In this document: positions 1-64,000 of the stretch, in pieces | Layout: the number at the start of each line of letters is the position of its first letter | Numbering within the stretch: the stretch's first letter is position 1 | Source of the DNA: Callorhinchus milii | Taxonomy: Eukaryota | DNA length: 64,000 nucleotides | Direction of reading: 5' to 3' | Assembly: GCF_018977255.1 (NCBI RefSeq) | Contig: NW_024704747.1 | Span: 25,606,001 to 25,670,000 of the forward strand | Notes under the pieces: generated by a model | Database searches by the model: none | What the model was told of the DNA's origin: nothing | The model's input: the letters and a program-made list of their open reading frames with translations, nothing else | Made by a program: the position numbers and the translations under genes

Positions 1-110
1 CTAAATTGATTGCAGCCCAAGAAAAATACCTTGTACACTTAAACAACAAATAAAAAGCACGACTTAAACACAACGTAAGCACGTAAATGATTTAATTTAA
101 AATACTTAAA

Positions 111-263
111 CACTACTGTTTGTGGGACACTGCTGTGCGCAATTGTCTATGCGTTTCACTCACAAAATATAGTAAATTCACTTTATAATAATTTCTGTGA
201 AGCTCTTTGAGATGTCTCAAAGACGCGATAAGGTGCTATATGAAATGCAAGGATTATTATTAT
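111..263 (+). mobile_element. SINE 3' fragment (young tRNA/CORE-like family)
   Basis: ctgtttgtgggacactgctgtgcgcaatt...gaagctctttgagatgtctc...aaatgcaagg(att)n, same as the 3' half of fuller copies at 47372 and 58430. Confidence 0.9.
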
Positions 264-545
264 AAGGATTATGAACAAATTATTTTCCATTGATTTAAGA
301 TTTAGCGAGAATTCTGCCCTTAAAATTAGTTATCATTATCAAGAGTTTTAAAATTTAAAAAGGACTAACATAACTCAGACTTATGGGCTTGTCAACACTT
401 CCTCCTTTTCCATGATTAAATCTTCCCTACAATTTTCTGTTAGTCAAAGCCTGTAATTTCCTGCACAGGTTGTTCAGAAAAAGGAATCCCTTCGCCATCT
501 GTCATACAACACACTCCATTACTCTGTGAACTGGATAATTAAAAA

Positions 546-621
546 TGATCATTCCTTTTGCTCACTTCTCTTTTCACTGCAGATGTGCAGTGAAAAGAGA
601 AGTGAGCAAAAGGAATGATCA
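546..621. repeat. Perfect 36-bp inverted repeat with 4-nt loop
   Basis: tgatcattccttttgctcacttctcttttcactgca (546-581), loop gatg, exact reverse complement at 586-621. Confidence 0.97.
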
Positions 622-1046
622 AACGTAAGCACGTGCAGATGTGCAGTGAAAGAAGCACAATTTCAGCCAGAAATGTCCAAGATTTATTCAAATTCAACAT
701 GTTTAAAGTAATTTTCATTGTGAAGAACAAGCCTTTATTTCTTCAATTCACTGAGCTGAATCAGTGTAATTGTTGGTACCTGAAAAACATGATTTTCTTT
801 TATTGCTGTATGGTGAGTTGAACCAATCGTGAGAAACTGCTTCAAAACTATTGAAGACCTTACAAACTGATGTCTACCATATACATACTCCCTTTGCCAT
901 TTGTGAAGTTTTGAAACACACATTGCTTTTGAAGTTTTCACCATTACAGTGCTTGAGGTCTCATTCACCACAAATCAGACAATGCTCTTAAGCAATATTT
1001 GGAAATTCATCTTATTTACAAATATTACATTTTGTTCATGATTGAT

Positions 1047-1147
1047 ATAATAATCCTAATCCTTGCTTTTGACTTAGCATATTTCATGTCGGGGTGACGT
1101 CTCAAACCACTTCACAAGATTTACTGTAAAGTGTAGTGACTGTGTAT
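1047..1147 (-). mobile_element. SINE 3' tail fragment
   Basis: Diverged reverse complement of the shared SINE tail (aatccttgc...gacgtctcaaaccacttcac...actgtaaagtgtagtgactg). Confidence 0.75.
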
Positions 1148-1902
1148 CAAACGCTAATCTCCCACTTAGCATAATTATTGCCAAAACATAAAAAGCAAAG
1201 CAATTATTCAGCATTTGATTGCAGAAAGTAGCTTTCTAGAAAAGTAGATTTCTTATCTCTGATGGATGGATGTTTTTCTCTGTGTGGAAGTACTGTACTT
1301 TAATCTGTTCTCTGTTGATAAAAGTTGCAATGGGCAATAATGATCATAATTTTTGATATGATGTTCAAAACCAACAGATAAGCTATGATAATTTTATGCA
1401 ACAAAGCGCTTCTGACATTGAGCTTTTATGCAATTGTTTTGAACTTTATGCCCACTGCCATATTGTATGCAATTGGGAAGAGTAGTCCAGTCTCAAATAT
1501 AGAGATGTTTCCAAATAAATTTGTGCCTTTTTCTAAAAGGTTCCTCATAAAATATTACTGAGAGACTACTTTCTTTGATATGTTTTGGTGATATACTGTA
1601 AATATGTATTTTTTTACTGTCTAGAGGTGGAGCACTTTTATGTACATTACACAGCATACACATTTGGAATTTAGCAGCTCAGAAATTAGTTTCAATACTC
1701 TGAAAGGACAATATTGATCAATGCTGATATTATTTCAAAGTAGGAGTTTACTTAGATGGAGAGGTAACTGTCATGTAAAAATGATTCAATGATTCAATGG
1801 TTCAGCTTATGAAATAAACACTGCGAGACATGAACGGCTTAATAAATGTAAATTGTTGTTGTTGAAATATTTATCATTTCATGAATATTTCATTTGTACT
1901 GT

Positions 1903-2170
1903 GGCAGCTTTTATGGCTTAGAGAAGAACAGATGACAAGTAATGAGAAAAGTCTGTTCTCCCTGTGGTGCTTGGGTTGTGTTGAACCAGTCCTCTGACTG
2001 GGATCTGGTTCATTTGACTGCTACAATGGTTTGGGTTGAGTATATTGGAGTGATGTGGTTGAGTTTCAGAAGATTCTGAAAGTGTCAACAGCCATGGCGC
2101 AGAAAACCGCTATACTCCCTATAAAATGAGAGGAAGAAAAATGGTGAGTTTTCAGTTTAAACTATTAAAG
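1903..2170. repeat. Diverged direct repeat, copy 1 (pairs with 3222-3508)
   Basis: Shared colinear blocks acaagtaatgagaaa, ctgttctccc, gattctgaaa, gtcaacagcca, cagaaaacc. Confidence 0.9.
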
Positions 2171-3221
2171 ATATCAAAAGGGTTTATCACTATTACCCTG
2201 ACCTAATGCCGTATCCTCAAGAAGGAAGATTGTCAGAGATCCACATTATTTCTATATTGTGGAGGCTCAGTAGCTCAAAACCAAATGCAGAACTAAGCGT
2301 TTAAACAGTTGATACGGTCTGGACTTAACTGTGCCTGAGTGAGTGTCACAGTAAAGGAAGTTCTGATCTCAGGAATCATGCAACTCTGTTTTCATATGTA
2401 ACAAAAATCATTTGGAACATAATTACTCCAGTGAAATTGATAATCGGATGTGCTGGACGTGAAGGACGTCATTATCCTTAGCAGCAAGTTGTTTTCTGTA
2501 CTCTGGGTTAGATTCCCTTTATCTACGGCAGCCTTTAAAGAGTGCGCTCACTTACCATCTTGAAATTTATGGCATTGCTGCACTTGCTCTCAGTCTGTTC
2601 TTCTTCACCAGACAGTTTCAGTAATGCTTTCAGGGCAGAGGAAGACTGAATGTATATTAAGACTCGCAGTCTGAGCACTGACATCCAATTAACCCGCTGT
2701 GTTTACAATGAGCATGAAGAAACAATCCTTATGTCTTTCTTTCAAACTGAGGCAGCTAAAACATGGTTGTACCACAAGATGTGCTGCAATTTATACAAAG
2801 CTCAGGAGTGCCACCTAATGACAGAAGGTCACTGCAATCTGAATAAACAGAGCTGCAAAATAATGTGGAGTTGTTACATTGTACTTGTTACAAATATATG
2901 GTCCCTAAACTACAATATTGATTCCAAAGGCCTTCAATAGCAAAGCCATACAGTGTCCCCGCTAGCAGTGTAATGTTTGTATCGGGATACTGATAACGGA
3001 ATGTGTTTTGTGCTTGTTGTGTTTTTTGGTGTACCAAATATATAATATTTTTTAAGTAAATACATCATTTCAAAATAAATATATATTTCTACATCAACCA
3101 AGATGGCCACTACTTCTGGATGATGGACCTTTTTGGGGTTTCGATCTGTTAAATGTGTAGCGCACAACAATAATTTAACTGCTCATTTTTTTGTAATTTT
3201 TTCTTAGATTTTAGGTCCTGC

Positions 3222-3508
3222 AGCAGTTTTTAAACTTTGTTAAAGAGAACAGTTAACAAGTAATGAGAAAGGGCTGTTCTCCCCATGGTGCATGTGTGCT
3301 GTATTGAGACAGTCTTCTAACAGGGGTCTGGTTCGTCAGACTGCGACATTTGACTGGACAGGGTTATTCGGTCGTGTCTAATGGAGCAATGTGGTTGGGT
3401 TTCACAGGATTCTGAAAACGTCAACAGCCACAGCACAGAAAACCACCACTGTGCTCCGTGTAGAAAGCGAGAAAGAAATATGATGTGTTTCAATTTAAAT
3501 AATTAAAG
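3222..3508. repeat. Diverged direct repeat, copy 2
   Basis: Same blocks at 3256-3270, 3408-3417, 3420-3430, 3436-3444. Confidence 0.9.
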
Positions 3509-4629
3509 GTAGTGAGAGACAGGTCGTCCTTACACTGAGTGACACCATGCTCTTGAGAGAAATGTCATGCCTCCCATATCAGCTTAATTTATCCCATTTC
3601 CAATATCTGAATAATCTTTGGGGATGAACTAATAATGTGGTGGCAGTATTTTGCTCTTGGAGTGGGGGAAGGTATACGACCAAATGTTAATACTATTCCA
3701 GTGTACAGCGCATGATAGATCCCATTTTAATGTGAGAGCAAAATGAGAGCGAACTCACATGACCATGCTTTTCTATTTTTTTTGATTATTCATAGGATTT
3801 TCTGGGTGGATCCCAACGCTTCCTTAAATGATGATGTTAGAAACTGCATAACTAAATAGTACTAAACTAACTAATATCTAAGTTAGGGTTGACTGGTCAA
3901 AATTCAAGGAAATTTTAATGATATCCAAATATTTAGTTCAATAAAACTAGAGGTTTTCCTTACTGTTCAAAGTGAAAAGCTTTTAATATTCTGCAGATTG
4001 TGCTTAACTTTATGAATACTTAGTAAAATAATAATTTGGAAAAAAAGTATTGGATGTCTTATGATAATTTGTTAATGGGATCCATTCGGTTCAACATACA
4101 GATAGTTTAGCAGATCTGACTGTATCGCAGAGGCAAAGCTCCATCTCCTAAGCAGTTAGAATTGATGGATCTATAAAAACTACCTTCCAGTCGCACTACA
4201 GCACCCATCAGCGACTGTTCACATGAGCACAAATTGATATTAGTTCAGCGTAAGAGGTTTGCAGATTTTGAGTTTAAAGAGCTTTGAGAGATTACTGATG
4301 ACATTATTCCACTTTTAGCTATGATCCAAATTAAAATGGGGGCACATTCTTACCATGGAATGGTCATAATGGATCAGACATAGTGAGCTCCATTCCTTTT
4401 TTATATAAAAATTTAGTTTTTATTTTCGAAATTACCTCCTCGCTATAGCCTGATCACCAGTAACGACTGCCACCATGAGAGGACTAAATAGAATCAGTTA
4501 GCTGGAGGGAGCTATTTCACCGCAGTGTGAGTCCAAGGCATTCAATTGAATATAAACAAGTGGAACAAGTGGGCAAAAGCATCCCAGCACATTGCAAGCA
4601 CAAGCATTCTGGAATATTTGTAAGAACAT

Positions 4630-4840
4630 CCTGGAATCTTGCCTTCTTCAGTCACTCCTCTTCCCCGTCCCTAGCTTCCTTCAAGATCCGTCTCAAGACC
4701 CTCCTCTTCGACCCTCCTACCCCTACCCTCCCCCCTCCTGATCTCAACCATGAGCTCGGGTGCAGATCTCTAACTGTCCAGCGCCTTGGGACGTCCTCCT
4801 GATGTGAAAGGCGTTATACAAATGTAATTTGTTGTTGTTG
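4630..4840 (+). mobile_element. L2-clade LINE 3' end
   Basis: SLASFKIRLKTLLF (L2 ORF2 C-terminus), C-rich 3'UTR, tail gatgtgaaaggcgttatacaaatgtaattt(gtt)n; matches 58200-58428. Confidence 0.85.
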
Positions 4841-5155
4841 CTCTCAGTGAGGCTGAAACCACACTATCTGGGAAGACCCTTCCAACCAGTCCATGTCACA
4901 GAGCAGTGTCACCACCATGCCTGCTGCACAAACAGGATGGCCTTCTGTCAGCATTCTGAACAATTTACTTATACCACAACGTTGCTGGTCTGATTTGTGG
5001 TTTCAAACTGAACAGTAGCAAAGAGCACTAGGATTAGGATGATGAGAAGTTTCTCTGTGTGTGACTGGAGGTTGTCACCTCTTTGCTCGTTGTACACTCA
5101 GGTGACGCCTCACAATTGTAAAGTACAATTGGGATTTCTGGAGTGAGTTACAAAC

Positions 5156-5510
5156 ATGGAGATAAAAGTATTTCACTGAAAAAGCATCTCATATCATGTA
5201 AAGGAACAATGGCACTGTAAAAATAAATGGTAACATTTGGCGATCAATAACCAATTTAAAAGTTTGACACCACATAAAAGTATGACTGCAGATATGATCC
5301 TAGTTTGCTCTCCAAGCAGATATTTGCTGACCTCATCAGAGTGGTAAAGGAGGTAGATATCAGTCTTAAAGGGCTGACCTGTTTTACTTGAAAAGCTTTG
5401 GGACACTGCTAACATTTTGTAAAATTTGTCTTTTGCTGTGAAATTATTATGCATATGGTTCAAGATATCATGAAACTTTAATATTTATCAGTTTGCAAGA
5501 ACACATCATG
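5156..5510 (+). pseudogene. KLHL-like pseudogene, inferred exon 1 (BTB domain 1)
   Basis: MEIKVFH*KSISYHVKEQW...HLAINNQF..PHKS..ILVCS..RY, then after a frameshift KEVDISLKGLT (ISLKGLT 5359-5379)...HFVKFVFCCEI..VQDIM (5458-5472)..YL; resembles BTB consensus HK.VLA.CS.YF / I.LKG+T / +F+YT / VQD+L..A.YL. 3' boundary uncertain. Confidence 0.5.
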
Positions 5511-5769
5511 GTGAAGGACAGTGTTAGATTATTTATAAATGATTGTATTACCCTGTGCAAATCCAATAAACAAATACATAAATACCTTATGGGCTTATTT
5601 ATTTATCTTGCAACTGACTGTGTGGCGCAGAGATGATGGAGCTTTTGAACGTCATTGCCACTGAATCACTTCAATGCATTTGGTTAGGAGGCTGTGCAGC
5701 AAATAGAGATGTAAGTGGTTGCTCTTCTCGAAGCTACTGTTGGGCCTTTTTCATTATCAGATTCCTTAG

Positions 5770-5783
5770 CCACAGGGGGGCAT
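5770..5783 (+). promoter_or_regulatory. CTCF-like motif
   Basis: CCACAGGGGGGCAT vs core consensus CCASYAGRGGGCRC; motif only. Confidence 0.3.
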
Positions 5784-6207
5784 ACGGTTACTTCAGAGTG
5801 TAAATTTATTGCAGCTGCGCTGCTTCTCTGAATGAAAGAAAGAGGGAATCCCAGTAGAATGTGTTTGATTACTAGTCGTGTTGTGGATCGGTTTTAAATG
5901 TATTATTTTGTGCTGTTTTTATTTATTCAACTGATTCGAAACATTGTGCGAAATTTGGAAAAGGTGTTTTAAAAATACCAGATTCTTCATTGGATTCTCT
6001 TTCATTTGTAGATTATAACTTTCTGTTAAGATTTAACACCGACTGCTGTCTGATTTCTATAACATCACAGAAATTACAGATTTTTTTATATATCCTTCTT
6101 TTGAAAACCCTTCCTTATATCAGGTGGAGCTATACGAGTATTTATACAATACTGTATGGCAAGTGCATCACTATTGTATGAGGCAGTCTGTTGTTAATAA
6201 TGTTCAG

Positions 6208-6690
6208 TACTCCAGTCAGACCACACATGGACCAATATGCACATTATTAGTCCCTCAATATAAGGGGTCCTAAGGCAGTGCGGAAGAGAACAGCAAAGCT
6301 CAACCACAGTATTAGCAGAATGAGTTAGGAGATATAATCAGATAAACCAGTTCCCTTCAGTCTTGAAAAGAAAGAGCTCAAGAGAACGTTACAGAGGTTT
6401 ATAATATGTAAACCAGGGAACAATACTTTCTCAGATAAACCAAGACAAGATGGCACATGTTCAGGGTTGTGAAGGGTAAATATAGAACAAACATTGGGAA
6501 GTATTTCTTTACACAGTGGGTAATCAACATCTGGAAATGCTTACCAGGAAGTGTAGTTGATGCTCGGACACTGGACTCATTTAAGTAACAGTTTGATGCT
6601 GTAATGGGAAGATACTAAGATTGGTATTTAGAAAGAATGAGACCAAACTGGTTGAAGGGTCTTCTTCATTCAAACCTTCATTTGAGCTTG
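6208..6690 (+). mobile_element. CR1-clade LINE 3' fragment (old), in inferred intron 1 of the pseudogene
   Basis: Remnants of CR1 ORF2 end: VRPH-like start, ttcagtcttgaaaagaaag (FSLEK), acaagatggcac (TR.H), ttctttacacagtgggtaatcaacatctggaa (FFTQ.VINIW). Confidence 0.8.
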
Positions 6691-6720
6691 TAACTAAACC
6701 TCTGTCACATTTGTTTGCAG

Positions 6721-8332
6721 ATAAGAAGATTAAGAATAAATACAAACTACACTGAGACATGGAGTCCATTTAGTTGCAAACATTTTTCAACACAAATAAT
6801 TGTAGAATTTCCCTTCATTTGGTGCTTATCTGAAGCCAGAAGGCTGAGCATAAATACATAGCAAAAAAAAGTGTTGGTTTATTTATCAACAAGTTCCCAG
6901 CATTTGTTGACACCAACACAAGTTGCCATTTCTTTGGTTGAAAAACTTGAAACTTACAAAGAGTTATTCTGTTTTCAAAAATGTCTAAATATTTTCATTT
7001 TGGAGATTTTAGTTCAAATTCCAATTCTCTAGCCATTTACCACAACCTTTTTTTTAAAAGATAGGTTTTATTGAATCGTTTACAAAAGTTGCTGGCAGAT
7101 TTCCCAGGTTTCAACAAATAAACAGTGATCAAGAGCACCCTTTGCCATTGCATTGCATAATTCAAAGAATTAATTATTAACACAAGAAAAATAGTCAATA
7201 AACTATCCAACAGCAAATTTGCTGCAATGAGATTTGTTAATAATATCACTGTGTTCTCTTCAATATCAACTCTCCTCACCCTTTTGCACTGAAGTTCCTT
7301 TGTAGCCCTTTCAAAATGCTTGTTTTCTACAACTACCAGGTCCTCAGATGTATTTTTTGCTAATATTAAGTGTGGAAAAGCTTGTTCATTGACAATTTTT
7401 AATGTGTTCCCAAAGCTCTGGAACTCTACTTTTTCTTTGAAATAGTTAAAAAGTACACGGTCAGCTGATTAATGCTTTACACAGGTATAAACACAGAAGA
7501 GCTACAACAAATCATCCTTTGCAAGTTACGTATTATTGGAATTCAGAAGATCATAAAACATTAAATATTTTATCCATAAATGAGCCAAGTCATTCGTAAA
7601 TAATTAGTTTTAAATACTCTTACTCCAAACCGCCTTTCAGTTTTGTAAAATCGGTTGTAATTCATTCCACTGATATTTAATGGAAATATGAAACAGTGAG
7701 AAATTGTGAACTTTCAGCAATGTACTGTATTTGGCTGTTAGGCATAATTGCATCTTCACATTGTATTGTTTGACAACGTTTTACTCCACTTTCTCAAGCA
7801 GGGCTCAGTAAGTTTGCAAATACATTTTGTTTACAAGTGATGTGCATTATTTCAAATCAAAATCATCAACAAACACGTTAAATTAAAGGGAATTGAATGC
7901 AACTGACATTCCCAAGTTCTTTAATGTTGTTTATTTTGGATTTTCTCATACAATAATTTCTCTAACATATCAGAGTGCTGCAGGCCTACAATTAAGATGC
8001 ACTTGAATGTAATATTTCTGGATAAAAATTTAAATCATCCTTCTTGCAGGTAATTGCACATAGCTATAGCATGAGAGGTTGAACATATAGCCTCCTAGGG
8101 CTATCAGTTGCTCAATTATCCAAACCCTCCTAAATGAGTCATTTCTAACTGGATTCACAGACATTTATGTGAAGTTAACCAACAGCATCAGTTTTTGGTT
8201 CGAGCCAACACAGTTACATAAATGTATATAAAAGGCAATGTAATAATCTTCCACAAATGAATATTTCCAGTGTAAACAACTGTGTCCAATTTCCAGCAGT
8301 CAAACAGTTAAGTGGAGTGTTTTTCAGAAAAA
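6721..8332 (+). pseudogene. KLHL-like pseudogene, inferred large exon 2 (BACK1-BTB2-BACK2-BTB3-BACK3)
   Basis: Acceptor tttgtttgcag|6721. BACK1: LQTFFNTNNC (6774-6803), IAKKSVGLFINKFPAFVDT, EKLETYKELFCFQ. BTB2/BACK2: LLNRLQKLL (7068), KSTLCHCIA*FKEL (7131-7172), ACFLQLPG (7318), FLLILSVE, PKLWNS, INTEELQQII. BTB3/BACK3: CIFTL-IV*QRFT-H (7749-7789), LFTSDV (7827), KHVKLKGIE (7871), ILDF (7933), SAAGLQ (7974), FLDKNLNHPSC (8015), ESFL-LDSQTF (8136), CVQFP (8281). Donor AA|GTAAGG at 8333. Confidence 0.65.
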
Positions 8333-9266
8333 GTAAGGGGATGTTTTTGTGAAAGCCGTAGTACTGTGTGAACTGAATTTCATGAAAGGTTTAAATATAG
8401 GTAGGGTGACAGAAGGGATGTGGTTCCTTTAAAAGCATGCGAAATTCAAAGTCTCTTTCCCTTTTATAATTTCATAATACAGGATATACAGGACGTTAGT
8501 CTCTCATTTGATCATTGTCCGCCTCATATTTCCACAAGTTTCCCTGTTGGATGGAAAAACTCCCATTAGAGCCTAGTTATTAAGATCCAGTGCCAGAAGT
8601 GCTGCGTGATTGTAACAGCTTCCTCCTTGTGCTCTAATACCCAGCTAGGGATGTTGACCTCATCTGGGTAGCGGTGACCTGGGTGACAAATTAGCTTCCT
8701 TTTCCTCCACGGCTTCACTTCCTAAAGAGCCTGCTCCAAGGTCACCTTGCTTAAATGTTTGCAGTTTTGACATCGAATCTTTGAGGCAAACCTGTGTTTG
8801 TTCTTTTCTTTTGTTCGCAAGATCCATGGTTCCCAAGGTTCAAATCAGGAAACGTAACTTTGGCCACGCATAAAAAACAATTAATAAAAAAAATTACTAC
8901 AAGTTTTACTACAACTATTAGAAAGCAAAATACATTATGTCAGAAATGTTTCTCCTCATAAAAGGGAAAATAACAAATCCCTGTACGTAGTTTCCCAAAT
9001 TGCTTATAAAAAGTTGGTTACTTATTAATAATAATAGTAATAATAACTGTCAACTTGTTAACTGTTATATACGTTTACTTCATTGATATGTATACTATTT
9101 GATATGTAGTTAGGGAGCTATCATGCTATCAGCTGAGAAAGAGAGTAGTATTGATAATTCTGCATTTTAAATATTTGAGCTGTTCAGATGGTAGAAAATA
9201 TTCATTTTTATTCCGTCTTAAAAATAGTAAAATTGATGAAAAACTGAAATAATGGCAATGTATGTA

Positions 9267-9722
9267 CATTCCACCTTGTGGAGCCCATGTGGAACCACAG
9301 TGTCTTGTTCGACTCTCAACACTCCTTCAAACCCCAATTGTGTGCTCTTACCCGCCAGCTTTCCCACACCACTATGACATGGCTGGCCTCCATCACTACC
9401 TCTCCCCCACCCTGGTCGAATTTCAGCATGTCCAGGCTTTGCTATGCTAACTATCTTGACTATGCCGCCAGTCCCCTCTCCCACACCAGGCTTTCTGGAA
9501 CTCCATCCCTGAGTTCCTCTGACTCGTTCGCTCTCTTCCTTCATTCAAGGCCCATCTCAAGACATACCTCTTTGTCCATGCTTTTGGTCATCTTTCCCTT
9601 CCCTCTCTTTCCTCCCTTGGCTTCCACCCCTAGCTCGGGTGCCCACCGTCCAATGCCATGCACTTTGAGACATCATCCCGATGTGAAAGGCGCTATATAA
9701 ATGTAAATTGTATTGTATTGTT
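9267..9722 (+). mobile_element. L2-clade LINE 3' fragment with internal deletions
   Basis: WNHSVLFDSQHSFKPQL resembles L2 RNLGVLFD..LSF..HI; tccaggctttgctatgctaac and cttgactatgc (SRLDYAN); tail gatgtgaaaggcgctatataaatgtaaattg. Explains ORFs 9218-9700. Confidence 0.85.
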
Positions 9723-10261
9723 GGGATGTTTAGGAAACGGAGTGTGTTGTGCAGTGGGTAATTCTCCCATCTCTTTATCTCTGGATTTAAATCTCTCTCA
9801 GACTGATGCAATGAAAGACTGGTGGCTGCGAGGGTTCTAACTAACATGACTGGTGTTGCCGAGAGTAGAGAAACTCTTTGTGTTCCTAGGCACATGTGAC
9901 TTGATGAACATAAAAATAATTCACCAAAAATCGTAAATTTACGAAGTCAATAGTTTAAAGTTCTGACAGGTCAAATTGTGGAAATCAAACTCTTTTGTGA
10001 TCTCTCCTCATGTTTCATGTCTTGGGAAGGAAGCAGAAACACTTTATCATATCTTCTCACATTGGGACATCAGAATTGTTGAAAAGCACCAGAAATGCAA
10101 TGTTTCGTTTGAGCTATTACAACTATGAATTTTAAAGAATTAAACCACTAGACGATAATCATATATTTTTAGACAGATGAATCCTAAAACTTATTTGGAA
10201 GATAGACTATTGTACTTGATACTTGAGGTTTTAGAGGACTAGATTCTAACATTAGCGACAA

Positions 10262-10413
10262 TAAACAATAATTCTTTCACTTTATATAGTGCCTTATCAC
10301 ATCATCAAGATGTCGCAAAGCACTTCACGAGATGTGCTGTAAAGTGATGTATGTGACTATTTGTATTTTGTGGACCAAAGTGAGAGTGCTACCAACTGAG
10401 CCAGCCTGACACA
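10262..10413 (-). mobile_element. Internally deleted Deu-type SINE (tRNA head joined directly to 3' tail)
   Basis: Head gtgtcaggctggctcagttggtagcactctc (as in the copy ending at 52003) abuts the shared tail. Confidence 0.75.
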
Positions 10414-10714
10414 CCTACTTTTGAAGGAGATATCTCAAAGTAGACTGTTTAGCGGTAAATAATTTTTTAAATAGGATTTAAAAAAATAAAGCCAGAGCAA
10501 CAACATCCTGTATTCATTTTGTTCCGTTCATGTCGTGTAATATTTTTGACTGCTTTACAAAAGGACAGGGTCAAATGAAAAAGTAAGGGAGATGGGGAAG
10601 GGGAAGGTGGCCGTGGGAATATGAGAGGAGGTAGGTTTCAAGGCTTAGCCACCGATGATGGGACGGAGAGGATGAAGAACACCCAGCAAGTGAGCCAAGC
10701 AGAGAGGGTGAGCA

Positions 10715-10775
10715 CAGGCAATAGAACAAGAGGGCATATGTTTAGAGTTGCAAAAGGCAATTTCAAGACAGACAG
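10715..10775 (+). mobile_element. Short CR1 ORF2 fragment
   Basis: NRTRGHMFRVAKGNFKTD, CR1 C-terminal TRGH motif; similar to 6443-6490. Confidence 0.6.
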
Positions 10776-11343
10776 CAAAGAAAATGGCATTCAGTGTTTT
10801 TCAAAATGCTCGATCGACAGAATTTTATAGTGTCAGCAAATTATTTGGAAGTCAATTCTGCTTTAAGATTTGTTGGAAAACTGACTTAAAATTAAGATTC
10901 AATTCAAGAATTTTAAATTTAAGAATCTTAAATTTTAAGACAAAATGATCTTATAGGCGAAGAGTAGGTAAGCCTTAGGTCTTCACACATATCATACCAC
11001 GATATTTAACATTTGAATGGGAATTCTAATGGGAATCCAGTCAATGAATCACTGACTTCTTGGAGAATTTTTCTTTTCTTTTAACATTTGAAACCTCTCA
11101 GTCTTTTAAGGAATAATTCACAAGTTCCCACAGCAACTAAAAGTGAAGCTTATTTACATTTTTATATATCTTATACAAGTGAGTTCTGGCAGACATGTGA
11201 AAATATTGAGCAATTACATTGTGCAGAGAGACTTTCAATTTATGTAACAATTTAATATTACGCGGGCAGGCACTGGTACTTATAGTTCATTTTCTAAAAC
11301 ACAATATTTTTGCATAATGTTGCCAGTATATTTTTTTTTACAG

Positions 11344-12204
11344 AAATTTTGATTTATGCCTGCTTTTCAAATCCATTATGAAAAAATGTGACAGCATGGG
11401 CTGGCAATTTTCCAGTATGTGGCATTCTGTAGCTGCTCCAGTGAAGATCTGAGCCTGTGGTTTGAAACAGCACACAGCAGTAATGCTTTAGCATAGATGA
11501 GAGACTGTGGAACCATTCCTATAGTACTTGTGAGATAACATTGCTTTAGAGTGGCTCTCAATATTGGACCATAACCTAGGAATCCAAATAATAGGCATAA
11601 ACTATAGGAATCAGAGCAGTATATCAAATCAATTTAATCTCGACAGTGTGCTACAATCTTGGAAATGCTCGCTTTAAACCTGCTGTTCATTTTCAGGACA
11701 TACAATATTTGGGTTAAATAGATTTACTATTTAATAGTATGCGCTATTGTGATCTTTTTCTCAGCAAAGTGATCCAGTTTCTGGCATGATGCAGGACAGA
11801 CGGGTGAGGCAGATTTCTTTTAACAGTTGATAAGCAGGCTATTCATTCCATTTTGTACATTGCTTGGGTTCTGAATGAATACTGAACAGACTTTTAATGA
11901 TAATGAAAAGAGAAGATAGGAAATAGCAAAGGTAGGATTCTGATATCGCAAATTACTTTGAGTTAGTTATTGTGGAGAAACTCCCAGCTTCTTGCCACCT
12001 GGGATGACATACTAGTCATGATCTGGAATGGCAGGTGTTTGATCAGATCTCGTACATCTCTCGGCAAATAAGTGATAAATTAAACCTGGGAACAGTTTAG
12101 TGTATGATGTCTGGAGACTGATTGTATCACTTTCTCCCAGAACTCAATGTGAATGATGTGCATGCGCACTTATGTTCAAACTTTTTAAAACGTTAATAGT
12201 TTAG
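11344..12204 (+). pseudogene. KLHL-like pseudogene, inferred last exon (Kelch repeats ~4-9)
   Basis: Acceptor tttttttttacag|; (R)NFD, HGLAIF (11395-11412), *CFSIDERLWNH (11481-11516), ILDHNL..IIG, LDSV-YNLGN (11639-11666), DPVSGMMQDRRVRQ, ILYIA, VEKLPASC-TW, GMA-VFDQISYI (12025-12058), LVYDVW (12097-12114), CACALMF, TAG. Confidence 0.6.
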
Positions 12205-12236
12205 CATTGGCTGCAGTTAAATGATAGTTGAAAAAA

Positions 12237-12540
12237 ATTGCATTTTTGAAGTGTGTATTACAATGTCTAAAAGCACTTCACGTCCTGTTGAGTGTAGTGA
12301 CTGTTTTTATAGGCAAACTTTCATGTGGTGAACGATCAATTACTCAGGAAAAATATTGGCCAAGACAATAGGTGCATTTTTTTATAGTATCATGGGATAT
12401 TTAATGTTCCCTAAAGAATAGGCTATTTAACCATTGGTTTAACAACTCATAAGCAAGAAGGTACCACTGACAATGGAGCACTCCCAATTGGAGTCTTAGA
12501 GACAAGAGTGTTGCCAACTAACTAAGCCAAATTAACAATA
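12237..12540 (-). mobile_element. Degenerate Deu-domain SINE
   Basis: atattggccaagaca, atagtatcatgggatatttaatg, ggtttaacaactcat, gacaatggagcactccc, agagtgttgccaac: reverse complement of blocks in 52619-53006. Confidence 0.65.
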
Positions 12541-12627
12541 TAAAGGAGTTTACATGCTGAAGATTCTCCATGGATCTGTATATTATTAGAATATCTTGTA
12601 TTTGTGTGTGTTTTGGGTACTTCATTT

Positions 12628-12742
12628 TGTTCACAAAATATACAGTCAATTCATTTTACAGTACACTGTTTGAAGCGCTTTGAGACATCTCGAAGACGTG
12701 ATTAGGTGCTATACCAAATGCAAGGATTATTATTATTATTAT
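12628..12742 (+). mobile_element. SINE 3' fragment
   Basis: tacagtcaattcattttacag...gaagcgctttgagacatctcgaagacgtg...aaatgcaagg(att)n. Confidence 0.9.
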
Positions 12743-13071
12743 TCATACTCATCCATTGCTTGGATGTGTACAATCCATTATTTATTTGCATCTACCACTG
12801 CCTTTAACTCTGCCAGTTAATGTATGGATTTCCTCTACCCCAATCGCCTTGGCATTTTTATTTGTTACTGTGAATATGAAAACACATGTTACCTTTTCGA
12901 ATTCATACTACTGTTTATTACTATTATTTATTACTATATACAAAGGTGATTTTATTCCAGCCACCGTTTACTGAGTGAACGTCTAAAGATCCTCTTCAAT
13001 ATATAGTATATCAGCAAGATGAGTTGTTTGGTTTTACATATAGGATTTCAACAAGCCGACCATTTTAGAAA

Positions 13072-13197
13072 TTGCTGTGCGCATTGGCTGCCAGGTTTCG
13101 CCGATGTCAATTAACTTTGCAGTATATTCTGTGAAGCGCTTTGAGACATTTCGAAGACGTGATAAGGCGCTATATCAAATGTAAGAATTATTATTAT
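13072..13197 (+). mobile_element. SINE 3' fragment
   Basis: gctgtgcgcattggctgcc...gaagcgctttgagacatttcgaagacgtgataaggcgctatatcaaatg. Confidence 0.9.
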
Positions 13198-16100
13198 ATA
13201 AATAATAACAATCATAATAAGAGTAAAAAGCCATATTTCTTTGTTCAGAATAGTTTTACAAAAATGCAAAGTGGCAAACCTTCTCACCAAATTATTAAAG
13301 CACGTAACATTTTAAGTGCCAATAATAGAGATCCGCATATTATTTTTGAGTGGTTGTAAATTGCTAATATGAATAATATCTTAAGTGAGCATTTTAATTT
13401 GATGACAATTTGCTAATACAACAGCAAAATTATTAACAGTGGCACAACTACTATAAACTTTTTCATAGCTACCATCACAATACAATCAATGCTCATCATG
13501 GTCGATTTTGTTAAAAGAATTTTCTCAGGTTGGATTATGAAAACACTTGATTCAGAAGCAGCTACAGTGTGAAGAAGCTTTTACAAGGTACGAAGATTTA
13601 CTGTGCCATTCACAAAGTGCTCAACATGAAGGCGAGATTTTACATGAATAATGAAACGGAGTATCCTTTTCATCCGTCATTTATAATGATTGCAAAGTCA
13701 AGAATTGCACCACGGCCCGATTTAAAGATGGCTTTTCACAGACTGTACTTTCATTCGTCTGTGTGTCTGTTGCAAAACAGGGATTGCTATAGATTACGAG
13801 CCCTGAATTTCAGTGTGGACATAATGAGCAAGCCATACCCTTTTCTTAATTGGATCGTTCTTGCAGACTCAGTAATATAAAATACAGCATCTCATTGTTG
13901 CCTGGAATAGTAAATCTGTGCATAATGTCAGCAGTGGGCTCCAGTTTCTGGTGTATTTCATATGGGGTGGTGTGGAGCACTGTAATGAAGAACCCTGATT
14001 GATATTTATTTTCAGTGCCAGATTCAGCTTGCATATCCACTTCTGAACCACTGGGTGGTACTAGTCATTCATTGACTCAGGTCCCAGCAGCAAAAATGAT
14101 GATAACATTTAAGACTTTTAGACTATAGAGCACATAACATCAACCACCAGAGATTTTGATGTGAATGTAGTTTGAAATCATTCTACAATTGTCCAACTGT
14201 TGTTATCGCTAGAAATACCTGCATCATGTGTAAGTAACTGCTAGCAGTCAGCTTGCACATACATCCTCCTTAGGAAGGAGAAGGAAATCTTTTAACCTTT
14301 GCCTTTTATTGATTTAATACCATAACTGGACTATTATAACCCAGAGAACAAGCAGACAGCATGTCATGTTAAAAAGGCAGCTGCAATTATTATTGCTAAC
14401 TTCACCATTGGCATTATTGTTGAGCTGGATTTGTAAGGCTGTCAGATTGATGTAAAGAAGATAGCTGACGACTTAAAGCACATTAATAAAGTGAAATCTA
14501 TTCATTGCAAATCAGGTCAATAATATAACTTTTCGTTATAAAATAAACGATGAAAAGAAAACAAATCAAATGAGACTGTTCTTGTGTTAATAAATATTTT
14601 TTTTGTAATACCTTCTTAGTATTTTACTGAGTTCAAAAACAGTGAAACCTCTTTTAAAAGATGAGTCCAGGGATTTAAGGATAAACGCAGTGAGAAGTAC
14701 AAAGGGTACCTGCTGGGTTCCTCCTATTGGTAAAATATTTTAGGGTGTAAATTAGTCATTTCATCTGTTCACAGTAGTGAAGGTGCAAATTTCCTTCTAG
14801 TAGCTAAAACCGGTTTCTGAACAAGCAATTGAGTAAATAATTGATCTAGAGTTTTCCCCTGCCTCTGAATCTCACAGAATACAGAATTAAATAATTATGG
14901 TTGGGTTTTATGTGCAGTTTATAAACTGCTCAGAATGCTTCATCTTTGTAGAAAATACAGACCATTTTGTCTTGGGACAATGTTAATTGCTGGGCTTCAG
15001 TTATATTTAAATTATATTTATATAGTACTTTTGAAATAAAATAAACATGTTGAAGTGCTGCAAAGATAACATTGATTAGAAATGAGAGAACGTTGTTATG
15101 AAGGCAAAGCTAATACTGCGGCTAAGTCTGTGCCGGCAATGTCCTAGAAATTTAAGCTGCCATTGTAATAGCCCAGGAAGAGAGATGACATGGAAATGAG
15201 AGTCCACAGGCCAATGATTGTCAAGTAGGATTTGATCCATGCTAGAGGATCTAGAGAGCTGATCTGTACTGTCTGAACTGTACCAATGCTCGCATCACTC
15301 ATCCCGGAATTGATCTTATGGATTGACGATGGGAATATTGATGTCGATTTGTGGAATCATTGCAGCATTGCGTAGATAAGCAAAGCACAGTGATCACAGC
15401 CCATATTTGGAGCAATGTAAATGTAACATACGAATGCTACCTTCAGAAAAGTTCCCAGAATTGAAAAAATATTTTGAGAATACTCCAAAAAGTATGTCTC
15501 GGGAGAATATAGTTGTGTTTCCTTCAGTAAAAGAAAGATCTGACCCACGAAAAATCACTTTAATGCTTTCGTTTCATTGTTTTCTGTGTTTTCTTTAGGT
15601 TCTCCCTCAGGTATTAGTGAAGGAGAGAGGGAGTGGACACATAACCTACTTTCATAACTGTGTGCCTGTGAAGCTAAGCGTTCCGCAGAAGTGGAGAGAA
15701 CAGTAACAGCCTCTGCTCAGTGTCTCTCTCTCTGACACTTCACCAGCACACTCGGGAATTGTGAATAAGAACAAATGGGCTGTATAATAAGGCTTACTTT
15801 TCTAATGAGGAGTAATATCTCTATCCCACTTTCCAATTGTGCCCTTACTCTGAGTTTGTGTCTGATGGATACTTCCAAGGTCCCAAAATTCTGTCTCGTC
15901 AAAATTTAAGATTTTGCAGATTGTGGAAAATTCCTTAAATCAGTGTTAATTTGGAAACGGGTTCTTTTTAAACAGAAACTCCAAATTAAAGCTGAATTGA
16001 AAAGTGTTCTACCATTCAGCATCACCTTAAATGTTAAGGCAAAACCATCCTATGGGCTAAGAACAGGTAGAATTTCAAGCCTCGGGAATTTTAATTGTCA

Positions 16101-16687
16101 ACTCAATACAAATGCATGCTGAGCACCAATACAGGCCTATTTGCAATGTTAGCTCAATGCCGTTGATAGTCCGTGCAGTTGGCATTACACATTCATTGCA
16201 AGAAACAAAAAGAAATGACAAATAACTAGATGGAAACATAAAATAAAAGTTCATTTTATTAAAATAAAGTTGGACGCAAAACTAAACAAAAACAAAAGAA
16301 GGCATAAAATCGACTGTACGTGACTTTCTTCTAACCTTTTCCTGAATGACTGTGCCTGTGTATTTACTCTACTCACTAATGATCTTAACTGCTCATTATG
16401 AAACCGTTGCGAATCAAGGGCAACGTGAGTCAACTCATGGGAAAATCTTGATAGGTCCCTTTCTTTTTACTGCAATGAAAAATGCCCGGAGGATAATTCC
16501 AATTGCAGTCTAATCCCAGATCTGTTGCAATTGTGAAACTGCATTTCCTAAGCACTTCGATTTGGAAGTTTCTGTGAAGCTGAAATGGATGTACGTTACT
16601 CGAACAAGGTAGAGTGATGGGATTCTCAATCTGCTCAATCTTTATCACCGATGTCTCCTGCCGCTTTGTAATGTCATTCCCCAGTGG

Positions 16688-16955
16688 TTTGTGAATGTGT
16701 GGGAATTTCCGTCACTTTGTGGATGGATGTTTCCCCCCCCCCCCACTCCCCTCACAAGCTTTCAGGAACTCACCGTCTGGTTTGGATACTCTTAAGGTGA
16801 TGAGTTTCTGCACGTGTCAGACACCTGACTGACCAAAGTAAATTGTGGATGTGTGGGATATTTTCCATGTTATGGATGTGTGAGGGTTTTTCCCACTTTG
16901 TAGATATATGGGATTTTTCCCACTTGGAGGATATATGTTTTTCCCTTACTTTTGT
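16688..16955. repeat. Degenerate ~25-bp minisatellite with poly-C interruption
   Basis: Recurrent unit like tgtggatgtgtgggattttt(t)cccactt at ~16690, 16845, 16872, 16900, 16926. Confidence 0.65.
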
Positions 16956-17827
16956 ATAAAATATATACTAGATATCTTACTGAGTGAATGCAGCACTCCT
17001 CCCCTCCACCTCCACCCCCAAAAAATTGCATTATACCCACCTCAATGGCACTCCAGCAAGTCTGAATCCATAACACTGCAGGAAAGATCCATAGAAAGCA
17101 TATATATATAAAAAGCATTGGGTGCCAGGAATGGCTAAGTACATATCTGTCACAGTAAGTGTCCCCAGGTAACTGCACTCCTTTAAAGACTACCCTTCTG
17201 TCGTGATCGCATAACTGGAGCCATTAAAGAAACATAAAGCTAGTCCAGCTTCTGTCTGATAACAGACAGACCACAATGTTTTCCATTCCCACAGCATTGT
17301 GACATTGAGTTTCAGCCGCTAACAATGATCGCATTGCCTCAGGTTCACACTGTAAATGAACCCTTTGGTGCCACTCAACTTGGCGTGTCAAGAACGTTCA
17401 CAGTCCATCAGACAGAAGTACGAAGCTCTGATTTCACATGGTGATACACAATAGAACATGGTGTACGGTGAAAACAAATTGTACAGTACCACCTGCACTG
17501 GGGTACACCAGGTGATTTACCAGTGTATCAGTGTGAGACACTACTTATCTCATTATATCTTTTAGCAATGGAGCCAGGTGCTCTACACTCTTGTGGCACC
17601 CCTCGCATTCTTTTGCTTTGACCCTGGGAGGTCGTTCGTTTTGGCTTCCTGTAGTACATTGTGAAAAGGCTAAATAATTTTTATCATTTTAATTCTACTG
17701 CACCACCACTTTTAAGTCTCCTGGCACTTAAAAAACTATAACTCCTATAGCCAGAGCATTAGTGGGATTTATTCAAGGTTATAAATGCTCATAATTTTAG
17801 ATACTAAACAGTGAGGAGTTTTGATGA

Positions 17828-17945
17828 CAATAATAATAACAATAATATTCCTTGCATTTGACATAGCGCCTTATCATGTCTTCAAGACATCTCATAAAAT
17901 ATATTATAAAGTGAATTAAATGTATATTTTGCGGGTGAAATGCAG
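17828..17945 (-). mobile_element. SINE 3' fragment
   Basis: (aat)n ccttgcatttgacatagcgccttatcatgtcttcaagacatctc. Confidence 0.85.
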
Positions 17946-18609
17946 GTGCAATGGGGAGCTACAGTTTTCTCAAATTCGCTGAGCTAGAGAAGGAAAAAAA
18001 TCAGGTAGGCTGGGAGCCAGTTCATCCATGTGGATTTTGGACAAGGGTAGGATCAAATTCAGTTGTTATATGCGGCCACATTTGAAGGTAGAGAGGAGAA
18101 AGGCCAAAGCCTGTGAACCCAGCGCAAGTCAGTGTCTACAGAAGAGGAATTAGAAACAAACGCTTAAGTAAAGTTGATTTTAATATGTCTGTTTAATACC
18201 TTAAGTATCCACTCAGGCAGAGCCAGTCACTGCAATCACAATGCAATGTTCTGCCAGGACACCTCTTATGTATTCAGCCACAGCTTTGAGCTTTCGATGT
18301 CTCACTCAATGACAGGGCCCATGTGATCCTCAGTGTCTGTGAGTAAACAAACCATCGAATAACTAAATAAAGAGCAGCACATTAACCTGTGAGTGACTGT
18401 GCCAAACTCAAGAGTGCAGCAATTGTGATATAAACATGCAGCCATCCGCTCAATTGAAGTGAGGCTCAGAAGTGGTCGTTAGAGACAGACTTCACTTTAA
18501 ACCTCTCTGGTATGAATCACACAGACATGTCTGGTATCCCCTGCATATAAATGTGTTCAAGCTTTACCTGTGTAGATTGCGTTTGTTTAATGATGATTGA
18601 AGTACCCAG

Positions 18610-18880
18610 AACATTAGAAAATTGGGAATGAAAATAATTATTCAGGTCATCAAAGCTCATTCTCTATAACTCCACCCCCACCCATCACAGCAACTCAACC
18701 CAATGCTTTTGCCTCTGTTTAATTTTCTTGGTAAGATTATTATTCCAAACTTTTGAGTTTTTTTGATACATTGCCTAAATTTACTTTCTACCAATTTCCA
18801 CCATGTGCTCTAGTTCTATTTTCTTGGTTTAATGCAAGTTGTTGTTGTTTACTACCTTATAATAACTAGTTCAACAACAA
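18610..18880 (-). mobile_element. Very old CR1 3' fragment
   Basis: Reverse strand carries atagaactagagcacatgg (RTRAH) and a CR1-like 3'UTR remnant. Confidence 0.4.
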
Positions 18881-19639
18881 CTTCAAGCATGCACCCCTTA
18901 TCAGCCAGCCTACAAGATGATCTAATTGGTCTGATCAACTCTATATTTATTCCGCTGAGGGTTTTTCAACAATGCAGCACAAAGCCTGCGGGTCACTGAA
19001 CAGTTCAAAAAACAGCGGAGGGACTGAAAGTCTGGAAGCAAATCCTTATTCAATTGCCTGAGAAACAAAGTAAACAGGTTAAACAATAATTTAACATTCT
19101 GTTCTTAGCAAGTAGCCAAACTGAGGGAAGCCAACCCTAAGATAGGGTGGAATAATGTAAAAAAGCCAAGAACGTGATATCAGTGGGAACATGAAAAACC
19201 TCCATGAAAATAACAGATCTTCTGTGCGTGACCCAAGATCTTTCAATGACAGTTCCTGAGATTCTACATAAGCAATCCACAAGATGTCTACTCTTTGACG
19301 CTATGGCTGAAAGGGTAAGCACAGGTGTTAAACAAGGCCTTATGACATTTCAGGTTGACTATAAAAAGAAAGTGCTGACATTTTAAAACTACAGTATCAA
19401 CTTGTGATATTCCTCCATGACCAGAGAGTCATCAGCAGCCAGTGTGGAAATAATGAAATGTTCTGCTGGTCTCTACCATTGCCCTTTATATAGGAACGCA
19501 TTTTTCTCACAAAAACACTTAACGAGTAACAGGCAGTTTTCACGTGTGAATGCATTTGGAGGAAGTTGAAAGAATACCCAGGAAAGGTTATCCACTGGCT
19601 GGCTCACACAAGCAGCACACAACAGCAATGGAGAAACTC

Positions 19640-19910
19640 ATGTAGTGTTGGAGATCCTTTGACCTGATGAATCACAATGCCCTACGAATAAGACAAAGTC
19701 TTCTTGACGTGATCCTATCCTATCTTAATCAGAGAGGTCAGTGCCTTCCTCTCAAGAACCGACCTAAGCAATATGAGATGCGAGTGGGAAAGGTCAAGCC
19801 TGGAGTCCCACAAGGTACCAGTCTAGACGAGCATCCCCCTCTTTTTAATTATAACTGGTGACCTGCCATTTAATCGGTCAAACAGCTAAACCTGATGACG
19901 TGACTTGTCT
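19640..19910 (+). mobile_element. Decayed non-LTR reverse transcriptase core fragment
   Basis: SFDLMNHNAL (AFD.V.H..L), ILSYLNQRGQC (SYL..R.Q.V), VKPGVPQGTSL..PLF (GVPQGS.LGP.LF), then GDLP and DDVT (NDLP, ADDT) after shifts. Confidence 0.7.
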
Positions 19911-20304
19911 TGTTTGCTAACCATTAGAAAGACCAGGACCATCTCACACAATGGTTAAAAACCACTGATTCAGTTCAATGGAAAGAATCATTTTGTCAAA
20001 GTTTTTCAAGAGAGAGAGAGAGCGCACCACATGGACCACCCGATCTGAAAGCCAATAACAGATGACATTATTTAACTTGTCTCGCGGGAGCCAGCCTGAG
20101 TACTGATGACCTGGTATTGGTTTGTAAATCTGTCATTAGGTCTTACTGTCAGTGTTCATGCCAAGAGCTGCACATCAGCCTAAACCCCACAAATGAAACC
20201 AAGCTTGCTGACACAACTAATATAGGATTTTTTTTTAAAAAAGAAAAAAGGATAGAGAGGGAATAGGGAAGAAAATAAACCTGGAGGAAGAACAAATTAT
20301 TATT

Positions 20305-20481
20305 ATAATAATTTGGTCACTCAATCCACGACTGTTTGTGGGACGCTGCTGTATGCAATTGGCTGCCGTGTTTTGCCCACAGAATATACAGTCAATTCAC
20401 TTTACAGTATATTCTGTGAAGCGTTTTGAGGCGTCTCGAAGCCGTGATAAGGCGCTACATCAAATGCAAGGCTTATTATTA
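20305..20481 (+). mobile_element. SINE 3' half
   Basis: aatttggtcactcaatccacgactgtttgtgggacgctgctg...aaatgcaaggcttattatt. Confidence 0.92.
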
Positions 20482-20573
20482 CAGTAGTACAAGTTGTCAG
20501 TATTATAGTACTGCTATTTTTCAGGATCCCAAATCTCCATATGGAGACGATTTATAGCAAACGCTGAAAATAA

Positions 20574-20587
20574 TCACTAGATGGCGT
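20574..20587 (+). promoter_or_regulatory. CTCF-like motif
   Basis: TCACTAGATGGCGT vs CCACTAGATGGCGC; motif only. Confidence 0.35.
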
Positions 20588-23417
20588 CATGTGAAAAGGT
20601 CAGCCCAGAAACCGCAACTATTGTTATTGCATTTTTCACACTTAATGTAAAATATGCATTCTCTGTACTAAAATGTACACTTTATTCCAAATGAAATGTG
20701 AAATGTATTTGCATTGATAACAATTCTGCCATTCGGAATGAGTACGAATCAATGTTCTACATATACCAGGTATATTGTTCAGTTTATGAATTATTTGAAC
20801 GTGCTCTTGGTTTAAAAAAAGGCAGAAACAAAATGCAACTAAAGCGAATCAGAAAAAAGAAGTAACCCAAGGAAAAATGTACGGAAATGGAAAATGTGAG
20901 GAAATGAGAAATAAGGATCTGGAAGGAAAAATAACTTTGTGTTTTTTTTGTTGCTTTGCTCTGCGTGGAAGTACAAAGGGGGGTGGGTTGCACATGGGGT
21001 GTGACAAATATTCTCACTCTCAGGAATACAGGAGACGAGATTCCCAACATCTGTTTCCTCTGCTATGACGCTGAGGATATCAGTGTTAAACCACAACAAG
21101 GTAAAAATAGAACCAGTCCACAAGGCTCTCATTTTATTGCGGGCAATTTTAATAGGATTGCACTTGCAAACAGTGTGCTAAAGTGTGCTAAATCAGAGAA
21201 ACAATAACACCCACAAGCCTTGTTCTCAGTTTCCAACTGATGATCCCAGTTGTGTTTAATTATATTAAATGAAATGCTTTTTTTTTACTGAGATTAAAAG
21301 AGAACCCTCTCCCCACTCACCCACCCACGAATTCACCCCTGATTTCCATAGGATTTTTACACCAGTTTTACACCAAAACAGTTTGAAAAGTAGTGGGTCA
21401 GAAGGTGAAACAAATTAGCCCAGATTCAAAGGATTGGAGTATTGATTAGAACAGGAAAACAGTGCACACCAGCCCCTCAGCTCTCTCGCTCCATCTCTCC
21501 TTCACACACAGAAATTGATCAGATGATAATAACTTAGATGAGAGTAAGTTTGAAGCAGAGACCTTTTTCTGCCTGATGTGAATTTGAGGCCGCTGTAAAG
21601 GTTGTATCTGCTGAGCAATGCTACACTACAAGTTTTTTTTATGTAGGAAGAACCAAAATGTAGGGATCGGTTCGCCTCAGTGTTCATCACTGTTCCTTCT
21701 CTTAATTCTGACTTATCATCTTTTATCTTCATCCATGGAAACAGTACAGTTTAACTACCAGATCGAGACATGCCAGTCTTTCATATTAACAACTGCAGTT
21801 GCATTTACATCATTCCCAAAATAAGAGGTTAAAGGCTTAGNTTTTTTCTTCTTCTGTGTCATCTGCAATATCCATTGTAACTCAACAGTTATTGAAAAAC
21901 CAAAGCACTTTCCAGCTTTTGAAGGTTTGCATTAAACACCAACCCTTTCAATTCTGACATGTAGGTCAATGTTTCGGAATGTGCACGTATTTTGTTTTCA
22001 TCACAACCAATGCAAAAAAAAGATTCCCTGTACAGTACAGCCCAGGTTGAACAGTGAACACCTACAATTAGAGCCGGGATCTGACCATAAGCTAACATTT
22101 ACAACTCCGTGACCCCAAGTGTGTTTCGGTATAGTGTTGTAGAGTTAACATTCATAACGATCAGGACCGCAACCTAATAGGTGCATGAATGTTTAAACAT
22201 CAACAGCTTAAATATTAATAGTAATCATAGTCATTTCCTTTCTCTTTGTGTAGGATGCTGCGTTTTTAACGTCTGAGCCAGAAGAGAATACTAAAGGCTA
22301 TTGGGCCAGAGGCCAGCTGTTCCTTTCTGGCAGTGGAAATTCCTGTGGGAGGTTGCTACTCCCCCTTGGAGAGGGACTGCACCTGCCTTTGCTGCTCTTA
22401 CCCACATGATCGATTGAGCAGCTAGCTAGCATTGACTCAGCAAGCACACCGCTTCACCCCTTTAACTGATTCATGCCAGGGCACACACACATTGGCACAC
22501 ACACACTCGCACACTCACACGCACACGACCTCATCGCCTGGATTTCAACACTGCTCACTCGCACATCTGTAAGTAACCCACACTCAGATTCACTCAGGTT
22601 AATCTGAGTGCGAATATTACGTGATATGTATATCAAACCTCCTGTCACTGGATTTCCAACCGACTGGGTCCACCTTCAACATATCCATTTGTCAATAGGT
22701 GACCTATTCAGTCTTTATAGGTTATTGTGGCTCATTGGCATCAGTGACATGTTTGTATCTTACACAGCATTGTTCATTGGCTATGCATGAGTGTGTGCAT
22801 CTGTGATTTTACACCATGATCATTGGCTCTGTGTGTGAGCTTACAGCAGGTTGTGTATGTATTTGTTTGGATCTCTCTCTCTCTCTCGCTCTGTTTATAC
22901 AGACACTGAGTCATTCATGCAGCAAGCTACACTACCATGGTCAAAAATACAGCCGCCATATTTTATTGAACCAGGATCAAGCCAATGCTTTGAAACTGAT
23001 GTATCTGTTTGACCCATCAAAAATTGAAATTTGTCTTCTGGTGACAATCTCAGGATAAGAGTTCTGCAAACGCTCAATAAAAATGTTGGTCAGTTTTACA
23101 ATCTTAGAAGTTCAATCAGTTTACTGTGTTTGTTTAACACATTTGATGTTGCTGTATTTCAATGATTACAAGAGAGTCTGGTTATTTTGCAGTGACAGAC
23201 AATTTTACAATCCCCCTATATAGTTAAATATGTAAAATGAACAAGTCTGAGATATGAATGCAGCCTCTATCTCATAGTTCCATATTGATTCACTGTGGTA
23301 AAAGTAGGCTCTTACATTTAACGTTATTCCCAAAGCTCCAGGCAGGTTTTTTTTTAAGCATTAGAGAGCTGGCGATATTGTGAAATGCTCAACAAATGCT
23401 CAACAAAAACTTATCTG

Positions 23418-23478
23418 ATAATAATAAAAAAAATCCTTGCATTTGATATAGTGCCTTATCACATCGTTGAGATGCCTC
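23418..23478 (-). mobile_element. SINE tail fragment
   Basis: aatccttgcatttgatatagtgccttatcacatcgttgagatgcctca. Confidence 0.8.
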
Positions 23479-24324
23479 ATGATAAAGATGATGATGGAAA
23501 CCATTTGTTTTCCTGAATTCGGACAGACAGTCCTTACCCAGGGAAACAACCAAGTACAGGAACAAGTCCCATCAATGTGCTGGAAACAGATGCTGGAGGG
23601 TTGCAGATACCGACTGCGTCTCTCGCAGCTCCAAGGAACATTTTCTTGATTCCCTTTGATACCTCGCTAACATTGTGTTTGTTTTCAAGTCTTAACGAAG
23701 GTTAGGATCAGAGTATTACATGTCGCTGAACCTCTGAGTGAAGTGTTTGAAGGAAGAATACAGGGTAACCATAGAATTTCCGCTGGGTCCTCATTTTTGC
23801 ACAGGTAAACTTTGATTTTATGTGCTCTGCGGAGATTGTGTGCTATGTGCGTAGTGCAGCCTGTTTCACACTATCCCAGGAGTGTTTGCTATTATACAGG
23901 ACTCGCTGCACATTTAATATAGCCATTTCGGTGGCAATATCTTTGGTCTGGATTCTAGGTTACTGCTGGTGCCGAATTAGCATTCTCCTCACTTTTATTT
24001 TGCACCCTCCAATGTGATGCCCTAGATTAATTGCTTCTGCTACATATGTAAATAGCCCTTGGCATATGATAGCAGGAGCAATTACTGAAAGATCTTCGTG
24101 GGAATAAAATGGATTCCTGGAAAATTGAATCACATTTACATTTTGAAATTGGTGCCTTCACACTCTTATTCTGCCAATGCTGATGTTATTAATGGTTTCT
24201 CAGGTTGACAGAATGCAATTCTCCCTTCCTTCCATTTGTTATTTCAGATTAGGATTTATGCTCGATTTTAGGAGGCAGCTTTCAATTTCATGAAAGGATT
24301 AGAGGGGAAAAATAATAGTACAAC

Positions 24325-24730
24325 TAATAATAATAATCCTTGCATTTGATATAGCACCTTATTACATCTTCGAGACATCTCAAAGCACTTCATAGACTAT
24401 ACTGTAAAGTGTAGTGACTGCATATTTTGTGGGCAAAATACAGGGGTGTCCCACAAACAATTGTGAAGCACTCCAGGTTCACTACCCCGCATGAAGGGCG
24501 CTATATAAATGCAAGTTGTTGTTATTGCTGTTGTTGAATTGAGTGACCAAGTGTCTTTTTAGGGGATTATTACCCCCAGAAAAGCGATCCACCAACCAAC
24601 TAACAACTGGGTTCCTGCTTACGGTGTGTGGAGTAAAGAAACTTGTCAAAGGTTTCGCCCTGCCCGGGAATCGAACCCAGGTCCTCTCGCTTGTGAGGTG
24701 ATTGCTCCAACTAATACGCTACAGGACTCC
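24325..24730 (-). mobile_element. Near full-length SINE interrupted at 24466-24536 by an oppositely oriented L2-type tail
   Basis: 5' head ggagtcctgtagcgtattagttggagca...ggttcgattcccgg on - strand; insert ctaccccgcatgaagggcgctatataaatgcaag(ttg)n splits the ttgtg/aattgagtgacc motif. Confidence 0.9.
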
Positions 24731-25794
24731 TCAAAAAACTACTTTTTATGTTTGTAAATGTTGCATTACTCCCAGCACTATTTTGCACACGCTGGTTCAG
24801 AGGTTAGGCAACAAACTGTTTCAAGGTCAACCCCCCCCCCCCAGTGTCATTGTGTAATTGATTTGAGGGTAATACTCTCTCCAATTTCCTGCGTTACAAA
24901 AGGCAACTGGTATCCACCCGACGACACTCACCACAGAGCATCAAGCACTCAGGCAATCACAAGAGTGGTACTCAACTGAAGAGCATTGGATCTGCTGCCG
25001 ACACTGCTATCGAGGGAGTTTGTACATATAGAGCAAAGTGGGTCACACCTCCCTGCTGAGCATCTTCCAGAATAAAAATGTTGGGTTGTCAGCGTCATGA
25101 GTGGCAGAGGGCCAGATGGTATGAAATGCCATGATATTAGGTTGCTTTATTTAATTGCTGACTGTCTATACCTATTACCCCTGTGGAATAATATTTCGCA
25201 CAGAACATGACTCTATTTCAGGTACTTTGTTTCCTCTGTGATCCCTACACAAAACAATTTTTTTTCTTGTTCTGCAAACTTCACCTCAGAGCATATATTC
25301 TTCCCTTCCTCTGTTCCACCCAATTCCTTGAACAATTTATAAATGGTGCTTAGCTCTATGTTAGACTAACAGCAGGTGAGATGAAACTGTTCAGAGTAAT
25401 CATTATTCATAGAAATTAGCACCAAGACTACGCACAGATTGTGCTTAGTCTGTGATATCGCCTGTTGAGATAGATCCAAATATATTTGGGATCCTCAGTA
25501 TTAACAGTCCCTGATGAGGTTTAGCACTAGAGCAAAGGTTAGTGAAACAATTTGATTTTTGGTTAGCATTTTATACAAAAAGAATTAACTTAAAATGTAA
25601 TCATAGATTTCTGAATTAAGGGCTTCCATTTGCAAGAGAGCGAAGCGACTTGATGGTAAATTGTTAAGACAACTTGTACCGGGTTTAGTCACAGGCGGTT
25701 TGGTGTAGGCGTGCAGACTTGAATCTGTCAATTCCATGAGAAAAAATAATAGGAGCACAACTCCATCACTCCAGTTATCTGCGGCCTGCACACC

Positions 25795-26072
25795 ATTGCT
25801 TGCATTAATCCAAAGTTCCATCTGCCTGTTTGGGTGGATGTTAACAATCCCATGGCACTATTCGAAGAGAAGGAAGTTTCTCTCGATGCCCTGGCCAACA
25901 ATCCCCCAGATGAAGTTGGTCATTCACTTCATGGTCAATGCTGTGTGCAAAGTTTCTGCCAAATTTACCTACAAAACACAGTCACTACTTTTTGCAGTAA
26001 AATCCTGTGGTGCACTTTGACACGTCCTCCAGATGTGAAAGGTACTTATGTCAAATGCCATTGTCGTTATTA
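25795..26072 (+). mobile_element. Deu-domain SINE (5'-truncated)
   Basis: catctgcctgtttgggtggatgttaacaatcccatggcactattcgaagag...ccctggccaacaatcc (Deu domain) plus L2-like tail. Confidence 0.8.
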
Positions 26073-28499
26073 TCTGATAATGTTTCTAGTAATGTAATAG
26101 ACATCCAAGGAGTTTTCCACAATGTCCTATGATATTGCTAGAAATCCAATCATTTAAAAACTACTAAGAGGAGAACATAGGGGGTGTTATCCTGGACATC
26201 CCATTGCATCTTGAGAGTGAACCTCCAAACATAAAGACATTTGTTCTACTTGAATTGACACACTCATACTGACTGGAGATTGGCACATTCATACTGGGTG
26301 ATGATTTGTGCACTTGAAGTTACTATGGATTGGCAGGCTGATATTGATTGGGGATTTACACACTCAGTCTGACTGCGGATTGGCAAGTTGACACTGTTTG
26401 GGAATTTAAACACTCAAACTGAGTGCCACATGTGTATAGAGTCTGAGGAACTGAGACGTGGCAGAGATGAAAAGTACTTTGTAAAGATACTCCCATCACA
26501 TGGTCCCAGCAACAATCCCACACTGTCTCTGAGCTGTAAGCGTGTGAGGCTGTCACAGGATGTAGAGCAGAAGGTGTTCTATTCTTCTCAATGTCTTTTC
26601 TTCCTCAAAAAATATTCAAAGGAAATTAAAAATAAATATGAATGCATTTCTAAAATGAAACAGTAAGGTTCATGGAACAAGTATTTCCAAACATTGAACA
26701 GGTTTTAACTGAGAACAGTTATCTGGTGTGTGAAGTACATTTCATAACAGTTCATAGTCTTGGTGAAATAGCCGCTGTTTAGCAATAGTTTCCTGTTTTT
26801 ACGGTCACTTCAGGAAACAAGATTGTTATAAAGTTTTGCTTTTAAGATAAATATTTTCTTGGAATGGAAATAGATTATTATTATAAAGGTTTATTGGAAT
26901 GACCTGACAACTATTTACCCATAATCACTTTTTAAAAATTTGACATTTTTTAAAGTGATAAGATAGGAGCCTAACATGTGAAACTTGCTCATCGCACCTA
27001 ACTTAGGTACACAAACACAAAGGCAGAAATACACAGACGTACTTGTACTTTTGAAACACACAACAATGAAAGTAATATCTCTTGTGGGTTCCTTGAAAAG
27101 TGTACAATTATAAGTCATACGAATCACGGAGAGACTTTGGAGATAAATAGAAAACAATAAGAAATTGTGCAACACTCTGTTAATAAATCTTGCTATAAAA
27201 ATTGATTTCTACCATTTACATTAAGGTAATGTGATTGCTCAGCGGATAATAAATTACGCTACATTACTAATTACCATTTGGATTGATCTTGTTCTAATTC
27301 TAGAGCAGGGCGCACACAATGTGATTGGATTAAATGCTAACAGCAGCATGCATTATGGAGAAAGTCTACAAACCAGTCATGTGAATCCAATCCTCCATTA
27401 ATTCGTTTAGAAAGTATTTAAAAAGTGGAACAGATCTATAAGATTTTGTTTTGAAATATGAGACATTATCGGCAATAGAGGTATAACATATAAAGTAGTT
27501 AACAACAGGGTTACAGACTAACAATGCATCTTTACATATTGGGGACAGAGTGATTATGTAAACTCTTAAACAAAACATAGCTTACCCACCCACACCCCTT
27601 GTAGTACAGCAAACATTGTGTGACATCCTGCATACAGCTAAGAATTTGCGCAGCAATTGGGGTAAGAACAAGCAATAACTGTTTTTGAACCTATTGCTTA
27701 GAAATAGGGCACAATAATAATAATACTGTAATTGAATTCATTTGGTTCTTGCATTCTAAAACATGTCTATGAATACTTTCCTCAAACTGTAGTTTTTGTT
27801 AAGAAATAGTAATAAACAGGTCAGCAAATTCTTGAAAACTTCATAAAGATTGGGTAACATTTTCAGTCTTAATAGCTCCTTTAGGATTGCTGACAGGATA
27901 TCCTACAGGACACTTTAGCGAGGGAGGTACAGCGATATTAAAGGGCCTATATTGCCTTGTTGTACAAGATGAAGTCTCCGCTGAGCTGGATCACAGCGAT
28001 CCATCATGTCACAGTCAGCTGCAATGTTGGTAATGACTTTTTGAAAGTTTCAAAGATATAATCTAGATCGGATATTTAAACCTGTTCAAAAATCTAATCA
28101 TTACTTCGAACGACAGCAGCTTGGTGATGGCTGCTTGTTGGATGGCCTGGATTTGACCTGTTGAGCTTTTATATTGCAAATCACTCAAATCCCCTTTAAA
28201 ATCAAACCCAAACTTTTCTGACTTTAGATCTGACTTCCATCTGGGATTTAATGTACAGGCTTTTTATTTAAAAGCCTCATTGCAGCATTTTGCCATCTTT
28301 TAATGAACTAGTAGCTGCTTCTCTGTGCAATGTAATTAGCTGTTTTAATTGTTTAATTCTCTGTCATTATTTCCTTTCTCTGGTCCTATGGGTCCCTCTC
28401 CTGTAAAGGATATCTATCTTACTGTTCAATTACCTGACCCGTTCTCTGACCTGCTGAACTTTCCCCCATCTCCGAAACGTTGCCTGCCTTTGCCACTAC

Positions 28500-28862
28500 C
28501 TCTCCCCTTGGGCTGCTGAGATTCTCACCCATCCATCTATCATGTCCAGTTTGACTATGCCAAAGCTTGCCATAATCCCCAGCTATTCCCTGCACAAGCT
28601 GCGTAATGTCCAGAACTTGCAGTCCATGTCCTTTCCCGCACCAGGCTCCACGAGCCTATCACTGCCACCCTGGCTCGGCTCCATTTGGTACCCCATCCGC
28701 CAGAGGATCGGGTTCAAAAATCCTCATTCTCACCTTTTAAATCCCTCCACAGTCGTGCCTGACCCTAGCTCTGTGAGCACCAGCCTGTTTCATACACCCC
28801 GCCTTATTTTTTCCCCACCGCCCAACACCACCACCATCAACAGGAGGGATTTCAGCCTTTCT
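28500..28862 (+). mobile_element. Old L2-clade ORF2 fragment
   Basis: tccagtttgactatgcc (S.LDYA), cacaagctgcgtaatgtccagaac (HKL..VQN), WYPIRQRIGFK, atcctcattctcacc; homologous to 57850-58050. Confidence 0.75.
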
Positions 28863-30802
28863 GTACTAGATGACAATTGCAACTAGTGTTCCCAGGAGTC
28901 AGTGACCAAACTCAACTGATCAGGACTCTGATCCGACAGATGAGCCCCTCTGCAACTGTGAAATATAACAAGGCAAATGCTTTACCACTTTGTGCTACTG
29001 GGCTACCCCAGGGCCAAACTACTACCACCAGCTCTGCCGCTTTTTTAAACTTCCCCCAGCATTTCCTCTGCTGAATTTAACAAGTGGTGATGAAGTGTAC
29101 TGAGAGCCAGGAGCGGACTATTTATGACACACGGCACCACACATGGACCTCATTAACTGTGACAATACAGAATGCTTACAGCTATGTGGTTCTGTCCTTA
29201 CTCAGGATTCTTTCAAGCTCATTCAGTGCCTTCTACAGCTGGGTCAATGTGTTTCTGAATATTTTAAGTGCATTTCATCACAATACAAATTGTACATAGA
29301 AAAGTTCTGGCACTGGAAAGTCATTATAAAGTGGAACATTTCTGAATTTATGTCCAATAAATATCTGCTGTAACTCTTCTCAAGAACATCAAACACGCCA
29401 AAGAAATTATATTTTCCAGGTTTAACAAAAACACATATAAAGTTACAATGAGGATTTATATAGCAGTATAGGACAACTATAAAATCAGGTTTGATAATTT
29501 AATTGAAAATGAAACCAATTGTTAGTGGGGGGTTGATACAAATTAGGAGAGAGTTGGGAGCTGCCAAAGACAGGGTTAGTTCAGATACCAGCACGGTTTA
29601 ACATGTTCAATGTTCAGCTTGTTTTTTGCAAAATGCCACTGAATGAAGGGCAGGCATTGTTCAATCGCTTCTAATAATTTAACACAAGACATAGCAAGGA
29701 ACAGAAAAGGTCCCGCCAATTCAAAAAAATATATAATTAATGTCACTTGGGATTAGTAACTGTGATTACTAGGTTTCATTTTAAACCGAATGGAGCCTGG
29801 GTTATTTTTGTTGTGAACAGAACATTAAAGTCATTATTTAGGCTTCCAAATTACAGAAACCCTTGTACAACTGCACTGTATAATAGCCAGCTACCAAGGT
29901 AGCTTTGAATTGTCAGTATATTGCAGTGCTGAATATTGAACCCAATATAAGCATGTCAGTAATTGATATATTCCTTCATTCTCTTCCTGTTTAAAGTTGA
30001 TGGAAGGGATTTAGTACAGTGCTTATGTAGTGATGACAGATTTAGAAGTGGTTATGAACTATAACAGACATATACTGGCCTGTATTGCAATTCATGACAC
30101 ATGTTTATGTTGTGTTCTACACTCATGACACAATGAAATTTCACATTCAACGGCAAGGTCTGTTTCATTTCTAGATGCCCAATCCAGTCTGGCAAATTCC
30201 TCTCAAGCATGCTTTGGCTGCTGTTAAAATTGTACAAAATATATTTATTGAAACAGCGATGGGCTGCAAGAATTTGATGCAAAACACAATGGCTAACAGC
30301 AAATGGGTGAAGGTCAGTCTAGGCAACAGAGTTAGTTTAGATAACAGAGAAATGCACAAAGAAAATATGCTTTCCATCCAACTGAGACCCACTCACTGAC
30401 AGACGTAAATGGGAGCATTCTAGTTCTGCAGAACAGAACCATTTAGCCCTTCATAAGCATTGGATATGCTGACAGCCTGCGGACATAACTATAGAAACAT
30501 TAGATCCATAAGAAAACTTCTTACGTGCCATGGGTCTCCTGAAGTTAACCAGATTTTCTGAAATGATTGCATTCTTCCTATGACTCTCGCATGGCCAGGC
30601 AATCAAAAAGGGTCTGTTTTATTTATCTTCAGATAGTTTCAAAGTGGCTGCTCTCGAGATAGCTGAATTCCACATTACTCACCACTCAAGTTATAGTACT
30701 AGAGTGAGTGCCATGCGATGACTCAGCCTGGCCCAACTGCGCAACAAGTTGCAGAAAAACATCTCTAATTAAGAGTAAATCCAACAGTGAATTGTGTGTA
30801 TT

Positions 30803-31070
30803 GGAGGCTTTGGCACACCGCAGACTTTTAGCACAATCGGCACAGCTGTTAGCAGACTAGGAGTTGTTATTGTATCAAGGGTTGTTAGCACACCAGGGGT
30901 TATGAGCACACCGACAAGGGCTATTGGGACACCCACAGGGCCACGAAGAATATTAGCATACCAGGACTGTTAGCAAACCAACAACAACAACTTGCATTTA
31001 TATAGCACCCATCACGCAGGGTAGCATCCCAGAGCGCTTAAACTAGCACACTAGGGGCTGTTAGCACATC
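30803..31070. repeat. Degenerate ~19-20 bp minisatellite with an L2-type tail inserted at 30979-31043 (- strand)
   Basis: Repeated ggggctgttagcacacc-like units on both sides of (caa)n cttgcatttatatagcacccatcacgcagggtagcatcccagagcgct. Confidence 0.75.
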
Positions 31071-31949
31071 CATAAACTGCTTGGTTCAAAGAGGAACCAA
31101 ATCTTAAAATGGGCCCTAAAATGGTTCTAAAAGCCAGATAAAGACACATGTTTTTTAAGTCATCAACTTTAACAGGGAGTTTTACAATACTGTATCTTCC
31201 TCGCTGTTGCCTTTGACTCTCTCGACTAATTGCAGCAGATTTGATGCAAAATAAAACAAGGTTCAGAGGGTGAATGAAATGGCAGGATTATTTGAAGGGG
31301 GGTACAACTGTTCTCTGCTTGTCAGAACCCTCATTTACCTTTATCTGTTATTAATTAGACACCAGTGATGAGAGGACACGAACACAATGGGGACTTTAAC
31401 AGTGATTATTGTGGCAAAGGACAAAGTTGAGCACCAGCAAGTTCAATTTGGTCACCTAACCTCATAGCGAGTTCATTGGCCGTCAATTACTGTTTGAAAA
31501 TAAATAATATAAACACTGCCTAAAGGTCCAGCTGCAGAATAAAATTGTACAGAGATGGAATTTAAAATAATAGTTGCATCAATAGCAGACAGAATATTCA
31601 TGCAGTTACGCAGAGAACATAATTAAAATTCTAAAATCAGTTGTTCTGAGTGAGTGGAGCAGGGATTCAGCCCTTCCCAGAGGCTGAGGCTAACCATGAT
31701 ATGGGACTAATTGAAATACTTCCAATCCATCAAGTGCTATCTACGATGTAGGCCTCCCCTGTTAGCGCCTCTGCCCCTCCCTTGTTACAGCGTCTCTTTC
31801 TCTCTCATTTACTATCAAATGAATTTCAGAAGCAGCTTTCCTCCCATCTCCCTCGTTATACAATCCCAAATTTATGCTTCTGTACTTGCCAACCTAACAA
31901 GAAACAAATGTGTTGGAAATTCTCATGATTCACTTGGACCCGCTGTTGT

Positions 31950-32150
31950 TTTCTGCTCAGACGATTGTGGGTTTGAGCCCTGTTTGGGAGATTTGAGTGT
32001 TTCTTGGGTTAAGTGTGTTCGTGGGACAGATATTCAACTGGAAACTGACCCCCAAATAAACCATTGAATTGAGGCTCTTTCTGTCCGATGGATGTTAAAG
32101 GTCCAACCACTGTAAGAGGAATTTTCCCTTAATTCCTGAGCATCATTTTC
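31950..32150 (+). mobile_element. Highly degenerate Deu-type SINE
   Basis: ttgtgggtttgagccc (B-box region), gaggctctttctgtcc..tggatgttaaaggtcc (Deu remnant). Confidence 0.4.
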
Positions 32151-34814
32151 TTAGACTGGCTTCTTATACTGTACTCTGTTTTATTCTGTGCCCCAAAGAA
32201 AATGAGATGTGTAATCTCATTGAGATACATGGTTATGAAACCTCAAAGTACCTATACTTTTATTCTCTCCTTCAATAATTCATTTACCTCTAATAAATTA
32301 AATTGATTATTTTTACTTCAATTAAACCTGGTCTATTTATTGCCCGTATTTATTAATAAGAAATAAATGAGTAGACACATTCACGCAATAATATCAATGG
32401 AGTGAATGTTCAGGCATATTTAAAGGGTCATGAAAGAAAATATTGAAAGGTAGGACGCTGACACATGTAAAAGTAATTAAATGTTATGTAAATGAAAAGG
32501 TCGTATCAATTTTTGTAATTAAATAAAAATGTAAAATCTCTATTCCCACATGGATCTCCCGTGGTCTATAGCTACCTTCCAAATCATATTACAAACACAG
32601 TTTTGCATATCTACACAATTACATTACAGCATTGCACACCGCTGTTAATGCAAGGAGCATTAGATTTTATATCAACATAATTTCTAACAGCAAACATAGA
32701 GCATAAAAGAGAACACCAATTGATGGTTTCCCCATGTGTGACTTATAGGGGAAAAGCATTCAACATTTGTTAGTGCAGTATTCTGAGGGAGGTTTATTGC
32801 TTAGACAAAATCCGAAACTTCAATTATGTTAGGTTTTCAGGAAGGTAATAACAGCAAATAATAATAGACTTCAGTAATCTTGCATTGTAAGTACAACTGT
32901 CAGAAAAATTGAAAATAATTTTACAATCATTAATGTGAAAATACTGCATTACCTGCCATTTGATACACAGGGCTACACAGATCTGATTTTTATGATAATG
33001 GTTTATTTACAAGGGGAGAAAAGTGGTCAGTGAAAAATGATTATGTTAAAAAGCAGCGAGAAATATTTATGTTAAACATTATTTCATTCTCACACATTTG
33101 CACAGGCCACTGGCAGCCCTCCAAGAACAAGTGAAGGAACAACGGAAGCTTTCCTGAGAAATTAAAATGTTTCCATTGCGAAGGTGTTCTGCATTTCACA
33201 AAGTAGAGCAATGATGGGCTTGTCTTTCTGGCAATCAGCATCTCCAAACCATGCTCCCTGACCTGTGCCGTGTCAGTAATTGCTAAGATAAAGGAGGTTT
33301 ATATGTAAAGTTAATGCTTAGGCTGCTTACGCAGAGCCGCACAAACAGCAGAGGCATCTTTGTTAAAGGTAGAAGCATTTCTTTCCTAACAACTCGCTCA
33401 ATTCTATTCTTTAAATTCATCGATATAAGCACTGTCTCACACAGAAATGTTACAGATCAATGTAAAATACCTTGAACAGAAAACACTGAGATAATTACAT
33501 TTCTATTTTTATAGCAGCCTCGATAGAGGGTCGTAAAAGGGGAGCGATCGCTTGTACAGAACTAACAGACTGCATAGTATTTAGCAGCCACATAAGCACA
33601 TTGGGTGAGTATTTCCTGAGGAATTAAATAATCGGAGACCATAAGGTTCTGTTGCCCAAATCATGGATTTGAATATTGACAGCCCCAACGCAGGGCCCCA
33701 GAGTGGAGAGACGCACAGTAAAACCAGTGATGGGGAAAAGCCATCCAACAGCACAGCCTCAGCTCTTGTTTGGTTATGGTACAACTCACACGAGATCTAA
33801 CACCTGCAAAAACATGACACTGTTCTAATGTTCGGCTGATATTCTTGAAGCGTTCAATGAACTGTTCACCGCCACTCACTTTGTGGGCCTCTCCGTTATT
33901 TGGAGCATTGCAATGTGACTCACTGTCTTCTTTGTTTAATAATGTTTTCTTGAGAAAAGTTGCCCGAAAAATCCAAGTCATAAAATACTAGAGGATTTGA
34001 AAGACATAACAAGAAGTTAGATTAATAAGACATCTTTTTTAAAAAAAAATGCAAATATAGGGTTGAAAAATGTGACATTTTTTAATAGATGTATTAATTA
34101 TTTAATCTGTTATGAAATGTCACATTTTTCCACCTCCTGGTAGCCAGGCTCTGAAAGTTTATAGATTTAAATGGTTCCTGTTTCATATCTGTCAAGAGAG
34201 ATTCTGATTTTGATGGTGAATTGATTTGATTAGAATTTTCCTGTTGAAACTATTCTGCCTGTTATAAGAGCTAGAGTTACTGGCCTGGAAATGACATTCA
34301 ATCTCGGGCAGATGACATTGTACACCGTGGAGTCCCATTGCAGTATTCAAGGAAATGGTGTTAAACATCACATCATTACTGATACTATATTGTGGTTCTG
34401 GCCTCTGGTCCATCACATTAACCCCAAACCTCATGGAAAACCACCTTACAGCTGAATATTAAGTATCCCTAACACTGTTATGTTTTCATTTACCGAGCAC
34501 TGTGGTTGAATTATTAATGAGCTTGATGGCATTCGTGACGTTACCTCTGCCTGGGTTTTCTATCAATGGGAGCATCCGAAACTCAAAAACCTTTGGTTTA
34601 AAATTTTATAATCATGTGGAATTTTGGAAAATTCTCAAATTCAATCTTAATTCGGAAAACAGTTTTCAAGAACCGCGGAATACTGACTTCCACATGATAC
34701 GAGTGAATGTAAGAATTTTCCAAAATGCTGCACAATCTTAAATGTTAAGGCAATGATCTTAAAGTGAAAGCTAAAACCATGAGAAATTCCAGGCCCTTGT
34801 GAGCAAACTAATCT

Positions 34815-34930
34815 CACACACAGATCAAAACATGCATGAGTGTGCTCACACACACACTACACAAGCACATGCATATGAAGACACCTACACATGGACAAAC
34901 GTACGTGTGCGCGAACACACACACAGACAG
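34815..34930. repeat. CA-rich low-complexity tract
   Basis: Interrupted (CA)n. Confidence 0.7.
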
Positions 34931-36396
34931 CCACAAACAAATAGTTCCACTCCCCATTGATCCGTACGTTAAACTGTCTAAATGTCAGTATGAAACACTC
35001 CACTTTCCAAAGCCTGCCCTTATGCTTGTGTGTCCGATTATCTACACTGGGTTAAAATAAGTCACCTCCGAGATAGTGGAGCAAGTTACTGAATGGCAAT
35101 TTCGAAAACAGTTTTAAAAACTTGCTATCGTTTCACCGTGTGTTTACATTGGGAAATCCCATTATGAAATGTTTATTTGCTAAACGCCCCTGATTTCTGT
35201 GTGTCATGTTCCTCGCACGCAGGACCGTTCATTCTGCAAATTCTCCTGGACGGAGAGGCTGTTAAATTGACTATTATGGTATGTGCACCAACTGTTTGGT
35301 TAAGATTGCAGCCTCCAGTTTAGCTGTCGACTCAAGATCGCTTCCCTCAAAGGTGAGATGATTTAGAGGCCTGGAGAAACTTAATTTTTCTTGATCACCA
35401 TGTGCAACCTGGAGCCTTAATGGCAGGCATAATTAATTCTGCTGATGTTAATCATCGGGGCTGGGCCCCACAATTATCAGCCTGGTGCAGCTGGAGCATG
35501 GTGTAGACATGAAAAATTAGGAAAACAAATCAGTAATGGTGTGGCAGATTTAATCTGCATCACGAAACAAAGTTAAAAAGAGGAAGATCGAGAGAATTTC
35601 AGCTGAAGCTTTTGTGCCAATGAGACTTGACAGAACTGAAAAATGTTGCTGATGCCCAAAGTGATTGGTAATTACTTGGCCATTGAATTTTTTATTGTCA
35701 ATTTATCATGTTGCAAGAGGTTAAATTTAACATCTTCTTCCAATGCTATCTCACCAGGGAAAGGGAAGCTTGTGCATCACGTGGTGCAGGAGTCAGTGAA
35801 AGGTTAATCAGGTACTCCTCTAGTTTGTGTGGTCTTTGAAATCATTACCTATTCTGTGCAGTGCACCCCATGCGATGAATGCTGTCTGTAATGGAACAGA
35901 TATGAAGGGAATGCGATTCTCAGTGCCTTCGTTTAGAAACACTCAGTCTATCTTTATGCATGTTTCAAGATTGCAGCATAATCGCACCATTTGGGCCGGT
36001 AAAGCCTGATTTCAATACCATCAAGGCTTTATTATATAAATCTTCTCCTGAACGAGAATCCTCTTCAGTATTTAAATTAAAGTCTTGATATGTTAACCCC
36101 TCAAGGTCTGTATGACTTTGCTGTCCGTAGTATTTAGTTTCAAAATAGGATGCTTTCAGTCTTTGAGCGGTTGCTAAGAGATTAAAAAGGATGTATTGTT
36201 CCACGTGCTTCTACAGCTCTATTTTACAACATGTCACAATGGCAATGCGTAATTATTTGTGTTGAGTGAGATATTTCACACAGCATCATTTTGAACTCAA
36301 AGCATCAAACTGTTCAAAAATCTTGCAAAGACAGATAGTATAGAAAGGTTGAGAAATAACATAGGTCGATCAGTCTCTTTTCATTATTTCTTTATA

Positions 36397-36573
36397 ACAA
36401 CAACAACTTGCACTTATACAGTGCCCTCCTGCGTGGTGGAGCCTGACTCTAAGGGAAATCCCATTGCAAGTCATAGTGAAAAGATCACTATTATTAACAT
36501 TCAGTGTAAAAGAACTCTGAGTGGCCCATCAAATCATGTGTAATCTACTTATATAAGTGCAAGTTGTTGTTGT
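36397..36573. repeat. Perfect 22-bp inverted repeat (L2-type tail sequence) around a 133-bp spacer
   Basis: acaacaacaacttgcacttata (36397-36418) / tataagtgcaagttgttgttgt (36552-36573). Confidence 0.9.
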
Positions 36574-38844
36574 AAACTGCAAAGGACATTTATTTGTTCC
36601 AAGCATACTCATTTCTGTCTATTGCTAAAAACATTGTAACTCAGGCCAGCTCAGCTTTCCAATGTTTCAGTGGGAAAACTCACCAACTAGTCCTGGATCA
36701 GAATCAAATAGACCAGGAAGATGGCGGGTTTAAACACTGGTCTAACTTGCATTTAACCCTTCATGGCCAGGGTGGGGAATTGGGGCAGTATAAATACATA
36801 GGACAGCTGCTCTTGAATTTGATCCAGTGACTCCTGGAAGCACTTGTACTGTATGGAAATGTCAGGTTCGGGCTGGTTCGGATGAGATGCTCCAGGGTTG
36901 GTTGGTCAATCGATATTAACGGTCTAGTTTCACACTTAGTGAACATTCAGGATAGTGCAATGAACCCAGAGAGAAATAAACTACGGAGAAACAAAATCAG
37001 AGGGAAAACTGCAGAAGAAAACATATGATTAAACTGATTGGGAAGAGACAGTCTTTTATTCTGAATTTGGGCTTGTTGAGGAGACCGTACGATGGAAATA
37101 TGAAGAATATTTTAGGATGATCTAGAAATTTTGAAAAATGTTTTATGGTTCTTTTATTGCCATTAATTTGCGATATATTATTTATTTATGAATGTAGGTT
37201 CCTGCCCTTTATAGAGTTCAAAGACGGAGATGGCTTTACTGGGGACAAGGGTGTATACAAATCAATCCATACATTAATTGCCACAATTTATTACACAAAT
37301 GAACAGGTGATTCAGCCTTTATTGGATATAAATTTAAATGGTACAAGGAGACCCGGGGTTTGAATCAATCACGAGAAAAGGTCCTGACTTGTTAGAAAGG
37401 GGACAAAGACTGGTCTTCGTAACCACATTAATCTGCAGATCAAACCATGTACGATTCTGTTACAAGTGGGCACTTCTCTGGGGAATCACGACAGGGATCA
37501 ATCTCAGCGTCGGGAGGTGACTTATGGTTCCTGAATACAAAGCCGGTCAAATGCCATAACCATCACCTCACAGTGATGGAACTCACCCAAACTGGCTGCT
37601 AAAATAGGCTTTATCCAACTCCTGTGCTCCGACGCTTGTGTGCATTCACAAAGCTGAATAAGGTTACTTTATGGGAGAAATGCAATACTTTTTTATCAAG
37701 AATAGGATCATAGTGCATTAGATGTTGATAATACTTTAGATTTATTTGTACATTCGCAACTCCATCTATTTTGAATTTCTTCTTCGGTAAGGTAAAATAT
37801 TTGACGTAGGCAGTAGAATTACAACACCGAATTAAAATAATTGGGTTTCTTTTATTTTAAAGGGAATTTATTCGGTGTTTTTGTGCGGCCTTACTTCAAT
37901 GTTGGACACCTTCAACTTGCTTTTGAATATATGTAATGATTTCACATGTAAGTTAACTTCTTTTTAAAAAATGTAATCCTGCAGACAATTTTTTTTCCAA
38001 TTAAATAACGGTGATTTATTCTTAAAAGAAACACAAACAAATACAGCCCAGCCTGCAACCCAAACCACACATACACGGTAGTTGTAGCCTGTATGATCTC
38101 TTGGGTGCAGAAATATAAGTATAATTTGTAGTAATAAAGGAGTTGCGGTATAGTATGGTAGATTTGATGAACACTCGCTGCAAATCTCTACTTTAGACTC
38201 ACATCTTTCAAATTGGATTCTGACCAAAATCGCAAATAATTAGGAATCAATCCAGGGCCATTAGTGAGGTGAATGAATGTACCAGGGTTGCATATTTCGA
38301 AAGAGCTGGTTTTAATGAGCTCACCTCCTGGGCCAAAAGGGAGGTAAATAGATTGGAGATAATGTAGGGATGAGACCAGCTGAACTGCGTGATTACTCAA
38401 CAACTACTGCTACAAGTAAAGATGCTGAACTTGTATGGCTCCCTAATTGATCTACTTGCCCCTTACCAAGAAATTGAAATCAACCTTATGTAGAAGATAG
38501 GTGTTATTGCTCACAATTGGTTCTTCTGATACCTGGAAAGCCTAGCTTTGCAAAGTTAGGGTTTTATTTCAGGGGACTGGGTGGTGTAGTGGGCCTTTCA
38601 CCCCAGTACACACAGATTTTCCTTCTCATAGGCAGCAGAGAAAACCAAATGCGTTTGGGCTCCACAACTCAAACCTGGCTCCTATTTATTATTGCAGAGA
38701 TTCATTCAATAACCTCTCTCAGCGAGTTCAAAAAGGAAGTGTACAAGTAGAGAATGGAAAATTACGAGACTTAGTGTTCCTCTGCTGTATTAGCTCTGCA
38801 CATTAAATCGATCAAATGGAATTCAAGTAAAGGCTTTAAACAGG

Positions 38845-38962
38845 TAATGCAGTGTTCCTCCAATACTGAACTGTCAGCTGAGACGATAAGCCCAAGTCCT
38901 GATGTGGGGCTTTAACCCCCAACCTATGACCCACAGGCACGACCAATTGAACCAGGTTGAGA
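38845..38962 (-). mobile_element. Deu-type SINE 5' head fragment
   Basis: caagtcctgatgtggggctttaacccccaacctatgacccacaggc matches 51927-51972. Confidence 0.6.
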
Positions 38963-41905
38963 CCAACTTTAATTACATTATTGACCCTTTTTTTTAGAAG
39001 AGCATTGTGTGACTTTCGGAGTTTTTCATGCGTGTGAAATGCATAGTGATTGTCTGAAGTACCTTTTTCATTGGTGATATACACAATATTTAGCGATGGA
39101 GTACATAGGAGACGTTTGAAACAAATCCAAATTGTTTCAACAATCATTAATATTCAACAATGTGAAAAAAAGTGACAATTCCCTAGATTAAATGCATGCT
39201 GGAGACCGACCCGTGGAACAAGCTACAAATGTGCCTCAATGGACCTAGAGGAAGACTGCAGGTTCAGCTCAAGTTGGCTCTAGCCTGTGCCAAATTTGAA
39301 TATCACATGTAAAAATTGAAACATCAATCTGTTAAGGAATTCCAAATTATTCTTCCCAAGCTTATTCGTAGAGAAATAGGAAAATCTTATTAATGAATGT
39401 AATGATATATTACTCATGGCATCGTGACTCTCTCAGGAGGTGGATGAGGTAGGAGGTGTCCTAATGTCAGTGGAACATTAGGCCTCCATTTGCTAATAGG
39501 TTTTGCCGAGAGGAGACAGAAGTGCGTAATGATAACTAATAAAGCATCTGAATTGTTAGAAATACAAGTTCCTTTTTCTTCAGTTGAAGGGTCGTAGGAA
39601 TTAAAATCTACAGCAGTGGATTATAAACAGAGCCTCTGTGATGGCTTGGCTGGTATTGACAGAATGTCTGGACTGAGAAACCAACTTTTAATATCAATGC
39701 GAAAGGGATTTCTGACCACAAACCTCTGCTAACGTGCTGAACTTTCAGTGGATTGAAAGTGAAAGTTAAATTGTTTTTATAGCCCGGATTAAACACAAGC
39801 AAGACCAGAAATCGCCATGGTGCAGGCCTTTGAACGAGGCTTGGAAAATGGGGAAATTATTAGAAATTGTGACGATGATTTAGATAATATTTAAGGAGCC
39901 AGAGTCACAGGACGAATTGCAGAGCACATGTTTCCACATCTGTGTTGCTGGATGGAAGTCTTCTTGGCCTGAAGGGAGTTGAGTCCAACAACATTTTAAA
40001 ACATCTTTACTGGCCTCCGACCTATACTTTGGAATATTTTCCTTTCAGCAGCTATCATGCTGTCAAGTGACATAAGGCTCATGTGTATAGCTGCTTGATT
40101 CAATTTGTTTGGGGCATTTTTTATACTTTTCCTTTGGGGGGAGACATTTTTCATTACTTTCCTCTCTCCAAACTCAGACCCTGACCCTCTGCCTGCATAA
40201 CTCACCCAAGTTGCCAACTTCAAGTGTGAGTGTAGGCGATCAATGTGTCTTCATTGACTGTGATGACTGTACAACACAGTTGATACGACTAAACCTGGAG
40301 TTGATATAAAGTTCTTGTGGTAAAGAAAGGAAATAAAGACTTAAATCAACTATCAAAGTCTGTTTGGCAATCACTGAACTGTATTTTACAGTTGATTCCT
40401 CTTTAGAGCAGATGGGAGTTTCTCATAACAGACTTTCATCCAGGATTACTCACAATAGTAAAACGGTGGCTTTTAGCAAGCATAGGACGTCAAATAAACA
40501 ATGACAACAAATTACACTTGTATAGTCCCAGGGGGCTCGAAATAAAATATAAAATTGGCATGAAGTGGGAGTGGTTCATCTGGACAGTGGTGCTTAGAAT
40601 AGGAAACTAGTCAATTTGTCAGCACTAATTCCCTTATATTAAATGGGCACAGGATTCACTAGCAAAACAATATTGTATCTTGGACAGTGCTATTTTAGTC
40701 AGATTTTTCAATTTTCAGATACCTGAAAGTGAATTGAGGCAATCGATTAAAGTCAGCAAACCATCATTGTTGTACACTCCAACGAAATAGCTTATTTTAT
40801 TCCCTAGAACAATTCCGAATATTCTTAAAAAAATTTTTTTGAACATGTCTAATCATTAATTGTGGCCGTCCTTTATAATTCTCTGAATTACATTGTTGTA
40901 ACATGCTCTGTGCATAGCTTCTGTCAATGTCACTCTGAAGTAGCTGTGATAAAAAGTGCAGAGGGACTCTCTCCCCTTCGTTTAACCAACTCGAGACTCT
41001 TGTCAGCCTGCGCCTGATACTTTCCAGCATTAGGTAATCAGGATGCTTCCCTCCAGGGAGAGTTCATTCCGATAATGGGAATTTCCATGTGGAGGTGGCA
41101 TGCACAGGAAGAACTCTGTTTGGTTTGGCTATTCTTAAGCATGGTGATGGGAATCTGCATGTGTCAGACACCCAGCCAACCAAAAAAATCATTTGCGAGA
41201 AGCGAGTTGCCCAGATTAGCTCACTGGGATCAGGAGCTCGGTATGTGAAGAATCGCATTGTTTCCGCAAAAGCCACTGTTGTAGACCGCAGTCCAGAATG
41301 TGGGACATCAGCTCACAGCACTCCCTGGTCATCCCCCCCCAGCACTGAGTACATTTAGCCTTAGAGGAACTCCAGGTTCCGACACAACATACATTTGTGT
41401 CAGAAACCACTGGCCACACATTGAGATTCACAGCATCGATTGGATTTACAGCTCCTGTAACAATGAAAGGAAATAAGAAAATAACAAACTCTCAATCAAG
41501 GAAGAAATACTGCCTTTAATTAAACAATAAAACACGTGTCATTGTTTCTCATTTGATGGTAATTCTGTCCAGAAAGCCTTCACCACATCCAATACTCTAC
41601 CACTGCAACGGTTCCATGGCCTATTTTTGTTTCTGTGGTTTTTAGGGGTTTATTTGCAAACATTTTGGAATATTTTATATCGAAACTCCATACTTATATC
41701 AATGGAGTTTGTNGGAAAGCCACATTACTGTTTAAAAAGCTGAATTATTGTGAATGAATTTTCCCCTGCCTCTACGTTTGTGTAAAAGTTAGCTAGTTAT
41801 GCTGCTAGTGATTTCTTTTACCATCAGCTTTGCCCATGTCATCTGAAAGAACAGAATGATTTTTTGCGGGACATGAGGCAGAATGCCTTTATTGACCTGT
41901 GCTAA

Positions 41906-42291
41906 TTTTCCCCGGTAACTGTCTCCTAAATTGGTTCCTTAGGGCTTTGAACATCTAGTGTACTCGTGGCTTCCCATTGTAAATTGCGGGTACAGAAAAC
42001 AGCAAGCTTTTGAAACAGGGCTGACTCCGCTTGGGATCAATACTTAATTCTAAGCAGCGCAATAGGCAACAGTTTCCATAGTAACATTGATGTCAAGGAG
42101 GTGGAACAGTGGACGTTACAACAAATCATTTCCTTTGAGCAATTGTAATTGACTATTTGTACGGTTTGCTGTCACCTGAGACTATTTACATCAGACCTTA
42201 AACTGAGCAGCATTAGTTATTCCAGGTCTCGGAGGCTTAGTTCTTCCTTCTGTGACCTTATAAACACTTCAGAGGGTATCACCATAGTAAC
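41906..42291. promoter_or_regulatory. Candidate enhancer with clustered RFX X-box-like motifs
   Basis: GTTTCCATAGTAAC (42072-42085), ATCACCATAGTAAC (42278-42291), TTTTCCCCGGTAAC (41906-41919); forkhead-like TAAACA at 42261. Confidence 0.4.
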
Positions 42292-43739
42292 AGGGGCTAT
42301 ATCAGAAGAGGCAATGTGAAAAGGACAGCTGCCTGTGACAGGCTCCCTTTAGGTGAAAGGAAACCCTACATATTGCTGCTTGACTGTGTTAAAAATGCAA
42401 TTTTTGATAGACCTGGCGATAATTTGGAAGCCTGAAATTACACACGGAAATGGTTTGGGTGATTCGCTGGTTGTTGGGACATTAATGCACCCATTTAACA
42501 TATCTTACATCCAGTTTACAAGGATCCACAATACGAGGGGAAAAAAAGGATTTGGGGGGATGATGCACAGCAAAGAGCTGAACTGTGGTATTTTGCTGAT
42601 TCTGTGTGCTTTTTTTAATCAAATACCTTTTAGAAATAACTTCTATTATCTGTTTTTTCTTTAGTGTGATGTAGAGAAATACAGAGAGCTGCTAGGTATC
42701 TCCAGGTTTATCCAACAATAAACGGAGCCTGATTAACGAGCCTCACAAATGGAATTTGGAAATAGCAGATCCTGCAGGTACCAGGTGTTGGAGTCTGACC
42801 CTCTGGAACGTTGCTCTGACACTGATCTCCTGCCCGACGTCAGGAACCATCTTTGGCCACAATCCAGCTTCATGGAAGTTGGAGCTGAGATTGGTGCTGG
42901 AGCAGAGTTCTGGGTTGCTCTCCAAAACACCTCTGGAACATCCTGGACTCAATAGATACAAACATTTCGCGTCTCTCACCAATTAGACTCCAACCTGCAT
43001 CACACAATAGCAGAAAGTGTGGCAGTGTCTCACCTCGGTTCTGCTGTGTTCGCTCTGACTGCAGGATTAGGCTAGCCACAGAACAGAACAGAAGTGACGA
43101 GTCATAACTCAGCCGCCACTTGCTGGACACCTTCTGATATCCTATCCAAGTGGTCATTGTTAATATTAATGTGTGAGCCTCGGCAGTTCGTTAGCTGTGG
43201 CACATCGCTTGACTGTAGAGGGCGTTACAGCCTCCTCTCCTCTCTCCCAACACGTGCGCGCTATTAGTAGAGAGTTCTGAAAAGGGATCAGATCTGATTT
43301 AGATCCAAAAACATACTCCCAGATATAGGCAGAGGCAAAGATTAATAACTTTATTCTAAAACAAAATGGTGGTGGGCATTTATTGGGTTGCAGTTTCCCA
43401 TTGTAAGTGAGAGCTGAAAAGACCTGTAAATCTATTGACAAGTGAAGAATTATAGCCAGACAACATACAATAGCAAGATTGGTTAAGTTACCAGTGGAGA
43501 ATCATTTTCATTTTCACAAATCATTTCCCCCAAATCGGGTCGACCCCATGTTATATAATAGGTTGAAGTGGTTTGACACAGCATTTCTGAGGCTAACTCT
43601 GTTTCAGTCCCAGTTAATGTATTCTAATCTGAAGCGGAGACAAAGTAAAATTTGTCAAAGTTTTATTTTTAACTCATTCAGTTCAGGTGTTTGCTGATCT
43701 CTACTATCTAACCCTGATTTATTTTTGTGGAGCTTGGTA

Positions 43740-44068
43740 AATAATAATAATAATAATACTCGCATTAGATTTAGGGCTTTTCACGTCTTCGAGATGTCTC
43801 AAAGCGCTTCACAGAATATTCTCTGAAGTGAATTGACTGCATATTTGTGGGCAAAACGCAGCAGCCAACTGCGCAAACCAGTGTCCCACAAAGAGTTGTG
43901 GATTGAGTGACCAAACTCTTATTGTTTTTTTTTTGTTTTTTTTTCTTGAGGGATTATTATCAGGCGTGTGAAGTAAGGAAACTTGTCCAAGGTTTCGACC
44001 TGCTGAGAATCGAACTCAGGTCTTTCGTTTGCGAGGCGAGTGCTCTAACCACTGAGCTACAGGACTCC
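43740..44068 (-). mobile_element. Full-length short-subfamily tRNA SINE
   Basis: Head ggagtcctgtagctcagtggttagagcactcgcc (A box) ...gagttcgattctc (B box); shared tail. Confidence 0.93.
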
Positions 44069-45167
44069 ACAGTCCTGTGATGGACAGTTCCACAATGATG
44101 GAAACTACACAGAGATGTGTTGTTGTAAACTTCTGGTTCTGATGTAACAACCTTAATGAAGTAAACATAACATGCAGGATTAAGTCTACTTGATCACGAT
44201 AAGGCCAATGTGCAGCATTTGATTACTGCCAAGCAGGATGTAGTAAAGGCACATGGAACAAAATAGATTAACCTGAGCAACAGAGGAGTTCACTGTCTCG
44301 GATGGTTTATGAGCAACTCAGATCACCTCTATACTGATAAACACCTACAGTAAGGCAGCAATTTACCAAAGGACCAAGGTAATAAATGAAGCTCAGAGCC
44401 TTTCAAGTGGTCACCCTTGATCACCCGCAGTAAACCGGCCCTGAACACGTTTCTTGTTTAAATCCGTTTTACAATAGTGTACACATTGTGTCAGAGCTGG
44501 TGAAACACTCTAATAGCAGGAAGGACACTGTTTTACACCACTCCATGATGCTCAATAATAGGTTTGTGGAAGAGCTGGAGACATCAAGAAACCAGACAAC
44601 ACTTACACCTCAGACAATTTAGTGCAATTCAACTTGAAAACAGATGATCAATAAAAGCAACAGTAACCTAATAAAAGGGAATTTTTCCGAGAGAACAGCT
44701 CACTGGGATTTATTGATGCTGCTGAAAGCCCAACAACTGACTGGAAGCTGCTTGAACACATTTGAACAGGCTTTTGCAAAATGAAGGCTGAGGAAAAGGA
44801 CAGGCTTTCATTCAGAGGCAAATTTGTAAAACTATAGCTGGGATCTGGACTACCCAAAGATTTATGTCATTTTGTAAAAAAAACCAAATCTGTATATCAA
44901 CAGGAGTTCTGTCCAGGCAGCCAAATAAGTACAGTTCATTCAGCTTCCAATAGGCATCTATTTCCGCTACGGTATACTTGAATATGAAAATAAATCTGTC
45001 AATTCCTCTGGCCTTTCAGAAACTGATTGATATACTTCTCCAGCACTAAGAGAATGATTCTCCTCCGCTTGTCAGCACCTTTACCAACCTTGGCAGAGAG
45101 AGCTCATTCCTTTCTGCTTCTTTGTAGAATCAACGGGCATTAAAATGTCCATTATAAGCACTATTCC

Positions 45168-45225
45168 AATGCAATTTACATTTGAATAGCGCCTTTCAGA
45201 TCAGTAGGACATCCCAAAGTGCTTA
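45168..45225 (-). mobile_element. L2 3' tail
   Basis: caatttacatttgaatagcgcctttcagatcagtaggacatcccaaagtgct. Confidence 0.75.
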
Positions 45226-47371
45226 AAAGTTGACAAATTTACCCACAAAATGGAATACTGCCCCAGGCAACAGCCAACTCAGCTTTTGAAACACCTCTGC
45301 AAAAATGTAGAACTTGAGTGAGTGGGTTGGGGGGAAGCTGGACAGAGTCTGAGGTGGAAACAGGCCGTGAGTGTAATGTGCACTCAGAGGGTGAAATATA
45401 TATTTACTGTTAGTTCACCACAGAACAGAGCCACTCCCCATCCTAACTACATCACCATGGACTTGGAAACACAATCAAGAACAACAACAAAATTACATTT
45501 CAACCTCTCAGACAGCATCAGGCTTAAATTCCTTCACTGCATTGAGGGAAAATTGTACCTTTTATGCAATGTTGATAGTGGCGAGTGTCTGAATAGGGAT
45601 TGCACATTTCTCTCTTGAGTGTGCTCTCATCCATTGATCCAAGGGGATAGGTGTCGTTTCTGATTCCTACCTTGAAAACAAAACCTAGCAACAGTCCGAC
45701 AGACTGACAGAGAGAAGTTAACCAAGGTCACCAGTGTTATATCAAGGACACATCTGTAAAATGACATTTGAAAGTGACAAGTGGAGCCAGTCTGAATTCC
45801 CATCATTTGGAACACACTGGGGCAGAGTAGAGGTTAGGAACAGAAGACAGGAACGCAGTGTGAGATTCAGAACTTTCTGCTCAAATGTCAATGTTTGTTA
45901 TGTTGATCTGCAAAGGAAAAGATGATCTTTTTGACAAAGGGCTGCAGTGTGTCCTATTCCACAATACTTCATTCTCCTTTTTTGGTCTGGCTCTAAGGTT
46001 GGCGTTCGCAGAAGCCTTTGACTGTGCTGCAAAAACTGAACCATCGCCAACGCACACAAGCTTGACAAAAGCTCCTCATACATTCTTTTGAAAAAAAATG
46101 TATTGAGAATAATGTGCTGCCTCTAGTCATTTTGGCAGGAGGCAGCCTATAACTCTGGTACCAAAAAAGACAGCAGCATTTGTGTTTTTACAGAACTAAG
46201 TGGAAGCCTTTATCTCCATTACAGCTTATGGAGACAGCCCCTTGCAATATTGCAATACTCAGCCTTCCATCTTCAGAGCACAGTATGCCAATGATGACAC
46301 CACAGATTTAGACACTCGACTGCTGTGAGGGGACTTTGCAAAAGAATTACATTGTGGAGAAACCCTGCCCACACAAAGCTTTTTTTAATATTCAAAGCCA
46401 CCTGGAAGTGGTTAAAGATATGGCCTGGCCGGCGGATTCGCTTTGTGCAATCAGGTGTTAGTGCAAATGGTCTTTATTTACAGCAATTAAACCTGCAGCA
46501 TTCCCTTCTCCAGGCACGCAATTATGGAGCCTCTGCTGTATTCTCTAATTGCTCTTGTTGAGTAGGTTGGTGGGTTGCCAATGATCCGATAGGGTAGAGG
46601 ATTATCATTTTTTACTCTGCTGCCTCAAAAAAAGATCATTTGTAACATCCCTTGTGTAATTAACAAAGACTCATGATTAATTGTCCTGCAAAATTTGCCT
46701 CTCTGTTGCTTTTATTTCCCAGCTAAAAGTATTAATTAATGCTAACGCCTTTTGTTTCCAGCACCCTGCTGCTCCAAGTTCCAGGGAGTGTTTACTACAT
46801 TGTGTTCATTGCATTCCAGCAATGGCCCAGGGAAAACAAAATCTTTGCCTTTATTGAAATATCTATTGCTCTAATGATGTAATACTTTGGTATATATTGT
46901 GTACAAAAGGTATCTCTGGGAAGCAAGATGCTGCACATGGAGCAAAGAATGCTTGCTATATGTTGCCTATCTGCACGTTATTGTATTCAGGGGATTATAT
47001 TCACAGCTCTTGCAAATACAAGTGCTATACAAATACAAGTTGTTGTTGTTGACTGATCTGGGCCACCTCCAGACCATTGATATATATCCGAAGCTACTCT
47101 CAGGCCATTTCAAGAAAAGGTGAACATTTTGCTTTAAAATTAAATGATTGTGCCCATGTTCAAAATATGTTGGTGCATCAGAACTCTTTTTGCCTGTGGC
47201 AGAAGAAAACATTGTTGGACGCAGAGCACTAGACTTCCCTGGATTGATGCCTTATTTTTTTCTCCTCACTGACAGATACTCAGAAACCTACCCTTTTTCT
47301 ATCTTCTAGATTAGACGCAAACTCTTCCACAGACCACCAGAGATTGTGCATACAGTATTGCACCGTTACGT

Positions 47372-47674
47372 GGAGTCCTGTAGCTCAGTGGTTAGAGCAC
47401 TCATCTTGCAAGTGAGACACCTGGGTTCAATTCCAAGCGAAACCTTGGGCAAGTTTCCTTACGCCACACACCTAATAATAATCCCTCCAAAAACAAAAAT
47501 AAATTGGTCATTTTCAATCCATGACTGTTTGTGGGACACTGCTGTGCGCAATTGGCTGCCGCGTTTCGCCCACAAATAAATGGTCAATTCACTTTACAGC
47601 ATATTCTGTGAAGCGTTTTGAGACGTCGAGAAGCCGTGAAAAGCGCTATATCAAATGCAAGGATTATTATTATT
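47372..47674 (+). mobile_element. Full-length short-subfamily tRNA SINE
   Basis: ggagtcctgtagctcagtggttagagcac...gggttcaattcc...ccttgggcaagtttcctta...aaatgcaagg(att)n. Confidence 0.93.
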
Positions 47675-50600
47675 AAATGATCTGGGAGCAGACTCATACT
47701 CAACCATTAACTAAACCTACAATTGTATCGATCCATTAAACTATCAAGGGTCAGCTATCCTGTCCTACTATAGCACCAAGGATCAGACTCCTGTATACAC
47801 AAAGTATTACTGTACTTGCGTATTTCAGAGAGGAATGCCCCCCCTTAAGTTCAAATATCTTTGACCTTAAATATAGTCCATGGTCACTCAACATCAACTC
47901 GCTTGCCCTTCTTCCCACCCCATGGTTTCAAGCAGTTTACATCCTTATTTTCATGGGTTTTCTGTAATGACAGCATTTCACTTTTGGTATTTTGATGACT
48001 GGTTCTCCAGATTATGTGTTGAGACAGTACAGGGAGTCTATTCACTGTTCAGAAGGCAAGGCTGAGGGGATCTGTCAGCAGCAGATTCTGAAAACTATTC
48101 ATTCATATTTGCTGACAGAAAATGTTTGCAAGGTGTCAACAAATCATGGAAAGACGTTCGCTGAGGCAGACGGTGATTGTTGACTTTTCTGGCCTCATGG
48201 TTACACCAGATGTTGGCAAATTCCAGAACCTATTCATCCCGTTCCTGACACGAAAATTGTGAACAAAACATCAGCTACATGTAATGGGTGGAAAATGAAA
48301 TGATTCAATTTCACTGCTTACATTGAAAATGGGCAACAAATATATTTGCGTCATATGCATAATCCATGTGAAAATGGTTGCGAATTATCATTTAAAATAT
48401 TGCTTTGGTTTTAAAAATACGATTAGTGCAGTTTCTTTAAACCAATACTATGGGTGGGATATTCTGTGTAAAACTGAATTATTATAAAAATCAAGGTTTA
48501 TTTTATTTCGAATACACTCCTTTAAAATTTCCCTTAAAAGTCAGTGACGCTTTGAAAAAGCATCCGTTTAAGATTTTTAAGGGCTTTGTTAAGAGTCATC
48601 AAAGAGGGACTGTTGAAAAGTATCGTAGCTGTGAAGATCATTTACCGAGGTTTTATTTTGTAAGGCCGTGTTTGACTTGACATTGGTGTGATCCTGGGTG
48701 ATCCTGAATCTCTGTGTAGAGGTGGTGCACTGCGGAATGCCAATCAGCTGGGAGCAAACAACGTCCATCCTCTCTGCTACGTACTCTTTGTGAACTTCTC
48801 AACAGCACTTTGAATATGTTGCAGTGTTGCAAACCCCAAGGCAAATGTTTAAGTATTTCAAATGTTTAAGTTTTGCAGTGCAGCTAATACATTTGAAAAT
48901 ATGCATATATTACATATCAGTAATAGCAGGAAGTCTGAAGGATTAGCTTCAAGTGATATGCCTGTTCATTTTTATTATAATGTATCCTTATCTTTCCAGA
49001 GGGTAAAGCGCTTTTAAATGATAATCTCGTAATGTTACAATAGGCTTTACTCATGTATCACAGTGTGCACTCCACTGTGTATTTATATGCAGTTGTTCGG
49101 TTTTCAATCTCTGACTTTATGTTCCAAAAATGTATAGTGCAATATCTGATGTGTTGTGGAGAACATAATAAAATTTCCTGTAATATCATAGTGTGGTTAT
49201 TATAGCACCATTAGTGTAAATTATGGGCAGGACCTTATAAACGTAATATAAGGGCTAAATGTATTTAGTGGCATGATATGTGGTGGTATGAAAAAATAGT
49301 GAGCTATTATCCCCAGCGCAGGATGTTAATGTGATTCTACCAGGAGCGTGTGGGGGGTGAGGGTGGGGGGGAAGAGAGCAGACCCATAGATAGATGAACT
49401 AATGATATGTTCTGCAATGCTATTTTACCATTTTGAATGACATATGGACATCAGTCTGATGCTGAACTCATTCATCCTTGGAGGAGGCATGAGAGACTGT
49501 ATTATATATACCATCTTTTTTTGCAGCCAGCAAATATCAATCTGAAGCACTCTATGGATCTTGTATAGTATGGGTTACGAGGAAATTGTAAGCTGTTTTT
49601 GAAGGACATTTAACTGCTTGTTATGGAGGGGTAAATGGTCTGTCACTTAATAGTTGTCCGTGTAGTTATTCATCCTCTCCTGTAATTCAGCTTGATGCAG
49701 TATTACCAACGGGATCTTTAAAGTGTTCCAAAATGTTCTGCAGTATTTAAACATGGTCTACACTACTTGTATGATAAACACCAATGTCCACTGATCACTG
49801 ACTCATCCATAGAATTCCAAATGTAATGAATGTGCTTCCGATGGGTTGTGCAAGATGAATTCTTGTATCACTTTTAGGGCTGTCGCTAACAAGTGCAGAA
49901 TCAGCTGAATCCATTGCATTACCTTTACTGTGTATAGGTTGTAATTATCTCCTTTGATAGACCAGACCTTAAGTCTAATACAATTGCTTGGTTGACACAC
50001 GTTCTTTATTGCTGTGCTGCCATCGTCAGTTTCATCACTTACTTTATCAACATAATTAAGTCCTAACCTACAAAGGAAAATCCTAAGGATTTGTATGGCA
50101 ACATAGTTTTGAATATGTTTGCGGGAAGTTTTCACAAGAAAAAGCAATTATGACAAATGATGCCTCAGTATCAGTTTTGGCTTTCAGCTGTAGAAAAGTA
50201 AATGAAATGTTCTCTTTTCAAAATGTTTGCAGCAAATCAAAATTCAGGAATTTCAACTCTGCGATGATACTGAGCTCCCAGCTGGAAGTTACCATGACAT
50301 CAAATGTCAATCAGTTGGAAAGCTGACATGAATCTGGCCACATGAAATGGGATTAAGGGGAGTCTATGGACTGACAAAATGCCCATCAACACAGCGGCTG
50401 CTGATAGCAAAGGATTTGACGCTGTTATTCTGTATTTCCAATGGTTCCATGTATACTGTCAGATGTAGATGGTCCCCTGGAAATCAGTCCACCTTCCTGC
50501 TGTTGTGCAGTTTGGGCTTTGAACACTCAGAGAACGACCTTTCTGAAATGTCATGGACTTTTTAATGAGCTTTAAAAGTGCTGTACAGTCCCCTGTTTTC

Positions 50601-51785
50601 TCTCTGGTCCTTGTTGGTTGAAAACAATCCTGTTGTTCTAGTGGGAGAACTTTGATGTCTAATTATCACTAAATCTCTGTTAACCATGCTTCAGCACAGA
50701 GTTCTCACATCCCAAACAGCTGCAGAAGTGAATCCCTTCATTCACAGTCAGCACAAATCACACTTTTTCTATCACTTTATTCGGGTTGCCTTTCTATGAC
50801 CTCTCCCTGCAGAGATTTGAACTGATTGAAGAACTGATTTCTCTATCATAGTAGTAGGGGAAAGGAAGAATGCATCAGTTGTTTGACCTGCAATGTAGGA
50901 GCTTAACGTAATGTAATTGCGATGTCCGGCTGATTGCCCTTTGCCATGCACATAAAACCATCCACTAGAGTGAGAACTTTTAATATCATGCTGCGCTGAG
51001 CCAGTGGAAGAATTTTGCTGTGAGACAAACCCATTTAGCCCTTATTTTAAGATTATGGCCTCTTGTAACTACCGGAAGAAGATTTGCTCAACACCTTTTT
51101 GCAAGCACTTTCACACCTTAAGCAGCTTTATCAAATTCCCCCTCAGCAATCTGAACTTGAGAAAAGGGTACAACAGTTTCAGCTTTATGTTAGTAAATCA
51201 GCAACATTTGTCAGCCTGCTATCAACAGCTGCAATTTCTCAACATTATTATGTTGACAATTGTAGGCAAAATGTCAAACTTTCTGACAGGTGTTGATCAA
51301 TATCAACCCTTTTATTATCACTGATTTGATATACTGTATTTAAAATGAGATGTTATTTATATTCCAGGTGCAGAGCAAGCTATTTTGGAATGAGAATTGT
51401 TGAAAGCTTCAAATATGCTTTGGTAAAAGGAAATAAAAGAAGCTGTGAAACACCTTTGATATTTGGTGGTTATAATTAAGAGACTGGCTCAACTGACTAA
51501 AAGTGCTGTCTCTTTAAAACTACCGTAATTGACTGAATGCTCTATAATGGGAACCCCTGGCACAGGATGAATCGCTGGGTGTTACATTAAGACATATAGC
51601 TGTAAATAATGAAGTTAACACCAAACATTTGCATCCATTAAATTCAACCCAAAAAAATCTCATTATGTTACTGTGGTATTAAGTAACGGAAGTGCAAGGT
51701 TTTTGATCTAGTTATCAAGAAAGATCCAATATGTATATGTGTGTTGACGGGGGATTTGGTTTTCAACAGTCTATACTATTGTTTT

Positions 51786-52003
51786 AGAACAGTGCTATGG
51801 GATCTTTAATGGCACCTGAATAGGCAAATGGGACCTCGGTTTCAAGTCTCATTCAAAGTATGGTATTTCCGACAATGTAATATTGTCCAGCGCTCCACTG
51901 GAGTGTCGGCTTGGGCTATGTGAGTTCAAGTCCCAACATGGGGCTTGAACTCACAACCTTCTGACTCAGAAGTTAGAGTGCTACCACTGAGCCAGGCTGA
52001 CAC
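51786..52003 (-). mobile_element. Deu-domain SINE (head plus Deu domain)
   Basis: Reverse complement reads gtgtcagcctggctcagtggtagcactct..gagtcagaaggttgtgagttcaagcccc...gaaaccgaggtcccatttgcctattcaggtg..ttaaagatcccatagcactgttc. Confidence 0.88.
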
Positions 52004-52618
52004 TGACACTATAAATTACAGAAGCTGTCTGCTGGCCACTCACCTTTAATGGCCCCTGCACTGCTGAGGTGAGAATTTCATTTTCTTTGGGATTCAGACT
52101 GTAACTGCTTCAAAGTTGCATGATTTATTCTGCTAATAGCAAGATCCTACAACTTCTAAGGCAATGCAGCAGTAGGTGCGTGGAGAAATTCACATAAAAT
52201 CCAGGGTCAAAAAATGTTCGGATTTTACTAATCAGAGACAGACATTCACTGCATTTACTGCCTTTAATTTACACTTTGTACTGTGTCCAAATTCAAAATA
52301 GTCCTTTAAATTTCCATTCCACATGAGCACAATTATTCTTTGATGCTCAGTCATAATGTTATCACACTAATATTACAGGCATGGCCTGAACTGATTTTCA
52401 AGTTGGTCATTACTATTAACATGTTGGCGCTGAACTGTGCTTCACGGGTACCAAAAAAAGACCTTTTCAACATGAAAAGGGGGCACTATTGGGGCACAGT
52501 ACACAGCTTGGATGTTGTCCCACCATTGGTGAATGAGCATTCAGCAACCTCACTCCACCCTTCTGGAACTCTCTCTCTCTGTGCTTCCACCTTGCCCCCT
52601 CGCTATGCGTCTTCATGT

Positions 52619-53006
52619 GTGTGAGCTTGGCTCAGTAGTAGCACTCTTGCCTCTTAGTCAGAAGTTTCTGGATTCAAATAACACGTTACGCCTTGAACTC
52701 ACATAGTCTAAGCTCCACGACAGCACTGAGGGGATGTTGCATTGTTGGAGGTGCTGCCCTTCGGGTGAGATGTTAAACCGAAGTCCCTTCCGCCTGTTCA
52801 GGTGGACTTTCAAGATCCCACGGCACTATTCAAAACGAGAATGGTCCTGACCAACAATCCCCTCCCCACCAAAATATTGGTCACTTGTTTTGTAGCTGTT
52901 TGTGGGACATTGCTGTGTGCAATTGTGCTGCCGCATTTGACTACAAATACACAGTCATTTCATTTCACAGTAAATCATGTGAAGTACTATATAAATACAA
53001 GGCATT
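52619..53006 (+). mobile_element. Near full-length Deu-domain SINE
   Basis: tRNA-like head ttggctcagtagtagcactcttgcctc, Deu domain gagatgttaaaccgaagtccc..gcctgttcaggtggac..aagatcccacggcactattc, shared 3' module. Confidence 0.9.
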
Positions 53007-53870
53007 GTCAGAAAGGGTATACGGTATTGTCATAGATGTTACTCCAGTCCAACCAAAGATCCATAGGGCAGAAAGACATAAGATTGAGCACTGATAAGTC
53101 AATTTTTTCATCAACCAAACAGAAACATTTCAATTGCAGGTGTTAATAAACATAAGTGAAAGAGTCCATTAAAGGCAGCTTTAGAGTTCAGCAGCTCCTA
53201 TAAAACATTCATTCTTCTCTTATACCTTAAAAGTCTATTTGAACCCCTGGACTGTGTTTCAGTTACCATCCTATCAGTTACAACAACACATAACAAATTG
53301 CAGTTATAGTCTTTATTGAAGAAGAGATACTGAACATAGAAAGATACTGCAAAAGATTTAGACTGTGAATTCTTTTAAGACAATGTAAAAAGGAAAGCAA
53401 GAGATAGAAAGCAAGTCAGGACTAGATCGACTGTGACTGAACAGTATAGTCCATAAAAAACTGAGAGCTGTCAATTAGCAGGAAAAGGATGGCACAGGCT
53501 GGATCTGCAATCCCACATTCTCTATAAATCTGTATAGGCGGCATATGAGCTGCAGCCACAAGCTGTTCATGTGGCAACCCAGCAGAAAATAGAACCCATA
53601 AAACTGTCACTTGGGGAGAAATGCGGAGGAGATTTGTTTATGACTGCCATAATTCAGAAACACCTTAGTTTAAAGTAACCACAAAAATTACAATAAACAC
53701 CTCTTCACTGCATTGATCATACTGCATCAGCAGAAACATTATTAGGGAAATATGGAAGGAGGCTTACTAATACTGGTTGTAATTCACAAATGTGCAGATA
53801 TGGTATAATCTAGAAATTCCAGGCTGTGAGTTACTGAACTACAAGCAAACAGTGCAGTTTCCAGCACGTA

Positions 53871-54805
53871 GATATGAGGCTAAATCAAAGATTATACAGG
53901 AACATTCTCATTTGCATGCTGTCAATTAAAAAAAAAACTATACTGTTGCATAATTTGCAAATCAAAAGCTCCAGAATGCATGTTTCTTATAAACAGCTGT
54001 GTTCCCATTAAGCTCCTTCCGTCCTATCTTTCCAGATGAAAACACAACTTCTTTGCTAAAGGGTGATTACAAGCACAGCATGTTCCTTTGAATACATCGT
54101 CAACCTGTATGGAATGGGTCTGCTTCTCAGTCTGCAGGTAAAAACTTTTTTGAGGGTTATGAGCCGGTTCTGAAGAATGCTCTCCAACTTCTCAAAATCT
54201 GTACAAGTATACTTTCTTAGGGGTATATCACAGACACGGAGGAACTTTGCTCCAAAAGTAGGTGAGAACAGACTTTCTGCAGGTTTCTTTGTCATACTTC
54301 CAGTTACCTCATGGAATGCCCATTTGTAACTTGGTCTCCTTATTAAGAAATTCTGTTGGAAATCATTGCATTTTAGACCTCAGTATAGCTGTACGAGTTG
54401 ATCCCTTTAAGTGTAGTTAAAAGATTGGCTATTCACTAAAATGTTATTGGAGTTTTGACATTAAAATAATGGGATTACAGAGTAACTCAGCCATTGAAAT
54501 CTGAAGCATTTAGAGGCTCTGCAATATAACTCAACAGATGATTGGCAGCACAGTACTTAATAGCATTAGCCATTAACAGATAAGGGCAATGTGGTATACA
54601 TTTCCACGTGGAATTTTAGGCCTACCAGTGAATGGGATGCACTATACAGGTGTTGGATACTAGGCTTAATCAAAGGTTATATGGGAACATTCTCATTTGT
54701 ATGTTGTCAATCTAAAAATAATTAATCTTTACTGTTTATCATAATTTGTAAATTAAAAGCCAAAAACATACATTTCTTATCATCATCAGTGTTCACATTT
54801 AGTTG
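53871..54805. repeat. Diverged ~145-bp direct repeat pair (53871-54014 and 54656-54805)
   Basis: Shared aatcaaag, ggaacattctcatttg (53899-53914, 54684-54699), tgtcaat, cataatttg, aaaagc, tttcttat, gtgttc. Confidence 0.85.
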
Positions 54806-55192
54806 TAGGAGGGAAGAGGAAATCAGGCAGAAATTTCATCTGGGGGTTCAAGAAGAATATAAGAGGAACACAGATACATTTAAAAAGAAGGCAAACTGGA
54901 AGGCAAACTAGAAATCATATCCTAGATGTGCTAAAATGCTACATAAATAGGCTAAACCTAGCTGGGGAGGAATTACTTCCAATCACCCAATTAATTTATT
55001 CTAATAAGGCTGCTTTGATGCATGTTTATCATCTCTTACTTACAAACAGCAGCAATCCAAACTGTTTTGGCCTTAATGGGCTAATGTGTATTCTTACTAT
55101 TGAATACAATTGGAAATCTTACTCCTGCATTGGCTTAAATGGTTTAAACACAATATAATATTGTTATGGATCATATAAACCAGCAAAGAGAG

Positions 55193-55252
55193 AAGTCACA
55201 TTCCCCTTTTCTAAGTCAAAAAGAGTAAGTCACATTCCCCCTTTCTAATGTC
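55193..55252. repeat. Short tandem duplication
   Basis: aagtcacattcccc..ttctaa occurs twice ~34 bp apart. Confidence 0.8.
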
Positions 55253-56671
55253 ACTTAACTTTCATGTTGATTTGAGCATGTGCTGAGCATTAAAACTAGC
55301 TATTTTAATTTTAAAAATAACTATTTTAACCATAAATCTGATTATAAACAAGCAATTAAAAAAATACTATATTTAGTAATCAGCACATAGTAGACACCAT
55401 TGTCTCGATTTAATGATACCTAATGCTAATTAAGCGCTGTGCTGTCAATTGTGACTTAACACTTTACAAAACGTTCCTTGTGCCTCAGCCTTCAAAAGAC
55501 AGACAAAAGTATCAAGTCAAGAGTGTTCATGATGGCACAGGAAGAAGTGTTCTAACTCATCTGTCATTGAGCAGCATTAGTAAAACATAATAGGGTGAAA
55601 AAAAGAAGTGACTGCGAGATGGCAATAAATGTTCAGGTAACTTCCTTTACAGCAATAAGGTTTATGGGACAATTCAATGGAATATACTGTTCTTTACTGA
55701 AATTAGTCACTCCAGTACCGACAGCAGCATCCATTTTATAACAAAAAGAAGTCTGTGCTCCGCAGACTGAAAAAGGTAATAACAATCCATTGGAACACTT
55801 AGGAATGAAGGTAACTGAGATGAGTTGATTGTGGCAATGAAATGACTTCCAGCAATATTCGTACACTTATCTTTGCAAATCTTGTAACTTTGCCAATGTG
55901 ACAATGCTCCTTTAATACTGTATATTATTGTGAGGTTTTACACAGTACTGAATGTTATAAATACATAAACAAACAAATATTATACTTGAAAATTCATTTC
56001 TCGCATGCCTGTTTTCAACTCATAAAATCAAATGTTACGCTTATATTCCTTGAATACATCAACTATTCATAAGGAAATAAACACAGAACTGTGGGTATTC
56101 AGCATGTGGGATGCAGTTCACTGGGTTTGTATGGAATATGTGTCAGTATAAATGCACTGAATACATATCTTCATGCATTCTCAAACAGGGGATATTTGTG
56201 AGCCCTTGTAAAATGTTTTTGTGTCAAGCCTTAGACATGAATGAAAGACTGATTGACGTTGCATTGTGTATAATCGCAAGCATTCATTTGAACTACCAGA
56301 CCCAGGAAGGAACTCTTGTGATGACTAGTTAATCCTGCATGGATTAAGAGACTTGACTCTTGCACTCTAGCGCTATGTTTCCTTGAGATGTTTTTCATGT
56401 TTCAAAGAAAAATAACATTAAGTGGAAAGCTTGGTGATGCTTTTGCCAAATTGGCCCACCCTTCCATATCAACACAGTTGTTTCCTTGGCTCAGTTGACA
56501 GAGCAGTAAGATTTAGGATGGACGTATCTTCGTGATGTAGTTGGCTGGCTGCCTCTTCTGGTAAAGTGATATGTAAATCAACCTTTAAAATATTTCAGGT
56601 CAGGTTTCACTAGCGTAGCATAGTGAAACCTAGGGTAGGACATTGACTTATCTATCCCATAAATACAGGAA

Positions 56672-56688
56672 GGCGCCCTCTTGTGGTA
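56672..56688 (-). promoter_or_regulatory. Strong CTCF motif
   Basis: Minus strand taCCACAAGAGGGCGCc, near-consensus CTCF core with a retained CpG in CpG-poor DNA. Confidence 0.55.
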
Positions 56689-57719
56689 GTCAAATCCTTA
56701 CCAGTAAATGAAGAACGGAAAGTTTAGCACAGTTTCAGGCCTGACATTACAGTGGTACCTGAAGCCATTTACAGAATGGTTACAAATAGGTTGCAATCTC
56801 CTACAATCTGTTAGTTTTAAAGTCAGTTCACCGTTAATGATAGCTACGCATATGGTAACCATAGAGAAGCCCAGTTACCATAAACACTTGGGACCTTAAA
56901 AAAAGGGCATTAATCTGAATTTGCATATAAGTGGCTGAGACAATGAAACCCCATTTAACAGCTTCACATAAAAAGTAAATCATGTTACTAAAACATCTGG
57001 CCAGAAGATTGTTGTTGGCAGCGCAGCACAAATATCCTGGTAATGTCACAGCAAACACATTCGGGTTGGATGACTTCCATGAAGCACCAAAGTAGTTTCT
57101 ATCAAGGCCGTGAAGCAAATACTCAATTGCTCTACAGCCCTCTGATCGGAGCAAATGGAAAACAAGGACGTATTTTTGTACTCTCTGGAAGCATTCTGTC
57201 CGTTAAATCCTTTGGAAAGAAACTGGATATTTGTTCAGTTTAGTGCAAAACTGAAGGCTGCAAGTAAGGATTAGGTATAAGTGATCATATCCTCTGGATT
57301 GCAAAAAGGACTTAGTGAGAATATCAAAGTACAATCTGTGGTTGGGTTGATGATATCGGCTTCAAATGTTTGATATCCTGGAAGTATTGCTCTATCACTT
57401 TTGGATGAGGAAAGGTGTTAAAAATCTCAGAGAGTTTTATTTTGCATGCTTTGCCTGTGTTCAATTCAACTCTTTCGAGAAATTAAAGGTATTGAATGGT
57501 ATCAATGTCAGTGCAGTTTGTATATTGGAAGGAGTCGGTTTTCAGAATAACCTTTTCACGTTCCACATTTTATTTTCCACTTTACAATGATCCTCTCCTG
57601 GAGCGAGTGAGTCATACTGGCGTGTAGTATAATATCATCAGAAACTTTCCAGTACAAGTCAAGTGGTACTACCACAGATGTGAGACTAGACTGAGGGATG
57701 ACAAGCTATTTAGCTCAGT

Positions 57720-58779
57720 GGAGTCCTGTAGCTCAGTGGTTAGTCACTTAGTGGTTAGTTAGCCCCACCTCCACAATATTGCCTGGCTCCACCACTGTCT
57801 CACACCGCAGGCCGCCAAAACCCTCATACACGCTCTTGTTACATCGAGGCTTGACTATGCAAATTCCTTGTCTGTCGGCCTCCCCAACTCCTCCCTCCAT
57901 AGACTGCAGATCATCCAGAACTCTGCAGCCCCTGTCCTAACCCATACCAGGCTCCGTGACCCTACAACCCGTATCCTCGCCTGACTCTACTGGCTTCCCA
58001 TCACACAGAGGATACAGTTCGAGATCCTGATTCTCACCTTCAAAGCCCTCCATGATCTTGCTCCCCCTACCTCTGCAACCTCTTAACCCCCTAACATCCT
58101 GCTCACTCCCTCCCCTCAGCGGGCTCCAGCCTGCTTCACGTCCCCCGCCTCACTCGCCCCACTATTGGCGGACGGGCCTTCTGCCACTCTGCCCCCACCT
58201 TCTGGAACTCCATCCTGCAGTCTCTCACCTCGCCCCTTCCCTTGCTTCCTTCAAGACCCATCTGAAGACCCGCCTCTTTGACTGTGCTTTTGATCTCCCT
58301 GCTTCCGCCCCTGGCCTCTACCCTCCCCGACCCTGACCCCCAGCTTGGGTCCGAAACTCTGTCTGTCCAGCACCTTGGGATATCCTCCCGACTTGAAAGG
58401 CACTGTACAAAAATAATTTTGTTGTTGTCAGAGCACTCGCCTCACAAGCGAGAGACCTGGGTTCGATTCCCGACAGGACGAAATGTTGGGCAAGTTTCCT
58501 TACTCCACACGCCTCTGTTTACCTATCAGTAAGTAGGAACCCGGTTTTTAGTCGATTGGCGGATCGCTTTTCCGGGGATAATAATCACTCAAAAAAAACA
58601 ATAATAATTTGGTCACTCAATCCACGACTGTTTGTGGGACGCTGCTATGCACAATTTGCTGCCATGTTTCGCTTACAAATATACAGTCAATTCACTTTAT
58701 AGTATATTCTGTGAAGCGCTTTGAGACGTCTCGAAGACGTGAAAAGCGCTATATCAAATGCAAAGATTATTATTATTAT
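57720..58779 (+). mobile_element. Long-subfamily tRNA/CORE-like SINE split by an L2 insertion (57720-57743 + 58430-58779)
   Basis: ggagtcctgtagctcagtggttag | agagcactcgcctcacaagcgagagacctgggttcgattccc rejoins to the head seen intact at 47372 and 44068. Confidence 0.92.
57762..58429 (+). mobile_element. 5'-truncated L2-clade LINE (ORF2 C-terminus + 3'UTR)
   Basis: HLHNIAWLHHCLTPQAAKTLIHALVTSRLDYANSLSVGLPNSSLHRLQIIQNSAA...LYWLPITQRIQFEILILTFKALHDLAP; SLASFKTHLKTRLF; (ttg)n tail. Confidence 0.95.
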
Positions 58780-58866
58780 ATAAATGCAAGTTGTTGTTGG
58801 TTTGCTAACAGTTCTAGTATGCTAATATCCTTCGTGGATATGTTTGTAATATCATTGTGAAGCTCA

Positions 58867-59283
58867 TGGGACATCCTCCCAACTTGAAAGGCACTTATAA
58901 ATGTAAATATGTAAAAATATATATAAATATATATTCGATTCCCAGCTGGGTGAAATGTTGGGCAAGTTTCCTTACTCCACATGCCTCTGTTTACCTAGCC
59001 GTAAATAGGAACCTGGTTGTTAGTCGATTGGTGGATTGCTTTTCCGGGGATAATAATCCCTTAAAAAATAATAATAATAATAAATTGGTTCCTCAATCCA
59101 CGACTGTTTGTGGGACACTGCTGTGTGCAATTGGCCGCTGCGTTTCACCTGCAAACCATACAGTCAATTCATTTTACAGTATACTCTGTGAAGCGCTTTG
59201 AGACATCTAGAAGACGTGATAAGGCGCTATATCAAATGCAAGGATTATTATCATTATTATTATTATTAAATTGTTGTTGTTGG
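58867..59283 (+). mobile_element. L2 tail plus 5'-truncated long-subfamily SINE
   Basis: gggacatcctcccaacttgaaaggcac (L2 tail), then ttcgattccc..gaaatgttgggcaagtttcc...aaatgcaagg(att)n. Confidence 0.9.
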
Positions 59284-59932
59284 TTGTCCTACAGTATTTT
59301 AACTGGAGGATGCTTCCACACTGTCAGCTGCCCAAGGACAGATGGCTGTAATTAAACAAGTGAACTGGATGCATTTTTCATTGACAATTAACTTTACCAG
59401 GAACTAATAGAGACTTTCCCCAGTCTGACAGACAGACACCTCTGATTAAATCTGTGCGTACAGAAAAGAATTCATTAATATATCGATCGGCAATCTGTAA
59501 GTCTTCAAGTTCAAACAGCTGTATATTTTACTCATCTGCTGAGATTGTAGTAATAACGGCCACTCGAATGTTATGGAAGAAAATTTGTTTTAACCTTAAA
59601 CCGAAACGTAAGCTTCTACACTGTGATCAGACTTGGAATGCTTCTCTTGGAAGCTGGAGCCAACTGATGAATGGCATTGCAGCCTCTCGTGGCTTGCTAG
59701 AAAACTTCCGTTTGATTGTTCCATGTAATGTTCCAGGATTGATTAAAATGACTGTAATGCTAAGTAAGATCGATTAGACTCGGCTCTTGTTCAGCCCAGC
59801 CAGTTTCCCAGGCCTGGTCGTCAGTTGTGAACTGTGTAACAAGGTCTATTATGAAAAAGAACACGATTTGTATTTATTACAAGGCCAAGAGGAAATAACA
59901 CCAAATAGTACCAGACCACTGCAAGCAGAATA

Positions 59933-59992
59933 TAACAACTTGTATTTATCTGGGACGCTACCCTCATACAGGGTGGTGTCCCAGAGCGCTTC
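59933..59992 (-). mobile_element. L2-type 3' tail
   Basis: aacaacttgtatttat...ccctcatacagggtggtgtcccagagcgct, same family as inserts at 24466 and 30979. Confidence 0.6.
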
Positions 59993-62914
59993 CCAGAGAA
60001 TAAACCCTTCCAGGTCAATGGGAGGGAACTTTTTTTAGTCAGTTATGTGTCTGACACTATCACACTGGAAACCCATCAAATGTTTAACAGCATCCAAACC
60101 AGACTGAGAGTTCCCACATGTGTGTATGTCACCTACACACAGAACTGTCCCTTATCTGGAATAGAATGCCCACTCTGTCCCTGGAAGGATCATCCTGCTG
60201 GTCTAATTTTGGAAAATTTTAGGTGTAGGTTGACAAGAGGCAAGACTAAGGATCCTCCGAGTGTGTGTTGTGACACTGTTGGAGTTTAATCAGCTGAAAG
60301 AGCATTGTCTGGCAAGCTTTTCACTGCTTGTCCTACTATGATTGCCTACACTCAGGACTTTGGCTTTCCGAGTTAACAGGAGTTGAGCGGGAAGAATCCC
60401 TGGCTCCAGCAACTGATCTGCCCATCCAAGACTCATTATCAAATGTAAGTATTATTATTATTAAGGTAGATACCAAGATATCAAGCTGACATATGAGAAT
60501 ACCCATCATGCGGGATATAGCAATGGCACAGCTTGTGAATTTGGTAAAGAATTATTATGCCTTTTTAAAAAAAACTTGTGGAGATCTTGAAATCACCCAC
60601 TTGCAAAGTGAGGTGGTCAGGGATGTTCTGCAATTGCTTCACAATGGCAAAGAAGACACCGGCAGGGACAAATGGAATTTTTTTTGCAAAAGCAAACAGG
60701 ACACATTTTGAACCCGGTGGAACAGAAAATGATGCAGAAAAAATAACATGAAATGAACGACAATTGCAGAAAGCAGGTACCCCCTCCCTGAAAGACATAC
60801 AATAAAGTGAATCTTTTCTGTACAGAAGGAACTTATTTTGACGTGTTTGGCCTTTAAAGCGATTTAAAACCCAGGTTCAAATCATTGCTCTGTAAGTCGA
60901 CAATATACTTTTACCCTGGGGGTGCAGAATGGGAGGGGTGGGGGAAGGGGGAGGAGAATTAAATGTATTCCAGTTCATTTTCAGAGCAACAAAGCACAAT
61001 GTGTTTTCTTTTAAATATTACCCATTGCAAAGCAGCTTCACCAAAACAGCTCATTCCCCCCAAAAAAATATCCCCACAAATGATCTGGAGGTTTTCAACC
61101 AGAGACTTGCGGAGTCGTTTGATTTACTGAATTATTGTGATGATCAGAGACGACATGGCAATGGGTTTCTGCTTCTAATCATTCCATGTGCACCCTATCC
61201 AGACATGTAAAATGAGGATCCCATTTACTGGGGACATATTACGCTCGTTCCCAAATTCTGGAGTCGCATGACTGCCCTGCCATACAGTCAACATCCGTGC
61301 TTGAATAAGCATCAGAGCTCACCTCATTCATATTCTGCACACGTTTAATTGCCTTGACATTAAAAAGCAAGATGCAGGTTGCAGTGCAATTGCGAAAGAT
61401 AAACGTAGACAGATGAATGAATGGTTGGAAGAAAGATTCGCGTGTATATTTTCCCTCCTTTGCAGCTGAACAAAAAATGGTATATCTTTCCACAAGAGAA
61501 AACGATACTCTTAAGAAAAATAACCCCGAGTTGACTAGTTAGTGACTCACACCACTCATTGCATCACACATCTGCAGAAAGAGCAGGTGAAGTTGAAATG
61601 ATTGGAAGCTGAACAATGATCTAGACATATGATATGCACATTTCCACTTGATGTCTTCCAAAAGCCATTCTTCATCCATGTCATTTGCATCAGCATCTAT
61701 TGTCTTGTTTTTTTTTTCATCTGCTTTCTCTCAAATTCATTTCAATAAATCAATTAAAATGCACAGCTGTTTCAGAGCTCTCTGCAGGTAAGTCCATATG
61801 GTTTTGATGAAAACAATTGAGCATGTCTAGTAATGAGAAGCCACAAAATGACTTCATTCGAAGCATTACATTTGCTGCACAACAGCTAGAGGATAAATGT
61901 CTTCTGTGTCGCAAGTAAAAAAGCACCCTGAAAACTCTACACATCCTTCAATGCTTCCAGTTTAATTATAATTAACAAAATGATAAAGACATTTGCAAGA
62001 GATATTTCAATGCAGTTACTCCTAAAACACCACATTTATATTCAACTGGGGAGAAGGTTGCAATTTAATCAGAAAACTTGAAAATGCTCTAATCAGATGC
62101 TAGTGAACCAATTTTTCAAAAGGTCTTTCAGAAGTTTGCTAATAAGTAAGCAAAGGTCTATTAAGGGAGTACAATACAATGCATTTCTATAAACGTCCAT
62201 GATAGACAGATACATGGCATACAATGCTTTGAATTTTTCTAACAATGCTTTTTTAATGAACCAGATGTTGGGTTTCAAAAGAAATCTGCCTACATTTGGA
62301 GGGCTCTGTATCACATTAAACTTCCATACTTAGTGTTACATTTACACTTCAAAGAGTAATATTGAAATACATTTTGAATTGAGGTGAAGGTCAGTCCTTA
62401 ATAAATTATTGTTTGTAAAATAAATGGCAATTCTGCATTCTATACCCATTCTAAGCACTTTACAATAATGAACTTGGTGTAGCTCAATGCTTTAATCATG
62501 TCAAGGTTCCCCTGTTTCAACATAAAACACACTGCAATATTTATTATTACCATTTGTGATAGACTGTGATGCAACTGTTGAGCTGTGCCAGGTGAAATTC
62601 TTTCGAGGAATGCAGACGCTTAACAGCCATTAAGGTCTTCTCTCCGCCAATAGCATCAGTGGGATTCGGTTATTTATCCGCTGATGCTAACTTAGCTGAA
62701 ACGTCTGAAAAGAACAATGTGACTGCCATATCTGAGCAGATTATTTTCAGACTGGGGTAGGGGTGGATTGGCTCCCTGAAAGAGGTGGCGGGGGTGCCGA
62801 TTTGTGTGGGAGTGTGGAGGGGGTGAATGGCAAAAAGCATACAACAATGCCCAAAAGCATAGCCCTGCCTTCCCATATCAGTATCATCTGGACCTTGGCA
62901 ATGCTTCGGCTGCT

Positions 62915-63307
62915 TTCGGGTTGAAGGGTGATCTGATTGAGGTTTTTTAAATAAAAGAGTGATTCGATAGGATAGAAATTTCCTCTGGTGGGGGTAATCC
63001 AGAACAAGGGGGCATCATCTTAAAATTAGAGCTAGATTGTTTACCAGTGAAACCAGGAGGCAGTTTTTCACCCAAAGGGTAATGGAAATCTGGAACTCTC
63101 TGCCAAGAAAGGCTGTGGATTATGGCTAGATCCATTCACATTTTCAAGACTGAGTGGATTGATATTTATTAGGTAAGGGCATCAAGGGATATGAGGCAAG
63201 GGTGGGTAATTGATTGGTGTTCAGGTACAGATCAGCCATGATCTTATAGAATGGAGGAACAGAGTTGAGGGGCTGAATGGCCTATTCCTGTTTCTAAGTT
63301 GTGTATG
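62915..63307 (+). mobile_element. CR1-clade (shark HER1-like) LINE 3' end
   Basis: GDLIEVF, SRTRGHHLKI, FFTQRVMEIWNSLP; 3'UTR gatcagccatgatcttatagaatggaggaacagagttgaggggctgaatggcctattcctg. Confidence 0.92.
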
Positions 63308-63404
63308 AGCCTTCTTCTTGATCCAGGTACCTTACGGGTTGAAGGTTAATAAGTAAATTCCATTAGATCCAACATAAAATTGAGCTCCTGCAGAGTCCAT
63401 TCCA

Positions 63405-63457
63405 ACAACAGCCACTTGCATTCATACAGTGTCCTTCACATGGGGTAGTGTCTCCAA
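63405..63457 (-). mobile_element. L2-type 3' tail
   Basis: caacagccacttgcattcatacagtgtccttcacatggggtagtgtctcc. Confidence 0.55.
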
Positions 63458-64000
63458 TGGTTGCATGAGTTACAATTGTTCTGTCCATTTTATTTTGTCC
63501 AGAATTTAATTGCATTTTGTGTTTTTTCTAATGAGTTTGCATCTTATCCCTGATGTTGCAAAGTTAGCTTTAAACCTAAATTTGAGCTAATGTCACTCGG
63601 AGGACGATTGTTCAAACTCATTTGCAGGTTATGGATGCTTAGGGAGGGTCAAATATTTTATAATTGACCCAATTCTATTCCTACAAGCTCGTGAGCAAGT
63701 CCAGATTCCACACATCAGCTGATGTCTCTTGTGTCTTTGTGTATTTTTGCTGCAGATTGTAGCTGGCAGGGCCCTGAGAAGGTTTGATGTGCACTCATAG
63801 CCCTCTGTTGAACAGCAACATACTCACACAAGCTTTGAGCATCACGATAAAATAAAAGGATTAAAGCTAATAATGATTTGTTGTAATTTATCCACATTTC
63901 TTCTCAACTCAGTCATACAGTCATACCAGCCTAAGAAGCACATAAATCATAGCATGGTCATCAATGTAACTCATATATTTGAGACATAATCATGAGATGT

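Follow-up and report, generated by a model that had tools for sequence, protein, structure and literature searches.

Introduction

The proteins of the KLHL family are CUL3 adaptors of BTB-BACK-Kelch layout that carry five to six C-terminal Kelch repeats, and one of them, KLHL33, has long forms with two BTB-BACK units. Pfam contains a separate KLHL33-like BTB model (PF21536). KLHL33 has been described as a divergent KLHL that falls outside all clades (PMC10146909). BTB-BACK proteins have been reported to dock CUL3 through the BTB and the 3-box of BACK (bioRxiv 10.64898/2026.03.13.711689). LZTR1 has two BTB-BACK domains per chain, for which intrachain dimerisation has been considered possible (PMC8154269). 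In RhoBTB and in BTB-ankyrin proteins, tandem BTBs have been proposed to form an intramolecular dimer (PMC1257465). A (BTB-BACK)x3-Kelch protein is not described in the accessible portions of the open-access literature on proteins with multiple BTBs and Kelch repeats, on KLHL33 and on shark kelch-like pseudogenes, supplements aside. The same holds for the available excerpts of five individual papers (PMC10179623, PMC10146909, PMC11477308, PMC7672584, PMC3658946). Gene-family tables in supplements might list such proteins.

The locus discussed here lies at positions 5156-8332 of the window, by which is meant the whole 64-kb stretch of DNA that was analysed. An initial annotation had read this interval as three tandem BTB-BACK modules in one polypeptide, derived from a triple-BTB adaptor. 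The reading favoured here, to which an even chance is given, is that an intron-containing gene of the KLHL type (BTB-BACK-Kelch) once stood here and has long been a dead pseudogene. The features considered are collected in Table 1.

Table 1. Positions of candidate features in the window, with the basis on which each was placed.
Feature	Position	Strand	Basis
ATG in Kozak-like context, possible old start	5156..5158	+	sequence; role inferred
Module 1, candidate BTB-BACK in decay, with motifs at 5359, 5458, 5788	5234..5832	+	motif chain
Module 2 (M2), possible extra module split by LINE piece, missing from the initial annotation	5850..6825	+	by eye
CR1-like LINE 3' fragment, ends approximate	6200..6695	+	tblastx, DNA match
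Module 3 (second of the initial annotation), possible decayed BTB-BACK	7058..7681	+	ACFLQL at 7318
Module 4 (third of the initial annotation), decayed BTB-BACK	7753..8310	+	sole module above background
Donor-like GTAAGG directly 3' of last BACK-like motif	8333..8338	+	sequence; splice use inferred
Kelch-like remnant	13469..14400	+	by eye

Coding state of the interval

The window has a G+C content of 38.9% and the aspect of vertebrate non-coding DNA with numerous short interspersed repeats, and it may resemble the DNA of cartilaginous fishes. The interval is AT-rich (33.6% G+C). The five motifs that had been quoted for it are correctly placed (ISLKGLT at 5359, KSTLCHCIA*FKEL at 7131, ACFLQLPG at 7318-7341, LFTSDV at 7827 and KHVKLKGIE at 7871-7897), and they are spread across three different forward frames. 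The phrase "one polypeptide" fails for the sequence as it stands, in which the three frames (1058 codons each over 5156-8332) contain 66, 61 and 52 stops and the maximum stop-free run is 101 codons. With stops in every frame and no long ORF, the phrase is applicable only to an ancestor. The frame opened by the ATG at the start of the interval closes after 7 codons. The locus yields no protein at present.

It is barely conceivable that the locus is alive and gives rise to a functional multi-BTB protein by splicing, editing or recoding. No point in favour of such a locus was found, and it is opposed by the count of 52-66 stops per frame, by the scattering of a single module's motifs over three frames and by a LINE insert.

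A depletion of stops, as a trace of former coding, is absent (cost of 31.5 on the forward strand against 29.5 on the reverse strand, with equally low values in 27 of 200 shuffles). When the 230 stop-free stretches of at least 62 codons in the window were compared with Pfam, two matches at E <=0.005 were obtained and neither was credible, so that no intact neighbour gene can be used for synteny. A match to the Pfam SWEET family (MtN3_slv) at 59065-59352 on the forward strand scored above the cut-off; it sits on the tail of a microsatellite repeat and was discarded as an artefact.

Two observations concern repeats elsewhere in the window. Sequences resembling tRNA-Ala lie within repeats at 43995-44066 (reverse strand) and 47374-47445 (forward strand) and are probably SINE heads. 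Two stretches of about 250 bases, at 1925-2173 and 3246-3511, each have one similar place elsewhere in the window.

A LINE insert in the interval

The interval is broken up by a fragment of a LINE, the family of which we take to be CR1. Two more partial copies of the piece are present in the window. By tblastx it was matched to 62995-63120 (E 5e-4) and to 10723-10773 (E 0.03), and its DNA identity to partial copies (43/65 and 35/49) exceeds that of all 200 shuffles. Pfam was silent on the piece when it was searched in single frames by windows of 80 codons.

The longest open stretch of the interval, 5876-6178 on the forward strand, continues past a single stop in the reading frame of the LINE. 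By eye, this stretch can be read as the end of a BTB with the start of a BACK, or as the continuation of the LINE reverse transcriptase, which we presume it to resemble. Part of 5850-6825 may be further LINE sequence.

Candidate BTB-BACK modules

By eye, four candidate units were recognised (~5230-5830, 5850-6825, 7060-7680 and 7750-8310), which together would occupy the 2.7 kb that remain once the LINE is removed. The last of these gave the clearest signal. Its chain comprises seven motifs with order and spacing kept (at 7827, 7877, 7932, 7974, 8015, 8136 and 8284). Scored with 18 short patterns, the chain at 7827-8292 reached 43 bits, the top value on either strand, although these patterns were composed after the sequence had already been viewed and the figure thus belongs to after-the-fact motifs. 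The null maxima for such chains were 14.5 bits (40 shuffled strands) and 16.4 bits (1000 region shuffles).

A block chain with a profile made from fetched proteins only was meant to take out the analyst's choice of motifs. This chain regained six of the seven motifs of module 4, over 7827-8301, and it was equalled by 4/60 and 2/60 shuffles and later by 5/300 and 24/300. As many tests were run, the resulting p of 0.02-0.08 is not strong. Module 4 also gave 8.1 bits when threaded by hand, a procedure that is biased towards a match, and it provides an 84-column in-register alignment that spans the end of the BTB and the start of the BACK. Its whole-domain z was 0.9-1.8. On these sequence comparisons, module 4 is weakly supported as a putative BTB-BACK unit above chance, and a KLHL-type origin for it is plausible.

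Module 1 is the next candidate. Its motif chain was the second best of the window at 17.6 bits and was above every shuffled strand. Its block chain was equalled by 21/60 and 6/60 shuffles, and by 141/300 and 37/300, and is not significant; threading by hand gave 2.7 bits. A BTB strand pattern was matched twice in the window (0.05 expected), and the two matches fall in modules 1 and 4. The evidence for module 1 as a BTB-BACK unit is suggestive.

No motif chain was found in module 3 or in module 2. For module 3, the block chain was equalled by 43/60 and 25/60 shuffles, then by 249/300 and 118/300, and threading by hand gave -0.7 bits. The ACFLQL motif at 7318 is the single match of its pattern across the six frames of the window, and the best whole-domain z of the module (7131-7341) was 1.82, a value reached by 0/60 shuffles in one of four settings. 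For module 2, a z of -1.4 was obtained, with 12/60 and 45/60 for the shuffles and -1.6 bits for the threading by hand. Of the three BTB-BACK sets first proposed, the last is thus retained weakly and the first as suggestive, and the middle one found no backing in the tests and is unsupported.

On the reverse strand, a 143-codon open frame lies opposite module 3 (7040-7468); it has no Pfam match.

Three is not secure as the number of modules. It had been proposed that the ancestor formed an intramolecular pseudo-dimer and left one BTB free. With four modules this proposal would fail, since it needs an odd count. The modules were also compared with one another, and no consistent mutual similarity was detected (none by tblastx; the lowest of 24 comparisons was at 3/100 shuffles). 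In a self-comparison for internal repeats, the best score was 66, against 45-125 across 12 control stretches.

The candidate Kelch region downstream

The stretch downstream that looks Kelch-like is preceded by an acceptor-like AG at 13467-13468, the phase of which would suit the donor at 8333. It gave no Pfam match in 23 windows, ranked 98 of 630 among tiles with a z of 0.0, and had a block chain that was equalled by 8/100 shuffles. A peak of the Kelch profile near 57.8 kb on the reverse strand was rejected as a G-rich repeat.

These data bear on the distinctly unlikely alternative that only the last module is real. The locus would then be a single-BTB KLHL pseudogene from ~7700, or a set of separate fragments of neighbouring paralogs, and the upstream part would be chance or LINE. 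That module 4 alone passes any objective test agrees with this, as does the open stretch at 5876-6178 that joins the LINE frame and has, we presume, a reverse-transcriptase-like appearance. The alternative is countered by the chain of module 1, which tops every shuffled strand. Separate whole genes, moreover, would need a Kelch-like stretch between modules 1 and 4, and none was seen there (ranks 158-628 of 630).

Whole-domain tests and their power

Domain profiles tolerant of frameshifts were made from the fetched proteins (8 and 10 domains) and were skewed to KLHL2/3/17-like sequences. Two aphid proteins (P0001, P0002) entered the comparison with the window only through these profiles. When single fetched proteins were compared with the window, no match was found in the region, and local, glocal and two-state profile scans showed no peak there. 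With a codon-level forward model, the four candidate modules gave z values of -2.3 to +1.8, which equal background, and tiles of the region ranked 149-837 of 838.

The power of these tests was simulated. A typical domain that had been held out gave a mean z of 11.9, 8.3 and 4.6 at 0.3, 0.45 and 0.6 substitutions per site, respectively. An ancestor with only ~30-60 bits before decay gave a mean z of 1.5-4.0 at the two heavier settings. From this simulated power and the background scores, it follows that a moderately decayed KLHL of typical sequence can be excluded, but not a divergent, very old one.

The same results can be compared with the view that the interval was never coding and that AT-rich non-coding DNA produced hydrophobic look-alikes of the motifs once three frames were read and frameshifts were allowed freely. 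This is held to be somewhat unlikely. Background scores where simulated power is good are what it predicts, and it is also in line with the missing stop depletion, with the match of chains in shuffled DNA to modules 1-3 and with library searches that were negative throughout. It accounts poorly for module 4, whose chain is ordered, spaced and regained by an independent profile. The weight of the background scores is also reduced for a divergent ancestor under heavy decay, for which the simulated power drops to a mean z of 1.5-2.1.

Searches for related sequences

Library searches take single frames, and their power is cut by frequent frameshifts. Pfam BTB, BACK and Kelch models were matched by 0/12 long frames and by 0/72 windows of 80 codons (stops as X); 12 of these 72 windows had weak matches, all unrelated. 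PDB searches returned no related match, and the HHalign probability was at most 0.2%. In the atlas, the natural ORF 5876-6178 had a best score of 0.79 and was assigned to no family. A stack of the three frames or of module pieces, aligned by MAFFT for use as a profile, was out of register and was abandoned.

Intact relatives were sought by phmmer with one frame of 6702-8333 against 1,835,955,588 representatives (0 matches at E 0.001) and by a word-indexed search (5723 candidates scored, 0 matches), and none was found by either. Single-frame read-throughs run against 50% representatives were likewise negative. For a gene this decayed, searches for an intact relative are low-powered, and the idea of a triple-BTB ancestor is therefore not refuted by them.

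Proteins of similar layout were collected by two other routes. A short BTB pattern led to three loci in genome contigs, two of which encode BTB-BACK-Kelch proteins. Searches for long relatives yielded 4 proteins out of 663 candidates and 10 out of 7999, of which 13 were distinct; the second query included words taken from the window's own motifs. The (BTB-BACK)x3-Kelch architecture that had been proposed did not appear among these 13, an absence that is weak evidence. Two of the 13 fetched proteins, from aphids, have BTB-BACK-Kelch twice, one from a sturgeon has an exactly repeated start, and the rest are single-unit. When the atlas was queried with the part of the sturgeon protein that carries both BTBs, ordinary clusters of 540-593 aa were listed; absence is weak evidence here too.

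The sturgeon protein (P0005, 1375 aa) had been suggested as an ortholog by its length and was rejected, as it gives no alignment to the window. Its exact N-terminal duplication and unrelated tail are likely to reflect a mis-prediction or an assembly error that mimics a tandem-BTB protein.

Collections of plasmids and phages held no BTB-BACK protein. Intron-free BTB-BACK-Kelch genes of animal type were seen in two bacterial genome-bin records (L002, 2767-4557, forward strand; L003, 2020-3246, reverse strand). These are probably contamination.

Proposed origin and its implications

If the locus is a decayed KLHL-type gene, its large exon would have borne at least the BTB-BACK unit at ~7750-8310, and probably one to three further BTB-BACK units upstream. 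The large exon would have been followed by one for the Kelch part, near 13.5-14.4 kb. By analogy with the family, the ancestor may have been a CUL3 substrate adaptor, in which the BTB and the start of the BACK would dock CUL3 and the Kelch part would take the substrate. Intrachain pairing of adjacent BTBs, as proposed for RhoBTB and LZTR1, would also have been possible. After the gene was lost, stops, frameshifts and the LINE insertion would have accumulated.

A bolder form of this origin is put forward tentatively, as a possibility that is itself doubtful. The locus could be what is left of a vertebrate gene that encoded three or four BTB-BACK units in one 2.7-kb exon, followed by a Kelch propeller. 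In related fishes such a gene may survive intact under no more specific a label than kelch-like. A single-chain adaptor with four of these units would contain two internal pseudo-dimers and could bring several CUL3 to each substrate-binding propeller without oligomerisation. Intact relatives with three or four tandem units, if there are any, would offer a natural way to test how the CUL3-to-substrate ratio is set by BTB dimerisation. As it stands, the locus is a probable pseudogene without function, and its value is only that of a pointer.

Comparison with known systems

Among predicted proteins, the two from aphids (P0001, P0002) carry two BTBs in one chain, arranged as BTB-BACK-Kelch twice, and the one from sturgeon (P0005) has two BTBs in one chain with its N-terminal stretch repeated letter for letter; in none of them are there three tandem units. 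RhoBTB and the BTB-ankyrin proteins have two BTBs, and their partner domains differ from those of the locus. LZTR1 also has two units, and its Kelch domain is N-terminal, whereas that of the locus would be C-terminal. The KLHL family is alike in the motif order of module 4, which is followed downstream by a stretch that looks Kelch-like by eye. The criteria tested do not justify assigning the locus to this family, although module 4 resembles a member of it. The locus differs from the KLHL family in having no ORF and in that it may have held several BTB-BACK units.
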